Virus record (IMG/VR): IMGVR_UViG_2585427745_000020
Direction: 5' to 3' (one strand)
Source of the DNA: a virus
Taxonomy: Duplodnaviria > Heunggongvirae > Uroviricota > Caudoviricetes
Length of the DNA: 51,184 nucleotides
The position numbers and the translations under genes were made by a program. Shown here piece after piece: positions 1 through 51,184 of this stretch. A model generated the notes under the pieces. It worked only from the letters and a program-made list of their open reading frames with translations. It did not search any database and was not told the origin of the DNA. Positions within the stretch are counted from its first letter, which is position 1. Each line of letters starts with the position of its first letter.

Positions 1-8637: not shown

Positions 8638-10746
8638 TTACTCCCGATCCATTCCGCTTAGCGATGCCACAATCCCAACCCTCGCTAAGCGCTGAAACTC
8701 TTCGTTTCCGACGGTATCACGTATCGCTTTTACAGCAGCTTTATTTGCCATAAATCTGCGTTCAGCCGCCGCTAATGCACCATCACTTGCCCCAACCTTA
8801 ACTGCCTTTGTTGCCTCTTGAACAGCCTTTTCAATAGCGTAACGACCACTGCGAGATGCAGCTAACTTTTCTATCGTCCCTTTAGCTATAGATCCAGAAA
8901 TAGCCCCCACAACACCGCCAACAATCCCTCCACCAGTGGTACCAACAATAGCCCCTGATGTTGAATTGCCTATTGCATTGAGAACTGTCATGACAGCTTT
9001 TGGCAGTCCTTGCTCAAGAGAGTTAATTGCCGGTATAGAGCGCCCCGTATGCTCTACATATCGCAGTGGTCTGGTTGCTGCTCTGGCAAGGTCGCTGTAT
9101 GCCCTAGCAATCTTACCCATTTCTGGCGAGTGCTTGCTAATGGCAGTAATATTCTGCGGCGTAAGGATCGACGCTATATGGAATACGCCAGCAGACTCTG
9201 ATTTACCGCCACGCACCCCTTGCGATACCGCATCTTGTAATATTGATGCAATTGCTGGAGATCGCTCAGACTCTGGCAGTGCGCCAATAATCTGATGAAA
9301 CTTTCCTGTCCCACTTTTTGATGAATTTTGCAAGGCTTTAATACCATCAGTGACTAACTGATCAGTTGCAAGGTTTCTAAACGCAGCTTCAGCCTGTTCT
9401 TGTGCTGTAAATCTTGCTTTTGACAGATCATTAGCTTTTTGCCAGTCATCAAGAAAACCGCCATTTTGAGCCATTATGCGCATATCTTCCGTTGCTGCAT
9501 CACGAAGCTCCGCCATGCGCCTTGCCGTATTTGCCTCACCAGACCTTATATACTTCTGCTCAGCGTCAGCAAGTTTACTTCGCCATGCCTTCATGGCATC
9601 AAACGTGATTCCTTTTTTACCAGTTTTAGCATAAGCAGATGCAAATTGTTTCATCTCAGGAGTTAGCGGCATACCAGCCAAAATATCACCCTGAATTGTA
9701 GCGTTCAGGTTTGACATTCTGGCCTTTGCGTCAGGCATCGTGGAGCGGACGCTATCCCATGCTGCCTTTTCTGAGTTCTTCATTTTATCAATACTTGCTA
9801 AAACTCTTTGTTTTATGGCTGCACTTTTTTCTGATGCAGAGCCAGCCTCAGCACCAAGTTCATCAAGTGCTGAGTGGAATTTCGACTGTATTTCACTAAA
9901 AGCCCTAGTATGTGCATCCTGAACAATTCCTGGTTCGGATGCCAATATCCCTTCGGCTTGTGCAATTCCACGACTTCCAGATCGCATTCCTGGTGTTAAT
10001 GCGTTTATATCAATTCCAGCAGACTCAGCCGCTTTTGCTACATCTTCGGACACATTAGCGGCCTGACTGGCAATTGACTGACGCCCAGCACCTGACTTTG
10101 CCATCCTGGAAACATCATTAGCAGAATTCAGTGCTGCACCACCAAGAGCCTGTGAAACCCTTGGCGCAATAACGCGCCCGACACCTGAAAGAACGCCTTG
10201 AGCACCAATATTGATACCACCGTTAATGGCAGCATTTTGTGCAAAATCACCCTCCTGATTTGCAGCATCAGCAAGAGAACCGGCAATCATGTTTCCTGCG
10301 GAACCGATGTCTCCTGCGAGCTTTGCTGGCGCTCCAGCAGCTTTTGCCGCTGTGCCAATTGGCAGGAGATACCCACCAATTGTTTCACCGGCTTGCGCGT
10401 AAGGGTCTGTCGGTCGATCGACTGGACGATAGACATCATCCAAAACCTTGGGGCCACCAAGCCCCTGGCTGATTGCATTAATCAGACTTGCGCCACCCTG
10501 CAATACGTCAAATGGTATGTTTACCAGACCACGGCCAGCCTGTTCTGCAATTTGCCCTGCGCTTTGACCACCAGTGAGCCAGTCAGTAGCTTTTCCCACC
10601 AGAGATTGTTCTTCTGGCTGCGATTGGTTTTGAGTGGATTGATCACCAGAAGACAGCATCTGAGCAATGCGACGTGCTCCCTCAGTATCGCCGGCAGCAT
10701 CAGCATTCCTTAACGCCGTCATCAACTGTTCACGACTATAGGCCAT
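8638..10746 (-). CDS. Internal/ejection protein (P22 gp16-position)
   Basis: 702 aa Gly/Ala-rich protein at the end of the virion operon, in P22 gene order. Confidence 0.7.
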
Positions 10747-12020
10747 TACTGCCCTCCGAGATATTTATTAATCAGGTCATCATCAGAAAGCTGCTGTTGA
10801 GACGGTTGTATGTCCTTCCCGTATTTCTGTTGCATACGTTTCTGAGCCATCTCAGTGGTTTTTATGATTGTTTTGATAGCTGCTCTGGCTGATTTTTCAG
10901 ACTGATTTGGGGACAAACTACCAATAGCATCCATTACCTTTTGCCCCTCGGCATTACTTAAAGCCCCCATCCCTTTCATCTGCTGAATGCCAGATAAGAA
11001 TCCCTGAGATTTCAGTGTGTCAACCAGAGTTTCTGTATCAGCAGCCTCTGTTCCTGGAATGAATCTACTCGATAGTGGATTTAGGTTTGTTCCGAAATAT
11101 CCCGTGAATCCTGGGCTATTAAGAACTTTTGTAGCCGTCTCTATCGTTCTGGAGAGATTATCCATTCCAGAGTTGTACGTATCGGCCTTATCTCGCTTTG
11201 CCTGCTCCATAGCTTGCTGATTCTGCAATCTCTTGTCCTGCAATTCAGCAAGTTTTAAGGCATTAGTTTCATTTGCGATGAGTCTGTCGTATTTCTTGTC
11301 CTCTAATTCCATTCGACGAAGATTGACATTTTGTTGCGCAATATTGTTGCTTGCCCACCCTCTGGCATTTGTCATGTCATTATTACGGATTGTTTCGTTA
11401 ATTCTTTGCTGCTCCTGCTGGCGACCAACCATCTTGTCCTGTAAATCCCAATACTTTTCATGGCCTAATGCAAACTGACCATATTGTCCGATAAGTTGTG
11501 ATGTTGCTTGTGGGTCTTTTTGATACATGCTGAGGAGTTGTTGTGGGTCTACCCCCTGATTAGACAATCTGGTTGCATTGTTTCCAATCCACTTGCTAAA
11601 TGCATCACCACCCATCATGGAGGCAATTTGACCGCCTGCCGCTAGATTGCCAATTTCATCACGCTGGTCTTCGTCTGCCCACTTCATACCAGACTGAATC
11701 TTCTCTAATTGACCAGGATATTTGGTCATCAGATCTCGCACCTGCTGTCGATCACCTGACTGGATGGCTGCCGCATATTCTTTTTGGAATGCAACATCCG
11801 CTTCCTGTTGCTTTGCGGCTTGATATGTTTGAGCGACACTACCAAGCCCCTGCAACGCCTGAAGGCCGATGTTATTGCGACCTGAGCGCTCCATTTCGTT
11901 GTTCTGGCGAATATAGGCCAACGCCTCACTTACATCACTTGCCTTTGGCGCATTTGAGTTTTGCCCACCGATACCAGCAAGAAAGCCGCCTGAGTTGATT
12001 CCTTGTTGCCAAGTAGCCAT
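10746..12020 (-). CDS. Internal/ejection protein (P22 gp20-position)
   Basis: 424 aa; coupled ATGA overlap with neighbours; position and composition. Confidence 0.7.
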
Positions 12021-12029
12021 ATTCCCACC

Positions 12030-12704
12030 TTAAAACAATGATCCAAGACCACCGATAACACCGCCAGCAAGGGCACCAATACCAGTCCCAATAACAGGAA
12101 CTGCACTACCAATCATTGCACCTGATGCGGCCCCACCAAGGGCACCTGTAGCAAAACTCTGTAGGCCTGAAGGCTTATTCGCATTTGCTGCCGCTGCTGC
12201 CGCCTGCTGTTGGTACAATTGGCTGACGTTGTTAGCGTAGTTCTGCCCAGCGTTTGCCTGACCTGTAAGAGCACCAAGGCCAATGTTTGCCAGATTGTTG
12301 TAGTTGTTCATCTGACCTGACAGCCAGTTTTGACCGAGTGTAGGTGCGATTGCTGCTAACTGGTTTCCTGTTGCTGTAGAGCCTAATCCACCCGTTGCCT
12401 CTGCTGCTGCCAGACTCTGGTAACGCGCCTGACCTGCAAGGTCTTTGTACTGCTGGGAGTTGTAATACTGGTTAAGCGCCTGACCTTGCCCCTGAAGAGA
12501 GGAAAGATTTTGCAACTGTGATACGTACTGCTGAGCGAGTGGCGTGAACGGTGCAAGGTTTTGCATGTTCGTCTGCCACATTTCACGCTGCAATTCGATG
12601 CCCTTTTCAGTTGCGCGTGCCTGTGCCTTTGAACCGCCATCACTGCCACCTTTGCAGTAAACAGCTTTGCTGAGGTGCTTATTGGCAATCTGGAAAATTA
12701 ACAT
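12030..12704 (-). CDS. Internal/ejection protein (P22 gp7-position)
   Basis: 224 aa; Gly/Gln-rich C-terminus; position between the gp14- and gp20-like genes. Confidence 0.65.
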   Translation of the reverse strand: MLIFQIANKHLSKAVYCKGGSDGGSKAQARATEKGIELQREMWQTNMQNLAPFTPLAQQYVSQLQNLSSLQGQGQALNQYYNSQQYKDLAGQARYQSLAAAEATGGLGSTATGNQLAAIAPTLGQNWLSGQMNNYNNLANIGLGALTGQANAGQNYANNVSQLYQQQAAAAAANANKPSGLQSFATGALGGAASGAMIGSAVPVIGTGIGALAGGVIGGLGSLF

Positions 12705-13161
12705 TCGTTAGCTCCTCGTATTTTGAGCGCGGTAACTGATAAATCGTGATGCCCACAGGCTTTCCATTGCTGGTATAAGCATCATCAAGGTGACCAACAC
12801 GGGTAGCGCCAAGCAAACGGATAATTGCCCGTCCGTATTTCGTTGTGTCAGGAACCATGGTGATGCTGTTAAGGAATGGTGAGTTTTCGAGAAGCCATTT
12901 GCAGAATAATCGATGCCCTTGCAGTGCATATTCACCACGGAATCCGTGGTCGTACACCGCATGACATTCAACAACGCTATGCCAGAAGTTACGCACTTCA
13001 TGAACGCCAGCCAGCACTAATCCTTCGTAGATGCCGAGATATACCGCATCAGGCTTGATGTAGTATTTATCTCCACTGTCTACGATATTTCCCGTGTTTG
13101 CCGGGTTGTTGAGGAATTCTGCAAGCTTCACCGGATTATCGATGAGCTTTATTTCCATCAC
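12679..13161 (-). CDS. Virion-associated protein (P22 gene 14 position)
   Basis: 160 aa; between tail needle and ejection genes. Confidence 0.5.
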
Positions 13162-14111
13162 TGCTCCGCAATGATTTTGATGGTTGTGGCAGTAAACGCC
13201 GCCCCATTTGACTGAATGGTTAACGTACTGCCATTTGTGGCAAGAAAGCCGTCTTTATCCACGCTGAAGAACGTAGCTAACAGGATGTTATCGGTTGTTG
13301 TCGCCGAGTTGCGACTGCTTACCAGTGTGTCAGGAACAGATCCGGAAAAGGTTAGCTGCATTGACCTGTTTGAGGTTCCGCTTGGCCACGTCCCGACAAT
13401 CGACAGCTTGAAGAACAGGGTTTTGTTCTCGTTGAACACAACCATCTTGTTGTTAACGGTGTCGAAGAATGGTGCCAACGTGCCTGATGACGGCGTGAGC
13501 GTTTTCAGCAGGCTAACAAGGTTGGTAGGCGCTGTCGGAATTGTTACAGATACTCCTGAGTAAACAACCTCTGATTTCTTGCGCGTGGTGGCATACTCAA
13601 GCGCAGATATTCTTGTTGAGTGATCACCAACTGTGCTTTGTAGCGTCGAAATACTTCCCTCTGCCGCTGTGAGCCTGGTATCAAGTGCGTCGATATCGGT
13701 TGTATTCTGAGTTATTCGCGCATCATGGTTTGCTAACTCAGATTCATTGGCAGCAATTCGCGTCTCGTGATCAGCCAGCTCTGTTTCGGCAGCCGTAATC
13801 CGTGTTTCATGATCTGCAAGAGTGCTTTCCGCTGCTGCGATTCTATGCTCATGATTGACGAGAGTTGCTTCAGCAGCAGCAATTCTGGATTCATGGTCTG
13901 CAAGGGTGACATCCTGCTCATCATTCTTCACCTGTGCATCATAAGCCCCCTTCCCTGCTTCGTTGGCCTTGTTAGCCACATTACCAACATCAGTACCCTG
14001 TGCAATAACGTACAGCAGATATGACTGCGAGAAGATATTGCGTGGAAGGACTGATGTGTCGAGTCGTGTAGCCTGAATGATTACCGGCTCATTGAGATTC
14101 GAATCAGCCAT
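13158..14111 (-). CDS. Tail needle (P22 gp26-like) with C-terminal knob
   Basis: 317 aa; N-terminus [43 protein letters not shown] matches gp26; ADHETRI heptad repeats; extra C-terminal domain as in Sf6. Confidence 0.85.
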
Positions 14112-15529
14112 TACTCAATCCTTATCTGGCAGCCTGACAGAGTGACAGGTGACTTCGTGATAACGCGCAATTTGAAGCCGACATTTTTCCTGATGCGCCC
14201 GACTCGCTTCCACAAAACACGTTTGTCGTAAACGAAAGGTTCATTCTGCTCAATCATCTGCTCACGACCATAATTTATGCCGTCAGTGGTTGCAGAGAGG
14301 AACAGGCGGTCGGCGTACTGCGCAACTCCAGTTGACGATTCAACTTCAAGGTCGAAAACTCTGGCGTTATCCGCTTTGAACAACGGAGTAAACAGCAGGT
14401 GTTCCTGCTGCTTGTCGTACTGGCTGCTGATATCGAACTGCAATTTCCCGGTCACGGATTCCAGCTTATCGCCGCACGTTATCTGATTTCCTTCGTAAAT
14501 GAAGTCAATAGCGCGGTACGCATCGTCATATAAGCCTGTTTTCAGCACACACCATTGTGGGCCATTGGCGCTTGAAGATGCGTCGTACACCAGAACATGG
14601 CGCGGCAGGTGAATAATCAGCAACTCATGAGCATCAAACCGCAACGATTCCATCACGCCATCAGCCAGTTCATCAGCAGTGTAGGAGCGGAGGATTTTCT
14701 CAATGCTCGCGCTGGCGATTGGTGATACCTGACCGGAGCCGATGATGTATACAGACGGCGCACCTGTTGCCGGATTGCTGATGAACGCATAAGAATCAGC
14801 GAATGGTGTTTTGCAGTAAGTCCCGGCAATACCTTTCTGCACCATCAGCGATGGCTGTGCGACATACAAAGCGGCACCAACGGTGGTTTCCCCCGTCAGG
14901 GAGAAATATTCAATCGTCGATGAGCCAAAGCAGACGATGAAGTCTCGCCATGTTCCGATGCCGATGATGCCGTCAGGCTGTGATTCTGCCCGATATTGTG
15001 CGCTGTATCGGTCAGGATGCGATTCGTCTCCAAGGTCAGTGATAAACCATGAATCGGTGCCGTCTTTTGACCACGCATAACGGCCACGTAAGCGCGTAAT
15101 GTCGCGGACTGAGCCTAACTCGTACTGTGTGAATCCGCTGTCTGTAGGCCAGTTTGAGACGGTTTTAACCGTGCCATCATAGCGATACTCGACCAGTTGA
15201 CCATTAACGCCTACCGCCTGTGATGTCCGACCATGCGCCATTGATACGCGACCACTTCCGGCAACATCACCGACTTCACTTTCTCCTTTGTAGAGCTTGC
15301 CACCACAGACACGATAAACAGCATTCTGCGCCATGTTGTACTCGACTCCGCGCGATACACCGTTCACATCAGAACGTTTGGTAATGCCCGGGAATGAGCG
15401 AAGATATCCGCTGCTGTTCAGGATTTCTTTGGGTGTAGCCAACATATTCACTGGCAGATAGTCGATATAGTCGGCGTTTCGAAAGTCTTTGCCGACACCT
15501 TTCATAAGCGGAAGTTGCTGAATCGGCAT
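14111..15529 (-). CDS. Tail accessory factor gp10
   Basis: 472 aa; [49 protein letters not shown]... near-identical to P22 gp10. Confidence 0.9.
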
Positions 15530-15538
15530 TTATTCACC

Positions 15539-16000
15539 TCACGTACTCGGATCATCTTTCTCGATGTAAAACCGATTCCACGTAAACGCGCTTTTGTTAC
15601 CACTACCGCGAGGCATGTCATTTCGCCGCTCAAGTGGTGGTATTTTGGTTAAAGCGATACAGATTGTTTGATATGCACTGTCAGCAGCGGTAAGGAGAGC
15701 GTCTGACGGCTGAATGACGTTATCCATGCACACTTGCACAGCGAGTTTCAAAGCGACGCCATCATTTGCCCATGCAGGGATACCTGAGTCATCGTCTGGT
15801 AACGGCATGATGCCGTTTTCTGTATCAGCAAACTGATACCCAAGCTCGATACCTTTAGCCTGCCATGCTGCCATCATGTCTTCGAGGTCATTAATGGCAT
15901 CTTCAATCGCCTGAGGGTCAGCATCTGTCAACGTGGCATTGGAATACAGCCCGGCTTTTCGTAAAGCCTTTAGAACGAGATCACCCTTCGTTTTCGCCAT
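15539..16000 (-). CDS. Tail accessory factor gp4
   Basis: 153 aa; MAKTKGDLVLKALRKAG...TLTDADPQAIEDAINDLEDMMAAW resembles P22 gp4. Confidence 0.8.
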   Translation of the reverse strand: MAKTKGDLVLKALRKAGLYSNATLTDADPQAIEDAINDLEDMMAAWQAKGIELGYQFADTENGIMPLPDDDSGIPAWANDGVALKLAVQVCMDNVIQPSDALLTAADSAYQTICIALTKIPPLERRNDMPRGSGNKSAFTWNRFYIEKDDPST

Positions 16001-16169
16001 CTTCTTCCGCCTTAGCCACTTTTTGCTTCGCTGCGGTTTCTTCAGGAGTTTTTACCCAGCCTTTTTTCAGGTGAGATTTAACTTCTTCGTCATCAACAAT
16101 GATGTAATCGACAGCAAACTGACCACAGGTGATCATGTTGCCAGGCTTATAGAGCATTGTTCGTGCCAT
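15981..16169 (-). CDS. Small hypothetical protein between coat and gp4
   Basis: 62 aa from ATG 16169 (MARTMLYKPG...) with GGAGA RBS; the longer track ORF overlaps the coat terminator. Confidence 0.4.
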   Translation of the reverse strand: MARTMLYKPGNMITCGQFAVDYIIVDDEEVKSHLKKGWVKTPEETAAKQKVAKAEEDGENEG

Positions 16170-16180
16170 TGTCTTCTCCC

Positions 16181-16203
16181 AATAAAAATGGGGCCGAAGC
16201 CCC
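16181..16203 (-). terminator. Hairpin terminator/attenuator after the coat gene
   Basis: GGGGC-CGAA-GCCCC stem-loop (16190-16203) followed on the minus strand by AUUUUUAUU. Confidence 0.55.
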
Positions 16204-16210
16204 ACCAAAA

Positions 16211-17464
16211 TTACTGCCCGGCAATAACGATGCCCGTATATTCAGGAACAAGTACAGAGCAACCGTACAGAGTGGTGAAACGAGCAGTGGTTACGCCTTT
16301 GATGTGGTCGAAGGCGTAAGACATGATCAGCGTAGCGCCCTGCTCGGTGGTTGCTGTCATTACCTGTGGACCCTGACCAGTCGGGAACGCCAGCTTGCCG
16401 TACATCAGTTCAACAGAACCATCAGCCCAGAACAGGTTAGCCGGTGCGGCATTTTTGTTGAGAATGGTAATTGCTGCACCATTTGCCGCGTTAGCATCAA
16501 CGTTTGCATATGGACGGCTGGCGACATCTGCGTTGTCAGGCGGCAGAATTTTCGGGGAGATAGTTACTGTCGTTCCGCTTACTGCCAGAACGCGGAATAC
16601 CTGCGGCTGCCCGGTGGTGTCTTTGGTGATCTGGTGTACAGAATTCACGCCAGCAATGGTGAACGCATCGCCAACCTGCAACCCAGATGCAGATACCGTA
16701 ATAGTCCCCTGTCGGTTATCCACTGGCATATCGTTGACATCTTTCGCTTCAACCTTGTGCGCAGGTTCTGCCGCCAGCGTCAGGGAAGTTGCTGTACCCT
16801 TCGGAACACGACCAGAAATATCGGTCTTGTAGCTATCGAAGGACGCAACCGGAGGGATCTGCGCTTTTTCGTATGCTGTCAGGGTTGCACCCTGAGCATA
16901 GGCACGGTGACCAAGCTCGCCAGCAAGGTCTTTGTAGTTGAAGGGGTTCCAGAAAGAGCGACGGTTGATACCCTGAGGTACACCAATCGCCGTCATGGTG
17001 GCATCAATACCTGCCGCACAGTTCCACAAATCACGGCCCTGTGAACCTGTGGTTGAGTCAGCCATCGTGATCACGTTAGTAGCACGCTGCGTCACCATGG
17101 AAATCAGGTCAGAGTCAATCTGTGCAGCAAGGCGCATACCTGCGGCGCGACCAGCTTCAGTTTTATGTTCCGGGTCACGCATTTCACGCGCATCCAGAGT
17201 GTACAGAATGTTTTTCGGCTCCTTGAACACAGAAGGAACAAGGCGCTGAACCAGTGCTGTTGGCGTTTTGCTGCTGAGGTCGAGGCCTTCCTCAATGTTC
17301 ATGTGGTAATGCTGCGGACGATACAGAACATCACCTGCTCGCTGCATTGCTGTATCACCGGGACGGAATTTTTTAGCGTTACGGGAAACTACGCAGGCGG
17401 CCTCAAAGCCTTCAACGTAGTTTTCGAACATGATTTCAAGGTCTTTTGCTAATTGGTTAGCCAT
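16211..17464 (-). CDS. Major coat protein (P22/Sf6 gp5-like)
   Basis: 417 aa; follows the scaffold gene in the canonical order; size and position. Confidence 0.85.
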   Translation of the reverse strand: MANQLAKDLEIMFENYVEGFEAACVVSRNAKKFRPGDTAMQRAGDVLYRPQHYHMNIEEGLDLSSKTPTALVQRLVPSVFKEPKNILYTLDAREMRDPEHKTEAGRAAGMRLAAQIDSDLISMVTQRATNVITMADSTTGSQGRDLWNCAAGIDATMTAIGVPQGINRRSFWNPFNYKDLAGELGHRAYAQGATLTAYEKAQIPPVASFDSYKTDISGRVPKGTATSLTLAAEPAHKVEAKDVNDMPVDNRQGTITVSASGLQVGDAFTIAGVNSVHQITKDTTGQPQVFRVLAVSGTTVTISPKILPPDNADVASRPYANVDANAANGAAITILNKNAAPANLFWADGSVELMYGKLAFPTGQGPQVMTATTEQGATLIMSYAFDHIKGVTTARFTTLYGCSVLVPEYTGIVIAGQ

Positions 17465-17482
17465 GCTTAATGCTCCGATAGG

Positions 17483-18376
17483 TTATTTTTTTGCCTTTTT
17501 AGCGGCGAAATACGGCGTCCAGTCACCAGTTTCCAGCGCCTTGGCTTTCAGTTTGTCGAGGTTATTGATTACTGCGCCGTTGCTCCCCTTAACTGTCGGG
17601 GTTGTGGCTGCCGTGGTTTTTGCTTTTGGCATGATTCTGGCCTTCGATTCGATACGTTCCAGCAGACGACCAATTGCTACGGGGTTGGTAGCTTCTGCCA
17701 GTTGCTTGCGCAGTTCAGCGTTGCGGCCGAGCGCCAGAACAACGATTTCCGGCTTCTCTGACTCAAGAAGGATCATGTCCTGAATATGAACAGGAACATC
17801 TTCGCGTACAGCCTGCTCTGCATCCTGGTAGCCAGCCACTTTCAGTGCTTTTACTCTCTGCATGTAATTGGCTGCTTTCTGCTGAAGCGTTGCGGTACGC
17901 GCCTCTTCCTCTCGTTTCCGCTCTCGTACTTGCTCCTGGTATTTGCCGTTTTCCTCTGCCCACTTAGCCATACGTTGCTGATAGATTTCTTCATCGAAAC
18001 CGATGTCCTCATCATCCAGTTTTGGCATTCGCGGTGGTTGAGTGATTACCGGCTGCTGCTCGACGGGTTTCTGAGACTGACGCATCAGCTCTTTCAGCTC
18101 GCGGTCTTTCTCTTTAATCGTCTTGCGCAGGTGTTTTACCAGTCCATGCTCTGCGCCATCTTCGCTGGTTGGCGAATCCAGCTTTTCGTCACCAAAGTAG
18201 AATTCCTGTTCTGATTCGTCGTCATCAGTTTCAGTAGCTTCCTCTGCATCATTGCCGGAGGACTCACTGCCATCTTCTGTTTCGACTTCTTCAGCCAGTT
18301 CGACATCATCAGGAATCTGCTCTGACGCGTCGGTTTCGATTTCAACTTCTGGTGTGTTTTCTGCCATCTGGTCCAT
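17483..18376 (-). CDS. Scaffolding protein
   Basis: 297 aa; acidic N-terminus, helical charged body; between portal and coat. Confidence 0.75.
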   Translation of the reverse strand: MDQMAENTPEVEIETDASEQIPDDVELAEEVETEDGSESSGNDAEEATETDDDESEQEFYFGDEKLDSPTSEDGAEHGLVKHLRKTIKEKDRELKELMRQSQKPVEQQPVITQPPRMPKLDDEDIGFDEEIYQQRMAKWAEENGKYQEQVRERKREEEARTATLQQKAANYMQRVKALKVAGYQDAEQAVREDVPVHIQDMILLESEKPEIVVLALGRNAELRKQLAEATNPVAIGRLLERIESKARIMPKAKTTAATTPTVKGSNGAVINNLDKLKAKALETGDWTPYFAAKKAKK

Positions 18377-18466
18377 TTGTTACCCCTGTTTACTCGATGT
18401 TCAGCCCATCGGAAGGCAATAGGGTGCCAGGCCTCATAAAGACAGCCATTGCACGTTATGGGTTAA

Positions 18467-20665
18467 TTACTGCTGTGGTTGTTGCTGAGTTGATTTTTGC
18501 AGGATGCTGCTGATGTCCATGCGCTGCGCATGGCCCTGTGCCTGACTTTTCAGGACAAGCTCTGCATCAGCACGGGCATTGTCTCCTTGCTGTTGCTGGA
18601 ACTGTCCGAGCAGTTTCAGAGCCTCGCGGATATCAGATTTCTGCTGGCTATCGGCAGATGCGAGGATTTTCACAACATTTGCCGCTGCAACCTGAGCATC
18701 AGTCTGTGCCTGGAATGCTTTAACCTGAATGGCTGCCTGTTCGTTCTGCGCTTTCTGCAATTCAGCCTGACCAGCAAGAAGTTGACCTTGCGCAGCAACC
18801 ATAGCCGGATCTGGCTGACCGGCCTGTTGTTGTTTCGCCTGTTCAACCATTTGCTGTTCTTCAGACGTTCTCGGCTTGATAACGCCAGACAGAAGCAACT
18901 GATTGCGGTTGTATTCTTTAAGGTCGTCCATCCCTTCGCCGTCCATATTGTCGAGAATCATCGACGATACAAGGTCGTGCTTCGGCGTTCCTGGTGGGAT
19001 AAGTGCCAGCATGGAAAGTAACGACTTAACCGTTGCATCACGGCGAGTAGCGAACGACTGACCGACATCGACAGTCACTTCATAGTTTCCCTGCGAAAGG
19101 TCGTTAAGCGCGATAACCTGCCCTGTCTGACGGTCAACCACTTCACCAGTCATCAGCGCCACGTCATCGCTGCCGTCCTCATTAACGATACGCATCGGCG
19201 TATCACTGCCATAGACCTCACGCGCCATAGAAAGCCACACAACGCCAGCGCGACGCATGGATTTAGCCATGTTGTCCATGTAGATATAGGACTGCGTATC
19301 CATCCGGTTAAAGATGCTATCAACGGTATCGGTAGCGACGTTGCTCGGCATGTTCTCAAGCTGCGACGCACCTGTAATTTGCTGAATAGCCGTTCCGGTG
19401 TACTGCAATAGCCCGGCAAGAGCTGGAGGCATTTGTGTCGGAGGTGTCCAGCCAGCAACCTGAGCCTCTGAAATGACCGTTCCGTTTTTGTCCTTCTTGC
19501 TGGTCATGGGAAGAACTGCAGGTCTTTTCTTATTCCTCTCTGCCCAGTGATTCATTAATGGACCGGGAATGAAATCAACATCCACGATAGGAATGCCATC
19601 ACCGCCAGCCTGAGTAGCGTTATCTGCAATCATGGAAACCATCAGGTTCTCAAGACGCTGTGCATCCATCGCTTTTGCAGCGTGGCCTTCGATTCGTTCC
19701 TGATTATCAACAAATGAGCGACGCCCATATACCGGGATGAGAGGAATATGCTCACCCGGAATACGCTTCGGTTCTTCCAGCCATTCAGCGCCAGACAGAA
19801 GACCGCAATAAACGCGGCGCTTCTTCACCGTTCGCTCGCCAATCAGTTCGAATGCACCATCGGTCAGCTCGTCGACAATATCTTTGATTTGCTCTTCATC
19901 ATAGATTGCCGTTTCTCCGCTGACAGGATTGCGCCACGCCGTGAGCTTCACCTTCTCTATGCGAACTTCGTAGTAGCGTCCAACATAGATGGCATCAGGT
20001 GTTGACCAGTCATATTGAGTGCCAGTGTCATCACGAGAAAGGCTTGCCGCGATGGAATCGGGGTATTCAGCCTCGAACGCTTTAGGCGTCATGGAGAACA
20101 TTTCCATAGCCCACATAGCATCAGAGCGGTCATATTGCTTGCTGTCCTGATCGAAGAAGACGCATGTCGCTGGGTCGTAAACAGGAAGAAGACTGATGCG
20201 TCGCTGCTCGTTACTCGGATCCATTTCATCTTCGTAATCAGCACACATGCGGAAACAACCGAATCCGCCCGTTACAGCATCATCAAATGCGTTATCACAC
20301 GCTTCGCCACCGGATGTTTCCTGATAATCAGCGCGGAATTTGCCGTTCATCTTTTCGGCTAACGCTTCCGATGCCTTGTCATCCTTCGGCCTGAATTTAA
20401 CGCTGATGCGATTCTGTCGATACTCGCCAATGATGCGATCACATTCACGGGCAATCTTATTCAGTTCAAAGCGCGGGTAATGCTCAAACCTGCCTTCATC
20501 AAATGAGTAACCAGCGTTTGTGCTGCCTTCCCACTGTGCGCCGGACACCCGGACGAAACGTTGAGCCTCAATAATCTGCTTACGCATATCCTGCGTTGCT
20601 GACCAGGCATTATCAAAGTTGCACAGCACCTTGCGATGCCAGTCAGTCATCTTTTTTTCTGCCAT
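18467..20665 (-). CDS. Portal protein (P22 gp1-like)
   Basis: 732 aa; shared blocks with P22 portal (GEHIPLIPVYG, C-terminal Q-rich helical barrel region). Confidence 0.9.
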   Translation of the reverse strand: MAEKKMTDWHRKVLCNFDNAWSATQDMRKQIIEAQRFVRVSGAQWEGSTNAGYSFDEGRFEHYPRFELNKIARECDRIIGEYRQNRISVKFRPKDDKASEALAEKMNGKFRADYQETSGGEACDNAFDDAVTGGFGCFRMCADYEDEMDPSNEQRRISLLPVYDPATCVFFDQDSKQYDRSDAMWAMEMFSMTPKAFEAEYPDSIAASLSRDDTGTQYDWSTPDAIYVGRYYEVRIEKVKLTAWRNPVSGETAIYDEEQIKDIVDELTDGAFELIGERTVKKRRVYCGLLSGAEWLEEPKRIPGEHIPLIPVYGRRSFVDNQERIEGHAAKAMDAQRLENLMVSMIADNATQAGGDGIPIVDVDFIPGPLMNHWAERNKKRPAVLPMTSKKDKNGTVISEAQVAGWTPPTQMPPALAGLLQYTGTAIQQITGASQLENMPSNVATDTVDSIFNRMDTQSYIYMDNMAKSMRRAGVVWLSMAREVYGSDTPMRIVNEDGSDDVALMTGEVVDRQTGQVIALNDLSQGNYEVTVDVGQSFATRRDATVKSLLSMLALIPPGTPKHDLVSSMILDNMDGEGMDDLKEYNRNQLLLSGVIKPRTSEEQQMVEQAKQQQAGQPDPAMVAAQGQLLAGQAELQKAQNEQAAIQVKAFQAQTDAQVAAANVVKILASADSQQKSDIREALKLLGQFQQQQGDNARADAELVLKSQAQGHAQRMDISSILQKSTQQQPQQ

Positions 20666-20666
20666 A

Positions 20667-22082
20667 TCAACCTACACCACAAGGAATTGAGTAACTGGAA
20701 TAGTCGGGTTGCGCAGCCGACTCCGGGCAATGCATACACATCATCAGCGCATCAGCCAGGTTAGGAGATGGAATACCGAGCTTCTGCTTCATTTCGACCT
20801 TAGTCATAAGCTCCAGCTTCCCGTTGTTATTGAATTTGCGCTGAATCTGCGTCAGTTCTGCAAACAGCTTCTCCAGCATCTTCTCGCCTATCGCTTCTTT
20901 GTCGAAGCTCAGCATGTCGTCGGGGTCTGCATACTCACCGTGGACAACCGCCCGATATGTCAGATACAACCTGTCAGCCAGCGCGTAATAGAATTGCGCT
21001 CGCTTATTGCGGAACACATCGCCAATAGTGCGAACGTTGTCGCCCTGCACGACTTCATCAGCCCATGCTCCAGCCTGATATGGTGCATCTTCATCAAATG
21101 GCGATTCGCTGCCCTTGAACATCGTGGCGGTGATTTTCTTACCGGAGAACGCTTCCGTTGTCTGTCTGCGTAGCCCTGCACCGACACCATCACCATCCCA
21201 CAAGTAGTGGTCAGCACCGTCTTCAATCGCCAGCGAAGTAGCCCAGTCAGCCCCCTCGTTGATGTCCATCAGCAGACCTTCGGCAATGCGCTTAACTACC
21301 GAACCGTGACGCGATGCATAACCTTTAGCATCCGGCCCTGTATCTGACGGGTCATGTGCAGAAACAACAGCGCCTTTCGCTTTCCATCCTAGTTTCTTGT
21401 GCACATCGGTTGCGGCTTCAAGCCATTCACGTTTGATGATTGCCATATCACTTGCGCTTACCGGCTCACCAAGCCAGATGTGACGATACAGTGTCGGATT
21501 TCTGCGTTTGCACTCTTCCATCTCCAGACGGAGAACTTCAGGAAAGTGCGGGTTGTCGGTGTAGTTCACCGTCAGCAGACAAATATCATCAGGAGGATTT
21601 ACGACGAATCGCTGATAGGTATCGTCGAGGATGTTCTTCGGGTTAAAGCTCACCCATATTTCAGAGAACGGCTTACGGATGGTTGGTATCAGGATATCCC
21701 ATGATTCCTTCGTTACCGCCTCCGCTTCTTCCACCCAGCAGATATCAATACCTTCGAGCGATTTAATCTTCGTCGGGTTGTTTTTGATGCCGTAGAACAT
21801 GAATTCAGCATTCGTTCCGAGATGACGAATCATTGAACGCTGAATTTCAAACTCAGCCGAATACCCTTCACGCTCGATGGTATCTTCAAGCAACCGGATT
21901 ACCGAATCGCTGATACTGTTTTGCAGTTCACGAGCGCAGAGAATACGCACAGGCTGCCGACGCGCCGCTTCAACAAGCAGCCTCGCAATTGCCCATGACT
22001 TACCGCTACCTCGACCGCCTTTGGCAACTTTGTAGCGATGCGCCTCAATGAACGGTTCAAAGATAGGATTAATCGAGGTCAT
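20667..22082 (-). CDS. Terminase large subunit (Sf6 gp2-like)
   Basis: 471 aa; Walker A KGGRGSGKSWA; N-terminus MTSINPIFEPFIEAHRYKVAKGG matches Sf6 TerL. Confidence 0.9.
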   Translation of the reverse strand: MTSINPIFEPFIEAHRYKVAKGGRGSGKSWAIARLLVEAARRQPVRILCARELQNSISDSVIRLLEDTIEREGYSAEFEIQRSMIRHLGTNAEFMFYGIKNNPTKIKSLEGIDICWVEEAEAVTKESWDILIPTIRKPFSEIWVSFNPKNILDDTYQRFVVNPPDDICLLTVNYTDNPHFPEVLRLEMEECKRRNPTLYRHIWLGEPVSASDMAIIKREWLEAATDVHKKLGWKAKGAVVSAHDPSDTGPDAKGYASRHGSVVKRIAEGLLMDINEGADWATSLAIEDGADHYLWDGDGVGAGLRRQTTEAFSGKKITATMFKGSESPFDEDAPYQAGAWADEVVQGDNVRTIGDVFRNKRAQFYYALADRLYLTYRAVVHGEYADPDDMLSFDKEAIGEKMLEKLFAELTQIQRKFNNNGKLELMTKVEMKQKLGIPSPNLADALMMCMHCPESAAQPDYSSYSIPCGVG

Positions 22083-22519
22083 TTTCCGAATAGAGTGCTC
22101 ATCGGTGATGTTTCAATCTGAATTGCGCCGCCGTCTTTGCCTGTTAGCTCGTGATCAACCTTGTCGCGCCATTTATCCTTCTGTCGGTTCTTAAGCCAGA
22201 AGATGGCGGCGGTTGTATCAGGCGGGTAATACTTCTCAAGCGGAGTTTCGACAATTCTGTTTTCAATAACACGAATATCGATGTCTGGAGCCACGAAGCC
22301 CATAGCGCGTTGATAAAGACGATCACTAACTTCTGCATCAGCGACGGCCTTACCCTTTTTTATGGACTCTAAAAACTCCGGATATTCCAATTTCCAATTG
22401 TTGATTGTTGCCTCGCTAACTTCAAAGAAGTCCGCGAGTTCGGCGTCTGTATAGCCCAGCAAGCACAGTTTGCGTGCCTGTTCGGCATACGCCTCTTGAT
22501 ACTTCGTTGGGCGCGCCAT
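22079..22519 (-). CDS. Terminase small subunit (Sf6 gp1-like)
   Basis: 146 aa; C-terminus ...ELTGKDGGAIQIETSPMSTLFGK matches the Sf6 small terminase. Confidence 0.85.
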   Translation of the reverse strand: MARPTKYQEAYAEQARKLCLLGYTDAELADFFEVSEATINNWKLEYPEFLESIKKGKAVADAEVSDRLYQRAMGFVAPDIDIRVIENRIVETPLEKYYPPDTTAAIFWLKNRQKDKWRDKVDHELTGKDGGAIQIETSPMSTLFGK

Positions 22520-22521
22520 GT

Positions 22522-22764
22522 TTATGCTCCGGTAGTGAACAGGTCTAACGCTTCCTTCGATTTACGCACCGCTTCGATTGTGCGGGTCGTGATATCTGAA
22601 TTAGCGCCGCCTGACTGGAAGTGAATTTTGAATAGCTCAAGCTTCAGCTCGTCAGTGCCAATGAACTGAAATGCTTCCTCTGCGGCTGCGTTCTGGTTCA
22701 TGACCAGTTTGTAAATCTCTAACTGGAATTTCTGTTCTTCAGTCATGGGAATAATCTCTGCCAT
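22522..22764 (-). CDS. Hypothetical protein upstream of the terminase genes
   Basis: 80 aa; start sits 2 nt from the terS stop; same strand as the late operon. Confidence 0.5.
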   Translation of the reverse strand: MAEIIPMTEEQKFQLEIYKLVMNQNAAAEEAFQFIGTDELKLELFKIHFQSGGANSDITTRTIEAVRKSKEALDLFTTGA

Positions 22765-23091
22765 TGTTGGCTCCGTTTATCCGTTAAAAGGGATATCAGT
22801 TAAGTTATCCCGTGTAGGGTATAAGCCATTGTCGAGACCACTCATTGAATGGTCTCTGCAATAACCGATGTCTTTCCATCAGTCCGCCACCACAAAGAAT
22901 CTTTTTTGCCATAAGGCAGGAGGTTCATCTTTCAGTGGCTGCCAGTGTTATTTCCCCACTTACTGGCTTGGGTTGTTTCGCTGTACTGCCGTAACTGGTT
23001 TCCCAGAATAAATTCCGGTTTCATTATCAAGCCCACCCGTAGATGGGCTTTGTAATGACTACAGTAACGGACTGCACAATGCGCCTGTATT

Positions 23092-23334
23092 TCAAGGATG
23101 ACGTCCAAATACGTTAATCTTCTCGCGAACGCTCTCACTACACATTCGCTCTACAATTCGCCAAACAGCCTTTTCAGGTAAAAATTTTGGCGCTAGTGCT
23201 GAAATAGCACGCCACAGACCTCGACTAAGCGAGCACGCTGTGCTACCGAAACTAAAGATGGCGAACGAAATAGACGTGATAAACGCCCAGCAACCAGAGA
23301 GAAAAGTTGAGATGCGGTGATAAAGCTTAGTCAT
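23092..23334 (-). CDS. Hypothetical small membrane protein
   Basis: 80 aa with hydrophobic N-terminal half; between lysis and packaging genes; weak. Confidence 0.3.
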   Translation of the reverse strand: MTKLYHRISTFLSGCWAFITSISFAIFSFGSTACSLSRGLWRAISALAPKFLPEKAVWRIVERMCSESVREKINVFGRHP

Positions 23335-23423
23335 GTATTGCTCCTGTTTTTTTTGGTTTTCATCGCCCGATCATTTCAGGCATTGCGTCCTGATGTATTC
23401 CTGCAGGTAGTTAACCTGCGCGG

Positions 23424-23807
23424 TTATCCTGTCGATTCCACTTCGGAGACGGTAATAATTGAGTTCAGCATCTGCTGTAAGTCTTGGGCTTTCTCCATCG
23501 CCCATGTGCTGGCTCCGGTCGTTGACTTTGCACAGGTGGCGGCGACTTGCAGGCGCTTACGACCAGCAGAAACATCAGCACGGAGACTTTCGATAGTCGC
23601 GTTAGCATCAGCAAGCTCCTTTGTGTATCTGGCGTCAAGTTCTGCTACATCACGTTGACGCTTCTGCATATCAGCGATGATGGATATGGCTTTATCGCGC
23701 TGCTCTTTGTAGGTCATGGCGTTATCACGGTAATGATTAACAGCCCATGACAGGCAGACGATGATGCAGATAACCAGAGCGGAGATAATCGCGGTGACTC
23801 TGCTCAT
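23424..23807 (-). CDS. Rz: Rz i-spanin
   Basis: 127 aa; first about 30 residues identical to lambda Rz ([30 protein letters not shown]), then diverges. Confidence 0.85.
23465..23608 (-). CDS. Rz1: Rz1-like o-spanin lipoprotein embedded in Rz (+1 frame)
   Basis: 47 aa [27 protein letters not shown]...; lipobox VSAC and Pro-rich mature part; nested in Rz. Confidence 0.5.
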
Positions 23808-24280
23808 ACCTCAATCTCTCTGACCGTTCCGCCTGCTTCTTTGAATTTTGCAATCAGGCTGTCAGCCTTATGCTCGAACTGACCATAACCAGCCCCCGGA
23901 AGTGAAGCCCAGATATTGCTGCAACGGTCGATAGCCTGACGGATATCACCGCGATCAATCATCGGTAAAGCGCCACGCTCTTTAATCTGTTGCAGTGCCA
24001 CAGCGTCCTGGCTTTTCGGAGAGAAGTCTTTCAGGCCAAGCTGCTTACGATAGGCATCCCACCAACGGGAAAGAAGCTGGTAACGGCCTGCAGCTGTTGA
24101 TTTGAGTTTGGGGTTTAGCGTGACAAGTTTGCGAGGGTGATCTGAGTAATCAGTGAATAGCTCTCCGCCTACAATGACGTCATAACCATGATTTCTGGTT
24201 TTCTGCCGTCCGTTATCAGTTCCCTCTGACCACGCCAGCATATCGAGGAACGCCTTACGTTGATTATTGATTTCCACCAT
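23804..24280 (-). CDS. R: Endolysin (lambda R-type transglycosylase)
   Basis: 158 aa; [49 protein letters not shown]... matches lambda R. Confidence 0.9.
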
Positions 24281-24587
24281 CTTCTACTCCGGCTTTTTTA
24301 GCAGCGAAGCGTTTGATAAGCGAACCAATCGAGTCAGTACCGATGTAGCCGATGAACACGCTCGTTATATAAGCGAGATTGCTACTTAGTCCGGCGAAGT
24401 CGAGAAGGTCACGAATGAACCAGGCGATAATGGCGCACATCGTTGCGTCGATTACTGTTTTTGTAAACGCACCGCCATTATATCTGCCGCGAAGGTACGC
24501 CATTGCAAACGCAAGGATTGCCCCGATGCCTTGTTCCTTTGCCGCGAGAATGGCGGCTAACAGGTCATGTTTTTCTGGCATCTTCAT
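24264..24587 (-). CDS. S: Holin (lambda S, dual start)
   Basis: 107 aa; [41 protein letters not shown]... matches lambda S107/S105. Confidence 0.9.
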
Positions 24588-25035
24588 GTCTTACCCCCAA
24601 TAAGGGGATTTGCTCTATTTAATTAGGAATAAGGTCGATTACTGATAGAACAAATCCAGGCTACTGTGTTTAGTAATCAGATTTGTTCGTGACCGATATG
24701 CACGGGCAAAACGGCAGGATGTTGTTAGCGCAACCTCTTGCCACCCGCTTTCACGAAGGTCATGTGTAGAAGGCCGCAGCGTAACTATCACTGATGAATT
24801 CAGGATAGCCAGTGGCTACGGCTCAGTTTGGGTTGTGGCGGCCGGAATCGAACCGGCTTCCATCGGTGCGCTGCCGATTGCAGTACGCGCGGCGGTCAGC
24901 TACATGACTAGTATTTTCACTGTCGCCTATCTGCTAGCTCGCCATTGAGCTTCACCACAACGATAAGAGCACTGCGCGGCACCTTTCACCAATTCCGCGA
25001 GGTCTGCGGGTTCAATGCTCTTACCTGTTGCACAG

Positions 25036-25098
25036 ATATAAAAAATCCCGAAACCGTTATGCAGGCTCTAACTATTACCTGCGAACTGTTTCGGGATT
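25036..25098 (-). terminator. tR'-like terminator of the late leader
   Basis: Arms AATCCCGAAAC (25044-25054) and GTTTCGGGATT (25088-25098) form a long stem-loop followed on the minus strand by UUUUUUAU; matches the lambda late leader. Confidence 0.6.
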
Positions 25099-25231
25099 GC
25101 ATTTTGCAGACCTCTCAGCCTGCGATGGTTGGAGTTCCAGACGATACGTCGAAGTGACCAACTAGGCGGAATCGGTAGTAAGCGCCGCCTCTTTTTATCT
25201 CACTACCACAACGAGCGAATTAACCCATCAT
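25099..25231 (-). ncRNA. 6S-like short late leader transcript from pR' to tR' (qut region)
   Basis: Region between the pR' start and the tR' hairpin (terminator annotated separately at 25036-25098); sequence follows the lambda late leader. Confidence 0.4.
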
Positions 25232-25267
25232 TGGGTCAAATTTACCCAACTTTATTCAAAAAGTCAA
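25231..25267 (-). promoter_or_regulatory. Late promoter pR' (Q-dependent antitermination target)
   Basis: Minus-strand -35 TTGACT (25262-25267), 17-nt spacer, -10 TAAATT (25239-25244), directly downstream of Q. Confidence 0.75.
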
Positions 25268-25309
25268 TATCATGCCGTTAATATGTTGCCATCCGTGGCA
25301 ATCATGCTG

Positions 25310-25933
25310 CTAACGTGTGACCGCATTCAAAATGTTGTCTGCGATTGACTCTTCTTTGTGGCATTGCACCACCAGAGCGTCATACAGCGGCTTAACAGTG
25401 CGTGACCAGGTGGGTTGGGTAAGGTTTGGGATTAGCATCGTTACAGCGCGATATGCGGCGCTTGCTGGCATCCTGGAATAGCCGACGCCTTTGCATCTTC
25501 CGCACTCTTTCTCGACAACTCTCCCCCACTGCTCTGTTTTGGCAATATCAACGGCCCGGCCAGTACCGTGGCAATCTCTGCATCTTGCGCCCGGTGTCGC
25601 GGCACTACGGCAATAATCCGCATAAGCGAATGTTGCGAGCACTTGCAGCACCTTTGCCTTAGTATTTCCTTCGAGCTTTGCCACACCACGGTATTTCCCC
25701 GATACCTTGTGTGCAAATTGCATCAGATAGTTGATAGCCTTTTGTTTGTCGTTCTGGCTGAGTTCATGCTTACCACAGAATGCAGCCATTCCGAATCCGG
25801 CTTGTGATTGCGCCATCCCCATAGCAGCCATCACATCAGTACCGGAAAGAGAGTCAGAAGCCGTAGCCCGTGGTGAGTCGCTCATCATCGGGCTTTTTGG
25901 CGAATGAAATTTAGCTACGCTTTCGAGTCTCAT
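25310..25933 (-). CDS. Q: Late antiterminator Q
   Basis: 207 aa; [60 protein letters not shown]... essentially lambda Q. Confidence 0.95.
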
Positions 25934-26595
25934 GCGCCTTCTCCCTGTACCTGAATCAATGTGAGGTTTCCGCAGAACACTGCTCCGGTATCGATATACA
26001 CTTGGTTGGCAAATTTAAGTGGTTTCACTGCTGGCGTATGACCAAAGATGAACGTGTCCGCGCCTTTGATTTCTTTCACGATCCCGTCTTGTGAGTTGCT
26101 GATTCGTTCGCGGTTCCAGATTACCTGCTGATGATCAACTGGCTTTCCAAACTCGTATTCGTCACAAGGATAATCGGCGTGGCAGATGACATATTTTTTA
26201 TCTTTGCTCACCAGTTCGATGATTAACGGAAGTTCATCTGCTTTATGGGCAAGAGCTTTAGCCAGAATTTCTTTGTCGTAATCGAGATTAAAGAACCAGC
26301 CACCGCCATTAAGCATCCAGTGATTGACGTTTCCGCGCTCTGATAAGCCATCAATCATCATTTGCTCATGGTTTCCACGTACAGCTCGGAACCAGGGGAA
26401 TGTGATTAATTCCAGGCATTCGACGTTCTCTGTACCGCGATCGACCAAATCGCCAACCGAGATAAGCAGGTCTTTTTTGGTGTCGAATCCTATCGTCTCC
26501 AGTTTTTTCATCAGGTTCGTGTAGCATCCGTGCAGATCGCCAACTACCCAAATATTTCGGTATTTGCTGCCATCAATTTTTTCGTAATAGCGCAT
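25930..26595 (-). CDS. ninI: Ser/Thr protein phosphatase (lambda NinI / ORF221)
   Basis: 221 aa from [25 protein letters not shown]...; metallophosphatase motifs GDLHG and GNHE. Confidence 0.9.
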
Positions 26596-26779
26596 CTCTT
26601 TCACTCCATCCGCGATGAACCATGAGAACGTCGTTGACGATGGCGTGCATTTTCCCGTCTTTATCATCAACGTATTTTCTAACCGTACCGCGACTACATT
26701 TCAGTCTGCGTGCCACTTCTGTCTGGTTTCCGTATACTTCAACGAGCATGTCTGGAATGGTTTTTACTGAGAACGTCAT
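26573..26779 (-). CDS. ninH: NinH
   Basis: 68 aa [68 protein letters not shown] matches lambda NinH. Confidence 0.8.
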
Positions 26780-27171
26780 GCGGCCTCCAGTAGCTCTGTA
26801 ATCATTGGCAAACTCCCGCATGTTTCAGTCACAACCAACACAAGCATTCCACCTTTAATCGCCTGATAGCGCTTGATGCGCATATCGTCTATCTGACCGT
26901 CATCCAGCCAGAAGCCCGCACTGGTGAGTGCGTCAAAAACGGCTTTGGGCAGATTGTCCAAATCTCGTTTGCGGTTATCGGGAGGTGCTGCGTGGATGGT
27001 TATTCTGATGCGAGGTGTGATTTTGATGTCCAGCTGTTGTTGCTGGATTAATTCGATTACTTCTTTTCGGTATCTCTTCCCCCAGTCGCTGATGTAGTGG
27101 ATCCCTCTTGAGTGTCGCCAATATCGGTTGTTTGAAGGAGGCCACGGCAATTTTATTCGGTAGGTTTTCAT
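26776..27171 (-). CDS. rusA: RusA-family Holliday-junction resolvase
   Basis: 131 aa; LPWPPSNNRYWRH...RDLDNLPKAVFDALTSAGFWLDDGQ resembles RusA. Confidence 0.8.
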   Translation of the reverse strand: MKTYRIKLPWPPSNNRYWRHSRGIHYISDWGKRYRKEVIELIQQQQLDIKITPRIRITIHAAPPDNRKRDLDNLPKAVFDALTSAGFWLDDGQIDDMRIKRYQAIKGGMLVLVVTETCGSLPMITELLEAA

Positions 27172-27458
27172 GACTTAATCTTCCCCTCCCTCAGCAGTAT
27201 CGCCTGCGTTCTGATCACGCCTTCGAGGTGGTAAAGTCTGGCGTCTTTGTTGTCGAGATTATGGGTGCGGCGGTCGATTTCATCGTGACACGCACTACAA
27301 GCCCATGCACCGATCAGGTCGTCAGGCTTCATTCCCGTTCCGCAAATTCCAGCCATCCGGTAATGTGCCAGAACTGTAGTTTCAGGGTTGCCATTGCATA
27401 CGCCGTAAATACGTACCTGACATTCTCTTCCGCGCGCTTCTTTGCGTAGGTTAGCCAT
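27168..27458 (-). CDS. Cys/His-rich nin-region protein (YbcO/DUF1364-like)
   Basis: 96 aa with several Cys/His residues; position equivalent to ybcO next to rusA in DLP12-type prophages. Confidence 0.5.
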   Translation of the reverse strand: MANLRKEARGRECQVRIYGVCNGNPETTVLAHYRMAGICGTGMKPDDLIGAWACSACHDEIDRRTHNLDNKDARLYHLEGVIRTQAILLREGKIKS

Positions 27459-28180
27459 TAAGCAGCCTCCCCTGTTACTTTCAGCATTCCGTTATCGAGC
27501 AGCTTTCTGGTCAGCCACTGTTGGCCACGCCCGGTGATTTTTGTGGTGAACGATATCTGTATTCCGTGATTTGTGTTGACCGCTGTTTCTTTCACTGTGA
27601 AATAGCCGCGATCCATATATTCCTGCATTGGCACATTGCGCCGGGAACCTGAAGCAATAAGGATTTTGTGATCGCGCATCCACGCAAACAGTTTGTTTGG
27701 ACCAATTCCAACAACCTTTGCAAAGTTTCCAATCAAAATTCCGCTGGCCTCGCCAACGCGATCGGCAAACTCAACTTTAGGTGCGGCAATTGCGAGCTGG
27801 TTTTCCAGTTGCATTTTCTGCTCAGCAAGATCAGCAGCAAGGCGCAACGCTTCTGGTAGCGTTTTGGGGATATTAACCGCAGCTTCTTCAAGCTCTCGCC
27901 AACGGTCAACAAGACGAGCGGTGAATTCCGGCGACAACTGAGCGACGACAATAATGCTGTCTCGCTTACCTTGTTCGCCCTCAAAAACGTAAGCCTCTAC
28001 GCCACGAAGTAATCCTAAGTTATTGATTTTTTCGAAAACCACCATTGGGGGATTTCGGATCACACCTCGAGCCGCCAGTCGTTCAATAGATTGTTTCACC
28101 TTGTCATGACGACTTCCCACCAACTCAGCGATTTCAATGCTTGTCATTTTGATGGCATTGCCATTTATTAACTCATTCAT
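27458..28180 (-). CDS. Rha-family regulator / antirepressor with KilAC-like C-terminal domain
   Basis: 240 aa; N-terminal Rha-type motif (MTSIEIAELVGSRHDKV) and C-terminal antirepressor-like domain; inserted in the nin region. Confidence 0.65.
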   Translation of the reverse strand: MNELINGNAIKMTSIEIAELVGSRHDKVKQSIERLAARGVIRNPPMVVFEKINNLGLLRGVEAYVFEGEQGKRDSIIVVAQLSPEFTARLVDRWRELEEAAVNIPKTLPEALRLAADLAEQKMQLENQLAIAAPKVEFADRVGEASGILIGNFAKVVGIGPNKLFAWMRDHKILIASGSRRNVPMQEYMDRGYFTVKETAVNTNHGIQISFTTKITGRGQQWLTRKLLDNGMLKVTGEAA

Positions 28181-28349
28181 CGTCTTCTTCCTCGTACATT
28201 GAGCTATTCGGATCGCTCATCAGTTCTGCGCAGCAGTGCTCACACACGTGAACTTCCAGCACATGCAGCTTCTGGCCGCAGTTAGCGCACGTTAAAGCCC
28301 GCTCGACGCTTTCTTTCTGGTATTGAAGGGATTGGGATGGGCTAAGCAT
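28173..28349 (-). CDS. ninF: NinF
   Basis: 58 aa [50 protein letters not shown]... matches lambda NinF; start taken at the internal Met. Confidence 0.8.
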   Translation of the reverse strand: MLSPSQSLQYQKESVERALTCANCGQKLHVLEVHVCEHCCAELMSDPNSSMYEEEDDE

Positions 28350-28749
28350 GGCTTTCACCATTAAAAAGTCGCTTGTAAGCATCAATGTCTCGTTTTGCTT
28401 CACCAAGCTTTCGTCTTAATTCCATGTTTTCTGATTCAAGCTTTTCCATGTCTTGTTGGTATCGATCGCGGTGTTCTTTCCATGCTTTTTGATACGCCTT
28501 CATGTATGTCATGTTGGCCTTTCTCTTTGCCTGACGAACTGCGTGGTGGTTTTTCACAAACCAGTCAGGGTCGTTAAATGCTGCTCTGGCGCATGTATAC
28601 CAATAATTTGTTGCCTCCCTGTTTAGCCAATAAATACTGATAAATGGCAACCGGATAGACACCATTTTTCGTTGTGACTCTTTCTCGCCAAACATGTGGC
28701 CTTTTTTGATGCTAAGTCCAAATCCAGGTTGAATTAAAAGCATTGTCAT
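28342..28749 (-). CDS. Hypothetical nin-region protein
   Basis: 135-aa ORF (shorter start possible); charged coiled-coil C-terminus; between ninE and ninF. Confidence 0.45.
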
Positions 28750-28922
28750 TTCCTCGCACGTTCTCTAAGCCACCGGATATCCCACAGGTGAGCCGTGTAG
28801 TTGAAGGTTTTTACGTCAGATTCTTTTGGGATTGGCTTGCGTTTATTTCTGGAGTGTTTCGTTGGAAGGTATTTGCAGTTTTCACAGATGATGTCGGTGA
28901 TACTTCGTCGCTGTCGTCTCAT
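28746..28922 (-). CDS. ninE: NinE
   Basis: 58 aa [58 protein letters not shown]; not in the ORF track (below 60 aa); matches lambda NinE. Confidence 0.75.
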
Positions 28923-29329
28923 TCGTACCTCCTGTCGGTAAATCTGACACCCTGACCAATAGCCCAGGCTGTCGTGTACTCAATCAGACTTGCCATGCGC
29001 TTCACGCTCATCTGCGCGCTGCTTTCGCGAATGTTGACGTATTCGCCTTCAAGCCCGGGCAAAACATCAGCTTCCTGCTTTGTAGCCACTGCATGACCGC
29101 TGATCAACAAAACCTTCCATTGTTCCGGTTTTAACCATTTATCGCGCCACTGAACTTGCCTAGCGATATCTGCGACCATCGCGTGAAATTTTGCGTTCTG
29201 GTCAAGGTTGCGCTTGTAGTCAGTAATGCGGATGGTGACTGGCTTGTCTTTATCGAGTGGTGTTGCGAGGATGGCATTTATTGCAGCTTGCTGTTGTTGC
29301 TTAGTTCGGAGGAAGATTGTTTGCTTCAT
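28919..29329 (-). CDS. ninB: NinB (recombination mediator, Orf-family)
   Basis: 136 aa from [21 protein letters not shown]...; NinB-like motifs ([18 protein letters not shown]). Confidence 0.8.
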
Positions 29330-29331
29330 CG

Positions 29332-29598
29332 TTACTCCTTCACTTTGACTCCAGCAGCGCGAATCCGTCCTTCGCATTCACTAATTGCGTCGTTATAACC
29401 AAATATGACCCCATCCTCGAAATCGGTAGAAAATGCCTCACGCTCTCTTTTTCCAGGACACTCAATCTCGATAGCTGCTCGCGATGCCTGCCACGCTTGC
29501 CAATACATCTCAACCATATTGGCGTATATTTTATTTTTAGGATCACATCCGGTGTAATTTTCAAACCATTCTTCAAACTGCTTTCTTGATTCGTCCAT
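29332..29598 (-). CDS. Hypothetical protein between helicase and ninB
   Basis: 88 aa; coupled to ninB; no recognised motif. Confidence 0.5.
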   Translation of the reverse strand: MDESRKQFEEWFENYTGCDPKNKIYANMVEMYWQAWQASRAAIEIECPGKREREAFSTDFEDGVIFGYNDAISECEGRIRAAGVKVKE

Positions 29599-29615
29599 CG
29601 ATACTTACCCTCAGT

Positions 29616-29822
29616 TCAACTCACAAAACGCCACGCCATTTTTGCTACGACAACAGGCATAACACCGATAATCACCCAGACAAATGCAGCGCCAAACAAC
29701 GTATACCATGGGTCTTTACCGTCATTCACAAGACGAATGTAGCCATGCAGAACAATAAAAAACGTCAGAAGAATCCATCCAACGCCAACGAATTTGAGTG
29801 CGACGAGCATAAACTCAGCCAC
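29616..29822 (-). CDS. Small hydrophobic membrane protein
   Basis: 68 aa with two predicted transmembrane helices. Confidence 0.45.
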   Translation of the reverse strand: MAEFMLVALKFVGVGWILLTFFIVLHGYIRLVNDGKDPWYTLFGAAFVWVIIGVMPVVVAKMAWRFVS

Positions 29823-29897
29823 GATTTACTCTCCCCCAAATAAAAAGGCCTGCGATTACCAGCAGGCCTGTTATTAGCTCAGTGATGTAGATGGTCA

Positions 29898-31349
29898 TCA
29901 GAATCCTCCTTTCTTCTTGGACTGCGGTTCCTCGCGTTCACGGCGGCGCATTTCAGCAGACTGTTGGTCTGTGTCATAAATAGCGCCATTTGCCTGAATG
30001 CAATACACCGTGCCGGTATTGCCATGACGATTGAGACGAAGGATTAGTTCGGTTTCACCAGGTGGAACACTGTCATCAAAAGCACCTTCACGATGGATCC
30101 CCACCCAATAATCGCAATCCTGTTCAATCTGCCCTGTATCTCGTGAGTCACTTGGTAGTGGGCGTTTATTGGTTCGGCTTTCCAGTGCGCGGTTAAGCTG
30201 CGTCAGAAGCACAACAACGCAATCAAGCTCTTTGGCAAGGTTCTTCAGTCCTTTGGTGATCATGCCGTAAGCAAGGTCGTTGCGATCGGCCTTCTCAGCG
30301 GTCATTAGTGTCAGGTAATCGACCAGAATCATGCCAACACATCCTTTTTCTCGCTTGATTCGACGGCTTTCGCTGACGATTTGAGCCAGAGATAATCCCG
30401 GCGTGTCGTCGATGTAAAGCATGTCGATTTCACTCAAGCGATTGGCTGTTTCGATCGCCCTGTTGAAGTCACCATCGTAATCACCCTGATAGCCGTCATC
30501 AGCGTCATTTGTCGCCGGAAGGTAAAAAATATTCGGGTTAACACCTGACTTCTGTCCTACCAGTTTTTCCAGTATCTGGTCACCGGGCATTTCAAGGCTG
30601 AACATCAGAGCGGGCTTTTTCTCATGCACTGCGCAATTGATTGCCATCTGGCTGTATAGCGTCGTTTTCCCCATCTTAGGGCGAGCGCCAATGACAAACA
30701 GAGAGCCTTTCACCAGACCTTTCGGTGACAGCATCCTGTCCAGCGATGGGATCCCTGTGCTCATTCCTCGTTGTTCGCCTGACGGGTCAAATCGCTTCTC
30801 AAGGTCGCTAACCCAGTCTTCCATGACCTCACCAAATGAACGAAGGCCGCGACGCGATCCGGTTTTTGCATGGTCTGTCAGTTGCGTGAAAATCGACTGA
30901 ATAGCTTCGTACTTCTGTGTTGCAGTCATTCCGTTGCGGGAATAGAGCAATTCCGTCGCTTCAGTCATGCGGTTGATGGCGTAGCGTTCCATTGCGGTTT
31001 CACGAACCTGCATTGCATAGGCAACGATGTTTGCTGCGCTTGGCGTGTTCTTTGCGATCTCAGCGATATAAGCAAAACCGCCAACAGACACCGTTAACGA
31101 TTTACGCTCCAGTTCATCGAAAAGCGTCAGGCCATCTACTGGCTTTTGCTCCCGGTGCATTCTGGTTATTTCTTCGAAAAGGATTTTGTGTGGTCGGCTG
31201 TAAAATGAATCGGGCTTCAGCATCGCCAGAACTTTCTGGACGCGCTCACTGCTGTCATCATCCAGAAGCAATCCACCAATCACCGCCTGCTCTGCCTCGA
31301 TGCTATGGGGCGGCGCATAAAAATTATCGGTCATCATGTTCACCCTCAC
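29898..31349 (-). CDS. Replicative DNA helicase (DnaB family, P22 gene 12-like)
   Basis: 483 aa; DnaB N-terminal motif (PHSIEAEQAVIGGLLLD), Walker A GARPKMGKT. Confidence 0.9.
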   Translation of the reverse strand: MRVNMMTDNFYAPPHSIEAEQAVIGGLLLDDDSSERVQKVLAMLKPDSFYSRPHKILFEEITRMHREQKPVDGLTLFDELERKSLTVSVGGFAYIAEIAKNTPSAANIVAYAMQVRETAMERYAINRMTEATELLYSRNGMTATQKYEAIQSIFTQLTDHAKTGSRRGLRSFGEVMEDWVSDLEKRFDPSGEQRGMSTGIPSLDRMLSPKGLVKGSLFVIGARPKMGKTTLYSQMAINCAVHEKKPALMFSLEMPGDQILEKLVGQKSGVNPNIFYLPATNDADDGYQGDYDGDFNRAIETANRLSEIDMLYIDDTPGLSLAQIVSESRRIKREKGCVGMILVDYLTLMTAEKADRNDLAYGMITKGLKNLAKELDCVVVLLTQLNRALESRTNKRPLPSDSRDTGQIEQDCDYWVGIHREGAFDDSVPPGETELILRLNRHGNTGTVYCIQANGAIYDTDQQSAEMRRREREEPQSKKKGGF

Positions 31350-32223
31350 GAACTTTCAGGTAGGTATTGTCGTTAAGCAGGAAATCAAATCCCTTTTTGT
31401 GCCAGACGGTTCCGCGTTGATGGTTTGGGCGTTCTTCGAACATCCATCGGCAATTTTCGCCTACGTAGCTCAAATAATTTCTCCAGTCCTGCATCGTGAA
31501 CCCATGCCCGTCAAGCTGGCGGGTTATCACTCCGGCTTTGCGCCAGAACGTTCGGATCTGGTTTTTACGCTTGTCATTCAGTGCGCGGATTCTTGGCGCT
31601 TCAGGAAGGATTTCGTGGTAAGCATCGACAACATCCTGACAGCTAACGGAAGGTTTTTTCTTGTCAGACTTTTTGTCTGCTGTGGCACTCTCTAATACGT
31701 CAGTATTAGAGATAATATTATTATATTCTTTATCTGTGGTAATTTGCTGGTAATCTGCTGGTACAGTATTGCTTGCAGGCATTGGTATTGCTGGCTTTGA
31801 GGTGGTAATTTGCTGGTAATCTGCTGGTACAAAATTTGACTGATAATCGTCATATTTCTCTACCGAGAAAACTGAGAATTTACCGTGTGAAACCCAGTCA
31901 ATCATGCCGAGTTTTTTGAACTTTCTAAGCAGGTACTGAACGCGATCTGGTTTGAGTCCTGTTTCAAACGCCAGAGAGTTTCTACCGCCAAGTAGCTTCC
32001 CTCTGCCTACCAGAATTTCTCCTGCGTCAGTCATTACATACTCAGGCGTATGCTTTGCTTTGAGGATTAAGTGAACCCACAGATGCGCAGCTTCTGCGTC
32101 CTTGTAAAACGGCACATCCATAATTTTACGGTGCAGCAAGGCATACCCCTTACCGCTGCTTTGATGCGGTTGTTGTAGCCTTCTGGCCTCTCTGGCTTCG
32201 GCTAGATTAGATATGTTACTCAT
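31324..32223 (-). CDS. Replication initiator (lambda O-type, origin inside the gene)
   Basis: 299 aa; position downstream of cII and upstream of the helicase; contains the peptide repeat [10 protein letters not shown] encoded by the iterons. Confidence 0.75.
31738..31831. repeat. Origin iterons (two 28-bp direct repeats GGTAATTTGCTGGTAATCTGCTGGTACA)
   Basis: Repeats at 31738-31765 and 31804-31831, each with TGCTGGTA sub-repeats, inside the initiator gene and next to an AT-rich stretch (31700-31735). Confidence 0.6.
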
Positions 32224-32396
32224 GACCTTTCTCCTTCTGCATCAGCTTCACTTTTTCCAACTCAGCCCGGAATCGACCAGGCTGCTTGAAGCTGGACAGG
32301 AAGCGATCACGTAGTATGTGTTTGTGAATTTTGTCCTGGTAAGGACTGAGTTGTTTTGTCATAATTACTCCTGTGGATTGATCCAGTCTTTCTACA

Positions 32397-32675
32397 TCAG
32401 GCCTCGAAGAATTCGCCGTTCTTCGGGGCTTTTTCTTTTGTCAGCATTCTGGCTACTTTCTTAGCCAGTTCCGCCAACTCCTCGTCTTCAACACCCCATT
32501 CAAGAACAGCCAGAAGCATTCCCATTTTTGGGATGAAGCTGTCTTTCCATCGCGAAATTTGCGATTCATTAATTCCTAACGCGTCAGCAACCTTTCGCTG
32601 GCCACGTACAGCAATTCGATTCAGGATGTTGCTTGTAATTGCATTCGCTTTCTTGCGAGTACTTGTAAGTTGCAT
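32397..32675 (-). CDS. cII: CII transcriptional activator
   Basis: 92 aa from [44 protein letters not shown]...LLAVLEWGV, resembling lambda CII. Confidence 0.85.
32402..32440 (+). terminator. oop-like antisense terminator overlapping the 3' end of cII
   Basis: 10-bp stem CCTCGAAGAA / TTCTTCGGGG with 7-nt loop, followed by CTTTTTCTTTT on the plus strand, opposite to cII. Confidence 0.55.
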
Positions 32676-32754
32676 ATGTAAGTATTTCCTTAGATAACAA
32701 TTGATTGAATGTATGCAAATAAATGCATACACCATAGGTGTGGTTTAATTTGAT

Positions 32755-32785
32755 GCCCTTTTTCAGGGCTGGGATGTGTAAGAGC
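32755..32785 (-). promoter_or_regulatory. nutR (boxA + boxB)
   Basis: Minus-strand CGCTCTTACACAT...GCCCTGAAAAAGGGC; boxB hairpin at 32755-32769; matches lambda nutR. Confidence 0.8.
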
Positions 32786-32794
32786 TGGAATGTC

Positions 32795-33010
32795 TTAAGC
32801 GGCTTTGTGTTCCGGCGGGAACACGTCATCAAGACTGACTTTTGCGCCTAACTTGTTTAGGCACTCAACAAGAGCACGGCATGTTTTAAGGTCTGGGAAG
32901 CGACGACCAGATTCCCAATGTCCGATAGCTCCCTGTGTGCATCCAACTGCCTTAGCAAGTGTTGTTTGAGAGATATTCAGTGACTCTCGATATTTTCGTA
33001 GGTTGCTCAT
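32795..33010 (-). CDS. cro: Cro-type HTH repressor
   Basis: 71 aa from MSNLRKYRESLNISQTTLAKAVGCTQGAIGHWESG...; XRE-type helix-turn-helix; divergent from cI. Confidence 0.75.
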   Translation of the reverse strand: MSNLRKYRESLNISQTTLAKAVGCTQGAIGHWESGRRFPDLKTCRALVECLNKLGAKVSLDDVFPPEHKAA

Positions 33011-33121
33011 ATGCCCTCCATAGTAACCATGAAACAATAATACGATATGTACTTTTAGAATGCAAACAAAAAATACATCTTGTGCATGGATGGTTTTAGT
33101 ACAGAGCGTAATAATAAGGGT
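33011..33121. promoter_or_regulatory. Immunity region (OR operators with divergent PR and PRM)
   Basis: 111-bp AT-rich spacer between divergent cro and cI; individual operators not resolved by eye. Confidence 0.5.
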
Positions 33122-33781
33122 ATGAAAATGAAATGGTATGAACTGGCTAGATCCAGAATGAAAGAGCTCGGCATAACTCAAGAGAAGTTAGCTGAAGAGC
33201 TTGGTATGACGCAGGGTGGAATTGGTCACTGGTTGCGCGGATCTCGTCATCCATCTCTTGACGAGATTGGTGTGGTGTTTAAATACCTTGGTATTGATAA
33301 CGTCTCATTCAACCACGACGGTACATTTTCACCTGTTGGCGAATACTCATCTGCCCCCGTTAAAAAACAATATGAGTACCCTGTTTTTTCTCATGTTCAG
33401 GCCGGGATGTTCTCGCCTGAGCTTAGAACCTTTACCAAAGGTGATGCGGAGAGATGGGTCAGCACAACCAAAAAAGCCAGTGATTGTGCGTTCTGGCTTG
33501 AAGTTGAAGGTAATTCCATGACCGCGCCAACAGGATCCAAGCCAAGCTTTCCTGACGGGATGTTAATTCTCGTTGACCCTGAGCAGGCTGTTGAGCCAGG
33601 TGATTTCTGCATAGCCAGACTTGGTGGTGACGAGTTTACCTTCAAGAAACTGATCAGGGATAGCGGTCAGGTGTTCCTACAGCCACTAAACCCGCAATAT
33701 CCAATGATCCCATGCAATGATAGCTGTTCCGTTGTAGGGAAAGTTATCGCCAGCCAGTGGCCTGAAGAGACATTTAGTTAA
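33122..33781 (+). CDS. cI: CI prophage repressor (HTH N-terminus, S24 autopeptidase C-terminus)
   Basis: 219 aa from MKMKWYELA...; C-terminal half near-identical to lambda CI ([21 protein letters not shown]...), N-terminal DNA-binding domain different. Confidence 0.85.
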
Positions 33782-33811
33782 CAGCCTCACCACTCTAAAG
33801 CACACAACAAT

Positions 33812-33840
33812 AACCCGACCTTAGTGTCGGGTTTTCTTTT
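33812..33840 (+). terminator. Terminator after cI
   Basis: Hairpin AACCCGAC-CTTAGTG-TCGGGTT followed by TTCTTTT. Confidence 0.55.
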
Positions 33841-33906
33841 TCCAAAATATAAACCTATTAAATACAAAGCGTTATAAAAAACCAATTATATTTAGAACAT
33901 TTTGTA

Positions 33907-33935
33907 TTGACTCGATAAAGTACAAATCGTACTAT
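33907..33935 (+). promoter_or_regulatory. PL-like early-left promoter
   Basis: -35 TTGACT (33907-33912), 17-nt spacer, -10 TACTAT (33930-33935), upstream of nutL and N. Confidence 0.6.
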
Positions 33936-33975
33936 TTAGCCATCAGCAGGACGCACTAACCACCATTGAAGGTGA

Positions 33976-34006
33976 GGCTCTTAAAAATTAAGCCCTGAAG
34001 AAGGGC
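33976..34006 (+). promoter_or_regulatory. nutL (boxA GCTCTTAAAAATTA + boxB GCCCTGAAGAAGGGC)
   Basis: Near-exact match to lambda nutL; boxB hairpin at 33992-34006. Confidence 0.85.
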
Positions 34007-34116
34007 AGCATTCAAAGCAGAAAGCTTTGAGTAGCGCGAAATGCAGCTGCAAGACAGCAACCGTGGAGATAAGCATCACGGCGCGTTACTCAAAGCTAAC
34101 TGACAGGAGAATCCAG

Positions 34117-34443
34117 ATGGATGCACAAACACGCCGCCGCGAACGTCGCGCAGAGAAACAGGCTCAATGGAAAGCAGCAAACCCCCTGTTGGTTGGGGTA
34201 AGCGCAAAACCAGTTAACCGCCCTATTCTCTCGCTGAATCGCAAACCGAAATCACGAGTAGAAAGCGCACTGAATCCGATAGACCTTACGGTGCTGGCTG
34301 AATACCACGAACAGATTGAAAGCAACCTGCAACGTATTGAGCGCAAGAATCAGCGCACATGGTACAGCAAGCCACGCAGTGAAATGGGTGTGACTTGTGT
34401 TGGTCGCCAGAAAATGAAATTAGGCAGCAAACCACTTATTTAA
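34117..34443 (+). CDS. N: Antiterminator N
   Basis: 108 aa from MDAQTRRRERRAEKQAQWKAANPLLVGVSAKPVNRPIL... matching lambda N; RBS AGGAGA at 34105-34110. Confidence 0.9.
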   Translation: MDAQTRRRERRAEKQAQWKAANPLLVGVSAKPVNRPILSLNRKPKSRVESALNPIDLTVLAEYHEQIESNLQRIERKNQRTWYSKPRSEMGVTCVGRQKMKLGSKPLI

Positions 34444-34451
34444 GGTGATAT

Positions 34452-34703
34452 ATGGAGTTTCATGAAAGTGCGATTTATGATTTTCGCGCTAACGCAAATT
34501 CAGTAAAACCACAGCCAATTGCAGTTCTTTTTAAAACAATGGGTGCGTGGGCTGTTTTATGCTTCGCCGCTGATGACACTGACGCAAGAATGGCAATAGG
34601 CCAAGAGATGGAGATGGACCCGACAAACGATGAATTCATAATTTATGGCGCTCCATCTAATTACTTACTTGATACCTGCAACATTTACAACAAGGCTGCC
34701 TGA
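34452..34703 (+). CDS. Hypothetical protein after N (ral position)
   Basis: 83 aa; begins 9 nt after the N stop; no recognised motif. Confidence 0.5.
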   Translation: MEFHESAIYDFRANANSVKPQPIAVLFKTMGAWAVLCFAADDTDARMAIGQEMEMDPTNDEFIIYGAPSNYLLDTCNIYNKAA

Positions 34704-34839
34704 TGGTGGCCTTCATTTTTGGCATAAACAACAGAATAAATACTGCACTGTGTATTCATTCCAACGAGTGAATACACGGAGCAATGTCGCTCGTAACTAA
34801 ACAGGAGCCGACTTGTTCTGATTATTGGAAATCTTCTTT

Positions 34840-34866
34840 GCCCTCCAGTGTGAGGGCATTTTTTTG
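34840..34866 (+). terminator. Rho-independent terminator (tL1-like)
   Basis: Hairpin GCCCTC-CAGTGT-GAGGGC (34840-34857) followed by ATTTTTTT. Confidence 0.6.
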
Positions 34867-34877
34867 ATGGAGGATAT

Positions 34878-35846
34878 ATGAGTGAAGTAACAGATTTAGT
34901 TGTTATTGAAAAAGCAAATGCAATGACTGTATTTCAGTCTGCAGACCAGATTGAAGAAATCCTTCAAAAGGTTGAACGTGAAGTTATGTCCTTTGTGCCT
35001 GATATCACAACGGCAAAGGGCAGAAAGGAGATCGCTTCTCTGGCGTATAAAGTTGCGCAGACGAAAACATATCTCGACGGTCTTGGCAAAGACCTTGTTG
35101 CTGAACTGAAGGAAATTCCAAAGCTAATTGATGCCAACCGCAAGACAGTGCGCGATCGCCTTGATGAACTGAAAGCCAAGGCGCGCCAGCCTCTTACTGA
35201 TTATGAGGAGGAGCAGGCACGGATTAAAGCCGAAGAAGAAGCTAAGGCAGCAGCTGAAGCTCTCGCAAAGCAAATTGAGTCTGACCATGAAATAGCGATT
35301 TTGATGGATCGCGAATTTGACCGCCAAAGAGAAGAGGCAAGACTCAAAGCGGAGCAGGAAAAGCGAGAGCATGAAGAACGCTTAAAAAGAGAAGCTGAAG
35401 AGAAAGCCAGAGCAGAAGCCGAAGCAAAGGCAAAAGCCGAAATTGAAGCAGCAGCAAGGCGAGAAGCAGAAGCTAAGGCCGCAGCGGAACGTGCAGAGCG
35501 TGAACGCATTGAAGCCGAGCAACGAGCACAGCGCGAAGCAAAAGAGGCAGCAGAACGAGCTGAAAGAGAAAAGCAGGCGGCAATTGAAGCAGAACGCCGA
35601 AAAGCACAGGAGGAGGCTGAACGAATCCGGCGCGAGGCTGAAGCAAAAGAGCAAGCCAGAATAGCAGAAGAAAAAAGAATCAAGGAAGAAGAAGAGCGTA
35701 GAGCAAAGGATAAAGCTCACCGGAAAGAAGTAAATAACAAAATACTTGCTGACCTTATCAAGGTTGGTGCATCAGAAGATGTTGCTAAAAATATCATAAC
35801 AGCCATCGTAAAAGGCGAAGTATTCGCAACAAAAATAACCTACTAA
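34878..35846 (+). CDS. Charged coiled-coil protein with extreme Ala/Glu/Lys/Arg low-complexity core
   Basis: 322 aa; strong RBS GGAGGA (34869-34874); globular N-terminus (about 110 aa), about 170 aa of AEAKAKAEIEAAARREAEAKAAAERAERE-type repeats, short C-terminal domain. Confidence 0.6.
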   Translation: MSEVTDLVVIEKANAMTVFQSADQIEEILQKVEREVMSFVPDITTAKGRKEIASLAYKVAQTKTYLDGLGKDLVAELKEIPKLIDANRKTVRDRLDELKAKARQPLTDYEEEQARIKAEEEAKAAAEALAKQIESDHEIAILMDREFDRQREEARLKAEQEKREHEERLKREAEEKARAEAEAKAKAEIEAAARREAEAKAAAERAERERIEAEQRAQREAKEAAERAEREKQAAIEAERRKAQEEAERIRREAEAKEQARIAEEKRIKEEEERRAKDKAHRKEVNNKILADLIKVGASEDVAKNIITAIVKGEVFATKITY

Positions 35847-35870
35847 TAAAACCAACATAAGGAACCACCC

Positions 35871-36002
35871 ATGATTTACGCAATCGCGGGAGGCGCTCGC
35901 ATGGGTGCCTTCCAATTAAATGAATCTTTACTTGAACGAATCACCCGTAAATTACGTGACGGATGGAAAAGAGTTGAGGTCTTATTATGCGCAATGAAAT
36001 AG
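35871..36002 (+). CDS. cIII: CIII-like protease inhibitor
   Basis: 43 aa MIYAIAGGARMGAFQLNESLLERITRKLRDGWKRVEVLLCAMK; ESLLERITRKLRDGWKR matches lambda CIII; not in the ORF track. Confidence 0.75.
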   Translation: MIYAIAGGARMGAFQLNESLLERITRKLRDGWKRVEVLLCAMK

Positions 36003-36139
36003 CCATCAATCACCAGATGCTTCGTGCTGCACAGAACAAAGCAGTAATAGCCAGATTTATTGGTGATTCAAAAATGTGGCTTGAAGCAAATAAAGCGATG
36101 AAATCAGCTATCAATCTTCCGTGGTATCGCAGGAAATGA
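35987..36139 (+). CDS. kil: Kil-like host-killing protein
   Basis: 50 aa MRNEIAINHQMLRAAQNKAVIARFIGDSKMWLEANKAMKSAINLPWYRRK; IARFIGDSKMW resembles lambda Kil; overlaps cIII as in lambda. Confidence 0.55.
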   Translation: MRNEIAINHQMLRAAQNKAVIARFIGDSKMWLEANKAMKSAINLPWYRRK

Positions 36140-36294
36140 GTTTTACAGATAACTGGTCAGACGAAGAATTCATTCGTCAGATGAAAGATTTAATCGGTAA
36201 CGAAGGAGATATTCATGTCACTTGCAACCACAGTGAAGGAGAGCAAGTTACAGAGACGCATGTACACGCAGAAAGCTCTCTGGTATCGCCATAA
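36136..36294 (+). CDS. Hypothetical small protein upstream of erf
   Basis: 52 aa MSFTDNWSDEEFIRQMKDLIGNEGDIHVTCNHSEGEQ...; ATGA overlap with kil; speculative. Confidence 0.35.
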   Translation: MSFTDNWSDEEFIRQMKDLIGNEGDIHVTCNHSEGEQVTETHVHAESSLVSP

Positions 36295-36395
36295 TGGCGA
36301 CCGCGAAGGAATGCGGGTATGCCTTAATTTGTCCCGAGTAGAAGTATTAAATCAGCGTTATTTCCTTGGGCCATGTCCATTCTGAGAACAATCAT

Positions 36396-37001
36396 ATGAG
36401 CAAAGAATTTTACGCAAGACTGGCAGCTATTCAGGAGAATCTGAACGCGCCAAAGAATCAGTACAACTCATTCGGTAAATATAAATACAGAAGCTGCGAA
36501 GACATTCTTGAAGGCGTTAAGCCGTTACTGAATGGCCTGTTTTTATCAATCAGCGATGAAGTTGTGTTGATTGGTGATCGGTATTACGTGAAAGCCACGG
36601 CAACTATTACCGATGGCGAAAACAGTCATACGGCAACCGCCCTTGCACGAGAGGAAGAAAGCAAGAAAGGAATGGATTCTGCACAAGTTACGGGAGCCAC
36701 AAGCTCTTATGCACGCAAGTATTGCCTTAATGGTTTGTTCGGCATTGATGATGCGAAAGATGCAGATACCGACGAGCATAAACATCAGCAGAACGCAGCA
36801 GCAAAGCAATCAAAACCATCACCTACACCTGAACAGGTTCTAAAAGCATTCACTGACGCAGCATTGCAGAAAAACACCGTGGAAGAGCTTAAACAGGCGT
36901 TCGCCAAAGCGTGGAAGATGCTCGAAGGCACACCGGAGCAGCACAAAGCGCAGGACGTTTACAACATCAGACGAGACGAATTAGAAGGAGCGGCTGCTTA
37001 A
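36396..37001 (+). CDS. erf: Erf single-strand annealing recombinase
   Basis: 201 aa from MSKEFYARLAAIQENLNAPKNQYNSFGKYKYRSCEDILEGVKPLLNGLFLSI..., near-identical to the P22 Erf N-terminal domain. Confidence 0.9.
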   Translation: MSKEFYARLAAIQENLNAPKNQYNSFGKYKYRSCEDILEGVKPLLNGLFLSISDEVVLIGDRYYVKATATITDGENSHTATALAREEESKKGMDSAQVTGATSSYARKYCLNGLFGIDDAKDADTDEHKHQQNAAAKQSKPSPTPEQVLKAFTDAALQKNTVEELKQAFAKAWKMLEGTPEQHKAQDVYNIRRDELEGAAA

Positions 37002-37384
37002 TGGCACATTCGATTACTGTAAGACTAAACAAGCCCGCAAGAGAGTTTCAGGCCGGGGAAAATATCGGATTCAACATCCGTGCTGGCGTTCAGTATTACG
37101 ATCGCCAGACAAAAAAGAAAGAATGGACAAACTACAGCGCCGTTGTATTTGCCAAGCCGGGAGCGCAAGCGGATTACTACCGTAGTGTTCTTGTTGAAGG
37201 TGGCATTGTAGAAATTACCGGAGAAAACATCAGGGTTGATGTTTATCAGGGGCAAAATGGTCAATCAATCACTCTTGAATTACTGAATGCAAAGATTGGA
37301 TTTGCAACTTCAGGAAACAGCCAACAGCAACAAAGTAACAATCATCAAAATCATCCTGAATACGACGATTCAATTCCCTTCTAA
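37001..37384 (+). CDS. ssb: Phage single-stranded DNA-binding protein
   Basis: 127 aa; TAATG overlap with erf; Q-rich linker and acidic C-terminal tail ending DDSIPF as in SSB. Confidence 0.75.
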   Translation: MAHSITVRLNKPAREFQAGENIGFNIRAGVQYYDRQTKKKEWTNYSAVVFAKPGAQADYYRSVLVEGGIVEITGENIRVDVYQGQNGQSITLELLNAKIGFATSGNSQQQQSNNHQNHPEYDDSIPF

Positions 37385-37407
37385 ATTAGCAAAATAAGGA
37401 TTCCATT

Positions 37408-37701
37408 ATGCCAGCGCCTCTGTATGGTGCGGATGACCCGCGCCGCTGTTCCGGCAATTCCGTATCGGAGGTGCTGGATAAATTCAGGAAAAACTACGAC
37501 CGGGTAATGTCGCTACCACAGGAAACGAAAGAGGAAAAGGAATTTCGCAATTGTATATGGCTTGCAGAGAAAGAAGAACGAGAGCGAATTTACCAGACAT
37601 CAATCCGACCATTCCGCAAAGCCACATATACCCACTTCCCTGAAATTGACCCGCGCCTGCGTAATTACCGCTCACGCTATGGCGCTATCAGTAATGACTG
37701 A
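37408..37701 (+). CDS. Hypothetical early-left protein
   Basis: 97 aa; RBS AAGGA upstream; no recognised motif. Confidence 0.5.
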
Positions 37702-37711
37702 GGAATTTACC

Positions 37712-37876
37712 ATGAGAGGACTTGCATACAATCCCGGCATTCTTCCGGCAGAAATGATTATTCGCCAACGCGTAAAGCCAATGCCATCGAGAGAGGAATT
37801 ACTTAAGAGAAATTCTTTTCCATCAGTGAATCAAAACAAATATCTGAATGCGATGTTGCGGAGTGGGAAGAAATGA
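37712..37876 (+). CDS. Hypothetical small protein
   Basis: 54 aa from ATG 37712 with RBS GAGGAA; the upstream part of the track ORF overlaps the previous gene. Confidence 0.35.
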
Positions 37877-38379
37877 AACAAATGTCACTAATTGAGATGG
37901 ATGGATTTCTGAAAGGTAAATACATCCCACGAGATTTAAAGGTTAACGAAACAAACGCTGAATATCTTGTCCGTAAGTTCGGTGAACTTGAATCAAAACT
38001 AGAAACGGCGTTGCGGGAGTGTCGTTCTGCTGGAATCACGATTGATAACCTTGAGGCCAAGTGCGCGGCGCTGGCGGCGGAGAATGCGGGGCTGAAACAT
38101 GCAATGGCTGTAACTCTTGAGCATGTGTCGGTCACGGATGCAGGGCAGGCCGGAGTTGCTGCAATGATTATCAACGATGCTCTGCACCACAGCGAAACCC
38201 CAGCCACCGATGCTTTCCTGGCTGAAGTCCGGGCTAAGGCGTTTGATGACCTTTGCGCGGCGTTCGTTAAGCACGCGTCGGTGTCCGGGCTGGACGATGG
38301 CGACTGCGTTACGGTGAAAGAAGCGACGGACGCCCTGCTGCATTGTGCGGAGCAGCTTCGCAAAGGAGGCAACCAGTGA
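37873..38379 (+). CDS. Hypothetical early-left protein
   Basis: 168 aa; ATGA overlap with the upstream ORF. Confidence 0.5.
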
Positions 38380-39020
38380 GCAAGATTGATTATCAAAAGC
38401 TTCGTGAAATCGCTGAAAAAACAAAAATTGCTGGTGAAGCACCTGTAATGCCTTTCGATCAGCGAATTAATGCGCTTAACGATTTTATGAAGCACTTTTC
38501 GCCAGCTACCGTGCTGGCACTGCTGGATGAGCTGGAAAGAAACCAGCAATACATCAAACGCCGCGACCAGGAGAACGAGGATATTGCGCTAACGGTAGGG
38601 AGGCTTCGCGTTGAGCTGGAAGGCAAAGACAGCAAAATAGCCAATCTTACCGCCGAACGCGATGCTCTTCGTGAAGGTGAGATGGGCGACGCTAGGCATA
38701 GCAACACACGGGCCGCAGCTGATATCTACTTCCAACTGGTCGAGGAGTGCGAAATTCCTGCTGGCGGATCTCTGGTCGAGTACGTTGACGATATGCGCGA
38801 GAAGCTGGAAGCCGCAGAGAAGCGCATTGCAGAGTTAGAAAGTGGTTCTCAGGCACAAAAGTTAGTTGAAGCAATCATTGTTGCGATAGAAAACGAACAG
38901 GAAAGGCTTTTTGATGAAGATTACCTAATGGATTCGAAAGAATGCATTGACGTAATTCGTGAAGAAGTAAAGCGATGGAATGATTCCCGTGCCGCTGGCA
39001 TTCGCATCAAAGGAGAGTGA
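38376..39020 (+). CDS. Ea22/Ead-like early protein
   Basis: 214 aa from GTG 38376 with RBS AAGGAGG (38363-38369); N-terminus [15 protein letters not shown] resembles ead/Ea22-family proteins. Confidence 0.5.
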   Translation: MSKIDYQKLREIAEKTKIAGEAPVMPFDQRINALNDFMKHFSPATVLALLDELERNQQYIKRRDQENEDIALTVGRLRVELEGKDSKIANLTAERDALREGEMGDARHSNTRAAADIYFQLVEECEIPAGGSLVEYVDDMREKLEAAEKRIAELESGSQAQKLVEAIIVAIENEQERLFDEDYLMDSKECIDVIREEVKRWNDSRAAGIRIKGE

Positions 39021-39021
39021 T

Positions 39022-39939
39022 ATGACCACTATTACCAAAGAGCGACTGCTGACAATCAAGCAGTGGCGCGAAACATACGGACCTGATAGCAACGTTGTAC
39101 TGCCAGCAGAAGAAGCGGAAGAACTGGCACGAATTGCTCTGGCATCGCTGGAAGCAAAACCAATAGGTGCATTCCACATTGCAGAACAGCAAGTTGACGG
39201 CACAAGTGACTACCTCAAGGATGGAGAATGGCCTATTGATAATGGAATTATTGAGGTCTACGCCGCTCCCCCCGTTCCAGTAGTACCGGAAGAAAAACCA
39301 ATGCCTAATCCTCTTAGCATGTACGCGGTTGATGCTGTTGCCGCTATTGCAGAGGTGAGAGGCTGGAACGCCTGCCGCGCCGCCATGCTTCAGTCCGGAA
39401 ACTTTCGGGAAAACAAGAATTCGTCAACCAATAATTTTCGGGAAATCGCGGAAACGTCAACCAACTATCCGGTAATTCCTAGTGAGGTGTTGTCCGCAAT
39501 CCAGAAGGTTGCCAAGATTCGTGCCGATTTCGATGATTTTGACGGTGACAGGCGAGGTATCGGTGATTGTCTGGATGAGGCTGAGCAAGAGCTTATCGTT
39601 ACCATTAACAAATATGCCAGTCAGTTGGCAGCAGAACCTATAGCGCCTAATGACGTTCGAGAGCAGACAGCCATTCCGCAAGTTCCGGTAACTCCGGATG
39701 GTTGGATAAGCTGTAGTGAGCGAATGCCAGAAATGGGAGAGCGACAATGCTATGTGTTAGCAGCTGACTTTAAAAACAACTACCCACCAAACATCCCCTA
39801 CACTCAGGTCGGCGTATATGGCGACTGGTTTAATGATGGCAATCCAACTTGGGATGACGGTGATGGCGAAGACCTGTATCTCAAAGAGGTAACCCACTGG
39901 ATGCCTCTACCAGAACCGCCTCGATTAAAGGAGCTATAA
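39022..39939 (+). CDS. Hypothetical protein with DUF551-like C-terminal domain
   Basis: 305 aa from ATG 39022 with RBS AAGGAGAG; C-terminal W/D-rich domain ending ...VTHWMPLPEPP. Confidence 0.5.
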   Translation: MTTITKERLLTIKQWRETYGPDSNVVLPAEEAEELARIALASLEAKPIGAFHIAEQQVDGTSDYLKDGEWPIDNGIIEVYAAPPVPVVPEEKPMPNPLSMYAVDAVAAIAEVRGWNACRAAMLQSGNFRENKNSSTNNFREIAETSTNYPVIPSEVLSAIQKVAKIRADFDDFDGDRRGIGDCLDEAEQELIVTINKYASQLAAEPIAPNDVREQTAIPQVPVTPDGWISCSERMPEMGERQCYVLAADFKNNYPPNIPYTQVGVYGDWFNDGNPTWDDGDGEDLYLKEVTHWMPLPEPPRLKEL

Positions 39940-40053
39940 TAGTGAACTATTATATCTATTTGTATTAAAAGAGTTTTTATAAAATAAATCTTCCAAAGCA
40001 TGTAAAAACACTGTTAATCTTAACGTGTGTGAAACGTGAAGAGAGGTGTTGAA

Positions 40054-40335
40054 ATGAGCATTCATGATTTGTGTGAAGATCAAGAGCAATGGGCTATGCA
40101 GACCCTTATGGGATCAGGAGTTCTTGCAAGGTGCAGAATCCATAACGATGTAATTTTAGACAGCGGAAATGATGCTTCTTCTGCTTATAAATTAGGAACT
40201 TACCTATATCAAAAAGATAATAGCTGCAACTTATTCAATACTCTTACTGAAGCCCGCGACGCAATAAAGGATGCATATGAATCGTATTGTGGGATTGATG
40301 ATTGCCCACAATGCTCAAAATACATTGACGATTAA
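40054..40335 (+). CDS. Hypothetical Cys-containing small protein
   Basis: 93 aa from ATG 40054 (track ORF starts at GTG 40036); C-terminal CPQC motif. Confidence 0.45.
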   Translation: MSIHDLCEDQEQWAMQTLMGSGVLARCRIHNDVILDSGNDASSAYKLGTYLYQKDNSCNLFNTLTEARDAIKDAYESYCGIDDCPQCSKYIDD

Positions 40336-40423
40336 TAATATGAACAAGTAACTATCCTCGCATTCGCGGGGATTTCTTTTATCTGAACTCGCTACGGCGA
40401 GTTTTGTTTTATGGAGATGATAA

Positions 40424-40591
40424 ATGCACTTCCGAGTCACAGGTGAATGGAATGGAGAACCATTCAACAGAGTTATCGAAGCAGAGAACATCAACGACTG
40501 CTATGACCACTGGATGATATGGGCGCAGATAGCACATGCAGACGTAACCAATATTCGAATTGAAGAACTGAAAGAACACCAAGCCGCCTGA
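40424..40591 (+). CDS. Hypothetical small protein upstream of torI
   Basis: 55 aa MHFRVTGEWNGEPFNRVIEAENINDCYDHWMIWAQIAHADVTNIRIEELKEHQAA; not in the track; followed by a terminator. Confidence 0.4.
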   Translation: MHFRVTGEWNGEPFNRVIEAENINDCYDHWMIWAQIAHADVTNIRIEELKEHQAA

Positions 40592-40606
40592 TGGCGGTTT
40601 TTTATT
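40584..40606 (+). terminator. Rho-independent terminator
   Basis: Stem CCGCC / GGCGG with loop TGAT, followed by TTTTTTATT. Confidence 0.55.
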
Positions 40607-40613
40607 GCCTGAT

Positions 40614-40629
40614 TTGCAGGTTCGATTCC
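40614..40629. repeat. tRNA T-arm-like fragment (TTGCAGGTTCGATTCC), 16/16 identical to argW positions 1054-1069
   Basis: Exact 16-nt match to the argW variable-loop/T-arm segment that precedes the att core; the match stops where the att core would start. Confidence 0.5.
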
Positions 40630-40648
40630 CTATTCGGAGATAGCACTC

Positions 40649-40849
40649 ATGCAACACGAACTACAACCTGATTCACTGGTTGATTTGAAATTCATCATGG
40701 CTGATACTGGCTTTGGTAAAACCTTCATCTATGACCGGATTAAGTCCGGCGACCTGCCAAAAGCCAAAGTTATCCACGGACGCGCAAGATGGTTATATCG
40801 TGACCATTGTGAATTCAAAAATAAGCTCTTAAGCCGCGCCAATGGGTAA
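40649..40849 (+). CDS. torI: Excisionase / recombination directionality factor TorI
   Basis: 66 aa MQHELQPDSLVDLKFIMADTGFGKTFIYDRIKSGDLPKAKVIHGRARWLYRDHCEFKNKLLSRANG, recognised as KplE1 TorI; RBS GGAGA at 40636-40640. Confidence 0.85.
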   Translation: MQHELQPDSLVDLKFIMADTGFGKTFIYDRIKSGDLPKAKVIHGRARWLYRDHCEFKNKLLSRANG

Positions 40850-40922
40850 AATAGCGGGTAAAATATTTTTCACATCTAAAAAACACCATTCCAATCAATC
40901 CCCTGCCGCTTCAAGTAGATGT

Positions 40923-40938
40923 CTGCAGGGGACACTTT
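40923..40938. repeat. attR core of the argW prophage (CTGCAGGGGACACTTT; 13/16 identical to attL)
   Basis: Direct repeat of the argW 3' end downstream of torI; also serves as the left junction of the tandem satellite. Confidence 0.6.
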
Positions 40939-41121
40939 AAAGACCTTTCTCTACATTTCACTTCATTACATAACCACTTAAAAAAACAGTAAGTTATCAC
41001 CGAATCGGCCTGATTTTCATTTCAGTTAATTTCATGACATTACAACCTCGTGATGGTATAAGTGATGGTATTCCCCAGTTCGATATGCAGATACCATCAA
41101 TTTACCAAAATGAGTACAGAT

Positions 41122-42396
41122 ATGGCCATTAATGTGCTTTCCCCCAAACAGATAGAAAACGCCAAGCCGAAGACCAATGATTACAAACTTACCGATGGAG
41201 GGAGTTTGTATCTACTGGTACGAAAGACTGGTGGAAAATACTGGCGTATGAATTATCGTTTTGATGGAAAACAAGTGACATTAGCATTAGGGGTCTACCC
41301 AGATGTCTCACTTGCAACAGCGCGGAAACGGCGTGATGAAGCCAGGCAACTACTAGCCGATGGTCGTGATCCTCGCGAAGCAAAGAAACCCAAAAAGGAA
41401 GACCCAATTTCCCCCACGTTCGAGAGTGTTGCCAGAGAGTGGCATAGTGGAACGATGGGGCATCCTGAGTGGAAAGAGATCACCCGTAAAAAAATTCTCC
41501 GAGAAATGGAAAACCACCTCTTTCCTGCCATCGGTTCAAAGCCTATCGATACGCTCAAAACCCGTGACTTGATGCCGATGCTGGTTGAGATGACTGAGAA
41601 AGGAATTGGTGCCACAACGAGCCGTGTAAAAACCACTATGACGAGCATCTTCCGTTATGCCGTGCAACGTGGAATTGTCGATTACAACCCTGCCCACGAT
41701 CTAAAAGGTGCAATTACGGCCCCCAAAGTACGACATCGCCCCGCACTACCTCTCGAACGTTTACCTGAACTGTTAGCGAAAACGAGAAGTTACACGGGAA
41801 GACCATTGACTCGCCTAGCAGTTCTCTTTTCCCTGCACACTTTTGTGCGATCCAGCGAACTACGACATGCCAGATGGGAGGAGATCGACATTGAAAATGG
41901 GCTATGGACGATACCAGGACAACGTGAAGAGATCGCAGGGGTTAAATTCTCAGATCGGGGTGCAAAGATGGGGGCTGCTCATTATGTCCCGCTATCTAGT
42001 CAGGCTATCGGGGTACTGGAGGATATAAGGAAAATCAGTGGTGAATATCTGCTGGTTTTTCCCGGTGACAGCAACCCATATAAACCGATGAGCGAAAACA
42101 CAGTTAATAAAGCACTGCGAACGATGGGTTACGACACTCAAACTGATGTTTGCTTGCATGGGTTCAGGGCGATGGCCTGCTCTGCACTGACCGAATCAGG
42201 ACTCTGGTCACGCGATGCAGTTGAACGGCAGATGAGTCACCAAGAAAGAAACGAAGTGCGGGCAGCATATGTGCATCTTGCGCAGCACATGCAGGAACGC
42301 CGCAGAATGATGCAATGGTGGTCTAATTATCTGGAACTAAATAAGGACGAATTCCATGCTCCTTATGACTTATCAGGTATTAACATTATCAATTAA
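41122..42396 (+). CDS. Tyrosine integrase of the satellite (P4-type annotation family)
   Basis: ORF 41062-42396; by alignment with IntS the likely start is MAINVLSPKQIENAKPK (41122; 41110 also possible); about 424 aa. Confidence 0.85.
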   Translation: MAINVLSPKQIENAKPKTNDYKLTDGGSLYLLVRKTGGKYWRMNYRFDGKQVTLALGVYPDVSLATARKRRDEARQLLADGRDPREAKKPKKEDPISPTFESVAREWHSGTMGHPEWKEITRKKILREMENHLFPAIGSKPIDTLKTRDLMPMLVEMTEKGIGATTSRVKTTMTSIFRYAVQRGIVDYNPAHDLKGAITAPKVRHRPALPLERLPELLAKTRSYTGRPLTRLAVLFSLHTFVRSSELRHARWEEIDIENGLWTIPGQREEIAGVKFSDRGAKMGAAHYVPLSSQAIGVLEDIRKISGEYLLVFPGDSNPYKPMSENTVNKALRTMGYDTQTDVCLHGFRAMACSALTESGLWSRDAVERQMSHQERNEVRAAYVHLAQHMQERRRMMQWWSNYLELNKDEFHAPYDLSGINIIN

Positions 42397-42426
42397 ATAC
42401 TCTTATAATTTAAAACAGAGGTCATA

Positions 42427-43308
42427 ATGCAGCATTCAACAGAGAATGAAACTATATTCTTAGGAAATCTATGGATTGACAAAAAAATACCACCATTAGA
42501 ATATTGTTCATTTGAACGCGCTTCAAGACTATTAGAATGCGAGATTGATGATTTATTACATCTATACGAAATAGGCGCTTTTAATATCGCATTCAAGGCG
42601 GATGGACTTGCAGTTAGATTTAATGTTAATTTCCTCAATAAAAATCAGAAAATGGAAATTGACTTAATTCATCCCGTATTAACTAATCAATCACTAGAGA
42701 TGGAATTTTCAACAATATGGTATGACCTTAAAGATGATTCCTTTGAACATTTTGAAAATGGGCTTCAAATTATAGGATTTGCCTGTGGTATTTGGTACGC
42801 CGATGATATGATAAGTAACATAAAAAATGGATTAGCTATAGATCCAGATTATGAATTCAGGCTTAAACCGGTAAAAATACGAGATAATGTTTTGATGGCA
42901 ACGGCCTCATATGAAGGAAATAAGGTCATTGAGATTCCATTTGAAGATCTTCTTATCATGCGAAGAGATTTAGAGTTAATATGGAAATCAGTAAAAACTG
43001 GAATTCCTATGCCAAGTTTACTTACGAAAAGAATTTCATCTGAACCTAAAATCCCCAAGCGATTAAATAACACTGCTGAGCATCATGCAAAAAATAGGGA
43101 GGGGTTATTAAATGCAGCCATATATATATTAGCAAAATACCCAAGCGAATGTCGTGGTGAAAGAAAAGAGATAAGTCCTGAAAAGTGGACTAACGCCATA
43201 ATTAAACATTTAGGAGAGCTACCTCCAATATTTATCACTAATGAACAAGAAATCTTAAGAAAATTACGATTAGCGGTTAATCATGCGGGATTAAAACAAA
43301 AGGGGTAG
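42427..43308 (+). CDS. Hypothetical AT-rich cargo protein between integrase and AlpA-like gene
   Basis: 293 aa; RBS AGAGG; markedly lower GC than the flanking integrase and primase genes; no recognised motif. Confidence 0.55.
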   Translation: MQHSTENETIFLGNLWIDKKIPPLEYCSFERASRLLECEIDDLLHLYEIGAFNIAFKADGLAVRFNVNFLNKNQKMEIDLIHPVLTNQSLEMEFSTIWYDLKDDSFEHFENGLQIIGFACGIWYADDMISNIKNGLAIDPDYEFRLKPVKIRDNVLMATASYEGNKVIEIPFEDLLIMRRDLELIWKSVKTGIPMPSLLTKRISSEPKIPKRLNNTAEHHAKNREGLLNAAIYILAKYPSECRGERKEISPEKWTNAIIKHLGELPPIFITNEQEILRKLRLAVNHAGLKQKG

Positions 43309-43410
43309 ACTGAAACAATCTACAGGTAGAGTTGATTACACTACCTTCACAGCATTTTGATATCCCCATAGTATCTGCCGTGTTCATTACATAATACGGC
43401 AGGTAATTTC

Positions 43411-43626
43411 ATGACATTAAAAACTTATCCTATCACTGGACATGCCCGCCCACGAGCTACTGCTGACTTTTTGCAAATAAGTACGGTTACTCTCTGGCGC
43501 TGGGAAAAGAACAATCCTGAATTTCCCAAATCTATACGCATTTCAAAACGGGTATCTGTTTACGATGCACAAGAAATTAGGCAGTGGGTTAAAGCTCAAT
43601 CAGCAGGATTGGAGGAAGTAGTGTAA
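43411..43626 (+). CDS. AlpA/Vis-family DNA-binding protein (excisionase-like regulator)
   Basis: 71 aa; MerR-like winged-helix pattern (ADFLQISTVTLWRWEKNNPEFPKSIRISKRVSVYDAQEIRQWV). Confidence 0.7.
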   Translation: MTLKTYPITGHARPRATADFLQISTVTLWRWEKNNPEFPKSIRISKRVSVYDAQEIRQWVKAQSAGLEEVV

Positions 43627-43675
43627 TGACAATATTAACAAAGCTGGGGAGAAAAAAGCCTCCCCAACGTATTAA

Positions 43676-43870
43676 TCAATTCTTTGGTTCTAAACCTCGG
43701 CTTTGTAACTCTTTGCGTAGAATGCGCTTGATCCAAGCCGCTAGCGATTCATCGCCATCCTGCTGTTGTGCTTGTTCCATCAGTTCACGCAGTTCAGGGT
43801 CAAGTCGGAACTGGAATGGCGGATTCCCACGTCTTTCATTTTTGTGTGTTGACACGTCAATTACACCCAT
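43676..43870 (-). CDS. Ribbon-helix-helix (Arc/MetJ-type) regulator of the satellite
   Basis: 64 aa; PPFQFRLDPELRELMEQ beta-strand/helix motif; divergently transcribed from the downstream operon. Confidence 0.6.
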   Translation of the reverse strand: MGVIDVSTHKNERRGNPPFQFRLDPELRELMEQAQQQDGDESLAAWIKRILRKELQSRGLEPKN

Positions 43871-43884
43871 TGTAATGTATTTAT

Positions 43885-43903
43885 GTGTAATGACACATTA
43901 CAC
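43885..43903. promoter_or_regulatory. Palindromic operator candidate (GTGTAATG-ACA-CATTACAC)
   Basis: Perfect 8-bp inverted repeat with 3-bp spacer in the divergent promoter region, 15 bp upstream of the RHH start. Confidence 0.45.
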
Positions 43904-43986
43904 ACAGAAAAACAAAATAGCAACGCCCCGGAGTGTTTGCAGCAGCACCGAGGCGTCTGACCAGCACGTTATATGAGGTAACGAAG

Positions 43987-44163
43987 ATGGCTAAACAGAA
44001 GTGTACCTGGTTATTTGCGGCGATCAACCGCAGTCAACGCAATGCCCGTCCTGTGATGTTAAGGATCACCGCAGATAACGAACGATCAGCGCGGCGCAGA
44101 CTTGCCCCGGACTATGTACTGAGCTTTGCCGGGCGCATTCCCTGCGGAGGTGAACATGCGTAA
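43987..44163 (+). CDS. Hypothetical small basic protein
   Basis: 58 aa from ATG 43987 (MAKQKCTWLFAAINRSQRNARPVMLRITADNERSARRR...); track ORF begins at 43933. Confidence 0.35.
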   Translation: MAKQKCTWLFAAINRSQRNARPVMLRITADNERSARRRLAPDYVLSFAGRIPCGGEHA

Positions 44164-44515
44164 TTATCCGCACCCCGGCGAACGCTGGCAGCATGAACGT
44201 GGCTGGACGGTCACGATTATCCGATTAATAGAAGCCTCGCCCTCTGTGGCGCTGGTTAATCCTGAATTCAGCTGTGAAGTGCTGATACGTCATGACAGCG
44301 ACAACCAGCTTTCTTCCTGCCCTCTGGCATGGTTTGAACAGCGGTATACGCGCCTGTTTGATGTACCGCTCTTTAAGCCTGCACCAGCTCCTGCAGGCAG
44401 TAGTGGTTCCGGCCCGCTGACACTGCATCCGTCTGTGCTATTTATCCGCTGGCGGGAGCGTACCATACGGCGTTCTGCTGAGCCTGACGACGGTCACTAT
44501 TCAAAGTTTCTCTGA
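44156..44515 (+). CDS. Hypothetical protein
   Basis: 119 aa from ATG 44156 with RBS GGAGG (44146-44150). Confidence 0.5.
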   Translation: MRNYPHPGERWQHERGWTVTIIRLIEASPSVALVNPEFSCEVLIRHDSDNQLSSCPLAWFEQRYTRLFDVPLFKPAPAPAGSSGSGPLTLHPSVLFIRWRERTIRRSAEPDDGHYSKFL

Positions 44516-44546
44516 CAAAATACCGCTGAAAACGGAGTAATTCACG

Positions 44547-44831
44547 ATGAATATTTCAAACGGGCTCAACGGTGCTCAGGGCCACACTTTGCCTGAAAAA
44601 CACAATACCGGTGCTTTTGCCTATGGGTTGTCAGAGGACAGTTTCGGAAAGCTGACCCGCGCAAGAAATGCCTGCGACATGCTCCAGCTTCTCTTTTCTG
44701 AATACCCGTCTCAGGCCGGAGCACTGGACGCAGGCTGTGCGCCTGGTGTCGCCGCGCTGATGGAGTACCTGCTGGCAGATTTGACGGATATTGCACACAG
44801 CTGCGCACTGATTGAAGGAGGTGCCAGATGA
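44547..44831 (+). CDS. Hypothetical protein
   Basis: 94 aa; ATGA overlap with the next gene. Confidence 0.5.
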   Translation: MNISNGLNGAQGHTLPEKHNTGAFAYGLSEDSFGKLTRARNACDMLQLLFSEYPSQAGALDAGCAPGVAALMEYLLADLTDIAHSCALIEGGAR

Positions 44832-45211
44832 ACCAGCCGCAGGTTTCCATTTTCCCGGTAGAAATGACCACCGCGCTTTACCGGCGGGCTATTGCTTCAG
44901 CATGGCGGCAGAAAATGCTGAACGAAACTGGCAGTGATCAGTATGGTCCGCACAGCCTGACAGTGGAGCGTATTGAAATGGCCATTGCGCTGCATATCGA
45001 GTGCGTACTGATTAACGAGTACGGCGAAGTGCAGGGCGCCGCTGCCGCGCTGGCACTGCTGACTGACATGCTGGAGCCGTCACTGCTGACCGCGCCGCCG
45101 GTACTGACCGCGCGCGGCTGTGAAGTGATGGCGGAGATGTACCGCACGCTTCCGGCGGCCTTTGATGACTTCTGCAGTACCGGTGTGACGTTGTATGAGG
45201 GGGAAGTATGA
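44828..45211 (+). CDS. Hypothetical protein upstream of the primase
   Basis: 127 aa; coupled to the primase gene (ATGA overlap). Confidence 0.5.
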   Translation: MNQPQVSIFPVEMTTALYRRAIASAWRQKMLNETGSDQYGPHSLTVERIEMAIALHIECVLINEYGEVQGAAAALALLTDMLEPSLLTAPPVLTARGCEVMAEMYRTLPAAFDDFCSTGVTLYEGEV

Positions 45212-47880
45212 CAATACAGACGGTTACGCAGGTTTCAGCCGCCGCACGGGGGAAATGGCCCGTTATTCTGCAGATGCTGCGTATTGATGTACCTGAAAAC
45301 GGCAGGCACGGTCCCTGCCCGAAATGTGGGGGCAAGGATCGTTTTCGCCTTGATGACCTTGACGGGCGCGGGACGTGGATCTGCAGCCAGTGTGGCAATG
45401 GTGACGGTCTGGATCTGGTTAAGCTCGTAACCGGTTACAGCGTCAGAAAGGCTGCGCAGGAGGTGGCGCAGGTGCTTAATGTGCCGGATATGCAGGAACT
45501 GCCTGTTAAGCCTGCCAGACAAAAAGCCCCTAAACGCGACATGGGTCTTACCGTGGCGGCGCTGATGAAAGAGAGCCACACGGGAGAAAGCGCCTATCTG
45601 ACAGGAAAAGGGTTCGCCGGATACCCGGCCTCTCTGACCGGAAGCGTACAGCATATCAGCGGTAAGGATTTTCCTGCCGGTTCCCTGCTGTTACCACTCA
45701 CGACCAACACCGGAGCCGTGACCGGTGCACAGCTTATCGCCCCGACGGGTGAAAAAAGCATACTGCCCGGCAGCACGATGAAAGGCGCGTTTGTGTCGCT
45801 CAGCCCGTTACCGTCTGAACCACCGATACAGGTGGTGATTACCGAAGGTTACGCTACGGCGCTGACGGTAAGCCAGCTCACTGCCGGATGCGTAGTGGCT
45901 GCCATATCTGCGGGCAACCTGCCCAATGTGGCGCAGTCGCTGCGGGCACGCTGGCCTGAGGTAAAAATTATCATCGCCGGTGATAACGATTTTCAGGACG
46001 GGGGTGAGAATCCCGGCAGAGCCTTTGCTGAACGGGCGGCAAAAGCTGTTGGCGGCTGGATGACGCTGCCACCAGGAGAGATTAAGGCTGACTGGAATGA
46101 CTTTCATCGGGAGCACGGTATTACCCGTGCCCGTGAAGCCTTTCGCAACGGTCTGGTACTGTGCGGGGAAAGCCGCACGCAACTGCCGCACGGGTTCCGT
46201 CTTACCCAGGAATATCTCTGGTATGAAAAGCAGGTACAGCGCAACGGTGAGACGGAGATCCAGAACGTCAAAATATGCAGCCCGCTGCGCGTGACGGCAA
46301 TCACCTGCGATGCCGATGGCGGTAACTTCGGACGACTGCTGGAATGGGAAGATACGTGGGGTGAGTGTCGCCGCTGGGCGATGCCGATGGAAATGCTGAG
46401 CGGCAGTGGTGAGGAACTGCGCCGGGTACTGCTGGTTAACGGGCTGTCTTATATCAGCACCACCGGTGAGGCACGCGCACGCCTGATGGAATATATCTCA
46501 CTGTGTAAACCGGAACGCCGCGTGACCTGCGTCAGTCGTACTGGCTGGCATGGTCAGGTTTACGTCCTGCAGGATGAGGTCAGCGGTGAAGGTGCAGAGG
46601 GTGTCATTCTCCAGACCACTTCCGTGCAGGGGCGTGATTTCCGCGTGTCGGGCACAACAGAGGAATGGCGGGAGCATGTATCCCGCTACTGTACCGGCAA
46701 CTCCCGCGTGGCATTTGCTGTCAGCCTGGCCTTTGCTGCACCACTGTTACGGCTGGTTGGTATGGACGGCGGCGGCTACCACCTCAAAGGGGAATCGACA
46801 GACGGTAAGACCACCACCATGAAAGCAGCAACCTCCGTCTGCGGCGGGCCTGACTACTGGCAGACATGGCGGGCCACCGGCAACGCGCTGGAGGGATGCG
46901 CCAGCCGCCGCAACGATGCCGCCATGATGCTTGATGAGATCCGGGAAGTTGACGGACGCGAGGCAGGCAATATCGCCTACATGCTGGCAAACGGTCAGGG
47001 CAAGGGCCGTGCCGGTACGGACGGTGAGCTGCGTACCCGTAAGCAGTGGCGCCTGTTGTTCTTTTCAACTGGCGAGTTGTCTCTGACCGAACATGCGGCA
47101 AAGGCCGGTGAGCGTACTTTTGCCGGGATGGAAGTCAGGATGATCCAGATCCCCAGTGATTCCGGGAAGTTTGGCGTTTTTGAGGAGCTGCACGGCTTCG
47201 ACAGCGGCAAGGCTCTGGCAGAGCATCTTGAATGGGCCACGTCCTGCTACTACGGTTCGCCGTTCCGGGAGTGGCTGAAAGCACTGACCGCTGATCTTAA
47301 CGGACTAACGGCACAGGCAAAATCGCTGATGAAGGAATATGCTGCCGCCCTGACTCCGAAAGATGCAGGCAATCAGGTGGGCCGGGCTGTGAACCGCTTT
47401 GCACTGGTGGCGATGGCAGGTGAACTGGCAACCCGTCTGGGTATCACCGGCTGGCCTGAGGGTGAAGCACTGCGGGCAACCCGCGTCTGCCTGAACGCAT
47501 GGCTGAAAGATCGCGGGCACACCGCCAATCAGGAAGATATCGCCGCACTGGAGCAGGTTCGCAGTTTCTTTACCGCGAATCAGTACAGCCGCTTTGCAGA
47601 CTGGTATGACGAGCGCAACCGCCCCGGCAATATGGTGGGCTGGCGAAGGGTGGAGAAAGGCAGTACCGCGCAGGGCACGGAAGCTGTCACTACGTTCTAT
47701 GTCATGCCGTCCGGCTGGAAAGAAATCTGCAGGGGATTTGACCCGCGCAAGGTGGCGCGTCTGTGCGCAGATCGTGGATACCTGCTGCCCTCCACTGATG
47801 GCAAACTCCAGACAACCATTCGCCCGCCAGAGATGAATCCCCGCAGGCTCTATGTCTTCAACAGCGAGGTGCCGGGTTAA
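45208..47880 (+). CDS. Primase-helicase (P4 alpha-like: zinc ribbon, TOPRIM, D5-type NTPase)
   Basis: 890 aa; N-terminal CPKCGG...CSQCG zinc-binding motif; Walker A-like GESTDGKTT; typical satellite replicase architecture. Confidence 0.9.
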   Translation: MTIQTVTQVSAAARGKWPVILQMLRIDVPENGRHGPCPKCGGKDRFRLDDLDGRGTWICSQCGNGDGLDLVKLVTGYSVRKAAQEVAQVLNVPDMQELPVKPARQKAPKRDMGLTVAALMKESHTGESAYLTGKGFAGYPASLTGSVQHISGKDFPAGSLLLPLTTNTGAVTGAQLIAPTGEKSILPGSTMKGAFVSLSPLPSEPPIQVVITEGYATALTVSQLTAGCVVAAISAGNLPNVAQSLRARWPEVKIIIAGDNDFQDGGENPGRAFAERAAKAVGGWMTLPPGEIKADWNDFHREHGITRAREAFRNGLVLCGESRTQLPHGFRLTQEYLWYEKQVQRNGETEIQNVKICSPLRVTAITCDADGGNFGRLLEWEDTWGECRRWAMPMEMLSGSGEELRRVLLVNGLSYISTTGEARARLMEYISLCKPERRVTCVSRTGWHGQVYVLQDEVSGEGAEGVILQTTSVQGRDFRVSGTTEEWREHVSRYCTGNSRVAFAVSLAFAAPLLRLVGMDGGGYHLKGESTDGKTTTMKAATSVCGGPDYWQTWRATGNALEGCASRRNDAAMMLDEIREVDGREAGNIAYMLANGQGKGRAGTDGELRTRKQWRLLFFSTGELSLTEHAAKAGERTFAGMEVRMIQIPSDSGKFGVFEELHGFDSGKALAEHLEWATSCYYGSPFREWLKALTADLNGLTAQAKSLMKEYAAALTPKDAGNQVGRAVNRFALVAMAGELATRLGITGWPEGEALRATRVCLNAWLKDRGHTANQEDIAALEQVRSFFTANQYSRFADWYDERNRPGNMVGWRRVEKGSTAQGTEAVTTFYVMPSGWKEICRGFDPRKVARLCADRGYLLPSTDGKLQTTIRPPEMNPRRLYVFNSEVPG

Positions 47881-47914
47881 GGCTTTGCGTGAGTCTTATT
47901 TATTAAGGGTAACA

Positions 47915-48103
47915 GGTGAAACAGGTGGAACAACCGTATTTTACAAGGGCTGAACCTGTTTCACCTTCTGAAATAGTGAGGTGGAACAGATGTAACGCCA
48001 GCCAATCCGCTGTTCCACCTTGTTACCCGCGATGTTCCACCGGTGCAGTGTATATAAATACTTTATAAAACAAAGCAGTAACACATGTTTCACCTGTTCC
48101 ACC
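47915..48103. repeat. Iteron cluster (eight TGTTYCACC/GGTGRAACA octamers): ori/crr-like primase binding region
   Basis: Octamers at 47915, 47924, 47957, 47980, 48011, 48033, 48086, 48095 in both orientations, with an AT-rich block (48050-48075); resembles P4 ori/crr type I iterons. Confidence 0.65.
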
Positions 48104-48191
48104 GCATCAGGGACATAAAGCAGACTGAAACAGAGGGCATTTTTATCTGGCTGGCTTTCATAGCCACGTCTGAATAACCGCAAGCGCCCGT

Positions 48192-48209
48192 TGTGCCAGC
48201 CACCACACA
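48192..48209 (+). promoter_or_regulatory. Ogr/Delta-type late promoter dyad (TGT-N12-ACA)
   Basis: TGTGCCAGCCACCACACA about 73 nt upstream of the sid-like start codon. Confidence 0.5.
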
Positions 48210-48281
48210 CTGATCACCGATAGTGTGCTTGTGTCAGCCACGACACAATTGACGTAACGAACCAACCCGACAGGAGAAGTC

Positions 48282-49025
48282 ATGAACAACACCGCAGTGA
48301 ATAACAACCTTTCCACTTTTCCGGCTGTAACGCAGCGGGCACTGGAAACCATGAACACAGCCAGAAACGCATGGCTTGAAGCACGTCGTCAGCAGAAAGC
48401 GGCAGCGGATAATATTGCGACAATCCGCCAGCGTCGCGCTGAAATGGAAGCCACGACGAACACACTGAATGAGGAGTGGCGCACGCTGTTTCGTGAAAGT
48501 CAGGGCGTGGTCTCAAAGGAAATGAAAAAACTGCGCACGGAAATTGCGCTGGGACGAGAAACGCTTGAGGATTTTGATGAGCTGCTGGCGGCTCAGGAAA
48601 GCGAAAATGCACTTTTGCCGCAGAAAGCTGCAGAATTAGCCGGAAAGTATATCCACGCGCATAATATTCTTGTGGATATTCGTGCAAAACAAATCTGGGA
48701 AGATTTTATGCAGTCGCATGGAAAAGCGCTTATTCAGACGCTGAGCCTGCTTAAATCCACAATGGGCCGGGAAGCCAGTGCCGTTGTGGGTGTGGTGAAT
48801 TCAGTTAATGACCCGGACACAGTGCTGAAAGACTTTATTCATAAACATATCACCAGACCGGCTCTGGCTAACGATGCGATGCCTGAACAGGACCCGGTGT
48901 TTAAACTGGCGGGAATTGCCCCGGATTATGCGGCGCGTCTGGATTTCAGTAATCAACTCTCTCCGGCAGCTATGCATAAAATTAAGGTTCGTCAGGAACT
49001 TGCTGAGAAGGAGAAAGCAGTATGA
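48282..49025 (+). CDS. sid: Sid-like external scaffold / capsid size determination protein
   Basis: 247 aa; RBS AGGAGA; Psu/Sid-family motif (EDFMQSHGKAL); directly upstream of psu. Confidence 0.55.
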   Translation: MNNTAVNNNLSTFPAVTQRALETMNTARNAWLEARRQQKAAADNIATIRQRRAEMEATTNTLNEEWRTLFRESQGVVSKEMKKLRTEIALGRETLEDFDELLAAQESENALLPQKAAELAGKYIHAHNILVDIRAKQIWEDFMQSHGKALIQTLSLLKSTMGREASAVVGVVNSVNDPDTVLKDFIHKHITRPALANDAMPEQDPVFKLAGIAPDYAARLDFSNQLSPAAMHKIKVRQELAEKEKAV

Positions 49026-49573
49026 CGGCCCGAGGCACGCCTGACCAGGCACTTACCAGTTTTCGGAATGCCCGTATTCTGTGGGCCGGACATAGTGAGA
49101 GCCGAAAAGCCGTTGAACAACAGATAGCATCTCTCCTTGCTGCCACAGAAAAACCAGCAGATTATGCCCGACAGCTCGAATTACTGCGGGAACGTCTGGA
49201 TGTGCTGAAATGGCAAATTAACTGTGCTGCGCGCGAATGCATTTACTCGCAGCATTTACTGATGGAGGCCTGCACAGAAGCAGCTCTCAGCAATTTTATG
49301 CAGGCGAATGGGGCAGCCCTGACATCTGCACTGGCTCCGTTCCTGAAGGGACGCGGAGGGGTTGACGTTGCGTCCCGTATATTACGCAGTGCTCTGGTTC
49401 GCCAGCTGGCAATAACACCGCCTGAAATTGCCGGGGATTATCGTGAGATCCTGGATGAATCCGGTTTGATACCTGACCCCGGGATGATTCGTGATTGCCA
49501 GGACTCTTACACCCCGGCACAACATCTGCATTTTCAGCAACGCCTGAATGACATTAACGATATACAGGAGTGA
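49022..49573 (+). CDS. psu: Psu-like polarity suppression / capsid decoration protein
   Basis: 183 aa; KWQINCAA, SNFMQANGAALTSALAP and YTPAQHLHF resemble remembered P4 Psu blocks. Confidence 0.7.
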   Translation: MTARGTPDQALTSFRNARILWAGHSESRKAVEQQIASLLAATEKPADYARQLELLRERLDVLKWQINCAARECIYSQHLLMEACTEAALSNFMQANGAALTSALAPFLKGRGGVDVASRILRSALVRQLAITPPEIAGDYREILDESGLIPDPGMIRDCQDSYTPAQHLHFQQRLNDINDIQE

Positions 49574-49851
49574 TTTTAATGGCACTTAAATGTCCGGAAT
49601 GCGGTACAGTTGCACACGCCAGAACAGCAGCCTATGAAGCTCCGTCAGTTAAACGCTCGTGGTATCAGTGCCAGAATCTGGAATGTTCCTGCACATTTAC
49701 GGCACTGGAGAGTGTGGATAAGATAATCATGAAACCCCGGCGCAATGAACAGGAACCAGACAAATCACAACCCCCGGTAAAACAACAGCAAACGCTCAAT
49801 CGCTATGGCTCCGCGTCAAAACTGTCAAGCCGTCAGCAGATTCCTGTCTGA
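49570..49851 (+). CDS. Ogr/Delta-family zinc-finger late transcription activator
   Basis: 93 aa; CPECG...22 aa...CQNLEC zinc finger as in P2 Ogr and P4 Delta. Confidence 0.85.
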   Translation: MILMALKCPECGTVAHARTAAYEAPSVKRSWYQCQNLECSCTFTALESVDKIIMKPRRNEQEPDKSQPPVKQQQTLNRYGSASKLSSRQQIPV

Positions 49852-49871
49852 TTAGAAAAAACGCCCACGTA

Positions 49872-49897
49872 ATCCCGGTCGAGTACCGGGATTTTTA
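49872..49897 (+). terminator. Rho-independent terminator after the late operon
   Basis: 8-bp stem ATCCCGGT / ACCGGGAT with loop CGAGT, followed by TTTTAACG. Confidence 0.7.
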
Positions 49898-50335
49898 ACG
49901 CCTTTTCCCTGGCTGGCCTGAGAGCGCATGAGTGCATGTCTATAGCGCATGAAAACGCATGAACCTTATGCACCATTTTTGACGAGAAAGCCCTTGTGTG
50001 GTGGCTTCTGAGACGATTTATGAGGTGCATGAAAACCAGTCTGTTAAGCGAAGCGGGCAGGCGTGCGGGGCTGTTCGCATCAACATAAAAATAACGGGCT
50101 GATATAGTTATAAAATCAAATGAACTCTTTTAGTACGACATGGGTATGTGCGCCAGTAGCAACGTCAGCCCCCAAGCTTTCTATTGTTCTTTTCTGTTGT
50201 ACCATCAATACGTACCGATTAGCTCCTAAGCATCAATATCAGTTTGAACGTATTGCTTTGAACTAATTTTTAGATGATTTTTTTCATTAAAAAATTATAA
50301 TGTTGTAGATAAAAAGAGAATCTTATAGAGGCGTT

Positions 50336-51184
50336 ATGTCAAATAAAGTTGATGTTTTTTTGAGCCGAGTTAGCCATGTATCACAGTTTGTATTGGTGGC
50401 ATTTGCTATTTTTGGATATTTTTATACAGTAAGACCAATTTACCAAAAGGAACTTTTATCAGAAGAAATTGCAAAAAAAGAAGTTGAATTAAATAAATTA
50501 AAAACAGCAATGGAAAACTCCCAAAAATTTATAGAGAATAATAAAATCTTACGAAAAGAATTGGAGGGAAGCATTGCCAAACTTGATTTACAATACAAAG
50601 AATCAGAAGAAAAATTAAATTCAATAAATTCTGAACTAAGAAAAACTTTAAATGAACTAAATAAACAAAAGACCATTTCCAAAAGAGCGGTCAATGCAAA
50701 CAACAAGAATCTTGAATCTGTTTTCTGGGAGAATTTTTCGGGGCTAGTTGGAGTAGTTTATATTTCTAAGAGCACAGATTTTGTGAACAATACACTGGGT
50801 GACGCCAAAACAGCCTATAATACTCCTAGTAATTTATATATATCTCCTTATGATGCAATTAATGAAGCATTAAAAAATGGCAATCATAACTTTATCTCAA
50901 GTTCAGAAAATGTCCCTGAAAATATCCGCAACAAAATTCTAGCAAAGATCCGTCGCGCTATTGAAAAAAATAAGATTTCATTAACAAAAAAACCTATCGG
51001 TTTTGATGAAAAAATTAATAGTCTGATAAAAACTATAGAGTCAACTAAGTTACGCAAAAATGAAAACGAAATAATGAAAAATAACACTGCAGAAAGAGAA
51101 CTATCATCTTATATTTTCCTGATAAATGGTCAATCAAGAATCCGCGCCATGGATTTCTTAAAAGACATTCAACATTTAGACTAA
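50336..51184 (+). CDS. Hypothetical AT-rich cargo protein (N-terminal transmembrane helix, long coiled-coil)
   Basis: 282 aa; very AT-rich; perfect TATAAT at 50296-50301 and RBS AGAGG upstream; stop codon is the last three bases of the window. Confidence 0.55.
   Translation: MSNKVDVFLSRVSHVSQFVLVAFAIFGYFYTVRPIYQKELLSEEIAKKEVELNKLKTAMENSQKFIENNKILRKELEGSIAKLDLQYKESEEKLNSINSELRKTLNELNKQKTISKRAVNANNKNLESVFWENFSGLVGVVYISKSTDFVNNTLGDAKTAYNTPSNLYISPYDAINEALKNGNHNFISSSENVPENIRNKILAKIRRAIEKNKISLTKKPIGFDEKINSLIKTIESTKLRKNENEIMKNNTAERELSSYIFLINGQSRIRAMDFLKDIQHLD

Follow-up and report, generated by a model that had tools for sequence, protein, structure and literature searches.

Phage P4 is the textbook satellite, and replication by its alpha protein, together with the ori and crr sites, commonly serves as the model for P4-like elements in general. 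In the annotated P4 record, crr (4291-4590) lies directly 3′ of alpha (4636-6969, minus strand), at a distance of 46 bp from the end of the gene and with a terminator alone in between. The type I repeats of ori occupy positions 9310-9413 and end 170 bp before the ATG of sid (9583), and paired TGT-N12-ACA boxes are found ahead of sid at 9493-9510 and 9531-9548. The two cis elements are 4.5-5 kb apart, type II decamer repeats lie next to ori, and the alpha and sid operons are divergent.

A different organization has been described for the SaPIs, whose Reps are self-loading helicases that recognize iterons through a winged-helix domain within the C-terminal domain (PMC9371898). In SaPI origins, rep is followed immediately by 6-12 iterons, which form two sets with an A+T-rich centre between them and at least two iterons per side, in opposite directions; the Rep of the SaPIbov1 type belongs to SF6 (PMC9371898). 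Origins of the same design are found in E. coli PICIs, which have four Pri-Rep variants, and replication of a pri-rep-ori plasmid from EcCICFT073 was dependent on rep and ori (PMC6092414). Among the helicases of SCCmec elements, the DUF927 protein Cch is related to SaPIbov1 Rep, and Cch2 binds specifically to repeats just downstream of its own gene (PMC7581432). The repeats described for Cch2 are three in number and 5 nt long, Cch2 is a member of the D5/SF3 family, and the host element is a staphylococcal cassette rather than a phage satellite.

Here we compare these systems with a repeat array that follows the primase gene of a P4-like satellite within a stretch of DNA of 51,184 bases, referred to as the window. 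From sequence comparison, predicted structures and analogy with the described origins, we conclude with good confidence that the array at 47906-48103 is a single vegetative replication origin of the SaPI/PICI type.

Results

The satellite and its genes

The satellite in the window is P4-like by gene content, with an integrase, a primase, two Psu-family proteins and Ogr_Delta identified by Pfam. The genes for an integrase and an alpha-like primase are co-located in the element with sid, psu and delta and with an HTH gene of the alpA/vis kind (coordinates are given in Table 1). An identical element is present in E. coli PD4, where it is ~11.5 kb long, lies between tRNA-Arg (by yfdC) and dsdC, has all of its core genes on one strand, and includes an annotated HTH regulator and an Icd-like gene. 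The integration site of the satellite is at tRNA-Arg (argW). Its gene order, int ... alpha, ori, sid, psu, delta on one strand, is unlike that of P4. Among 5426 complete E. coli genomes, 337 contain the ori region and 916 contain relatives of the helicase gene.

Several further features are shared with P4. Besides sid-like, psu and delta genes, the satellite has a homologue of P4 orf106, which is annotated as DUF5375. The DUF5375 gene overlaps the start of the primase gene, is located upstream of the primase gene in many other loci as well, and travels with the primase-ori module. As in P4, there is a Psid-like promoter with paired TGT-N12-ACA boxes. The boxes at 48192-48209 and 48233-48250, which by analogy with P2 and P4 late promoters would be Ogr/Delta activator sites, are both kept in the alignment of clades A and B described below. 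The Psid-like promoter region bounds the origin on the right and is a separate feature, outside the origin.

Other searches gave no matches. A search of the full element with the P4/P2 cos 19-mer, allowing up to 3 mismatches, found no P4-type cos, and the satellite may on that account be defective. The region had no blastn match among 50,697 phage records, and an Rfam scan of 47700-48400 produced a chance match only (E 0.34).

Table 1. Features of the satellite and of the repeat array in the window. Strand signs of the repeat sites refer to the GGTG reading and are opposite to the signs of the TGTTYCACC search, which are given in brackets after the start of each exact site.
Feature	Position	Strand	Basis or remark
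Tyrosine integrase	41062-42396		upstream of primase-helicase; Pfam
DUF5375 gene, counterpart of P4 orf106	44828-45211	+	Pfam; P4 orf106 annotated DUF5375
Primase-helicase, putative initiator, 890 aa	45208-47880	+	Pfam, profile and structure matches
Iteron array, proposed ori	47906-48103	.	8 exact and 4 degenerate sites, A+T-rich block
Degenerate iteron AGGGTAACA	47906-47914	+	9-bp register with next two sites
Iteron 1, GGTGAAACA (TGTTTCACC on - strand)	47915-47923	+	exact search, 47915(-)
Iteron 2, GGTGGAACA	47924-47932	+	exact search, 47924(-)
Iteron 3, TGTTTCACC on + strand, opposite orientation	47957-47965	-	exact search, 47957(+)
Iteron 4, GGTGGAACA	47980-47988	+	exact search, 47980(-)
Degenerate iteron GATGTAACG	47989-47997	+	alignment; sister class-A elements have GGTGGAACG
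Iteron 5, TGTTCCACC on + strand	48011-48019	-	exact search, 48011(+)
Degenerate iteron TGTTACCCG on + strand	48021-48029	-	TGTTAC invariant in clades A and B
Iteron 6, TGTTCCACC on + strand	48033-48041	-	exact search, 48033(+)
A+T-rich block, proposed DNA-unwinding element	48050-48076	.	A+T profile
Degenerate site, GTAACA core 48078-48083	48075-48083	+	GTAACAC invariant in clades A and B
Iteron 7, TGTTTCACC on + strand	48086-48094	-	exact search, 48086(+)
Iteron 8, TGTTCCACC on + strand	48095-48103	-	exact search, 48095(+)
Psid-like late promoter region	48192-48250	+	two TGT-N12-ACA boxes, read from sequence
sid-like gene (Psu-fold protein)	48282-49025	+	Pfam Psu 2e-9; first gene downstream of proposed origin
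psu	49022-49573		after sid-like gene; Pfam
Ogr/Delta gene	49570-49851		after psu; Pfam

The iteron array

A preliminary description of this DNA had reported eight TGTTYCACC octamers directly 3′ of a satellite primase gene, in both orientations over about 190 bp and with an AT-rich block. The sites and their arrangement are as described, except that the motif is nine bases long rather than eight: TGTT(C/T)CACC, or GGTG(G/A)AACA in the reverse reading. The exact 9-mer occurs 11 times in the window, compared with 0.67 +/- 0.87 expected and a largest count of 4 in dinucleotide-preserving shuffles. Eight of the 11 sites fall within the 189 bp of 47915-48103, five of them on the + strand and three on the - strand of the TGTTYCACC search, whereas the other three are isolated singles at 10381, 28092 and 30061. 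The gene that precedes the cluster does encode a primase-helicase (its stop codon ends at 47880), in an element that has sid-like, psu and delta genes.

Alignment with sister elements reveals four additional, degenerate sites with a GTAACA/TGTTAC core, and because these sites are conserved, the array can be counted as ~12 sites over 47906-48103. The first of them, at 47906-47914, contains GGGTAACA in all sequences of clades A and B and is the equivalent of the leading member of the '+++' triplet found in other lineages. The site at 47989-47997 is only partly invariant and has GTAACG as its core. Counted from the primase stop codon, the array begins at 26 nt and the first exact site at 35 nt, and the sid-like ATG lies 179 bp beyond the end of the last iteron.

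The layout of the array is asymmetric. Its 90% A+T block (A+T = 0.90 over the 20 nt at 48050-48069) separates site 6 from the distal pair, leaving six exact sites on one side and two on the other; with the degenerate sites included, the division is 6+3 and 2+1. The outer pairs of iterons are each arranged head-to-tail with 9-bp spacing and face each other, forming 18-nt inverted arms at 47915-47932 and 48086-48103 (GGTGAAACAGGTGGAACA and TGTTTCACCTGTTCCACC). Between clades, the A+T richness of the block is kept but not its sequence. No other direct-repeat families were found in 47881-48281, and a scan for sigma-70 promoters and terminators found none on the + strand within the array. Two reading frames overlap the array, at 47916-48068(+) and 47941-48210(-); they were ruled out as coding because the spacers carry indels of 1-2 nt in sister sequences.

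In lying directly 3′ of its primase gene, the array is placed like P4 crr, and iteron arrays serve copy control in many plasmids. Both points speak for an array that is bound by the initiator but at which the strands do not open; its function would be that of an enhancer, of an autoregulatory operator, or of a site for handcuffing or titration, and strand opening would take place elsewhere. However, even with one mismatch allowed, neither the window nor the 11.5-kb element, complete in E. coli PD4, yielded a second cluster that could serve as the true origin, and a secondary cluster was found in only 1 of the 56 related loci whose flanks were examined. The array also has an A+T-rich block of its own at a conserved offset, as in functional SaPI/PICI origins (PMC9371898, PMC6092414). 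Because there is no other cluster and the array contains its own A+T block, a crr-like or copy-control role is improbable, and the array itself is favoured as the site of strand opening.

Comparison with P4 and the primase-helicase protein

The preliminary description had also likened the repeats to the type I iterons bound by P4 alpha, with the primase C-terminal domain as the presumed binding partner, while holding that their location differs from canonical P4. With respect to location, the opposite is the case: the array is situated 3′ of the primase gene, as is crr, and ~170-180 bp 5′ of sid, as is ori. A single array occupies both positions because alpha and sid are adjacent and co-directional here, whereas the two operons diverge in P4.

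Taken further, the resemblance to P4 would make the array homologous to P4 ori/crr, with type I iterons read by an alpha-type C-terminal origin-binding domain. A number of observations are consistent with such a scenario. The motif can be described as the P4 octamer GGTGAACA plus one inserted base, tandem copies are in a 9-bp register in both systems, and in P4, too, an A+T-rich stretch is surrounded by iterons of both orientations. Genes for sid, psu and delta are present, and the primase domains are homologous: BLASTP aligned aa 5-322 of the 890-aa protein and P4 alpha at 38% identity (E 8e-49), with the Zn-ribbon and Toprim primase domains (two Pfam domains) common to both.

The exact P4 octamer TGTTCACC, taken from the repeats of the annotated record, is absent from the cluster, in which the site is a 9-mer with one extra base. 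P4 has two separate cis elements, whereas the satellite has one array, and the type II repeats adjoining P4 ori have no counterpart in 47881-48281. In a blastn comparison of the whole P4 genome with the element, matches were confined to the integrase and the 5′ portion of the primase gene, with nothing at ori, crr or cos.

The proteins also diverge after the primase domains, and nothing else in them matches by BLASTP. According to Pfam, the 890-aa protein contains a Zn-ribbon (aa 32-68), Toprim_3 (209-304) and a DUF927 SF6/MCM-like helicase (330-612), whereas P4 alpha continues with D5_N, DUF5906 and Pox_D5. In a profile-profile comparison with hhalign, alpha aa 330-777 matched the family alignment with a probability of 0.4%. 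For the DUF927 part, a profile search of PDB sequences instead returned SaPIbov1 Rep (8tch, 2.4e-17) and SCCmec Cch (5dgk, 5.5e-16); Cch is a DUF927 MCM-like helicase and has no fused primase.

The C-terminal region points in the same direction. An AlphaFold2 model of aa 613-890 (pLDDT 71 overall and ~84-92 over the last 120 residues) matched 8tch (E 1.4e-5, probability 1.00) and 5dgk (3e-4) in Foldseek. Within this region, aa 772-890 are predicted to form a winged-helix-like domain (pLDDT 92, pTM 0.83), in which two helices are followed by a beta-hairpin in the usual winged-helix arrangement, and helix 846-856 of the model is likely to be the recognition helix. The best Foldseek match of this smaller model was again 8tch (E 1e-3, probability 1.00, TMq 0.6), at a sequence identity of only 12-14% between the C-terminal domain and SaPI Reps. 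The second match was TcpK, the relaxosome accessory protein of pCW3, which has been solved with oriT DNA, and the origin-binding domain of P4 alpha was not among the top 50 matches.

By sequence profiles and predicted structures, the 890-aa protein is detectably homologous to SaPIbov1 Rep and Cch in both its helicase and its C-terminal domain. The putative initiator is accordingly chimeric as judged from these comparisons, consisting of a P4-type primase joined to a helicase and predicted DNA-binding domain of the SaPIbov1-Rep/Cch type. An array of P4 descent is highly improbable, since the octamer, the second cis site and the alpha-type DNA-binding half that would define it were not found. 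What stands from the preliminary description is its broader proposal of a replication control region. By comparison, the repeat cluster is very likely the satellite's replication origin, though as a single site and not as ori plus crr of the P4 kind, and it would probably be read by a SaPIbov1-Rep-like DNA-binding domain rather than by one of the P4 alpha type.

Arrays beside homologous genes

To place the array in its family, 78 loci were fetched with a 15-member family alignment from a collection with one genome per species, and 72 of the loci were scorable. A cluster was defined as at least 5 copies of one 7-mer, strands pooled, in the 330 nt after the stop codon. Such clusters are present in 61 of the 72 loci, with a median of 8 copies, as against 12 of 1704 control windows taken within these loci, and the 7-mer copies are 331 times denser after the stop codon than elsewhere in the loci. 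The scored relatives are 37-99% identical. No cluster was found in the 330 nt after the stop codon in 11 of the 72 loci, but in 3 of these 11 a cluster is located ~1.1 kb downstream, after an inserted ORF.

The arrays share a layout, which can be written +++ - ++ -- + ---. A proximal tandem doublet or triplet is followed by inverted singles and pairs and, at ~190-260 nt, by a distal inverted doublet or triplet, with a tandem spacing of 9 bp and a start 25-45 nt after the stop codon. This layout is kept from Enterobacterales to Burkholderiales and other Proteobacteria, at protein identities of 37-45%. In most Enterobacterales loci, the A+T maximum is 160-175 nt after the stop codon, which is the same offset as in the window. 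The same design was found in two more E. coli element types, an argW element of ST131 and an ssrA island; the latter has AlpA and a primase-less DUF927 protein.

While the layout stays, the motif changes by lineage. The motif GGTGGAACA is found in the window's clade and in one distant Serratia locus, whereas close relatives use GGTGTAACA, GGGGTAACA or CTGGTAACA, and GTGGATACA, CATGTAGTACA, GTGGGAACA, GGGTTAC, CGGTTAC, GGGGCA and GGGGACA are found in other lineages. That close relatives have quite different iterons is a further argument against P4 descent, and the likeness of the 9-mer to the P4 octamer is probably a coincidence of one clade.

The genes downstream of the arrays vary and include sid, delta, SRAP, ERF, GmrSD and unknowns, sometimes on the other strand. 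It is therefore the primase-helicase gene that the array follows, and not sid. This observation bears on another scenario, in which the repeats are operators for a factor other than the primase, e.g., an HTH or AlpA-like protein, that controls the sid-psu-delta late operon or terminates or attenuates the alpha operon. The array is indeed placed between two operons, ~90 bp upstream of the Psid-like promoter with its two TGT-N12-ACA boxes. However, the late-promoter boxes form a separate conserved block, the scan of the + strand detected neither a sigma-70 promoter nor a terminator within the array, and an A+T block surrounded by twelve sites of both orientations would be atypical for an operator. 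With the array following the primase gene whatever its neighbours, opposite-strand genes included, we find an operator function extremely doubtful, and an origin served by the adjacent primase-helicase is the preferred reading.

Constraint on the sites and covariation with the protein

The pattern of variation was analysed in an alignment of nine sequences that represent two clades with 90% protein identity between them. Within the window's clade, 4 of 72 iteron columns are variable, compared with 34 of 133 spacer columns (Fisher p=2.8e-4), and overall the counts are 13 of 72 and 81 of 133 (p=2.4e-9). The spacers and the A+T block have diverged freely, with small indels. Eight of the 13 variable iteron columns represent the central base, which is switched between clades at all eight sites, one clade having G or A there and the other T.

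A candidate counterpart in the protein is residue 866, in or just before the first strand of the predicted wing. In ~65 proteins, it is Lys where the iteron begins GGTG or GGGG and Arg where it reads xTGG, a correlation that involves few independent switches and does not hold for some of the distant relatives (L067 and L075). For example, in a Xenorhabdus pair that is 97% identical, one member has GGTGTAACA with Lys866 and the other CTGGTAACA with Arg866. Positions 846 and 887 also differ in both of the closest pairs. In a sliding-window comparison, the differences between close pairs with different iterons are mostly in the N-terminal 200 aa, which are generally variable, and in the last 90 aa, with positions 846, 866 and 887 standing out as candidate specificity determinants. 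These residue correlations are suggestive only, but they would fit a co-evolution of the iterons and the predicted DNA-binding domain toward lineage-specific origin specificities.

Discussion

At the sequence level, all features of the SaPI/PICI origin design are present in the array. It lies directly 3′ of the reading frame of the putative initiator, its iterons are within the range of 6-12 and flank an A+T-rich region, with an asymmetric split of 9 and 3, and the pair at 47915-47932 is the inverted repeat of the pair at 48086-48103. On predicted structures, the C-terminal winged-helix domain is homologous to that of SaPI Rep, and in both systems there is a single cis site.

There are also differences from the SaPI/PICI systems. 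SaPI iterons are 5-6 bp long, whereas those of the satellite are 9 bp, and the ~12 sites of the satellite have a fixed asymmetric layout (~9 / 3) with the A+T block off-centre, instead of an A+T-rich centre. The helicase carries a fused primase of the Zn-ribbon/Toprim type known from P4 alpha, unlike in SaPIs and PICIs, and the satellite carries the hijacking genes of P4 (sid, psu, delta) and not those of PICIs.

By homology with SaPI Reps, we infer the following sequence of binding, melting, self-loading and priming. The 890-aa product would recognize GGTG(G/A)AACA through its C-terminal winged-helix-like domain (aa ~772-890), and hexamers or a double hexamer could assemble on the inner sites and on the tandem pairs that face inward. 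Melting of the A+T block (48050-48076) by the initiator would follow, and the initiator would load itself as an SF6/MCM-like (DUF927) helicase, and priming would be carried out by its own fused P4-type primase. Unlike in P4, no second cis site (crr) would be involved.

An implication of the lineage-specific motifs, which we put forward tentatively, is that the primase-ori unit could be a portable and reprogrammable replicon. Small changes in the wing or recognition helix, such as K866/R866, together with a concerted change of the iterons, might produce mutually orthogonal specificities, as represented by GGTGGAACA, GGTGTAACA, GGGGTAACA, CTGGTAACA and others. Satellites and islands with different specificities could then coexist or compete in one cell without cross-activation, and the classical two-site arrangement of ori and crr with alpha would have been replaced in this P4-like lineage.

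Origins of the kind proposed here are already familiar from SaPIs and from one E. coli PICI, in both of which they have been tested. The array does not reveal a new replication principle. A literature search found no description of such an origin for P4-like satellites or for the Toprim-DUF927 family, and origins are not discussed in the census paper on P4-like elements. What the present locus adds is an initiator that is chimeric as judged from sequence and models, an example of a P4-like satellite that lacks crr, and a set of iteron specificities that occur as a series in nature.

Finally, we note that a common P4-like lineage of E. coli would thus have an initiator different from that of P4, with a single origin in the style of SaPIs and PICIs. 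The array and its gene form a compact experimental target of ~200 bp plus one gene, and the related initiator/iteron pairs with different specificities would be useful for mapping how self-loading helicases read DNA. For annotation, we suggest that origins be sought beside DUF927 primase-helicase genes in many Proteobacteria.

Variation in the replication module among related elements

The position of the iterons relative to the primase gene is not the same in all of the loci that encode relatives of the primase-helicase. In Klebsiella spallanzanii (L038), Scandinavium (L046) and Apirhabdus (L062), a cluster of 10-13 GTGGGAACA sites lies ~1.1 kb after the primase stop, beyond intervening sequence, so the origin is displaced by ~1.1 kb in these elements. 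In two of the three (L038, 335 aa; L062, 155 aa), an ORF abuts or overlaps the primase stop.

The protein itself also varies. In loci from Brenneria (L049), Serratia sp. Ag1 (L050) and Buttiauxella (L053), the matching ORF is only ~700 aa long, measured from stop codon to stop codon, and its alignment to the window protein begins only at residue ~325 of the latter; from these alignments, the Zn-ribbon/Toprim primase is predicted to be absent or replaced in all three. Even so, the Serratia locus, at 65% protein identity, has the iteron GGTGGAACA in common with the window. An Enterobacterales-type primase locus (66% identity), together with a matching iteron array, is found on NZ_JBQPOM010000063.1, whose label names the Firmicute Vagococcus sp.; assembly contamination or mislabelling is the probable cause.

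Two further E. coli elements encode a DUF927 protein. The one in E. coli ST131 (NZ_OY019088.1, 1207785-1226570) is distinct from the window satellite and is also located at argW, and the DNA of its DUF927 primase is 73% similar to that of the window. Its origin has the standard layout, with ten xGGTAACA-type sites, most of them CTGGTAACA or GAGGTAACA, and is followed immediately by an ogr/Delta gene. Besides sce7725/sce7726, this element encodes a 'P2 family phage major capsid protein', and neither sid nor psu is present in its annotation. In E. coli SCU-313, an island at ssrA carries an AlpA gene followed by the gene for a DUF927 protein of 690 aa, ~200 aa less than the window protein; 3′ of this gene is an array (10506-10760 of the locus) in which the related motifs GGTGGTACA and GTGGGACA alternate.

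Features of the window outside the iteron array
Feature	Window coordinates	Strand	Remark
tRNA-Arg(CCT)	1009-1083		
P22-like stretch	1009-~40650		~40 kb long, follows the tRNA
Repeat of tRNA-Arg(CCT) 3′ part	40614		16 nt
CTGCAGGGGACAC	near 40928		additional tRNA-Arg fragment
Codons 846, 866, 887 of primase	about 47743-47870		
Two TGT-N12-ACA boxes	48192-48250		~40 bp upstream of sid-like ATG
Region 3′ of delta	49852-51184		
Many repeats	50264-50850		in region 3′ of delta
ORFs without Pfam match	50336-51184	+	in region 3′ of delta

Integration site and flanking regions

The P22-like stretch resembles CUS-3 (94% identity, 63% coverage) and vB_EcoP_Kapi1. Given this match, the 16-nt copy of the tRNA 3′ part and the additional tRNA fragment, the P4-like satellite and a P22-like prophage appear to occupy argW in tandem. 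In E. coli PD4, argW holds the satellite without the prophage.

The paired boxes before the sid-like gene, 41 bp apart from centre to centre, are kept in the sister clades and mirror a pair upstream of sid in P4 (P4 9493-9510 and 9531-9548); they probably constitute a late promoter activated by Ogr/Delta. No P4/P2-type cos 19-mer was found in the complete element with up to three mismatches allowed. The region 3′ of delta, in the window and in locus L002 (14153-16900), is A+T-rich and contains two ORFs, and is possibly a cargo or defence hotspot.

Candidate specificity residues

Across lineages, primase residue 866 (K or R), located in the predicted wing, varies with the 5′ half of the iteron. 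Among protein pairs with unlike iterons, the two closest also show differences at positions 846 and 887. We suggest residues 846, 866 and 887 as candidate determinants of specificity.

Follow-up and report, generated by a model that had tools for sequence, protein, structure and literature searches.

A two-gene cassette of paralogous single-pass membrane proteins in a variable slot of a P4-like satellite, a candidate anti-phage system

The window analysed here, a stretch of 51,184 nucleotides from the IMG/VR virus record IMGVR_UViG_2585427745_000020 (Caudoviricetes), closes with an AT-rich open reading frame that follows what look like the late genes of a P4-like satellite. Satellites carrying swappable anti-phage cargo are established, and a further cassette of this kind is expected rather than surprising. 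The question raised by this locus is thus whether the gene at the window edge belongs to such a cargo and, if so, how its product might act.

The gene, hereafter cargo gene 1, extends from 50336 to 51184 on the plus strand and encodes 282 amino acids, with an ATG at 50336 and a TAA at 51182-51184. The last codon of the window is its stop codon, and these coordinates confirm the initial description of a 282-residue ORF ending exactly at the window edge. Its GC content is 0.298 (GC3 0.24), compared with 0.589, 0.529, and 0.498 for the alpha, psu, and delta genes of the backbone. The same contrast is seen along the sequence, where GC is 0.28-0.31 over 50200-51000 versus 0.48-0.62 over 44000-50000, in agreement with the initial observation that the cargo is far more AT-rich than the backbone. 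Because its homologues form 62 clusters and its dN/dS is about 0.12 (0.125 between the E. coli and Salmonella copies), we consider cargo gene 1 to be a real gene and reject a chance ORF.

The genes located upstream were analyzed with Pfam. A primase with Zn-ribbon, Toprim, and DUF927 domains is encoded at 45208-47880, Psu at 49022-49573 (E 9e-45), and an ogr/delta-like zinc-finger protein at 49570-49851 on the plus strand (Ogr_Delta, E 7.5e-16), this last gene being the final backbone gene before the cargo slot. An integrase, an AlpA/HTH regulator, a primase, a length of about 11 kb, and att repeats at a tRNA gene were all found, and, with both Psu and Ogr_Delta also present, the backbone can be assigned from its sequence to a P4-like satellite. 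Its primase is of the DUF927 type, in contrast to the D5_N/Pox_D5 type of the canonical element L026. The first-pass annotation had named sid, psu, and ogr/delta as the late genes upstream of the ORF. Pfam supports the last two, but the ORF in the sid position (48282-49025, 247 aa) gave a Pfam match only to Psu, a weak one (2e-9), and because this ORF matches only the Psu model, its designation as Sid is one by position and RefSeq naming.

Between delta and the cargo lie a hairpin, a conserved non-coding stretch, and an AT-rich leader. The hairpin, similar to an intrinsic terminator (49871-49898, plus strand), is located 3' of delta. Its 9-bp stem (49871-49879 pairing with 49885-49893) corresponds to inverted repeat I4, whose arms are 100% complementary, and encloses a 5-nt loop; a T-run accompanies it. 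It had been described as a strong terminator; the hairpin and its T-run are indeed there, but its predicted RNA fold (-17.5 kcal/mol) has a z-score of only -2.2 and it is missing from the calls of the consensus terminator scan. The conserved end of the backbone (49899-50075, no strand assigned) contains GCATGA(AAAC) repeats (D1 and D3) and a G-rich stretch. The P2/P4 cos 19-mer, which we take to be GGCGAGGCGGGGAAAGCAC, was not matched at up to three mismatches, and a blastn search of the spacer against phage sequences returned no match. With this 19-mer absent, 49899-50075 can only be proposed as a possible packaging (cos-like) region, and the G-rich stretch at about 50058-50085 might, as a conjecture, be its cos-like part.

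The cargo leader (50076-50335, plus strand) holds a TATAAT at 50296-50301, a palindrome at 50264-50297 that covers the promoter region, two direct copies of TTTGAAC (50243 and 50257), and a GAGG ribosome binding site at 50328-50331; its repeats are catalogued as D2, I1, I2, and I5. The claim that the ORF has its own TATAAT and ribosome binding site thus holds as far as both elements are in the sequence, but the promoter scan did not list the TATAAT site because its -35 element is poor, and listed instead TCAACA-17-TATAGT at 50080-50108. The leader can be aligned between the E. coli and Salmonella copies. A 48-aa ORF within it (50120-50266) was rejected as a gene, as this alignment contains frame-breaking indels, and Rfam gave no credible match in the cargo region.

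The sequence beyond the window edge was obtained from a 100% identical element in strain PD4 (L001), in which the window coordinate equals the L001 coordinate plus 34999. The order of genes in L001 is tRNA-Arg, integrase, a 293-aa hypothetical protein, an AlpA-like regulator, an Icd-like gene, and small genes, followed by the primase, sid-like, psu, and delta genes, the 282-aa ORF, a 234-aa ORF, and the chromosomal dsdC gene. The 234-aa ORF, hereafter gene 2, encodes a paralogue of the gene 1 product and begins 16 bp 3' of gene 1 in the identical E. coli elements. It is followed by a hairpin with a 12-bp stem (-21.4 kcal/mol, z -5.5), and an AT-rich stretch of about 600 bp without coding sequence separates this hairpin from attR. 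Both att sites are 16 bp long and repeat the 3' end of tRNA-Arg (TTCGATTCCTGCAGGG); they occupy L001 positions 5916-5931 and 17516-17531, and from these positions the satellite measures 11.6 kb, with the cargo inside it and comprising exactly two genes (GC 0.29-0.30, against about 0.5-0.59 for the backbone). The satellite in the window is integrated at argW, behind a P22-like prophage. Extending the sequence to attR and annotating the full cargo, as had been proposed, therefore revealed the partner gene that was expected past the window edge, and no further backbone genes before attR.

This arrangement differs from that of canonical P4, since the integrase gene occupies the attL end and the slot is bounded by delta and attR instead of by psu and int, and since the integrase, alpA, primase, sid-like, psu, and delta genes are all on one strand. 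Only in the excised circle would the slot adjoin int, across att. Atypical arrangements and a minor primase-att hotspot have been reported by Moura de Sousa et al. 2026 (PMC13586616), and the present layout is similar to these. The search of Rousset et al. 2022 looked for an integrase at most 10 genes downstream of psu (PMC9122126), and because the integrase is here at the far attL end, a delta-attR layout would escape it. The element accessions are absent from the supplements of that study.

To what extent this junction is variable was analyzed by comparing 49000-51184 with 5,426 complete E. coli genomes (megablast). The psu/delta backbone was found in 848 E. coli records, only seven of which carry gene 1; in the other 841, the match ends at query positions 1074-1079, corresponding to 50073-50078 in the window. 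Gene 1 is thus rare and patchy in E. coli (7/5426 genomes). At this junction, other genes are found in elements sharing the backbone: one for a YecA/SEC-C protein, on the other strand, in L035, L039, and L041, DprA together with a phosphoribosyltransferase in L036, L038, and L040, and a 398-aa hypothetical protein with a weak PADLOC match to DzbB in L037. PADLOC identified the DprA/phosphoribosyltransferase pair as ShosTA (ShosA 2.5e-90, ShosT 1.4e-93; L040, L036, L038). Four different cargoes were therefore found across the eight elements inspected, at one fixed junction, and because sister elements hold unlike cargo there, we consider the delta-attR junction to be a true variable slot.

With the validated system ShosTA among its cargoes, this slot can be classified, on gene content, as a defence hotspot. 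The hotspots of P4 adjoin the psu-delta-sid module (PMC9122126; PMC13586616), and the present slot is similar to them in several respects: variable cargo lies beside psu, delta, and sid at a non-coding end of the backbone, and nearly identical backbones carry wholly different, AT-rich, self-contained cargo, ShosTA included. It differs from them by its delta-attR rather than psu-int position and by its lack of the P2/P4 cos 19-mer. The hotspot position assigned by the first-pass annotation is thus right in that a variable slot, occupied by ShosTA in sister elements, directly follows the late genes, but this slot is located between delta and attR and not at the integrase end. Among P4-hotspot loci without known function, 6 of 8 chosen at random protected against phages (PMC13586616), and of the hotspot systems cloned from P4 and P2, more than one third showed activity (PMC9122126). 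A hotspot position does not, however, prove defence. The cargo composed of genes 1 and 2 is not among the systems described in either study. ShosTA is, like it, a two-gene cassette, and occupies exactly the same slot in sister satellites, but consists of cytoplasmic DprA-like and phosphoribosyltransferase enzymes rather than two membrane paralogues. Six new P4 systems (Crouga, Bandua, Aernus, Toga, Reve, and Hailong) were named in the NAR paper of 2026 (PMC13586616); their described domains are unlike those of gene 1 or gene 2, and they were set apart on this basis.

The gene 1 product (50336-51184, plus strand) is predicted to be a bitopic membrane protein and contains no cysteine. It has one hydrophobic segment, at about residues 15-33, within an N-terminal module (aa 1-55, 50336-50500, plus strand) made up of a short, predicted cytoplasmic tail, this transmembrane (TM) helix, and the juxtamembrane sequence PIYQKELLSEEIAKKE. 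AlphaFold2, run with an 18-sequence alignment, gave a model with a mean pLDDT of 88 in which a single unbroken helix (residues 3-153) is followed by a helical head (159-279). These results are in line with the N-terminal TM helix and long coiled-coil noticed initially. The part of the helix beyond the membrane (aa 34-153, 50435-50794, plus strand; pLDDT 90-95 over residues 41-140) is a predicted continuous stalk that would measure about 18 nm if straight; profile searches gave only weak matches of the SMC/coiled-coil type for it. The modelled C-terminal head (aa 159-279, 50810-51172, plus strand) is specific to the gene-1 subfamily. In the alignment of 18 gene-1 homologues (A1), conserved residues of the head and stalk are E132, P171, Y172, P194, and L216, and those invariant in the module are Q17, L20, A24, F26, G27, Y28, F29, Y30, T31, V32, P34, Y36, Q37, L41, and E43. 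Mostly apolar residues make up the TM helix (SQFVLVAFAIFGYFYTV), and a polar face that could line a pore is not obvious.

The gene 2 product shares only the N-terminal module with that of gene 1, the two being paralogous over roughly the first 55-70 residues. By BLASTP, the alignment is confined to residues 4-56 of gene 1 and 6-58 of gene 2 (identity 49%, E 1e-12), and hhalign of the two profiles (A1 versus A3) gave a probability of 99.8% over the first 71 columns only; homology of the two heads was therefore rejected. Common to both proteins are one TM helix followed by PIYQKELLSE.IAKKE, with FGYFYTV.PIYQ..L.E.IAKKE being nearly invariant. Homologues of gene 2 keep the module and two invariant cysteines, C84 and C121. 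The model of a gene-2 homologue with 78% identity (P0064, pLDDT 86.8) shows a helix at residues 5-84 and a compact helical head, and the stalks following the shared module are about 120 residues long in gene 1 and about 50 in gene 2.

Both cargo genes are under purifying selection, the dN/dS of gene 2 being 0.123, close to that of gene 1. The two genes also travel together: the pair is located 480-530 bp 3' of the Ogr_Delta gene in Salmonella, Enterobacter hormaechei, and Cronobacter too, and amino acid identity falls in parallel for gene 1 and gene 2 (83/78%, 51/52%, and 46/41%). The Salmonella pair resides in the same satellite type as in E. coli. In E. hormaechei, a canonical P4-like element has a SIR2-STAND gene in its main hotspot and carries the pair 3' of its primase and a second delta gene, and the Cronobacter pair sits in a reduced island. 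Single members were also found, of the gene-1 type in Pantoea and of gene-2 types in Pectobacterium and Klebsiella indica. The locus is thus a variable slot holding a self-contained cassette under selection, whose two genes encode paralogous single-pass membrane proteins.

The module extends far beyond this cassette. A full HMMER scan over 1.84 billion representatives yielded 729 proteins with E <= 1e-3, of which 423 reached E <= 1e-10; in most cases, only the N-terminal 60-110 positions were matched. The module is present in gamma-, beta-, and alpha-proteobacteria, Pseudodesulfovibrio, Ignavibacterium, and Porphyromonadaceae, and is nearly invariant from Enterobacterales to Bacteroidota and Desulfobacterota. 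Consisting of one TM helix plus FGYFYTV.PIYQKxLLxExIAxKxxEL, it marks a large family that crosses phyla, has no annotation, and comprises at least 729 clusters at 50% identity. Pfam found no domain beyond coiled-coil noise in 126 distant representatives of this family.

The genomic contexts of family members are diverse. A Roseateles member is located 48 bp downstream of HamA/HamB, and another, in a myovirus prophage, is a direct neighbour of the tail-sheath gene, presumably at the P2 Z/fun accessory position. The Klebsiella indica member is found between a Toprim primase gene and a P2-family capsid gene, the Pectobacterium member adjoins an RES toxin gene, and the Pantoea member is in an ssrA island together with HEC-03. 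In Burkholderia, two plasmids gave tblastn matches to the N-terminal module only. Within Enterobacterales, each context examined was that of a satellite, of an island, or of a small islet adjoining a toxin gene. Several distant members are in ordinary chromosomal sites, such as after an RND pump or near nif genes, and the family may for this reason have an envelope role other than defence. A conserved operon partner across the wider family was looked for and rejected, the neighbours being heterogeneous.

On which side of the membrane the variable heads reside was deduced from their cysteine content. An excess of even cysteine counts is a signature of disulfide-bonded exported domains. When the heads of the module family were grouped into 30 unrelated clusters, the modal count was even in 18 of these head families, odd in three, and zero in nine (binomial p 0.0015), and because of this even-cysteine excess, we infer that the proteins are oriented N-in/C-out, so that stalks and heads would be periplasmic. 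As for charges, a single positive one, an Arg, is conserved ahead of the TM helix. The 12 residues that follow the TM helix include none in gene 2, and gene 1 has no cysteine and ambiguous flanking charges. Taken together, cysteine parity and charge distribution suggest that the heads of both cargo proteins are probably periplasmic.

Searches against known families gave no credible relative. The search of defence-system profiles suggested in the first-pass annotation did not reveal a match in PADLOC-DB v2.0.0 for either cargo protein, the best hit being JetC at E 0.062 for gene 1, attributable to coiled-coil noise, and none being returned for gene 2. Only coiled-coil noise was found for both proteins in Pfam, PHROGs, and NCBIfam, as well as in PDB sequence profiles. 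Fold searches in PDB and BFVD gave no meaningful match, none reaching E < 0.1 for the gene 1 head, and tblastn against 50,697 phage records returned zero homologues. A literature search by accession gave no mention, and neither did the DefensePredictor supplements. The P-x-Y-Q following a hydrophobic helix suggested a type IV pilin-like N-terminus. Prepilin leaders have the form G|F(T/S)LIE with Glu5, the N_methyl Pfam motif; the gene 1 sequence preceding the helix is LSRVSHVSQ, without G-F-T-L-I-E, and with no prepilin leader and no Pfam match at E <= 0.1, this candidate was rejected.

We consider the two-gene cassette to be a candidate anti-phage system that would block phage genome entry at the level of the envelope, with a probability of roughly 40%. 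In this scheme, the shared TM and juxtamembrane modules would pair the products of gene 1 and gene 2, which we therefore regard as a putative hetero-oligomer, and the paired module would present two unlike heads in the periplasm, each at its own height. When a phage arrives, the heads may encounter its tail tip or ejection proteins there, and this contact would block genome entry in the manner of superinfection exclusion and protect the cell that carries the satellite. A block of entry is preferred because the cassette has no enzymatic or signalling partner, its variable parts probably face the periplasm, and its TM helix is apolar.

An anti-phage role would be analogous to that of known exclusion proteins. 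T4 Imm, Sp, and HK97 gp15 are superinfection-exclusion membrane proteins. The cargo proteins resemble proteins of this type, such as P22 SieA (PMC10883804), in being small, non-enzymatic, predicted to sit in the inner membrane, borne by a mobile element, provided with their own expression signals, and proposed to act at the envelope. They differ from them in having no sequence or fold likeness and in forming a two-paralogue cassette with long, predicted periplasmic helical stalks and a TM module conserved across phyla. The TM helix is the most conserved part of the family, which is unusual among known exclusion proteins.

The near invariance of the module can also be read in favour of abortive infection, the main rival explanation, in which the heads would sense an envelope event during infection, such as tail penetration, cleavage of peptidoglycan, or ejection proteins, and the TM/juxtamembrane module would be the effector, oligomerising and collapsing the membrane potential or perturbing a conserved inner-membrane machine, with death of the infected cell ahead of phage release. 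A constant module with swappable domains fits the effector-plus-sensor logic of many defence proteins, and conservation of this degree is more in keeping with an effector or docking element than with a simple anchor. In P4 and P2 hotspot systems, moreover, TM proteins are usually interpreted as suicide effectors (PMC9122126). Nevertheless, the lack of an obvious polar pore face on the apolar helix (SQFVLVAFAIFGYFYTV) and of an enzymatic or nucleotide-signalling partner in the cassette argue against this explanation, which we consider unlikely. The cassette may alternatively have an accessory function in the envelope outside defence, the proteins forming a general periplasm-facing scaffold, for instance for envelope upkeep or stress or for the placement of another complex, carried as fitness cargo unrelated to phages. 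Many members of the family are single genes in ordinary chromosomal contexts without mobile or defence neighbours, its 729 representative clusters are spread across phyla, and no similarity to any defence protein was found. However, every Enterobacterales context examined was a satellite, an island, or a toxin-adjacent islet, the cassette occurs in 7/5426 E. coli genomes in a slot otherwise filled by ShosTA, and the combination of rapidly diversifying heads with a constant module suggests an arms race. We find such a function doubtful, if somewhat plausible.

A component of the satellite life cycle, either a spanin- or holin-like modulator of lysis or a manipulator of the helper phage, was suggested by the likeness of gene 1 to the i-spanin Rz: it lies directly 3' of the late operon, its product combines an N-terminal TM helix with a predicted periplasmic coiled coil that could reach the wall or outer membrane in a type II topology, and its partner, the gene 2 protein, has disulfide-capable cysteines. 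Rz is about half the size of these cargo proteins. An i-spanin/o-spanin pair was rejected, since the only match was a weak, chance-level one to the Rz-like spanins of PHROG 89 (E 0.016), the second protein is a TM paralogue without a lipobox and not an o-spanin lipoprotein, the context is that of a cargo slot without a lysis cassette, and no homologue was found in the 50,697 phage records. Moreover, the cassette has its own leader and terminator and a foreign composition, and it is missing from over 99% of the satellites that share this backbone, which indicates that the satellite does not require it. For this last reason in particular, a role in the satellite life cycle seems very improbable. 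An envelope-level block of genome entry is thus the reading that we retain for the cassette.

The general phenomenon of satellite-borne anti-phage cargo being already known, what is novel here is the cassette, its atypical slot, and the unannotated protein family to which it belongs. The delta-attR layout would escape a catalogue search from psu to int, and the set of satellite cargo is thus perhaps under-sampled. As a broader and quite tentative proposal, which we hold more probably wrong than right, the whole family, whose members recur as satellite cargo, in accessory (moron) slots of prophages, and beside defence systems, may represent a new class of envelope-level anti-phage proteins, in which the module would dock to or gate a conserved inner-membrane machine and the heads would recognise parts of incoming phages, the satellite pair being a heteromeric version with two heads. 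To our knowledge, few defences act in the periplasm. If the cassette does protect against phages, it would offer a genetically simple handle, of two genes, on the detection or blocking of phages in this compartment and, if this is true, a function would be suggested for hundreds of hypothetical proteins.

The core genes of the satellite (41062-49851), encoding the integrase, AlpA, the primase, the sid-like protein, Psu, and Delta, all lie on the same strand, a layout unlike that of canonical P4, and the primase combines TOPRIM and DUF927 domains rather than D5_N/Pox_D5. The Pfam profile of Psu matched the ORF in the sid position (48282-49025; E 2e-9), a sign that sid and psu may be paralogues. 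In the Salmonella version of the satellite, a single 253-aa Psu-family gene replaces the two genes (sid-like and psu).

An AT-rich ORF of 293 aa (42427-43308; GC 0.34) is located immediately 3' of the integrase gene. It is a second gene of foreign composition in the satellite but, unlike the cargo, it is fixed in the backbone, being kept in all the E. coli and Salmonella backbone variants inspected. No match to this ORF was found in Pfam, PADLOC, PHROGs, or NCBIfam. At the other end of the backbone, the conserved non-coding stretch contains direct repeats that include GCATGA (49916-50036), with copies of GCATGAAAAC at 49947 and 50027 and of GCGCATGA at 49924 and 49955. The P2/P4 cos 19-mer was absent. 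The GCATGA repeats might be sites at which some helper phage acts in packaging or regulation.

Upstream of cargo gene 1, two TTTGAAC direct repeats (50243 and 50257), together with a palindrome rich in AT (50264-50297), coincide in part with the putative promoter, and this region (50243-50323) could constitute an operator. In the encoded protein, a P-x-Y-Q motif, found family-wide, immediately follows the hydrophobic helix (aa 34-37; 50435-50446). Type IV pilin alpha-1 helices also carry P-x-Y-Q. Because the prepilin leader and Glu5 are missing, and the cargo protein had no Pfam match to N_methyl, this likeness is probably coincidental.

In Enterobacter hormaechei (L026, 1-11565), the psu-side hotspot of a canonical P4-like element is occupied by a SIR2-STAND gene, and a second Ogr_Delta gene and the homologous TM pair sit 3' of the primase gene; this locus is either one element with two filled cargo slots or a remnant of a tandem satellite. 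In E. coli SW070917 (L038, 4023-8488), the sid-psu-delta-ShosTA block directly abuts lambdoid prophage early genes, with a truncated HTH gene beside the sid-like gene, which suggests that a satellite and a prophage have recombined. Finally, in Klebsiella indica (L008, 5855-13506), a singleton of the gene 2 type has a Toprim primase gene (886 aa) on one side and the gene for a P2-family major capsid protein on the other, and this locus may represent a satellite with a capsid gene of its own.
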